A DNA stretch of 14,182 bases from the NCBI GenBank assembly GCA_017483905.1, contig JAFUUG010000357.1, positions 1 to 14,182 of the forward strand. Reading direction: 5' to 3'. This document shows, piece after piece, positions 1-14,182 of this stretch (positions are counted from its first letter, which is position 1; each line of letters begins with the position of its first letter). The notes under the pieces are model-generated. The model worked only from the letters and a program-made list of their open reading frames with translations, ran no database searches and was not told the origin of the DNA. A program made the translations under genes and the position numbers. This stretch comes from Bacillota bacterium (lineage in GTDB: Bacteria; Bacillota; Clostridia; Lachnospirales; CAG-274).

Positions 1-1043
1 ATATTGTGAAAGGAAAGGTCATAAAAGTATATGAGTCCACGGTTACTGTTAATCTCGGATACAAGTCAGATGGTACGATCTCTAAAAGTGAATTTTCCGA
101 TGACCCGAATGTTGTGCTTTCAGATGTCGTAAAGGAAGACGATGAAATAGAAGTTCTTGTACTCAGAGTGAATGATGCCGAGGGTACATTGCAGCTTTCA
201 AAGAGAAGAGTCGATGCAAACAGAAGTCTTGCAGAGATAGAAGATGCCTACAACAATAAAACTGTTGTCAGGGGCAGGATCGTTGATACCGTAAAGGGCG
301 GACTTATCGCTCTTATCAGTGGGGCAAGAGTATTCGTTCCTTCTTCTCAGATCTCAAACAGATATGTTGACGATCTTGAACAATTCAAGGGAAAGGAATA
401 CGATTTCAACATAATTGAATTTGACAAGAACAAGAGAAAATTTGTTGCCGGAAGAAAAGCACTTGCACAGAAAGAATATGAGGACAACAGAAACAAGGTA
501 TTCTCTTCTATCAAGGCAGGAGATAAGATAAACGGAAAGGTAAGCCGTATCGTTGATTTCGGTGCATTTGTAGACCTTGGCGGAGTTGACGGGCTTATCC
601 ATATTTCCGAGCTTTCATGGGGAAGAGTAAAGAAAGTGAGCGATGTACTTAAAGAGGGCGATGATGTAGAGGTAACGGTTCTTGATGTCAATACGGAAAA
701 GGGCAAGATCTCTCTTTCTCTTAAGGATATTAATTCCGATCCTTGGAAGAATGCGGCCGAAAAATATGCTGTCGGTAATGTGGTAGAGGGCAAAGTCGTG
801 AGAATGGTTTCTTTTGGCGTATTTGTTGAACTTGAAGAGGGTGTTGACGGACTTGTTCATATTTCACAGATCTCACATGAGCATATTGATAAGCCTGAGG
901 ACGTATTAAGCGTTGGGCAGATGATCAAGGCTAAAGTTACGGATCTCGATACGGAAAATAAGAAGATCAGCCTCAGCATAAAGGCAACAGAGCCAAAACC
1001 TGAGCCTGAAGAAAAAGCAGAAGAAAGCAGCACAGAAGAATAA
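1..1043 (+). CDS. rpsA: 30S ribosomal protein S1-type protein, C-terminal part (5' end outside window)
   Basis: The frame is open from the window edge to TAA at 1041-1043. It contains four tandem S1/OB repeats: [88 protein letters not shown] and [31 protein letters not shown]. The tail is rich in Glu and Lys. In Clostridia this is often the C-terminal half of an IspH-S1 fusion, which cannot be decided from this window. Confidence 0.85.
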
Positions 1044-1077
1044 TATGCTATGCTGTCAATAATATAAGACGAACCTA

Positions 1078-1118
1078 AAAGGGCTGCATGGATAAAACTG
1101 TGTAAGCCCTTTATTTTA
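1078..1118 (+). terminator. candidate rho-independent terminator after S1 gene
   Basis: An 8-bp stem pairs aaagggct (1078-1085) with agcccttt (1105-1112) and is followed by the T-rich run ttatttta. The 19-nt loop is larger than ideal. Confidence 0.45.
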
Positions 1119-1139
1119 TATCTTTGATTGGAGAAAGAA

Positions 1140-1958
1140 ATGGAGAATATAAACAATATAGATGATGCGATAAATAATCAGGCATTGCTTGATGCCATAA
1201 ATGCTCATAAGGAAGAACAGAGCGGAAATACACAGGCAAAAATGGCGATAGAACTTGTAAGGGCAAAATTCTTCACACCTATGGAGGCTACGATCGCACC
1301 CGATGAAAACGGAAATTATCAGCTTAACAAAGGAGAAGAAATAAAGCTTAATGTAATAAATTCAGCTGACGGGGAAAAGTATCTGCTTGCATTTACAAGC
1401 TGGGAAGAACTTGAAAAATGGGAAAAAAAGGAAAATCAGCAGACACTTTTATCACGCTTTGCAGATTATGAAAGAATGTTATTTGAAAGCGGCGATCTTG
1501 AATGTAAGGGATTTGTCATTGATCCGTTCGGAGCAAATGTAGTACTCACAAGAAGAAATATGATAGCTGTAAGAGATGTCCTTGAAGAGATGGACTATGA
1601 GGAAGAGGAAGAACAACAGATGCCGCAGCCGGTACAGAAACCCGAGGAAAAGAATGTGGTATCTGTAAAGGTCAGTGAATTAAAGGATTGTCCGAAAGAA
1701 CTTTCAGAGGCTATAAGAAAACAGCTTGAAAGCGATAAAGGGATAAAAAAGGCATATTTGCAGTCGATTGTAAAGGGCGAAGAACCGGGCTATCTTGTTG
1801 CGGTGGAATTTGAGGGTGATAAGGATAAAATATTAAGAGGCGTGCTTGAGGTGGCGAAACATTATTTGCCTAAGGGATATTCGATAGATATAATGCCTTG
1901 TGAGGATAAACTGAAAGAGATGCTTGAAAAAGTGACAAAGCCTTTTTTTGAGAGATAA
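1140..1958 (+). CDS. SseB-like (enhanced serine sensitivity) family protein
   Basis: I prefer ATG 1140 over the track's TTG 1128, because GGAGA at 1130-1134 lies 5 nt upstream of 1140. The N-terminal half has the SseB-type pattern (KFFTPME...EKYLLAFTSWEELEKW). An acidic linker follows, then a second SseB_C-like domain (KKAYLQSIVKGEEPGYLVAVEFEGD). The family call is from memory of the motif only. Confidence 0.6.
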   Translation: MENINNIDDAINNQALLDAINAHKEEQSGNTQAKMAIELVRAKFFTPMEATIAPDENGNYQLNKGEEIKLNVINSADGEKYLLAFTSWEELEKWEKKENQQTLLSRFADYERMLFESGDLECKGFVIDPFGANVVLTRRNMIAVRDVLEEMDYEEEEEQQMPQPVQKPEEKNVVSVKVSELKDCPKELSEAIRKQLESDKGIKKAYLQSIVKGEEPGYLVAVEFEGDKDKILRGVLEVAKHYLPKGYSIDIMPCEDKLKEMLEKVTKPFFER

Positions 1959-1981
1959 CTTTAAGATTTGGGAGAGCAGAT

Positions 1982-3265
1982 ATGAATATTGAAATCAAAA
2001 ATATACTTGCCGTATTGCCAAAAGGCGACGGCTATGAAGTGAAAGAAACAAATATATATATAAAGGGCGATACTATAGAAAAAATAGGTGATAAACCCGA
2101 CGGATTTACTGCGGAAAAGGTACTGGAGGGAAAAGACAGACTTGCGATACCCGGTCTTATCAATTCTCATACGCATACTTATATGTCGGTATTCAGAAAC
2201 CTTGCAGACGATCTTTCTTTTGAGGACTGGCTTTTCAAGAATGTTATGCCGAGAGAAGATAAGCTGACAAATGAAGATGCTTACTGGGGGGCGATGCTTG
2301 CCTGTGCGGAAATGATAAAGACGGGTACTACCACATTTCTTGATATGCATATGTTTAAAAATCAGACGATAAATGCCGCAAACAAAACTGGAATGAGAGC
2401 GGTAATATCAAGAGGTCTTGCGGGAAACGGCATGGACGAGGGGGCTGTGAGAAGACTTAACGAGGCTAAGGAAGAAATGGAATATGCAAAGGATATGAGC
2501 AGGATCTCATTTATGCTTGCTCCTCATGCGATTTATACCTGTGACAGAGAGTATTTGCAGATAATCGTTCAGGAGGCAAAGAAATTAAATTTGCCTATAC
2601 ATCTGCATTTATCCGAGGCTAAGAGCGAAAATGCACAGACGATGGAAAGCGATGGTATATCGGCTGTTGAATATGTTGAAAAACTGGGGATATTTGATGT
2701 AAAGACGATACTTGCGCACTGCGTACAGGTAAATGAAAAGGATATGGATATACTTGCAAAACATAATGTAAGTGTCGCGGCAAATCCTAAGAGCAATCTT
2801 AAACTTGCAAACGGTATCGCACCGATATATCAGATGCTTGATAAGGGGATAAATGTCTGTATAGGAACGGACAGCTGCGCAAGCAACAATACTCTGAATA
2901 TGTTTTCGGATATGAACTATACAGCACTTCTTCACAAGGGTACGAATGGCGATCCTACGGCTGTGACGGCTGAACAGGTGCTTAAAATGGCAACGGAGAA
3001 TGCGGCAAAGGCTCTTGATCTTGAAAATGTGACGGGAGCTATAAGAGAGGGACTTAAAGCGGATATTGCGATACTTGATCTTAACTGTCCTCAGTTTGTG
3101 CCAAGACAAAATCTTGTAGCGGCACTTTCTTATTCGGCAAACGGTTCGGAGGTCGATACGGTCATAATCGATGGCGAGATAGTGATGGAAAACGGAAAGC
3201 TTACGCTCGTTGACGAGGCTGAGATATATGCGAAAGCTAATGAAGTAATGGAAAGGCTTAAATAA
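1982..3265 (+). CDS. mtaD: 5-methylthioadenosine/S-adenosylhomocysteine deaminase (amidohydrolase superfamily)
   Basis: GGGAGAG lies upstream of ATG 1982. The metal-binding motif INSHTHTYMS is followed by FRNLADDLSFEDWL...YWGAMLACAEMIKTGTTTFLDMH. HLHLSE, AHCV and GTDSCASNN follow in the canonical order for the MtaD/TRZ-ATZ subgroup. Confidence 0.8.
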   Translation: MNIEIKNILAVLPKGDGYEVKETNIYIKGDTIEKIGDKPDGFTAEKVLEGKDRLAIPGLINSHTHTYMSVFRNLADDLSFEDWLFKNVMPREDKLTNEDAYWGAMLACAEMIKTGTTTFLDMHMFKNQTINAANKTGMRAVISRGLAGNGMDEGAVRRLNEAKEEMEYAKDMSRISFMLAPHAIYTCDREYLQIIVQEAKKLNLPIHLHLSEAKSENAQTMESDGISAVEYVEKLGIFDVKTILAHCVQVNEKDMDILAKHNVSVAANPKSNLKLANGIAPIYQMLDKGINVCIGTDSCASNNTLNMFSDMNYTALLHKGTNGDPTAVTAEQVLKMATENAAKALDLENVTGAIREGLKADIAILDLNCPQFVPRQNLVAALSYSANGSEVDTVIIDGEIVMENGKLTLVDEAEIYAKANEVMERLK

Positions 3266-3292
3266 AAAACTTAAATAAGAAAGGCTTATAAA

Positions 3293-4141
3293 ATGATTAA
3301 ACAATTTTTTAAGGATCTCGGAAATACGATAGCTGCGACTATCAAGCCGATGCTGCTTTTTGTCGTGGTGATGGACATATGGTCGGTGCTTATATATGGG
3401 TTTGATATTGTAAGGCTTATTGCTGTGACACTGTTATTCTTTGCGGTACTTATTGCGATGTATGCTGTTATACTGCTTATAAATACGGGAAAATACGGCA
3501 AAGTTACAAGGATAGAAAATGAAAGGGGCAGATACAGCGATGAATATTATCAGGCAGTGGAAGAGATAGCTGAAAAGATGAATAAACCGAGCAAGCAGCT
3601 TCAGAGAGCAAACATTCTGATACTTCTTGCGGCACATTACCTTGAGGGCGGAAGAGTGGACAATGCACTTGAAACACTGAGAAAAATAGATAACGGTCAG
3701 CTTGTGCGGATACCCGATACACAACCGGTAAAATCAATGTATTACTGCGTTCTGATAGGAATAATGATAAAGAAAGGGGATATTTCTTCTGCTATAACGG
3801 TATGTGAGCAAAATAAGAAATTATTTGACAAGCATATCACTAATCTCAGGTATGGGGCGGAAATAAATCATATACTTTGTATTATTGAGTTTTTCAAGGG
3901 CAATTACAGCGGGGTATTAAAGGAAATGGAAGAGAGGGTATATAAGAAAGACCCTATTGACAAAGTAAGCGACTATTTGCTATGCTATAGATGTGAAATG
4001 CGACTCGGGGATAGCGTAAAAGCCGATGAGTATATGAGAAAAGCAGAGAATGAACTTGAAAAATGCAAGTGGTTCCATAAAGAGATAATGACACCTAAGA
4101 TAACGGCATTGAAGGAAAATGAACTTGAATACAAATATTAA
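3293..4141 (+). CDS. hypothetical membrane-anchored protein with helical-repeat (TPR-like) C-terminal region
   Basis: The ORF encodes 282 aa. Two N-terminal hydrophobic helices are present (MLLFVVVMDIWSVLIYGF and LIAVTLLFFAVLIAMYAVILLI). The rest is alpha-helical and repeat-like, and I recognise no family. Confidence 0.6.
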   Translation: MIKQFFKDLGNTIAATIKPMLLFVVVMDIWSVLIYGFDIVRLIAVTLLFFAVLIAMYAVILLINTGKYGKVTRIENERGRYSDEYYQAVEEIAEKMNKPSKQLQRANILILLAAHYLEGGRVDNALETLRKIDNGQLVRIPDTQPVKSMYYCVLIGIMIKKGDISSAITVCEQNKKLFDKHITNLRYGAEINHILCIIEFFKGNYSGVLKEMEERVYKKDPIDKVSDYLLCYRCEMRLGDSVKADEYMRKAENELEKCKWFHKEIMTPKITALKENELEYKY

Positions 4142-4177
4142 GAATATAATATTTCCTTAAAACAAGGGGTGAGCACT

Positions 4178-5203
4178 ATGAAAAAAATATTGGTGGTAGA
4201 TGACAGCAGGGTGAATCTTGCGTTTGTAACGCAAATGCTGGAGGGTGAATATACCGTTGTGCAGTCAACATCTGCGATGAAAGCAATAAATATAATGCAG
4301 AAAGATGAAATAGACTTAGTCCTTCTTGATATACAGATGCCCGAAATGGACGGCATAGAGGCTATTAAGATAATGAAAAGCATAAATTCGATAAAAGATA
4401 TACCGATCATTTTCCTAACCGGAAGAACTTCAAGCGAAACGGAAATAGAATGTCTTAACTGCGGCGCGGTGGATTTTATAACGAAACCTTTTGTTCCCGA
4501 AATAGTTAAATTAAGGATAGAGAGGACACTTGAACTTGACGAATATCACAGAAACAACGAAAAGATAATAAGCGAGAAAGTGGATAACTCTCAGAAGATA
4601 AATGTAAAGCTGATAAAGAGAATGGCTGATATTATCAGAAACAGGGATTACTGGAAAAAATCGAAGGTCGATTTTGATGACATAATGAATCTTTTCCTTG
4701 CGGAAATAAAGAGTACGGGGATATACAGAGAAGAACTCAGCGAAGACGTTGTATTTGCACTTAGAAATTACGGAATACTATATGATATAGGAAAGATAAG
4801 CATTGATGAGAGAATACTTCTCAAAGAGGGAAAACTGACGGACAGTGAATTTGAAAAAATGAAAAAACACTGCGAGAGGGAAACGGAAATAGTTGAAGAT
4901 ATATTCAAGAATGAAAAATATTATCCCGCTATATCCGATTTTATGAGCTATCATCATGAAAACTGGGACGGCAGCGGATATCCTAACGGATTGAAGAAAA
5001 AGGAGATACCCGTTGCGGCAAGGATAGTTTCCATGATAGGTGAATATATGGCTCTGCGTGAGGAAAAGCCTTACAGAAATGCTTATTCGATAAAAGAGGC
5101 TATAGATATATTAAAGAGTGAGAAAGATACAAAGTATGATCCTATGCTCGTGGGGATATTCTGCGAGGCGATAAAGAAAAGAAACGATAATGATAAGGTA
5201 TGA
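4178..5203 (+). CDS. response regulator: CheY-like receiver domain fused to an HD-GYP domain with a degenerate HD motif
   Basis: I prefer ATG 4178 (AAGGGGTGA about 8 nt upstream) over the track's GTG 4169. The receiver domain shows VVDD, LLDIQMPEMDG, FLTG and ITKPF. The C-terminal domain shows YHHENWDGSGYP (the GYP signature), but YDIGK replaces HDIGK. Confidence 0.8.
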   Translation: MKKILVVDDSRVNLAFVTQMLEGEYTVVQSTSAMKAINIMQKDEIDLVLLDIQMPEMDGIEAIKIMKSINSIKDIPIIFLTGRTSSETEIECLNCGAVDFITKPFVPEIVKLRIERTLELDEYHRNNEKIISEKVDNSQKINVKLIKRMADIIRNRDYWKKSKVDFDDIMNLFLAEIKSTGIYREELSEDVVFALRNYGILYDIGKISIDERILLKEGKLTDSEFEKMKKHCERETEIVEDIFKNEKYYPAISDFMSYHHENWDGSGYPNGLKKKEIPVAARIVSMIGEYMALREEKPYRNAYSIKEAIDILKSEKDTKYDPMLVGIFCEAIKKRNDNDKV

Positions 5204-5270
5204 TGCGTTTTGATTTTCAAAATAAGAATGGATATGATATATTAAGCTGTGTTTTGTAAAAATAAATTTA

Positions 5271-5299
5271 TTGACAAAATGAAAGTAATGGTATATAGT
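5271..5299 (+). promoter_or_regulatory. sigma-A type promoter for sRNA-1
   Basis: TTGACA (5271-5276), an exact 17-nt spacer, then TATAGT (5294-5299). The upstream flank is AT-rich. No ORF follows; there is only a short structured transcript that ends in a terminator. Confidence 0.6.
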
Positions 5300-5319
5300 A
5301 AAAATAGGCTTAGGCTGAT

Positions 5320-5330
5320 GCTGTTATGTA
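5320..5330 (+). repeat. direct repeat copy A (gctgttatgta), inside sRNA-1 loop
   Basis: This is an exact 11-mer also found at 5474-5484. The two transcripts are convergent, so a DNA direct repeat makes the two RNAs complementary. Confidence 0.8.
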
Positions 5331-5351
5331 CCATAAGCTAACACCAAAATA

Positions 5352-5387
5352 CCCCTCATAAGGTTGGGACTTGTGAGGGGCTTTTTT
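5352..5387. terminator. bidirectional rho-independent terminator shared by sRNA-1 and toxin-1 mRNA
   Basis: The stem pairs cccctcataag (5352-5362) with cttgtgagggg (5370-5380), with one G-U pair, around the 7-nt loop gttggga. It is followed by cttttttact on the + strand and by uauuuugg on the - strand. Confidence 0.7.
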
Positions 5388-5409
5388 ACTGTGCTTTTGT
5401 CGGTATGTG

Positions 5410-5499
5410 TTATCTGTCAAGCCACCTGCAGATGTAATGACTTACGATACCTGCTCCGACAGATACTATAAAAGCTGTTATGTATTCCAAGTCTAACAT
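5410..5499 (-). CDS. candidate type I toxin, Fst/PepA1-like small hydrophobic peptide (29 aa): MLDLEYITAFIVSVGAGIVSHYICRWLDR
   Basis: It is not in the ORF track because it is too short. It runs from ATG 5499 to TAA 5412-5410, with a weak SD (AGGAAA) 5 nt upstream. It has a single hydrophobic helix and a charged C-terminus. The I-x-A-x-(I/V)-(I/V)-S...WL-(S/D)-R layout resembles S. aureus PepA1 (MLIFVHIIAPVISGCAIAFFSYWLSRRNTK, recalled from memory) and the Fst family. Confidence 0.55.
   Translation of the reverse strand: MLDLEYITAFIVSVGAGIVSHYICRWLDR
5474..5484 (+). repeat. direct repeat copy B (gctgttatgta), complement lies in toxin-1 codons 6-9
   Basis: This is an exact copy of 5320-5330. 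Flanking partial similarity (cca, ag, ctaaca at 5493-5498 versus 5338-5343) extends the potential duplex to the UG of the toxin AUG. Confidence 0.8.
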
Positions 5500-5530
5500 C
5501 TATTTCCTGACGGAAGAAACCGACAACAAT

Positions 5531-5559
5531 ATTATACAAAATTTTCATGTTTTATGTAA
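5531..5559 (-). promoter_or_regulatory. sigma-A type promoter for toxin-1 mRNA
   Basis: On the minus strand: TTACAT (5559-5554), a 17-nt spacer, then TATAAT (5536-5531). The predicted TSS is near 5524, which gives a leader of about 25 nt. Confidence 0.5.
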
Positions 5560-5771
5560 TGCTTATTTTTTGCAGTTTATTGGCACATTTCTTTTGGAGT
5601 TTTCATTTCCCGGGAATTTAATTTCAAATAATTTATTCATTTGTTTTTAATTATTTTCTAATTATTGAATAAGGACAGTTTAATAAATGAGGTGTAATAT
5701 ATACACATAAAGAAAAACAAAGCAAATAAAAAACAAATAAATAAAGCAAATAAAATAGGGAGATGACAGTT

Positions 5772-6488
5772 ATGGCAATAGAAGTTTTTAACAGATATGA
5801 ACATAAATATATTTTAAATCAGCAGCAGTACGATGAAATGATAAAGGTAATGAATGAACATATGAATCCCGATCCTTATAACAAAGGTGGCAAGCCTTAC
5901 ACGATAACGAACATTTATTATGATACACAGGACGATCACCTTATAAGGGCTTCTCTTTCAAAACCGATATACAAGGAAAAATTAAGACTGAGAGCTTACG
6001 GAGTGCCTAAGGACGGACAGAAAGTTTTTCTGGAGATAAAGAAGAAATACAACGGTATAGTGAACAAGAGAAGAACGACACTTAAACTCGATGAGGCTTA
6101 CAAATTTGTTGGTTCGGGGGAAAAACCCCAAATAGAAAGCTATATGAACAAGCAGGTAATAAACGAGATATCGTATTTCTTAAAGGTGTATGATCTGAAG
6201 CCGAAATTATATCTTGCCTATGACAGGATAGCTTACTTTGAAAAGGGAAATGATGATCTGAGGATCTCTTTCGATCAGAATATACGTTCAAGAAGAGAAG
6301 ATGTTCAGCTTGAGATAGGAGATCACGGAAATCTTCTTCTTGAAGAGGGACAATATCTGATGGAGATAAAGACATCGCTTGCTATGCCGTTATGGCTTAC
6401 ACATACGCTTGCAAGGCTCAATCTTAAAAGACAGAGTTTTTCTAAATACGGTGCGGAATTTAAGAATACCGTAAATCAGGGTGCATAA
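5772..6488 (+). CDS. VTC-domain protein (triphosphate-tunnel / polyphosphate-polymerase-like domain)
   Basis: I prefer ATG 5772 because GGGAG (5758-5762) abuts the track's ATG 5763 with no spacing. The N-terminal FNRYEHKYIL fits the beta-1 acidic/Lys signature of tunnel-fold (CYTH/TTM) enzymes. Later features are basic beta-strands (RLRAYG, FLEIKKKYNGIVNKRR), RISFDQNI and LMEIK. The layout matches bacterial VTC-domain proteins as I remember them. Confidence 0.65.
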   Translation: MAIEVFNRYEHKYILNQQQYDEMIKVMNEHMNPDPYNKGGKPYTITNIYYDTQDDHLIRASLSKPIYKEKLRLRAYGVPKDGQKVFLEIKKKYNGIVNKRRTTLKLDEAYKFVGSGEKPQIESYMNKQVINEISYFLKVYDLKPKLYLAYDRIAYFEKGNDDLRISFDQNIRSRREDVQLEIGDHGNLLLEEGQYLMEIKTSLAMPLWLTHTLARLNLKRQSFSKYGAEFKNTVNQGA

Positions 6489-6548
6489 TGAAAAGAATAT
6501 ACAATAAAGAATATATAATAATGAGGGAAAAGAAACGGAGTGGATATC

Positions 6549-7220
6549 ATGAATGAATTATTTAACAGCATTTTAGCAAATACATCAAGTGAATTGACGG
6601 TGGTCGATTCTGTAATAACAATGGCGACGGCACTGGTATTCGGACTGGTGATAGCGTTTACTTATTATAAGACACAATCGGATGCTCTGTATCAGAGAAG
6701 TCTTTCCATAACACTTGTAATGCTGCCTGTGATACTAGCAACGATAATAACATTTGTCGGCAGCGATGTTGCAAAGGCATTCAGTCTTGCAGGTACTCTT
6801 ACGATAATCAGATTCAGAAGCGCACCCGGAGATCCTAAGGATATAGGTTTCATCTTCTTCGATATAGCGGCAGGACTTGCCTGTGGTGCGGGATTATATG
6901 GATATGGCGCAATATTTGTGATAGTTGTTTGTGCAGTTCTCTTTGCAAGTGAAAAAGTCGGTTTATTTGAAAAGAAATCTATCGAAAAGACATTGAAGAT
7001 AACTATTCCGGAAGACCTTAACTATGAGGGGGCTTTCGATGATATACTTAATAAATATACAACAAAACATACGATGATGAAGATAAAGACGACAGATCTC
7101 GGTTCTCTCTTTGAATTAAGCTATGATATATCAATGAAGAAGAATCAGAATGAACAGGAATTTCTCAATGATATAAGATGCAGGAACGGAAATCTTAATA
7201 TAATACTTTCGGTAAAATAA
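6549..7220 (+). CDS. DUF4956-like integral membrane protein (usual partner of bacterial VTC-domain proteins)
   Basis: I prefer ATG 6549 (GGAG at 6537-6540, 8-nt spacing) over the track's GTG 6540. It has four to five hydrophobic helices: VITMATALVFGLVIAFTYY, SITLVMLPVILATIITFVG, FSLAGTLTIIRF and IGFIFFDIAAGLACGAGLYGYGAIFVIVVCAVLFA. A soluble tail of about 80 aa follows. The family name is recalled, not searched. Confidence 0.6.
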   Translation: MNELFNSILANTSSELTVVDSVITMATALVFGLVIAFTYYKTQSDALYQRSLSITLVMLPVILATIITFVGSDVAKAFSLAGTLTIIRFRSAPGDPKDIGFIFFDIAAGLACGAGLYGYGAIFVIVVCAVLFASEKVGLFEKKSIEKTLKITIPEDLNYEGAFDDILNKYTTKHTMMKIKTTDLGSLFELSYDISMKKNQNEQEFLNDIRCRNGNLNIILSVK

Positions 7221-7225
7221 ATTGA

Positions 7226-7254
7226 TTGACAAGAGAGGGGAAAAGTGATATTAT
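7226..7254 (+). promoter_or_regulatory. sigma-A type promoter (extended -10) for sRNA-2
   Basis: TTGACA (7226-7231), a 17-nt spacer, then TATTAT (7249-7254). A TG at 7246-7247 gives TGnTATTAT. It starts 6 nt after the DUF4956 stop codon. Confidence 0.6.
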
Positions 7255-7266
7255 ATAAGTACAAAA

Positions 7267-7297
7267 GGAACACTGTCAAACAATAGACGGTGACCCC
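7267..7297 (+). repeat. inverted repeat, left arm (5' leader of sRNA-2)
   Basis: The left arm reads ggaacactgtcaaac-aataga-cggtgacccc. The reverse complement of 7501-7539 reads ggaacactttcaaac-ttaactacggtagg-cggtgacccc. The blocks match 14/15 and 10/10 around a variable linker. Confidence 0.8.
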
Positions 7298-7315
7298 AAG
7301 ATTTAGTTATTGAAA

Positions 7316-7355
7316 ATAACCGCAGTCATTGGTGTTGAGGGCGGTTATTTTTTTT
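7316..7355. terminator. bidirectional terminator shared by sRNA-2 and toxin-2 mRNA
   Basis: The stem pairs ataaccgc (7316-7323) with gcggttat (7341-7348), and an inner tca/tga pairing is possible. Seven T residues follow on the + strand. On the - strand the tail is the weaker uuucaauaac. The toxin-2 stop codon (7345-7347) lies inside the 3' arm. Confidence 0.6.
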
Positions 7356-7446
7356 CACTGCTATCACGCTTGCCTACTCTGTAACCGAGCTCAAAGCAAG
7401 CAAGACAAAGACTTACTAAGCCTATAAGTTCGCCGAGTGTCAGCAT
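7345..7446 (-). CDS. candidate type I toxin / holin-like small hydrophobic peptide (33 aa): MLTLGELIGLVSLCLACFELGYRVGKRDSSEKK
   Basis: It is not in the ORF track. It runs from ATG 7446 to TAA 7347-7345. A strong SD (AAGGGGGTG, G-run at 7458-7454) lies 7 nt upstream. It has one hydrophobic helix and a Lys/Arg/Glu-rich tail, the typical type I toxin format. Confidence 0.5.
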   Translation of the reverse strand: MLTLGELIGLVSLCLACFELGYRVGKRDSSEKK

Positions 7447-7500
7447 AATAACACCCCCTTTTTCATTGGAATAGATATGTAAATCACCTCCTATGAAACA

Positions 7501-7539
7501 GGGGTCACCGCCTACCGTAGTTAAGTTTGAAAGTGTTCC
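7501..7539 (-). repeat. inverted repeat, right arm (5' leader of toxin-2 mRNA)
   Basis: See 7267-7297. Because the two transcripts converge, both RNAs begin with nearly the same sequence (same sense, not complementary). Confidence 0.8.
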
Positions 7540-7545
7540 GAATTA

Positions 7546-7574
7546 AATATAGCATATATTTTGGGTAATGTCTA
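7546..7574 (-). promoter_or_regulatory. sigma-A type promoter for toxin-2 mRNA
   Basis: On the minus strand: TAGACA (7574-7569), a 17-nt spacer, then TATATT (7551-7546). The predicted TSS is near 7539, exactly where the repeat arm GGAACAC begins. Confidence 0.45.
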
Positions 7575-7680
7575 TAGGATTTATATTTCACTTTTGTTAC
7601 AGGGATATAAAGGAAATTTTATGGAAATATTCTTTAAGAGGGGTGTAATATAGGGGAAGATGAGGTATTATATAATAAAA

Positions 7681-7712
7681 ACCGCCGATAACTGTTATCG
7701 ACGGCTTTTACT
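7681..7712. terminator. bidirectional terminator ending the minus-strand cassette
   Basis: The hairpin pairs ccgccgataa with ttatcgacgg (one mismatch) around the loop ctg. On the minus strand it is followed by uuuuuauu, and on the plus strand by uuuuacuuuuu. It lies 26 nt downstream of the 45-aa ORF stop codon. Confidence 0.65.
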
Positions 7713-7737
7713 TTTTATAGAAAGATATTAATTCTAA

Positions 7738-7875
7738 TTAGCTTATTACATCGGAAGAGTAATCTATTTCGCCTATTACACCAAGATTGTTTCCTGTACC
7801 GTTGCTTGTGGTTACAAGGGTTTCTTCGGAAACAAATGTTACAATTTCAAATTCTGGTTTATCATAATTTTTCAT
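7738..7875 (-). CDS. unannotated small acidic peptide (45 aa): MKNYDKPEFEIVTFVSEETLVTTSNGTGNNLGVIGEIDYSSDVIS
   Basis: It is not in the ORF track. It runs from ATG 7875 to TAA 7740-7738. GGAGG lies 10 nt upstream (ggaggaaaataataaATG). It starts 24 nt after the stop of the 278-aa gene and is followed directly by the terminator. It has no Cys and no signal peptide. Confidence 0.55.
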   Translation of the reverse strand: MKNYDKPEFEIVTFVSEETLVTTSNGTGNNLGVIGEIDYSSDVIS

Positions 7876-7899
7876 TTATTATTTTCCTCCTATAAGAAA

Positions 7900-8736
7900 T
7901 TATTCGAGTGAAATAAGTTCTGTCATTGATTTTGCAGCAGTATCATCAGGAACATTAGCTACTGTAACGGCAACATAGTATACGCCATCTTCTTCAGGTG
8001 CGATTATGTTACCATTTGAATCTATTATTTTTTTGTATACTACAGTTTGAGAATCGTAACTTTTATTTCCAACTGTAAATACTACACTTTCTTTAGATGA
8101 CGTGTCTGCAATCGCTATTTTTCCTATAGCATAGTATTTTTCGTTTTCGACAACAACAAAATCATTATTTTCGGAATCTTTGTAGATAACAGGGTCAAAA
8201 ATCTTATCATTTGTGATTTTGATTGTTATTTTATTTATGGTCGATTCGACCTTATTGTCGCTTGTATTTGTTCCGTCATTATATACAGTTAAATTCAATT
8301 TTCCGTCATTTGTATCAGTTGCATTAAATTCTATTTCAACTGATTTCGCTACTGTAGCTTCGGAGCTGTCGAGTTTGTATATTCTGCCGGCTTTAGCTGT
8401 AGTACCAACTAAATTGATTTTTCCAGCAGAACCAACAGGTACGGGGATGTCAATAGAACCTTGGTCTGTACTGTTACCAATTTTTATGTATTTATTTTTG
8501 TGCAAAACAACTTTACCATTTGAAAATAAAATACCTTTAAAATTATCACCAGAACTTAAAGATTCACCATCGCCACCTGTTTGTGTCCATGTAGCTGTTT
8601 TATTTGCATCTGTTACTGCATAACTAAAATATTGGTCGTAATTTTTATTATCAGCCAACACTGATATACTCATCAAAGTTAAAGTAGCACCAATTATAAT
8701 AGTTGTTACTACAGTTTTCAATAATGATTTTCTCAT
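7900..8736 (-). CDS. secreted hypothetical protein (beta-rich, Asn/Thr/Asp-rich, 278 aa)
   Basis: A strong SD is present (aaggaggtaattaaaaaATG). The signal peptide MRKSLLKTVVTTIIIGATLTLMSISVLA-DN has a basic n-region, a hydrophobic core and an A-x-A-like cleavage site. The mature part looks like two beta-sandwich modules. There is no LPXTG and I recognise no family. The gene is markedly AT-rich. Confidence 0.75.
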   Translation of the reverse strand: MRKSLLKTVVTTIIIGATLTLMSISVLADNKNYDQYFSYAVTDANKTATWTQTGGDGESLSSGDNFKGILFSNGKVVLHKNKYIKIGNSTDQGSIDIPVPVGSAGKINLVGTTAKAGRIYKLDSSEATVAKSVEIEFNATDTNDGKLNLTVYNDGTNTSDNKVESTINKITIKITNDKIFDPVIYKDSENNDFVVVENEKYYAIGKIAIADTSSKESVVFTVGNKSYDSQTVVYKKIIDSNGNIIAPEEDGVYYVAVTVANVPDDTAAKSMTELISLE

Positions 8737-8941
8737 TTTTTAATTACCTCCTTGTTACCTTGGTTTTTGCTTTTTTTGTAATATAATTTGCAAATTAATC
8801 AATTTTACGGTAATTGATGAACCGTTATGCACTATCCTCCTTTTATTTACTCGGTTTTGCGTGTAACTCTATCCTGCAGAGAAAGAGGTACTGCAAAGCC
8901 TGTATTTATGCAAACACCCAACGGGTGAAAGGCATACAAAA

Positions 8942-9373
8942 TCAAATTTTTCCCTCATATTTAAGCTGCCGATACATTTTATCGAAAGTATTCGGACTTG
9001 CACCGATAGCGGAACGGGCGGCATTTTTATTTATTTCGCCGTTTTCGAGTTTTTTGAATATTTCTATATAGTCATCGGGTTCATATTTTTTTCTTCTGCC
9101 GAATTTAACACCGCTTATTCTTGCGGCTTCTATGCCCTCGGCTTGTCTTTCCTTGCGGTATTTCCTGTTATTTACCTGAATAACCGTAAGCATTTGAATG
9201 AGAATACCGTAGAGATGTTCTTCCATGAGGATCTTTCCCTCGGGAGTGTCATAATATGGCATAAATTGTTTAAGCGTATCGGAAATTCGTTTGCGTGTTT
9301 CCGCACGGCATACGTCCATCATTTCCTCGTAATTCAAGCCTTTTTCAAAAAGTTCTTCCAATTCTTTATTCAT
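8942..9373 (-). CDS. resolvase-type HTH protein: serine-recombinase E-helix plus HTH without the catalytic domain
   Basis: I prefer ATG 9373 (GGGGAAGAG upstream) over the track's GTG 9418, which has no SD. The C-terminal 80 aa or so match the resolvase/invertase pattern (RKERQAEGIEAARISGVKFGRRKK, then the HTH NKNAARSAIGASPNTFDKMYRQL). The N-terminal 60 aa or so show no YxRVS-type nucleophile motif. Confidence 0.6.
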   Translation of the reverse strand: MNKELEELFEKGLNYEEMMDVCRAETRKRISDTLKQFMPYYDTPEGKILMEEHLYGILIQMLTVIQVNNRKYRKERQAEGIEAARISGVKFGRRKKYEPDDYIEIFKKLENGEINKNAARSAIGASPNTFDKMYRQLKYEGKI

Positions 9374-9447
9374 AATATCTCTTCCCCAATTCACTGCAAA
9401 CCTATAATTTAACAGCACTATACATAATAAACAAAAAACATACTTAT

Positions 9448-9476
9448 ATTATACCCATATACGCTCTAATTGTCAA
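9448..9476 (-). promoter_or_regulatory. perfect-consensus sigma-A promoter for the HTH gene / cassette
   Basis: On the minus strand: TTGACA (9476-9471), a 17-nt spacer (attagagcgtatatggg), then TATAAT (9453-9448). An A/T-rich UP-like tract lies upstream. Confidence 0.65.
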
Positions 9477-9560
9477 TAAAATTCGGATATTTTTTGTTAA
9501 AAATAAACATCACTGCTAAAGTATAATAAAGCAGTAATTTTGATAAAAAAGTAACAAAAA

Positions 9561-9600
9561 AAGTGACCGTAAATATTTTATTTTACGATCACTTTTTTTA
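9561..9600. terminator. bidirectional terminator downstream of guanine deaminase gene
   Basis: A 13-bp stem pairs aagtgaccgtaaa (9561-9573) with tttacgatcactt (9582-9594), with one mismatch. T-runs flank it on both strands. Confidence 0.7.
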
Positions 9601-9666
9601 TGGGAAAGGAGCAGGAAATAAATTTTCGGGAAAAATGATGTTTTTAAGGATAATTTATTGTTCGGC

Positions 9667-10914
9667 TTATAAATCAAAGGTAAGTTCTTTTCCGTTTAAG
9701 TAGCGGTTTGTTATTTTTCCGTCGACGGAATATATGAATTTTTCAAGTCGTTCTGTCGGAGCGAGAGTTGTATTTTCACTTTCTATTATGAGTGCGTCAA
9801 AGGAGTTTCCAATCTCAAAACTGCCTGTGTCGGTAAAGAAATTACGGCTTCCTTTTGTTGCAAGATAGAATGATTCACTGAGGGATAAAGGGGTATGCTC
9901 GGGGTGCTTTCTGTGATACAGTTTTGAGAGCTGTATGCACGATACAATCTGTCTGCGCATATCAAGGCTGCTGCCTGCGGAAATATCGGAGGCAAGGGCA
10001 ACATCTATGCCATAGTCAAGATTTCTTCTGAGGGGCATTATGCCGCTTGCAAGATTCATATTGGATTCGGGACAATGGGCGATGGTCGTTCCGTATTTTT
10101 TTAATATTTCAAGTTCCTGTTCGCTTGTGTGTACGGAGTGAGCCATTATCGTCTTATTTTTACGCAAAAGTCCGAAATGTTCATAGACTTGCGTGAAAGA
10201 GTCGATTTCCGGATGCAGAGCTTTTACCCATTCTATCTCCGAGGGATTTTCGTTTAAGTGGGATTGAACGGGAAGATCGTATTTTTCGGCAATATCTGCA
10301 AGTTTTGTCATGAGTTTTCCTGTTACGGACGGTACAAATCGGGGTGTTACGATGAATTTTACACGATCTGAAGATGAATATTTTTCGGCAAAATAAAGGG
10401 TGTCGCTTACCGAATTTTCAGTGGTTTCGGAAAGAGAAGCCGCAGAATTTCTGTCCATATTGACTTTTCCGATATAGGCATAAAGGCGAGAGCGTTCAAA
10501 AAGCTCAAAAAGTTTATCGGTGGAGTCTTTGAATACGGTGGCAAATACACATGAGTGAAATGTGCCGAAAAGCCATAAGTCGTGTATGAATTTTTTGTAT
10601 ATCGTAACGGCATATTCCGTATCGGAAAATTTGCTTTCGGCGGGGAATGTGTAGGTTTCAAGCCATGGGAGCAATTCAAGATAATATCCGATGCCTATAT
10701 TTTCATACTGAGGGGCATGGGTATGGATATCGGAAAAAGAGGGAATAACAAGTTTTCCCGTAAAATCACAAACAGGGATATTTTCTTTCGGAGAAGATGA
10801 TATTTCGGCAACTTTTCCGTTATCTATGAATATATAGCTGTTTTCGTGAATAGCGAAATTGTCTTTTTCGGGGGTGTGTATGATGTCACCTTTTATTGAA
10901 AACATAGAGGTCAC
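9667..10914 (-). CDS. guaD: guanine deaminase (amidohydrolase-fold)
   Basis: DIHTHAPQY...LELLPWLETYTFPAE, GKVNMDRNSA, VTPRFVPS, HLNENPSEIEWVKALHPE, AHSVH, AHCPESNMNLASG and ASDISAGS run co-linear with my recollection of E. coli GuaD (HIHYPQ, GKVMMDRNAP, ITPRFAPT, HLCENKDEIAWVKSLYPD, FCPTSNLYLGSG). Confidence 0.8.
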   Translation of the reverse strand: MTSMFSIKGDIIHTPEKDNFAIHENSYIFIDNGKVAEISSSPKENIPVCDFTGKLVIPSFSDIHTHAPQYENIGIGYYLELLPWLETYTFPAESKFSDTEYAVTIYKKFIHDLWLFGTFHSCVFATVFKDSTDKLFELFERSRLYAYIGKVNMDRNSAASLSETTENSVSDTLYFAEKYSSSDRVKFIVTPRFVPSVTGKLMTKLADIAEKYDLPVQSHLNENPSEIEWVKALHPEIDSFTQVYEHFGLLRKNKTIMAHSVHTSEQELEILKKYGTTIAHCPESNMNLASGIMPLRRNLDYGIDVALASDISAGSSLDMRRQIVSCIQLSKLYHRKHPEHTPLSLSESFYLATKGSRNFFTDTGSFEIGNSFDALIIESENTTLAPTERLEKFIYSVDGKITNRYLNGKELTFDL

Positions 10915-10918
10915 TCCT

Positions 10919-11593
10919 TTATATTTTTATGGGATAATTGAAAAGGTCAAACGGTTCAAGGTCGGGGAGTGGGGCTGAAAGAGATACCTTTTCTTTTGTT
11001 TCGGGGTGGAGAAATTCAAGCTTTGAAGCGAAAAGACCGATCCTTTCAAATCTTCGTTTCCTTTGTATCGCTTTATTATATTTCGTATCGCCCCAAAGGG
11101 GGAGAGATGCGTTTGCAAGCTGCACTCTTATCTGATGGTGTCTTCCGGTATGGAGAAGAACATTTAAGAGGCTTAGAGTGCCGTATCGGGAAGTTTGCGT
11201 TTCGGATATTTTTTTGTATTCAAGGATCGCTTCTTTTCCGCCTGTTGTGCCTTTATTTACGATTTTTGAAATGTTCAGACGATGATTGACGATAACGGTA
11301 TCGCACAATTTGTCGTATTCTTTTGCACTGCCGCATGAAACGGCGGTATATTCTTTTATAAAATTACCGTTTTGTATCTCACCGCTTATGTATGAGGCGG
11401 CTTTTTTATTTTTGGCATAAAGTATAATGCCGCCTACGGGTTTATCAAGGCGGTGAACGGTATAGAGAGTGGTGGAAAGCTCCTTTTCGAGAAGTTCGCA
11501 AAGGGAGGGGTCACCGTTTTTTTCACTTTGGCTTGCTATTGCGAAATCTTTTATTACTGCAATAAAAGAATCGTCATTATATAGTATATTCAT
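10919..11593 (-). CDS. RluA-family pseudouridine synthase (no S4 domain)
   Basis: I prefer ATG 11593 (AAAGGAA SD) over the track's TTG 11686. The catalytic motif HRLDKPVGGIILYAK is present. The C-terminal HTGRHHQIRVQL motif is typical of the RluA/RluC/RluD family. Its stop codon lies 4 nt before the guaD ATG. Confidence 0.8.
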   Translation of the reverse strand: MNILYNDDSFIAVIKDFAIASQSEKNGDPSLCELLEKELSTTLYTVHRLDKPVGGIILYAKNKKAASYISGEIQNGNFIKEYTAVSCGSAKEYDKLCDTVIVNHRLNISKIVNKGTTGGKEAILEYKKISETQTSRYGTLSLLNVLLHTGRHHQIRVQLANASLPLWGDTKYNKAIQRKRRFERIGLFASKLEFLHPETKEKVSLSAPLPDLEPFDLFNYPIKI

Positions 11594-11663
11594 AAATAAT
11601 TCCTTTCGTTTTTTTTGACTTTGTCGTTTATTGAAATAATTTTGTTTTTTTCTGCGACTGTAT

Positions 11664-11696
11664 TTTACAAAAATTTCATTAGTCAACGGATATAAT
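11664..11696 (+). promoter_or_regulatory. candidate spoIIE promoter with over-long 21-nt spacer
   Basis: TTTACA (11664-11669), a 21-nt spacer, then TATAAT (11691-11696), about 30 nt upstream of the spoIIE ATG. One weak 0A-box-like TGTCGTT lies at 11622-11628. Confidence 0.35.
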
Positions 11697-11725
11697 TAAA
11701 TATTATATTATACCGGAGGTAAAAT

Positions 11726-14044
11726 ATGCAAAAGAAAAAATACAAAAGAAAAATTAAAAGGTCGGTTTTTATTATAAGCTTTGTAAGTTTTTTTCTTGCA
11801 AGGGCAGTTCTCTTTGATTCGATAGATCCCGTATGTATTGCCTTTCTCGGCTGCTTCTGCGGTATGGGTGCAAGTATATGGTCTTCTTTTATAATGACGG
11901 TGATCGGGCTTATAACAAATTCCGGAGGGATATATTTATCAAAGTATCTGATAAGTGCGATATTTGTATTGATATTCAATACTGTGCTGCAAAAGAGGAT
12001 AAAATATTCTCCTGCCGCAAAAGCATTCACATCGTCTGCCTCGATACTTTCGGGGGGTCTTATTATGGCGATGCTGAACGACTTTTCTTTATATTATACC
12101 GTAATTGCGGTACTGGAATCAATACTTACTTTTGGGATAACGATAATTTTTGATACGGGGATAAGATTTCTTACGGACAGGAAAAAGAGGATAGTTGCAA
12201 GTCAGGAGGAGATGATAAGTCTTTCACTTATTGCGGCAAGCATTATAATAGGTGCTGCGGATATACATATAGGCGATATACCGATAGTTTATGCGCTTTG
12301 CATTACGCTTACAATGTTCGTTTCGTACTGTACTCATGCGGCGGTGGGGGCATCGGCGGCGATATTTACGGGACTTTTGCTGATAATGTCAAGAAATGCG
12401 GCTTCGGAAAGTGCGGTTATACTTGCGGGAGCATCGGCTGCGGCAGGGGCATATAATAAGAAAAACAAGATCGTTTTTATACTTATATATGTCAGTGTCG
12501 GGGCTTTTATGCTGTATTTCCTGAAAAAGTCCATGTTCGATGTGTCTATGCTTATATCTGTGGTGCTTGGGGTCGCATTATTTCTTGTCATACCTGCACA
12601 GGCATCTTATATTTTCAGAAATTCTTCGGAAAATGATACATCGGATACGGAGGCATATATAGAGAGATTGAAAGATGTGACAAAACACAGGCTGAACAGT
12701 TTCTCTTCATCTTTTGAAAAGCTTGCAAAGACTTTTTCGGTGCTTTCGGAAAAAAGATCGTCACTTGATAAAAATGATATATCAAGGCTTATAGACGATA
12801 TATCGGACAGGACTTGTAAAAAGTGTAGTATGCGGTATTTTTGCTGGGAAAAGAATTTTTACAAGACGTATCAGACTATATTTATGCTGCTTAATTCTCT
12901 TGAAAGTTACGGATATCTTACGAAAGAACTGCTGCCGGTGGAATTTATGAAAGATTGTGCCGATCCGTTGGGGTTTATAGAGAATACGAACAAATTATAT
13001 GAGGTATACAAGACAAATCTTGCATGGGAAAATAAAATGATAGAAAGCCGTGAACTTGTGGCACAGCAGCTTACAGGGGTTTCAAGGATAATAGATTCTC
13101 TCTCCCGTGAGATAGATTTTGACCTTAAATTCAAGGAAAATATATCTGCGGCGGTAAAGAGGGAACTTGAAGATATAGGAGAGGAAAACGTGAGCGTGAC
13201 GGCAAGCGAAAACAGGGAAGAAAAGACGGAACTTCTGATAAAGCATCGCTGCTGCGGCTGCGAAAGAGCCTGTACATCAAGGATAATCCCCGCCGTTAAT
13301 AAGGTGCTTGGAAAAACTATGGCAAGGACAAGCTGTGACTGCGTTATATCGAAAAACAATATATGCACGCTGAGATTATGTGAGGCTAAAAAATTTCATA
13401 TAACAACTTCGGTCGCAAGGTCAAGCAAGAATGTCGGAAAAGTATCGGGGGATTCGTATTCTTTTATGCCGATAGGCGACGGAAAATATATGCTGCTTTT
13501 AAGCGACGGAATGGGTTCGGGAATGAAAGCTCATGAGGAAAGTGCGGCTACGATAGAATTATTTGAAGACTTTATGAGTGCGGGATTTGACAGGAAAACG
13601 GCGATAGATATAATAAATTCGGTGCTTGTGATGCGTTCGGCGGGGGATAATTTCTCTACGATGGATATATGCACGATAGATCTTTATACGGGGGCTGCGG
13701 AATTCGTAAAGATAGGGGCAGCGGCGGCATTTATCCTGAGAGATGGGAATGTTGATGTGATAGGATCTTCTTCGCTTCCGATAGGTATACTTAATAATGT
13801 GGAGGCAGAAACGAGAAAAAGACGATTGAAAGACGGCGATATAATAGTGATGGTGACAGATGGGATAACGGACGCTTTTTCGGGAAAGGAAAATAAGAGC
13901 GATGAGATAAAAAGTATACTGAGAAAATATCACGGAACGAATCCCGGCGAACTTGCCGATCACATAATAGAAAGAGCGAAAGAGGCAGGAGGGATAAGCG
14001 ATGATATGACAGTACTTACTGCAAGAATATGGAAAAGTGTATAG
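11726..14044 (+). CDS. spoIIE: stage II sporulation protein E (membrane-bound PP2C serine phosphatase)
   Basis: GGAGG lies 7 nt upstream. The N-terminal 300 aa or so carry about 10 hydrophobic helices, followed by a central regulatory region. The C-terminal PP2C/SpoIIE domain shows GDSYSF, LLLSDGMGSG, FSTMDIC, IVMVTDGI and DDMTVL. The 772-aa size and architecture are diagnostic. Confidence 0.9.
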   Translation: MQKKKYKRKIKRSVFIISFVSFFLARAVLFDSIDPVCIAFLGCFCGMGASIWSSFIMTVIGLITNSGGIYLSKYLISAIFVLIFNTVLQKRIKYSPAAKAFTSSASILSGGLIMAMLNDFSLYYTVIAVLESILTFGITIIFDTGIRFLTDRKKRIVASQEEMISLSLIAASIIIGAADIHIGDIPIVYALCITLTMFVSYCTHAAVGASAAIFTGLLLIMSRNAASESAVILAGASAAAGAYNKKNKIVFILIYVSVGAFMLYFLKKSMFDVSMLISVVLGVALFLVIPAQASYIFRNSSENDTSDTEAYIERLKDVTKHRLNSFSSSFEKLAKTFSVLSEKRSSLDKNDISRLIDDISDRTCKKCSMRYFCWEKNFYKTYQTIFMLLNSLESYGYLTKELLPVEFMKDCADPLGFIENTNKLYEVYKTNLAWENKMIESRELVAQQLTGVSRIIDSLSREIDFDLKFKENISAAVKRELEDIGEENVSVTASENREEKTELLIKHRCCGCERACTSRIIPAVNKVLGKTMARTSCDCVISKNNICTLRLCEAKKFHITTSVARSSKNVGKVSGDSYSFMPIGDGKYMLLLSDGMGSGMKAHEESAATIELFEDFMSAGFDRKTAIDIINSVLVMRSAGDNFSTMDICTIDLYTGAAEFVKIGAAAAFILRDGNVDVIGSSSLPIGILNNVEAETRKRRLKDGDIIVMVTDGITDAFSGKENKSDEIKSILRKYHGTNPGELADHIIERAKEAGGISDDMTVLTARIWKSV

Positions 14045-14101
14045 AGAGATAAATAAAGGTCAATAATAAAGCTGTTTGAAAATAATTTTTCGGAGGGCTT
14101 T

Positions 14102-14182
14102 ATGGATAATAACAAAAAGGTGATAATGGTTGAGGGAAACGGGTCAAAATGGTTTGAAAAAGCTATATTTATAGTGGGAGAT
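14102..14182 (+). CDS. hypothetical protein, 5' fragment (continues past window end)
   Basis: GGAGG (14092-14096) lies 5 nt upstream of ATG 14102. The frame stays open to the window edge (MDNNKKVIMVEGNGSKWFEKAIFIVGD). This is too short to assign a family. Confidence 0.45.
   Translation, partial: MDNNKKVIMVEGNGSKWFEKAIFIVGD

Follow-up and report, generated by a model that had tools for sequence, protein, structure and literature searches.

The window analyzed here, a whole contig of 14,182 nucleotides (JAFUUG010000357.1) from a Bacillota bacterium, contains a gap of about 290 bp between two ordinary chromosomal genes, and it is in this gap that a module of two convergent putative transcription units was located. 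The surrounding genes are core chromosomal ones, including S1, an amidohydrolase and SpoIIE close by and TilS, HPRT and FtsH farther downstream, and a megablast comparison of plasmids with the whole window gave no match and no sign that the window is plasmid-borne. The GC content is 38%. With two other window proteins, identical metagenome contigs were found in two DNA assemblies, ENA ERZ28654209 and Logan SRR12529325; they show zero sequence variation and therefore carry no covariation signal, and no gene is called in the intergenic region of either. A metagenome scan with the VTC protein encoded in the window retrieved only distant relatives (≤72% identity), none of them with synteny or a toxin gene nearby, which makes an empty-site comparison impossible. 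The locus is absent from close relatives of the host, so that within-lineage covariation cannot be drawn on either.

The elements of the module, in the order of their coordinates, are the following.

5271-5299, plus strand: putative promoter of the antitoxin sRNA, TTGACA-17-TATAGT, 11 of 12 consensus positions, the best site of the region
5306-5387, plus strand: predicted antitoxin sRNA of about 82 nt, equivalent of RNA II, its ends inferred from the -10 box and the terminator T-run
5320-5343, plus strand: sRNA copy of the repeat, an exact 11-mer (5320-5330) followed by an imperfect extension (TAAG / CTAAC)
5344-5524, minus strand: predicted toxin mRNA of about 181 nt, equivalent of RNA I, both ends inferred
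5352-5380, both strands: shared bidirectional intrinsic terminator hairpin, with an A-rich left flank and a T-run on the right
5399-5404, minus strand: ACCGAC just 3' of the stop codon, predicted partner of GUCGGU at the mRNA 5' end (5519-5524)
5410-5499, minus strand: putative toxin ORF of 29 aa, MLDLEYITAFIVSVGAGIVSHYICRWLDR, with its stop codon at 5410-5412
5474-5498, minus strand: toxin-gene copy of the repeat, codons 1-9, predicted target of the sRNA
5503-5508, minus strand: Shine-Dalgarno sequence (SD) AGGAAA in a potential 5' stem-loop (GUUUCUU / AGGAAAU)
5531-5560, minus strand: putative toxin promoter, TTACAT-17-TATAAT, 10 of 12 consensus positions

Both promoters proposed in the initial annotation were recovered, the plus-strand site as described and the minus-strand site in a slightly different reading, the scan having scored it as ATTACA-18-TATAAT (5560-5531). 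At the level of sequence these are the two top-scoring promoter-like sites of the region and they face each other, which predicts convergent transcription of the two units; the region as a whole is not enriched in promoter-like sites (8 found vs 5.1 ± 2.7 expected). The hairpin that the two units had been proposed to share is present together with its T-run, with folding energies of -20.4 and -16.5 kcal/mol on the two strands, a z-score of about -3.6 to -3.7 on both and none of 200 shuffled sequences as stable. Overlap of the two predicted transcripts yields about 44 bp of perfect complementarity. By inspection, a YUNR U-turn is absent from the terminator loop of the toxin strand (UCCCAAC) and the loop of the sRNA terminator (GUUGGGA) includes UUGG; the motif does not occur in every homologue and is thus not strictly defining (PMC7472228).

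The 29-residue ORF on the minus strand is present as claimed and intact, with all near-invariant residues of its family kept (F10, S13, A16, Y22, I23, C24, W26, L27, and D28). A hydrophobic stretch from I7 to I23 precedes W26, which is followed by L-D-R, an unusually short tail, and inside the transmembrane segment S13-V-G-A-G17 forms a P/D/S/T-xxx-G(C) motif, P/D/S/T-xxx-G being accepted as the natural motif (PMC7472228). The residue aligned on Pro11 of Fst is Ser in this peptide, and a Pro11-to-Ser change in pAD1 Fst is reported to cause loss of toxicity (PMC6811638). Position 25 is Arg, whereas Lys is found there in 89 of 92 relatives. Translation would start at an ATG behind a weak SD (AGGAAA), below the family norm; many relatives have TTG or GTG with a strong SD. 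An overlapping ORF of 43 aa (5417-5548, minus strand) was rejected as a gene because its ATG lies within the promoter spacer and it has no conserved counterpart. Short ORFs are abundant in the region.

Relatives of the peptide, which share the motif SxxAG…[HY]YIC[KR]WLD, were found at ≥512 loci in a scan of representative genomes, in 269 plasmid records by tblastn (best E = 4e-5 in 7.3 Gb) and in 98 viral contigs in a viral scan. The plasmid records are mostly from Enterococcus, Streptococcus, and Staphylococcus, and S. aureus pSK1 and a Megamonas coding sequence named as an Fst family toxin are among them. In the alignment of 91 members (A3) the Trp is invariant in 91/91, A16 is invariant and S13 nearly so, and among the 92 peptides used for residue counts 90 have the Cys (C24) before K/R-W. 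All six Leu codons occur at the invariant Leu, and synonymous changes are seen at the conserved Tyr, Ile, Lys, and Asp, a pattern that indicates selection acting on the protein.

The earlier suggestion that the peptide resembles Fst-type toxins was borne out by profile-profile comparison. Aligned with six toxins annotated as Fst in RefSeq, the A3 profile gave a probability of 87.5% (E = 3.6e-6) or 94.3% (E = 1e-7) in hhalign, depending on how columns were handled; among the reversed and the 200 column-shuffled controls, the maximum score was 15.4 vs a real score of 33.2, which 0/200 of the shuffled profiles reached. The alignment is gapless and places SxxxG on PxxxG with W-L-D in register, so that S13 and G17 correspond to P11 and G15 of pAD1-type Fst and the distance to W/V is 8 residues in both. 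One homologue, WP_208854436.1 from Megamonas funiformis, is named an Fst family toxin in RefSeq and scores 29.2 bits with NF033608, above the cut-off of 26.

Curated models largely miss this family. The Pfam Fst_toxin model, proposed earlier as a test of the window peptide, does not match it, and in a search of all Pfam and NCBIfam models, Fst models, Ldr_toxin, and NF033608 included, nothing was retrieved for it at E ≤ 10. Across the family, only 2/91 members reach NF033608 at E ≤ 0.01 and 0/91 reach Pfam Fst_toxin; 9/91 match Ldr_toxin weakly. The C. difficile type I toxin model NF047374 is matched weakly by 18/91 members (best E = 2.4e-5, all far below the 60-bit cut-off) and does not match the window peptide, for which membership in that family is not claimed. 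A profile search of the PDB retrieved no solved structure, Fst and PepA1 included. None of the 4227 Rfam models reached its gathering threshold with either predicted RNA; below threshold the best hits were unrelated sRNAs (E = 0.05-0.5), and the sRNA had no protein-family match. A literature search for the peptide motif, outside the Fozo 2010 supplements and Weaver 2009, found no paper. The initial annotation had remarked that such loci are not routinely annotated in Clostridia; the annotation gap stands, but the locus does not extend the biological range, as the prediction of Fst-like toxins in Clostridiales dates from 2010 (PMC2887945, PMC6563280).

The anatomy of the locus was compared across about 90-95 members of the family. 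As judged from tblastn and the genome scan, relatives have the same layout of toxin ORF, terminator, repeat copy, and antisense promoter. An antisense promoter just beyond the repeat is found at 87% of the loci vs 1% on the wrong strand, and a toxin promoter scoring ≥9.5/12 at 71% vs 22% when the other strand is read. Exact repeats joining the start region to the 3' flank were measured at about 95 loci; the longest per locus has a median length of 12 nt and usually lies 0-20 nt past the start codon, as in the window, compared with 7 nt in reverse-complement and upstream controls. For non-cognate loci the figure is 6 nt, and in 85% of cases the longest repeat is that of the locus itself, which means that the repeat co-varies locus by locus. 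This comparative evidence is the strongest argument that the predicted sRNA-mRNA pairing exceeds chance.

In the window itself, the exact 11-nt direct repeat reported earlier, GCTGTTATGTA, is found at 5320-5330 and 5474-5484, close to the family median of 12 nt. Through it the predicted sRNA is complementary to the toxin start region, with pairing of 11 + 4 + 5 bp from the G of the AUG to codon 9. The interaction energy, proposed as a test against shuffled controls, is better than these by both methods used: with RNAduplex the 5' part of the sRNA and the 5' part of the mRNA give -33.5 kcal/mol vs -23 ± 3.2 for shuffled sequences (2-3 per 1000 as good), and in a cofold calculation with competing intramolecular structure the ddG is -6.3 vs -2.7 ± 1.7 (11/300 as good), a modest significance. 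The 5' hairpin of the sRNA that was proposed to present the 11-mer as a kissing loop found no statistical support, its -8.0 kcal/mol being no better than shuffled sequence gives (z = -0.03); in par, pairing begins at the terminator loops (PMC7472228).

The full-length toxin mRNA is predicted to be unusually compact, with an MFE of -53.2 kcal/mol vs -38.2 ± 4.1 for shuffled sequences (z = -3.69). In the MFE fold, a single-sequence prediction, GUCGGU at the 5' end pairs with ACCGAC past the stop codon to form a 5'-3' clamp. Taken alone, the 5' stem-loops of the window locus are not better than shuffles. The SD has a pairing probability of 0.85 vs 0.66 ± 0.19 in controls, with a local fold no better than shuffles, and family-wide the probability is 0.72 vs 0.53 (p = 1.4e-9).

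With homologues that share the layout and a family profile that aligns to Fst, the reading of the locus as a par/Fst-style type I module gains support, and we consider it very probable, from these sequence comparisons, that the locus is a chromosomal par-like (Fst/RNA II) type I toxin-antitoxin module. The minus-strand promoter would give a toxin mRNA of about 180 nt encoding a single-helix membrane peptide of 29 residues in the Fst/Ldr superfamily, and the plus-strand promoter a convergent antitoxin sRNA of about 80 nt. Since the bidirectional terminator is common to both RNAs, their 3' ends would be fully complementary, and the direct repeat would add a second complementary patch over the toxin start codon and codons 1-9. 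Pairing at this patch would block translation initiation, and the compact mRNA fold, in which base pairs cover the SD and the AUG and the 5' end is joined to the 3' UTR, may add repression. On loss of the sRNA the peptide would be made and insert into the membrane, with growth arrest as the presumed outcome.

The features agree with the family definition in the list of par-like locus features given by PMC7472228, and the closest well-known counterpart is the founding system, pAD1 par of Enterococcus faecalis (Fst RNA I / RNA II). The two have in common convergent promoters and a shared bidirectional terminator, a direct repeat that gives the sRNA complementarity to the toxin initiation region beyond the stretch where the transcripts overlap, predicted sequestration of the SD in the mRNA, and a toxin about 30 residues long that combines a transmembrane helix and an xxxG motif with W/V-L-D and a charged end. 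They differ in several respects. The window locus is chromosomal whereas pAD1 par is plasmid-borne; it has one exact 11-nt repeat with an imperfect extension, mostly inside codons 1-9, in place of the two discrete repeats DRa and DRb and of a position over the SD; and a 5'-3' clamp is predicted where the upstream helix of pAD1 (5'-UH) sequesters the extreme 5' end of the mRNA. The window peptide has Ser-xxx-Gly instead of the Pro-xxx-Gly of pAD1 Fst, the Cys before K/R-W that is nearly invariant in its family, and a very short D-R tail. The terminator loop without YUNR and a peptide missed by the Pfam Fst model and NF033608 also set the window apart from pAD1, and the predicted sRNA has about 82 nt compared with about 40 nt in the review (PMC7472228).

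In staphylococcal SprA1/SprA1as (PepA1), the sRNA is encoded 3' of the toxin gene, overlaps it at the 3' end only and acts via a separate 5' patch (PMC8594479), an arrangement shared by the staphylococcal Fst-like systems and predicted for the window locus. The Fst-like locus of pSK1, retrieved by tblastn with the window peptide, has the same layout, although the staphylococcal matches are weak (E about 3) and their C-terminal motifs differ. The Clostridioides difficile type I toxins (NF047374) are likewise small, hydrophobic, under antisense control and from Clostridia, but have about 50 residues (51 model positions) compared with 29 in the window peptide.

The plainest alternative is a chance assembly, in which the hairpin does no more than terminate the upstream response-regulator gene, and ORF, promoters, and repeat occur together by coincidence in AT-rich intergenic DNA. 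The unremarkable count of promoter-like sites and the ready supply of short ORFs fit this, as does the hairpin's position 150 nt downstream of the regulator gene, which it could also terminate. Set against this are the significance of the peptide homologues in the tblastn search, the recurrence of the full layout at hundreds of loci with no control that matches, and the codon-level signature of selection on the protein; the repeat, promoter, and codon comparisons leave the chance explanation effectively refuted as judged from sequence, and hardly credible. The locus might instead be what a former mobile-element insertion left of a type I module, an inactive relic that has lost its expression or function. 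The lack of synteny and of nearby toxin genes among the VTC relatives is consistent with lineage-specific acquisition, and the Arg at position 25 and the weak SD could be signs of decay, but the ORF is intact with its near-invariant residues, both promoters are near-consensus, the terminator is intact and the 11-mer is exact and of nearly median length, and we regard a relic as very unlikely.

Slightly less improbable, though still unlikely, is that the gene, controlled by an antisense RNA, codes for a conserved small membrane protein with no toxicity in its host, such as one that modulates a membrane process, and that the par-like layout serves ordinary regulation rather than addiction or growth arrest. 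The locus is among core chromosomal genes, and plasmid stabilization therefore cannot be its role; a Ser takes the place of the Pro that is essential for Fst toxicity, and the functions of chromosomal Fst homologues are largely obscure (PMC7472228). Yet small plasmids and viral contigs commonly carry members of the same peptide family, which fits an addiction-type function, tight repression in several layers as predicted here (antisense, SD sequestration, compact fold) is typical of genes whose expression does harm, and characterized members of the superfamily are toxic when over-expressed (PMC7472228, PMC6811638).

Understanding of how such systems work is unchanged by this locus. The probable module is an ordinary one of the well-known Fst/par type. 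Its value is mainly one of annotation: an "intergenic" stretch of 290 bp holds predicted genes for a toxin and an RNA antitoxin that gene callers and curated models skip. About 98% of this peptide family, which abounds in gut Firmicutes and in their plasmids and phages, escapes the same models, and type I toxin-antitoxin content is consequently under-counted there in a systematic way. The locus-specific repeats offer a ready set of orthogonal sRNA/mRNA pairs, and the conserved Ser and Cys are natural variants for probing which residues of Fst-type peptides are important in toxicity.

A broader reading, which we put forward tentatively and hold to be somewhat doubtful, is that the window locus is one member of a very large and formally undescribed Fst subfamily (Ser-xxx-Gly, near-invariant Cys, [HY]YIC[KR]WLD) that could, among gut anaerobes, be the leading type I toxin-antitoxin family. 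A link through it between the Fst, Ldr, and C. difficile families is also conceivable, because its members weakly match all three sets of models. Such a subfamily would span Lachnospiraceae, Oscillospiraceae, Negativicutes, and Erysipelotrichia, with copies on chromosomes, on small plasmids, and on phage-like contigs, often arranged in tandem, and Pfam, NCBIfam, and Rfam would hardly register it. Among the closest known counterparts of the window peptide are [HY]YIC[KR]WLD peptides encoded on plasmids and chromosomes of gut Firmicutes, which belong to the same peptide subfamily (42-77% identity) and have the same locus anatomy with a locus-specific repeat and an antisense promoter; examples are those of the uncultured rumen and gut plasmids pRGI00989 and pTRACA41, the M. 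funiformis protein mentioned above, and peptides on plasmids of Mediterraneibacter gnavus, Mogibacterium neglectum, Ligilactobacillus salivarius, and Enterococcus mundtii. These listed relatives are mostly plasmid-borne, whereas the window copy lies between core chromosomal genes.

The region between a response-regulator/HD-GYP gene and a VTC-domain gene, read in the initial annotation as a type I toxin-antitoxin module of the kind found at par, the Fst (RNA I)/RNA II locus of Enterococcus faecalis plasmid pAD1, contains every element that was listed for it:

4169-5203, response-regulator/HD-GYP gene, one flank of the region
5271-5299, plus strand, promoter TTGACA-17-TATAGT (11/12 consensus positions)
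5320-5330 and 5474-5484, exact 11-nt direct repeat
5352-5380, terminator hairpin and T-run, between the two promoters
5410..5499, minus strand, putative toxin ORF of 29 aa, MLDLEYITAFIVSVGAGIVSHYICRWLDR
5560..5531, minus strand, promoter with a TATAAT site (10/12 consensus positions)
5763-6488, VTC-domain gene, other flank of the region

The two promoters are convergent and are the top two promoter-like sites of the region, in which the count of such sites shows no excess over expectation. The hairpin reaches -20.4 and -16.5 kcal/mol on the two strands (z ~ -3.6), a stability equalled by 0/200 shuffles. Because the transcripts would converge, a direct repeat in the DNA gives complementarity between the predicted sRNA (5306-5387, plus strand) and codons 6-9 of the predicted toxin mRNA (5344-5524, minus strand); the pairing amounts to 11 + 4 + 5 bp, with imperfect matches beside the 11-mer carrying it to the start codon. 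The module is present in the window as a single copy, and its repeat begins 15 nt past the start codon and 79 nt past the stop codon, both family-typical.

The proposed sRNA-mRNA interaction was better than in shuffled controls, with an RNAduplex energy between the 5′ parts of the two RNAs of -33.5 kcal/mol against -23 ± 3.2 (equalled by 2-3 of 1000 dinucleotide shuffles) and, when competing intramolecular structure is allowed, a pairing gain of -6.3 kcal/mol against -2.7 ± 1.7 (equalled by 11/300). The full toxin mRNA also folds more stably than its shuffles (-53.2 vs -38.2 ± 4.1 kcal/mol, z = -3.69), with the AUG predicted to be paired and the 5′ end clamped to ACCGAC directly past the stop codon. 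Pairing of the SD in the predicted 5′ UTR is 0.85, compared with 0.66 ± 0.19 in controls; the mRNA 5′ stem-loop folded in isolation is not distinguishable from shuffles. The 5′ hairpin of the sRNA, earlier proposed to present a kissing loop, is no different from shuffled sequence (z = -0.03). Taken by itself, this locus makes the module reading suggestive but not proven.

Relatives of the peptide are numerous. A tblastn search against 72,556 plasmids matched 269 records (best E = 4e-5), chiefly from Enterococcus, Streptococcus and Staphylococcus, including S. aureus pSK1 and a Megamonas CDS labelled in RefSeq as "type I toxin-antitoxin system Fst family toxin". All ten plasmid loci inspected by reading share one layout, in the order promoter, SD, short ORF ending ...CKWLD..., terminator, copy of the start region, and reverse-strand promoter. 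The PLSDB gene table, which is incomplete, shows no CDS at the toxin position of RefSeq-annotated plasmids from M. gnavus, Mogibacterium and Amedibacterium. When one genome per species was scanned, at least 512 loci were confirmed; the best 80 come almost entirely from Clostridia (Lachnospiraceae, Oscillospiraceae and others), Negativicutes and Erysipelotrichia. IMG/VR added 98 further loci on viral contigs. A few matches also occur in MAGs labelled as non-Firmicutes, namely Senegalimassilia and Eggerthellaceae (both Coriobacteriia), Spirochaetia and Tenericutes (L039, L088, L075 and L080); the peptide of the Spirochaetia copy is identical to that of Holdemanella copies, which points to binning contamination or a mobile element. 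We also noticed tandem arrays of three Fst-like modules each in several genomes, for example:

2997-3928 of L028, a Phascolarctobacterium MAG
2427-3386 of L048, an Anaerotignum MAG
336-1421 of L063, a Clostridia MAG

The tandem copies have diverged peptide N-termini and a separate repeat each, which suggests that modules were duplicated locally and that their sRNA/mRNA specificities then diversified.

The anatomy of the locus was then examined over about 95 loci. Exact repeats shared by the start-codon zone and the 3′ flank reach a median maximum length of 12 nt, compared with 7 nt in each of the reverse-complement and upstream controls; 74% of loci have one of 10 nt or longer, compared with 4% for the reverse-complement and 10% for the upstream control. 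When the 3′ flank is taken from another locus the median falls to 6 nt, and in 85% of cases the repeat is longer in the locus's own flank than in 12 random non-cognate ones; the repeat sequence thus varies between loci and stays matched within each, which is the mark of two RNAs co-evolving as a pair. With promoters called at 9.5 or more of 12, an antisense promoter lies just past the repeat copy on the reverse strand in 87% of loci, compared with 1% on the forward strand, and a toxin promoter was called in 71% versus 22%. SD pairing in the predicted 5′ UTR is 0.72 against 0.53 in controls, which 86% of loci exceed (p = 1.4e-9). Synonymous variation is seen at conserved residues, with all six codons in use for the invariant Leu, and shows that the peptide is under selection. 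Apparently about half of the family toxins in the genome loci (L001-L090) start with TTG or GTG, preceded by a strong SD of the GGAGG type, resembling pAD1 fst with its GUG start. The window copy has an ATG start and a weak AGGAAA SD; an in-frame TTG at its codon 4 would give the family-typical N-terminus M-EYITAF.

Fst/RNAII loci are defined by promoters that converge, a terminator acting in both directions, direct repeats that span the initiation region, a 5′ stem-loop covering the SD and a helix that shields the 5′ end; their toxins have a transmembrane helix, the motif P/D/S/T-xxx-G and, ahead of a charged tail, a conserved Trp (Weaver 2020 review, PMC7472228). The window locus shows the first three of these locus features and its peptide shows both motifs, in keeping with the par-like layout originally proposed; for the SD stem-loop the support is family-wide. 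The YUNR motif, which is not universal (PMC7472228), is absent at the window locus. The suggested Pfam Fst_toxin search returned no match for the window peptide, nor did NCBIfam; among 91 aligned relatives Fst_toxin matched none and NF033608 was reached by two, with weak sub-threshold matches to Ldr_toxin (9/91) and to the C. difficile type I toxin model NF047374 (18/91). These weak matches to NCBIfam Fst, NF047374 and Pfam Ldr_toxin hint at a connection between these toxin families. Profile-profile comparison of the 91-member alignment with six RefSeq-annotated plasmid Fst toxins gave an ungapped alignment (probability 87.5-94.3%, E = 3.6e-6 to 1e-7) placing S13xxxG17 on PxxxG and W-L-D on the W/V-L-D of Fst; its score of 33.2 compares with a maximum of 15.4 for the reversed and 200 column-shuffled controls. 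Because of the feature tests and this comparison, we file the window locus, on sequence grounds, as a divergent subfamily within Fst/RNAII.

By analogy with par, we infer that the fully complementary terminator stem-loops would make the first contact between the two RNAs and that pairing would then extend to the repeat, occluding the start codon and early codons. Until then the mRNA's own fold would hold translation silent, and once the sRNA was lost or diluted the membrane peptide could be made. A caveat is that a Pro11-to-Ser change inactivated pAD1 Fst (PMC6811638) and the window peptide is naturally of the Ser type, so that its toxicity is putative.

The window is chromosomal, carrying genes for an S1-domain protein, SseB, two amidohydrolases, a pseudouridine synthase and SpoIIE, and plasmid addiction is therefore not the role of this module; the functions of chromosomal Fst homologues are described as mostly obscure (PMC7472228). 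Identical contigs in public metagenome assemblies extend to TilS, HPRT and FtsH farther downstream, and on those identical contigs that cover the toxin region the intergenic stretch is free of gene calls. Relatives of the VTC protein (up to 72% identity) show neither synteny nor a toxin nearby. Fst-like sequences were reported from Clostridiales (C. bolteae, C. asparagiforme) in 2010 (PMC2887945, PMC6563280) and commensal Clostridia are among the hosts in the 2020 review (PMC7472228), so the module joins a type known in Clostridia. What is modestly new is how large the [HY]YIC[KR]WLD subfamily is and how nearly invisible. Its motif occurs in no paper of the literature library searched.

A second candidate small-toxin module lies at 7226-7580 of the window. 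Its elements are listed here together with other features of the window:

7226-7254, plus strand, near-consensus promoter (11/12 with TG), aimed into the 3′ end of the 33-aa ORF
7250-7279, minus strand, promoter TTGACA-18-TATAAT (12/12)
7446..7345, minus strand, 33-aa ORF MLTLGELIGLVSLCLACFELGYRVGKRDSSEKK behind a strong SD, hydrophobic in its N-terminal part and charged in its tail
7574..7546, promoter-like site upstream of the 33-aa ORF
7738-7875, minus strand, 45-aa ORF MKNYDKPEFEIVTFVSEETLVTTSNGTGNNLGVIGEIDYSSDVIS with a good SD
5602-5621, palindrome TTCATTTCCCGGGAATTTAA, upstream of the VTC gene and outside the Fst-like toxin-antitoxin module

The 33-aa ORF is followed immediately 3′ of its stop codon by a hairpin, has no Pfam or NCBIfam match, and gave by tblastn only weak matches to Lachnospira eligens megaplasmids (E = 0.2). 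The orientation of the 7226-7254 promoter is as expected for a 3′-overlapping antisense RNA. It overlaps the 7250-7279 promoter face to face, and the transcript of the latter would be antisense to the 3′ end of the DUF4956 gene (6540-7220). The 45-aa ORF, which has no family match, sits immediately downstream of a gene (7900-8736) whose 278-aa product has no assigned family and a signal-peptide-like hydrophobic N-terminus; a hairpin terminator follows the ORF. The palindrome could be an operator site.

Follow-up and report, generated by a model that had tools for sequence, protein, structure and literature searches.

Results

Two predicted convergent transcription units share one terminator

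The window, by which we mean the whole stretch of 14,182 nucleotides analyzed here, carries two putative convergent transcription units between positions 7226 and 7574, immediately downstream of a VTC-DUF4956 operon. The minus strand encodes a peptide of 33 amino acids (MLTLGELIGLVSLCLACFELGYRVGKRDSSEKK, 7345..7446) that begins with ATG and is preceded by the Shine-Dalgarno (SD) sequence GGGGGUG (7452..7458), with a spacing of 7 nt from the G-run to the start codon. Its putative promoter (7546..7574, TAGACA-17-TGcTATATT) matches the consensus at 10 out of 12 positions, has a TG before the -10 box and would give rise to a toxin mRNA of about 227 nt (deduced ends 7312..7539) with a 93-nt leader. 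On the plus strand, an extended -10 promoter (7226..7254, TTGACA-17-TGaTATTAT, 11 out of 12 consensus positions) is predicted to drive a non-coding RNA of about 95 nt, the candidate antitoxin, in which an A/U-rich linker would connect a 5' hairpin domain with the terminator (7261..7355, ends deduced from promoter and terminator). The two RNAs have a bidirectional intrinsic terminator in common (7313..7351, arms 7313-7328 and 7336-7351), whose GC stem has an A-tract on one side and a T-tract on the other and which can therefore act on either strand. The TAA stop codon of the toxin candidate (7347..7345) adjoins the GC stem within the A/U extension, and the last codons are part of the A-tract of the terminator. 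From the deduced transcripts, toxin mRNA and sRNA overlap by about 44 nt with perfect complementarity, most of which is buried in the stable terminator hairpin of both RNAs. An sRNA gene complementary to the toxin mRNA, a generic attribute of type I toxin-antitoxin systems, is thus present in silico. The first-pass annotation had already described the ORF, its SD sequence, both promoters and the common hairpin with the stop codon inside it and the RNA 3' ends antisense to each other, and each of these elements was found again at the same position.

In the window as well as in its relatives, the sRNA promoter deviates less from the consensus than that of the toxin. Type I systems usually maintain an excess of antitoxin, and the difference in promoter quality fits this expectation. 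A further promoter-like sequence on the minus strand (7279..7250), although matching the consensus at all 12 positions, is absent from the two closest relatives of the module (loci L203 and L206) and is probably fortuitous. Both RNAs are predicted to be considerably more stable than shuffled sequences: the sRNA folds with -29.2 kcal/mol (z = -4.0) and the toxin mRNA with -73.2 kcal/mol (z = -4.2), and in each case none out of 200 shuffles reached the same energy.

The peptide belongs to a family that databases do not contain

Residues 2-22 of the peptide are hydrophobic and predicted to form an N-terminal transmembrane helix, which contains C14xxC17 and extends with G21xxxG25 towards a charged tail rich in K, R and E (RVGKRDSSEKK). 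With fewer than 60 amino acids, one predicted transmembrane helix and a charged C-terminus, the peptide has the format generally seen in type I toxins, and the members of its family share this format. An all-against-all HMMER search among 1.84 billion proteins yielded five relatives (E-values of 1.5e-7 to 3.9e-4). A word-index protein search with the padded window peptide as query recovered only the peptide itself; started from one of the relatives (P0002), it led to two proteins and from there to the informative loci L203-L206. Members of the family were found in at least 120 contigs from metagenomes as well as in Lachnospira eligens ATCC 27750, where the module (NC_012780.1, about 160,140-160,470) is unannotated despite this being a reference strain. 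It comprises 63 distinct peptides of 28-46 amino acids with the signature MLTxxxxIxxxSLCxxCFxLGYxxG followed by a polar tail, in which C14, F18, G21, Y22 and G25 are strictly conserved. A family HMM built without the window scored the 33-aa ORF with 46.9 bits (E = 2.9e-14 among 381 ORF segments of the window; runner-up 6.2 bits), a match to be read with the qualification that the DNA pattern used to gather the family owed part of its design to the window peptide. The entropy at codon positions 1, 2 and 3 of the family ORF amounts to 0.60, 0.33 and 1.19, i.e. it is about 3.6 times higher at the third than at the second position. This codon pattern marks the ORF as a genuine gene on which purifying selection acts.

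No family for the window peptide or its relatives was found in Pfam, NCBIfam or PHROGs, and the window peptide itself had no hit in Pfam or NCBIfam even at E≤10. Weak profile matches to AgrD and ZZ_ADA2 were dismissed, as they were sub-threshold and driven by hydrophobic or Cys-rich composition. The label "holin-like" that had been attached to the peptide could not be upheld, given that neither Hol_Tox (PF16935) nor any other Pfam family matched at E≤10. Literature searches, covering both the peptide string and type I systems in Lachnospiraceae, in the gut or at hsdS loci, returned no description of the family. The first-pass annotation further considered the module to be independent of another one in the same window (module 1), and this agrees with our results: the peptides of the two modules lack similarity, and the family HMM matches the 33-aa ORF only.

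Architecture and RNA structure are conserved across the family

In 46 of the 64 non-redundant modules, toxin leader and convergent sRNA can both be recognized as conserved, which, together with the contigs listed above, answers positively the question whether peptide and convergent arrangement recur in other Clostridia. The conserved layout consists of the toxin promoter, a leader of about 95 nt that occludes the SD sequence, a stop codon at the bidirectional terminator and a convergent sRNA with extended -10 promoter. In L203 and L206, all elements are found in the same position and order within different genomic contexts, including the sRNA promoter (TTGACW-17-TGnTATWAT) and the toxin promoter (TAGACW-17-TGnTAWAWT). 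The convergent layout is also seen in L. eligens ATCC 27750, and across the family the sRNA promoter reads TTGACA-17-TGnTAATAT. All family members retain the terminator (AACCGCC...GGCGGTTATTTTT), which carries compensatory changes. A covariance model (R1) made from 35 family sRNAs with the window excluded matched the window over its full length (7263-7356, plus strand, 30.9 bits, E about 5e-5), and the alignment of the family sRNAs contains compensatory changes at 9 of 20 predicted pairs. Rfam gave no hit at the gathering score for the window and 14 family loci, and at E≤10 it returned matches at chance level only for the window region and the L. eligens copy. In silico, both promoters, the terminator, the occlusion of the SD sequence and the structure of the sRNA are hence conserved across a large family.

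A 5' hairpin domain is common to toxin mRNA and sRNA

The module contains an inverted repeat that had escaped the first-pass annotation. One arm (7267..7297, plus strand) constitutes the 5' hairpin domain of the sRNA (GGAACACUGUCAAACAAUAGACGGUGACCCC), in which AUAGA.GG is invariant among 37 sRNAs; the other (7501..7539, minus strand) constitutes the 5' hairpin domain of the toxin mRNA (GGAACACUUUCAAAC...GGUAGGCGGUGACCCC), and the arms correspond to each other in two blocks (7267-7281 with 7525-7539 and 7284-7297 with 7501-7514). Owing to the inverted orientation, toxin mRNA and sRNA are alike, and not complementary, in their 5' parts. Both RNAs are predicted to begin with a hairpin, 49 of the 64 toxin leaders of the family retain GGUAGGCGG, and the arms co-vary, with the two copies of the domain changing together between lineages. 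As far as the sequences tell, the common, co-evolving 5' hairpin domain is real, and it could serve as protection of the 5' end, as a second contact site or as a decoy.

In the toxin leader, the hexamer ACCCCU (7500..7505, minus strand), likewise missing from the first-pass annotation, pairs with the SD sequence in both the MFE and the centroid prediction. The predicted probability of the SD sequence being unpaired is 0.025 in the window as opposed to 0.215 with shuffled upstream sequence; in the family, the mean is 0.079 versus 0.307 in the controls, with lower values in 42 of 44 modules. In 23 of these 44 leaders, the 5' hairpin is directly followed on its 3' side by a counterpart of this anti-SD element (CCUUC or CCUCC). 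RNAalifold did not return a useful consensus for the alignment of the whole 5' UTR, and the leader structure was judged by folding of individual sequences and manual inspection of covariation.

Two additional modes of RNA contact were considered and rejected. Kissing loops between the two 5' hairpins are disfavored because the loops do not co-vary, the mRNA loop being free to vary and the sRNA loop being invariant. A second pairing over the SD sequence and the start codon gave RNAduplex energies no better than those of shuffled sequences and at inconsistent sites, and a conserved contact of the sRNA with the translation initiation region of the toxin was not found with RNAduplex.

The module resides in variable genomic neighborhoods

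The genomic contexts of the family are many and unrelated, the module often occurs in two copies, and a conserved protein-coding neighbor is lacking. One third of the copies reside within type I restriction-modification (R-M) loci, and the family is enriched beside type I R-M genes and TnpV. Near the DUF4956 genes of 80 related species (60-76% amino acid identity), the module was not present in a single case, and among these 80 loci no relative keeping both flanks was found; as their downstream synteny is not conserved either, they are unusable as empty sites. The absence near DUF4956 in the related species and the R-M and TnpV neighborhoods point to an accessory module. In the main branch of the family, a LexA box (CGAACATATGTTTG) is found in 25 of 49 toxin promoters; the LexA operator GAACnnnnGTTY is absent from the toxin promoters of the window, L203 and L206.

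Discussion

Comparison with described type I systems

The arrangement had been likened to the 3'-overlapping pairs txpA/RatA and bsrG/SR4. The convergent 3' overlap is indeed of this kind, while the layout as a whole comes nearer to the par locus (RNA I/RNA II), because the overlap of about 44 nt corresponds roughly to the terminator alone and both RNAs have a structured 5' domain. In par of the Enterococcus faecalis plasmid pAD1, the Fst toxin mRNA RNA I and the antitoxin RNA II converge on one bidirectional terminator, and direct repeats (DRa/DRb) create complementarity of the RNAs over the SD sequence and the start codon (PMC7472228). As in par, the complementary terminator stem-loops are the only true cis overlap, the toxin candidate has about 33 amino acids with one transmembrane helix and a charged tail, and there is a second, dispersed sequence relation between the 5' parts of the two RNAs. 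A leader structure that hides the SD sequence (cf. the 5'-SL of par) and a helix that sequesters the 5' end of the mRNA (cf. the 5'-UH) are predicted here as well. In contrast to Fst, the window peptide has no PXXXG(C) motif, Pro or Trp and does not match Fst_toxin of Pfam, and in contrast to DRa/DRb the repeat in the window is inverted and leaves the SD sequence and the start codon outside.

In txpA/RatA and bsrG/SR4 of Bacillus subtilis, the overlaps span about 75 nt and about 120 nt and the toxins have 59 and 38 amino acids, respectively (PMC4147584). The module shares with them the Gram-positive host, convergent RNAs, pairing restricted to the 3' ends, partial sequestration of the SD sequence and location on accessory elements; it differs in its shorter overlap and in the 5' domain common to both RNAs, which those systems do not have. 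Homology to either system was not detected in Pfam, NCBIfam or in Rfam at the gathering score. The clostridial modules CD2517.1/RCd8, CD2907.1/RCd9 and CD0956.2/RCd10 of C. difficile encode toxins of 50-53 amino acids with overlaps of 130-280 nt (PMC5961336). They resemble the window module in their convergent sigma-A transcripts, in leaders (about 85 nt) with sequestered ribosome binding site and in toxins with N-terminal transmembrane helix and basic tail, and no sequence similarity of the window toxin candidate to these toxins was detected. Both groups are associated with defense loci, namely with CRISPR arrays and prophages in C. difficile and with type I R-M loci in the family described here. 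In E. coli, the toxin promoters of tisB/istR-1, dinQ/agrB and symE/symR contain a LexA operator (PMC4234289, PMC4147584). The LexA operator at the toxin promoter predicts SOS induction of a small membrane toxin, following the logic of tisB, for the main branch of the family only. Unlike in our module, the tisB/istR-1 arrangement is divergent and Gram-negative, pairing occurs in trans in the 5' UTR, and the peptides are unrelated.

A candidate type I toxin-antitoxin module

Given that the same layout recurs in more than 100 DNA fragments of gut bacteria, the locus very probably represents a family, so far undescribed, of "suicide peptide" modules guarded by an RNA and not a chance assembly of signals. 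We consider it likely that it is a type I toxin-antitoxin module of the Gram-positive, 3'-overlapping kind with new toxin and RNA families. According to this model, a weak sigma-A promoter (7574..7546) would produce the toxin mRNA of about 227 nt, in whose 93-nt leader ACCCCU (7505..7500) would cover the SD sequence, so that the 33-aa membrane peptide would stay untranslated. The stronger extended -10 promoter (7226..7254) would produce the antisense RNA of about 95 nt, and because this RNA would end at the same bidirectional terminator, its 3'-terminal 44 nt or so would be perfectly antisense to the 3' end of the toxin mRNA, a stretch that takes in both the stop codon and the stem-loop of the terminator. 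Duplex formation would begin at the complementary terminator loops and result in RNase III cleavage and/or a tighter block of the ribosome binding site, as in par, txpA/RatA and bsrG/SR4. Upon loss of the sRNA, the peptide would be made and inserted into the membrane (N-terminus out, K/R tail in), and growth would stop. Transcription of both RNAs and the position of their ends, the RNA duplex with its consequences as well as the toxicity and membrane targeting of the peptide are what we infer from these features.

Among the alternatives, a benign small membrane protein, e.g. a subunit or modulator of a membrane complex, whose dose is tuned by a cis-antisense RNA without any toxin-antitoxin pair being involved, fares best, and we nevertheless regard it as unlikely. 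The strictly conserved residues C14, F18, G21, Y22 and G25 could reflect a specific partner in place of generic membrane damage, and similarity to described type I toxins is lacking in Pfam, NCBIfam and PHROGs. Against this stand the occurrence of the module always alone with its own sRNA, in unrelated contexts and often in two copies, its enrichment in R-M loci and transposon surroundings, the lack of a conserved coding neighbor, the tight predicted occlusion of the SD sequence and the LexA box in the promoters of the main branch. A solitary module with its sRNA, an occluded SD sequence and a LexA-box promoter are hallmarks of type I toxins and not of housekeeping subunits.

It is very unlikely that the inverted repeats (7267-7297 and 7501-7539) are the ends of a miniature mobile element acted on in trans, with ORF and sRNA as cargo or incidental passengers. 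Such an element would be compatible with the conservation of the repeat, the concerted evolution of its arms, the patchy distribution over many contexts in multiple copies and the tyrosine recombinases found close by in 27 of 120 family loci. The arms, however, fall exactly on the +1 region of either transcript, the RNA hairpins that they form show compensatory changes, purifying selection acts on the ORF, and conservation reaches beyond the repeat to both promoters, which implies that the arms are not the ends of the unit. Mobility of this kind would complement a toxin-antitoxin function and not replace it.

Still harder to defend is the view that no separate sRNA exists, that the hairpin simply terminates the VTC-DUF4956 operon and that the promoter on the plus strand is a chance sequence in AT-rich DNA. 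The DUF4956 stop codon (7220), a position that the first-pass annotation had not pointed out, is located just 5 nt before the -35 box with no terminator in between, so that read-through would also yield antisense RNA and the sRNA promoter is not strictly required here; promoter-like matches are moreover frequent in this DNA (20 found versus 13.3 expected). Yet in L203, L206, L. eligens and dozens of further loci, none of which has a DUF4956 gene upstream, the toxin gene is likewise followed by this promoter, 5' hairpin and terminator. The ORF as precursor of an AgrD-like secreted signaling peptide is effectively refuted: the matches of two relatives to TIGR04223 (AgrD; E = 0.04-0.17, 12-14 bits as compared to a cutoff of 19) are sub-threshold and limited to the hydrophobic helix, the window peptide has no match, and an AgrB-like gene is near neither in the window nor in the family loci examined.

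Significance

For the type I module favored here, the co-evolving 5' domain provides a lead on regulation that is unusual in being carried by toxin mRNA and antitoxin RNA alike. Tentatively, and with the odds rather against it, the domain may embody a regulatory principle undescribed for type I systems, in an SOS-inducible accessory that stabilizes R-M loci. In one possible version, the sRNA mimics the 5' end of the mRNA and thereby decoys an RNase or RNA-binding protein that activates or stabilizes the toxin mRNA; in another, the identical hairpins swap strands and lock the two RNAs at both ends. If true, the family would be an SOS-inducible addiction or defense accessory stabilizing phase-variable type I R-M loci in gut Clostridia.

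To our knowledge, type I systems are almost unmapped beyond a few model Firmicutes and enterobacteria, their genes being too small for annotation. The peptide and RNA family appears new to Pfam, NCBIfam, PHROGs and Rfam and is common in Clostridia of the human gut, and the HMM and the covariance model are ready for use as an annotation profile. In the window itself, two type I-like accessory modules, independent of each other, flank the VTC-DUF4956 operon on either side. The frequent placement in phase-variable type I R-M loci suggests that the module might stabilize such loci, and in the main branch an SOS-linked candidate membrane toxin in dominant gut commensals may have a bearing on antibiotic tolerance.

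Anatomy of the module

The first-pass annotation had placed a second small-toxin/sRNA module (module 2) downstream of the VTC-DUF4956 gene pair (5763-6488 and 6540-7220, both plus strand). All of its listed elements were found there, confirming the observation: a 33-aa toxin-candidate ORF on the minus strand (7345..7446; TAA stop 7347..7345), the SD GGGGGTG (7458..7452, minus), a toxin promoter TAGACA-17-TATATT with TG (7574..7546, minus; 10/12 consensus match), an sRNA promoter TTGACA-17-TGaTATTAT (7226..7254, plus; 11/12) and a terminator hairpin (inverted repeat I13, 7313-7351). The GC stem of this hairpin lies between an A-tract and a T-tract, so that termination is possible on both strands, and the ORF's TAA directly adjoins the stem. 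The deduced sRNA (~95 nt, 7261-7355, plus) and toxin mRNA (~227 nt, 7539-7312, minus) overlap by ~44 nt; because they share this bidirectional terminator, their 3' ends are perfectly complementary over that length. Both RNAs are predicted to fold far more stably than dinucleotide shuffles (z = -4.0 for the sRNA and -4.2 for the toxin mRNA).

The DUF4956 stop codon lies 5 nt upstream of the sRNA -35 without a terminator in the gap, so that read-through from the operon would also end at the module 2 hairpin, carrying antisense sequence. At the far end of the module, the toxin promoter is shielded from the minus-strand genes upstream by a hairpin (7680-7711). This hairpin follows a 45-aa ORF, MKNYDKPEFEIVTFVSEETLVTTSNGTGNNLGVIGEIDYSSDVIS (7741..7878, minus), which has a strong AGGAGG ribosome site, matches no family, appears among the gene calls of the window's sister contig and comes directly after a secreted-looking 278-aa protein lacking a Pfam family.

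Two further promoter matches lie in the window: a perfect 12/12 sigma-70 match, TTGACA-18-TATAAT (7279..7250, minus), within the sRNA 5' region and directed antisense into the DUF4956 3' end, and a mirror-image counterpart in the other repeat arm, TTGAAA-17-TAGCAT (7527..7555, plus), which is weaker. Both are probably fortuitous, as L203 and L206, the loci used for comparison below, keep neither.

The peptide belongs to a gene family

The exact window peptide was found on two contigs only, both from the same organism. HMMER, run exhaustively against 1.84 billion representative proteins, returned five relatives (E 1.5e-7 to 3.9e-4) that have in common M-L-T-x4-I-x3-S-L-C-x2-C-F-x-L-G-Y-x2-G and, after it, a polar basic tail; in one of them (P0001) the peptide is tandemly duplicated internally. 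A degenerate DNA pattern based on their invariant residues gave one match in the window, none in shuffles, and matches on at least 120 metagenomic contigs, most of them from the human gut. The 63 distinct peptides translated from the pattern matches listed, including that of the window, are 28-46 aa long, nearly all 30-34 aa. Entropy by codon position was 0.60, 0.33 and 1.19 over 67 distinct ORF sequences, and 0.92, 0.49 and 1.41 when restricted to codons not fixed by the search pattern, which marks a protein under purifying selection. With an HMM of the 62 non-window peptides, the window ORF scored 46.9 bits, against 6.2 bits for the runner-up among 381 window ORF segments. No family peptide matched Pfam, NCBIfam or PHROGs above noise.

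The megaplasmid of Lachnospira (Eubacterium) eligens ATCC 27750 carries a complete module (toxin, leader, terminator and sRNA; L202; NC_012780.1, 160258-160359), which has a MATE transporter gene on either side and no annotation in RefSeq. The module is also present on NZ_CP085937.1 and on the gut phage contig MT835527.1.

The closest relatives of the window peptide, P0002 and P0007, are found on L203-L206, whose genomic surroundings are unrelated to DUF4956. Gene callers had assigned them 66 aa (L203 1704-1904, L206 1250-1450) by placing the start too far upstream, at an ATG within the 5' UTR; translated from the SD-preceded start, the actual product has 40 aa, and the ORF there continues through the terminator loop. 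Alignment of L203 and L206 with the window showed that the toxin promoter TAGACW-17-TGnTAWAWT, the +1 GGAACA and GUGACCC element, the GGGGG SD, the ORF, the terminator, the sRNA promoter TTGACW-17-TGnTATWAT and the sRNA start ACAAAA(A)GGAACAC are all kept, which provides phylogenetic support for both promoters assigned earlier. In all three, it is the sRNA promoter and not the toxin promoter that is closer to consensus.

Conservation of the toxin/sRNA layout

The whole predicted toxin/sRNA layout is conserved across the family. In the direction of the toxin, a family module starts with the promoter TTGnnn-17-TATAAT, followed by +1 GGUGCUACC, a variable loop and GGUAGGCGGUUAGCC. Next come an anti-SD that is or resembles CCUUCUCC, a hairpin whose stem clearly covaries (CACAGG/CCUGUG, CAGAG/CUCUG, CGGAGGG/CCCUCCG), the conserved element CAUAGAAAUCC-loop-GGAAAUCU and then, ahead of the ATG, the SD GGAGG; the stop codon lies directly before, or inside, AACCGCC...GGCGGUUAUUUUU. 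The opposite strand carries TTGACA-17-TGnTAATAT and then GGUGCUACCGAUAGACGGUUAGCC. The A-tract arm of the terminator encodes the conserved C-terminal K-T-Q-K of the family peptides. Among 64 modules less than 92% identical to each other, the leader anchor is kept in 49, the sRNA anchor in 55 and both in 46. The CAUAGAAAUCC-loop-GGAAAUCU element is near-invariant in family toxin 5' UTRs, with co-varying inner pairs (UCC/GGA, UCU/AGA, CCU/AGG) and a tandem A.A mismatch that is kept; its window counterpart is merely degenerate.

Alignment of 37 sRNAs, the window's included, yielded a 5' hairpin and the terminator, with AUAGA.GG invariant and compensatory changes in 9 of the 20 predicted pairs. 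A covariance model (R1) trained on 35 family sRNAs, with the window left out, matched the window at 7263-7356 (plus) over its full length (30.9 bits, E about 5e-5); the L. eligens copy scored 89 bits and L203 and L206 36-40 bits. On the mRNA side, SD pairing is predicted for nearly all family leaders: the mean probability of the SD being unpaired was 0.079 compared with 0.307 when the upstream sequence was shuffled, and it fell below the shuffled control in 42 of 44 modules. The commonest predicted partner is nt 29-33, directly 3' of the 5' hairpin. In the window leader, the MFE and centroid structures both pair the SD with ACCCCU (7505..7500), at the end of the 5' domain, and the probability of the SD being unpaired is 0.025, versus 0.215 with the upstream leader shuffled.

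A shared, co-evolving 5' domain

Absent from the first-pass annotation was a two-part inverted repeat, 7267-7281/7525-7539 (I12) and 7284-7297/7501-7514 (I17). Since the sRNA and the mRNA are transcribed toward each other, this repeat makes the two RNAs alike, not complementary: both begin GGAACACUnUCAAAC...(A/G)GNCGGUGACCCC, predicted to fold into a 5'-terminal hairpin in each. The arms vary among lineages and match each other within one module. Most modules have GGUUAGCC with GCUACC in both RNAs; the other variants are GGCUAGU with ACUGCC (L090, L151, L162), GGUAUGC (L091), GGUUGGC (L118, L141), GGUGUAACC (L203), GGUGUGACCC (L206) and, in the window, GGUGACCCC with GGAACAC. Several of the changes are compensatory inside the hairpin (G-C to A-U, A-U to G-C).

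Kissing loops between the 5' hairpins were rejected, as the sRNA loop is invariant whereas the mRNA loop varies freely. A par-like second pairing over the initiation region was likewise rejected, with RNAduplex energies at shuffle level and inconsistent sites. The mRNA 5' domain is the commonest RNAduplex partner of the sRNA 5' domain because both are the same near-palindromic hairpin. The domain may protect the 5' ends, its two copies being kept alike by gene conversion; alternatively, the identical hairpins may exchange strands, or the two RNAs may compete for one protein.

Genomic context

Module 2 is accessory. The spore-forming Clostridia source carries SpoIIE, S1 and amidohydrolase genes in the window, and its DUF4956 protein is 71-76% identical to proteins from uncultured Clostridiales and Monoglobus MAGs; in 80 related species both module 2 and module 1 are absent within 4 kb of DUF4956. 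Module 1 (5203-5763), which together with module 2 brackets the VTC-DUF4956 operon, has the same convergent layout: a 29-aa ORF (5410..5499, minus; MLDLEYITAFIVSVGAGIVSHYICRWLDR) with an Fst/PepA1-like ...RWLDR end and no Pfam match, promoters at 5560..5531 (minus) and 5271..5299 (plus; TTGACA-17-TATAGT, facing the ORF), and a strong terminator hairpin (5352-5380) between the ORF and the facing promoter.

Among the 120 family loci listed, hsdS, hsdM or hsdR lies within 3 kb in 39 (L085, L093, L095, L147, L158 and 34 others), a tyrosine recombinase is found in 27, TnpV adjoins 11, and nine have two module copies, e.g. L095 with int-hsdS-[module]-hsdM-[module]. The module often lies between hsdM and hsdS beside a tyrosine recombinase, which is a phase-variable shufflon organisation; a precedent is the type II pair phd-doc, which lies within the tvr shufflon of pneumococci (PMC6265443).

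Of 49 toxin promoters in the main family branch, 25 have GAACnnnnGTTT (also given as CGAACATATGTTTG) between -35 and -10, with constant half-sites and four varying central bases (e.g. L087, L098, L112, L156 and the L. eligens copy L202, 4860-4900). This box is the clostridial LexA operator (PMC4234289), so that an SOS-induced toxin is predicted, as for tisB. The box is absent from the toxin promoters of the window, L203 and L206. In the same main branch, the sRNA -35 overlaps a weaker GAATATATGTTTG.

Type I reading and comparison with known systems

We consider module 2 to be probably a type I toxin-antitoxin module, as the first-pass annotation had proposed; its interpretation is supported as far as sequence analysis reaches. 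The in silico results show that the peptide gene is real, that the convergent promoters are conserved, that one bidirectional terminator serves both RNAs, that the leader hides the SD and that the sRNA is structured. If module 2 works like par, txpA/RatA, bsrG/SR4 and the C. difficile modules, the sRNA would be in excess and would pair with the mRNA via the complementary terminator loops, leading to RNase III cleavage, stronger SD occlusion or both. Upon loss of the sRNA the peptide would be made and would enter the membrane with its K/R tail inside, followed by growth arrest. The invariant G21xxxG25 and C14xxC17 suggest that the peptide may oligomerise.

A benign membrane protein tuned by the antisense RNA is a considerably less probable reading of the same elements. 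That the module is a miniature mobile element appears improbable, given that both promoters, which lie beyond the repeat arms, are conserved too; such an element would be compatible with the toxin-antitoxin reading and not an alternative to it. More improbable still is that the hairpin just terminates the operon and that the promoter arose by chance, as conservation in loci without DUF4956 contradicts this. An AgrD-like precursor can practically be dismissed, with sub-threshold matches only and no AgrB gene nearby in the window or the family loci examined.

The functional class of this probable toxin-antitoxin module is the Gram-positive 3'-overlap type I arrangement; 3'-end overlap is found in all such systems described in Gram-positive bacteria (PMC4147584). 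Nearest is par, with the terminator alone as overlap, a toxin of the same size (33 aa), an SD-sequestering leader and a 5' helix. The corresponding par repeats are direct, which makes its RNAs complementary (PMC7472228); in place of these repeats, DRa/DRb, module 2 has an inverted repeat, which lies clear of the initiation region. The shared 5' domain is the sole feature without a counterpart in described systems. Membership in the Fst family was rejected, both for this difference in the repeats and because the peptide has no PXXXG, conserved Trp or profile match. No homology to TxpA, BsrG, Hol-Tox or C. difficile toxins was detected, no Rfam family matches the module, and literature searches found no description of the toxin/sRNA family.

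While the kind of system is well known, three points are new: the families of toxin and RNA, how abundant these are in gut Clostridia, and a 5' domain that both RNAs share and that co-evolves. All three are testable in a cultured strain, and L. eligens ATCC 27750, a cultured type strain, is a convenient experimental system for the module.
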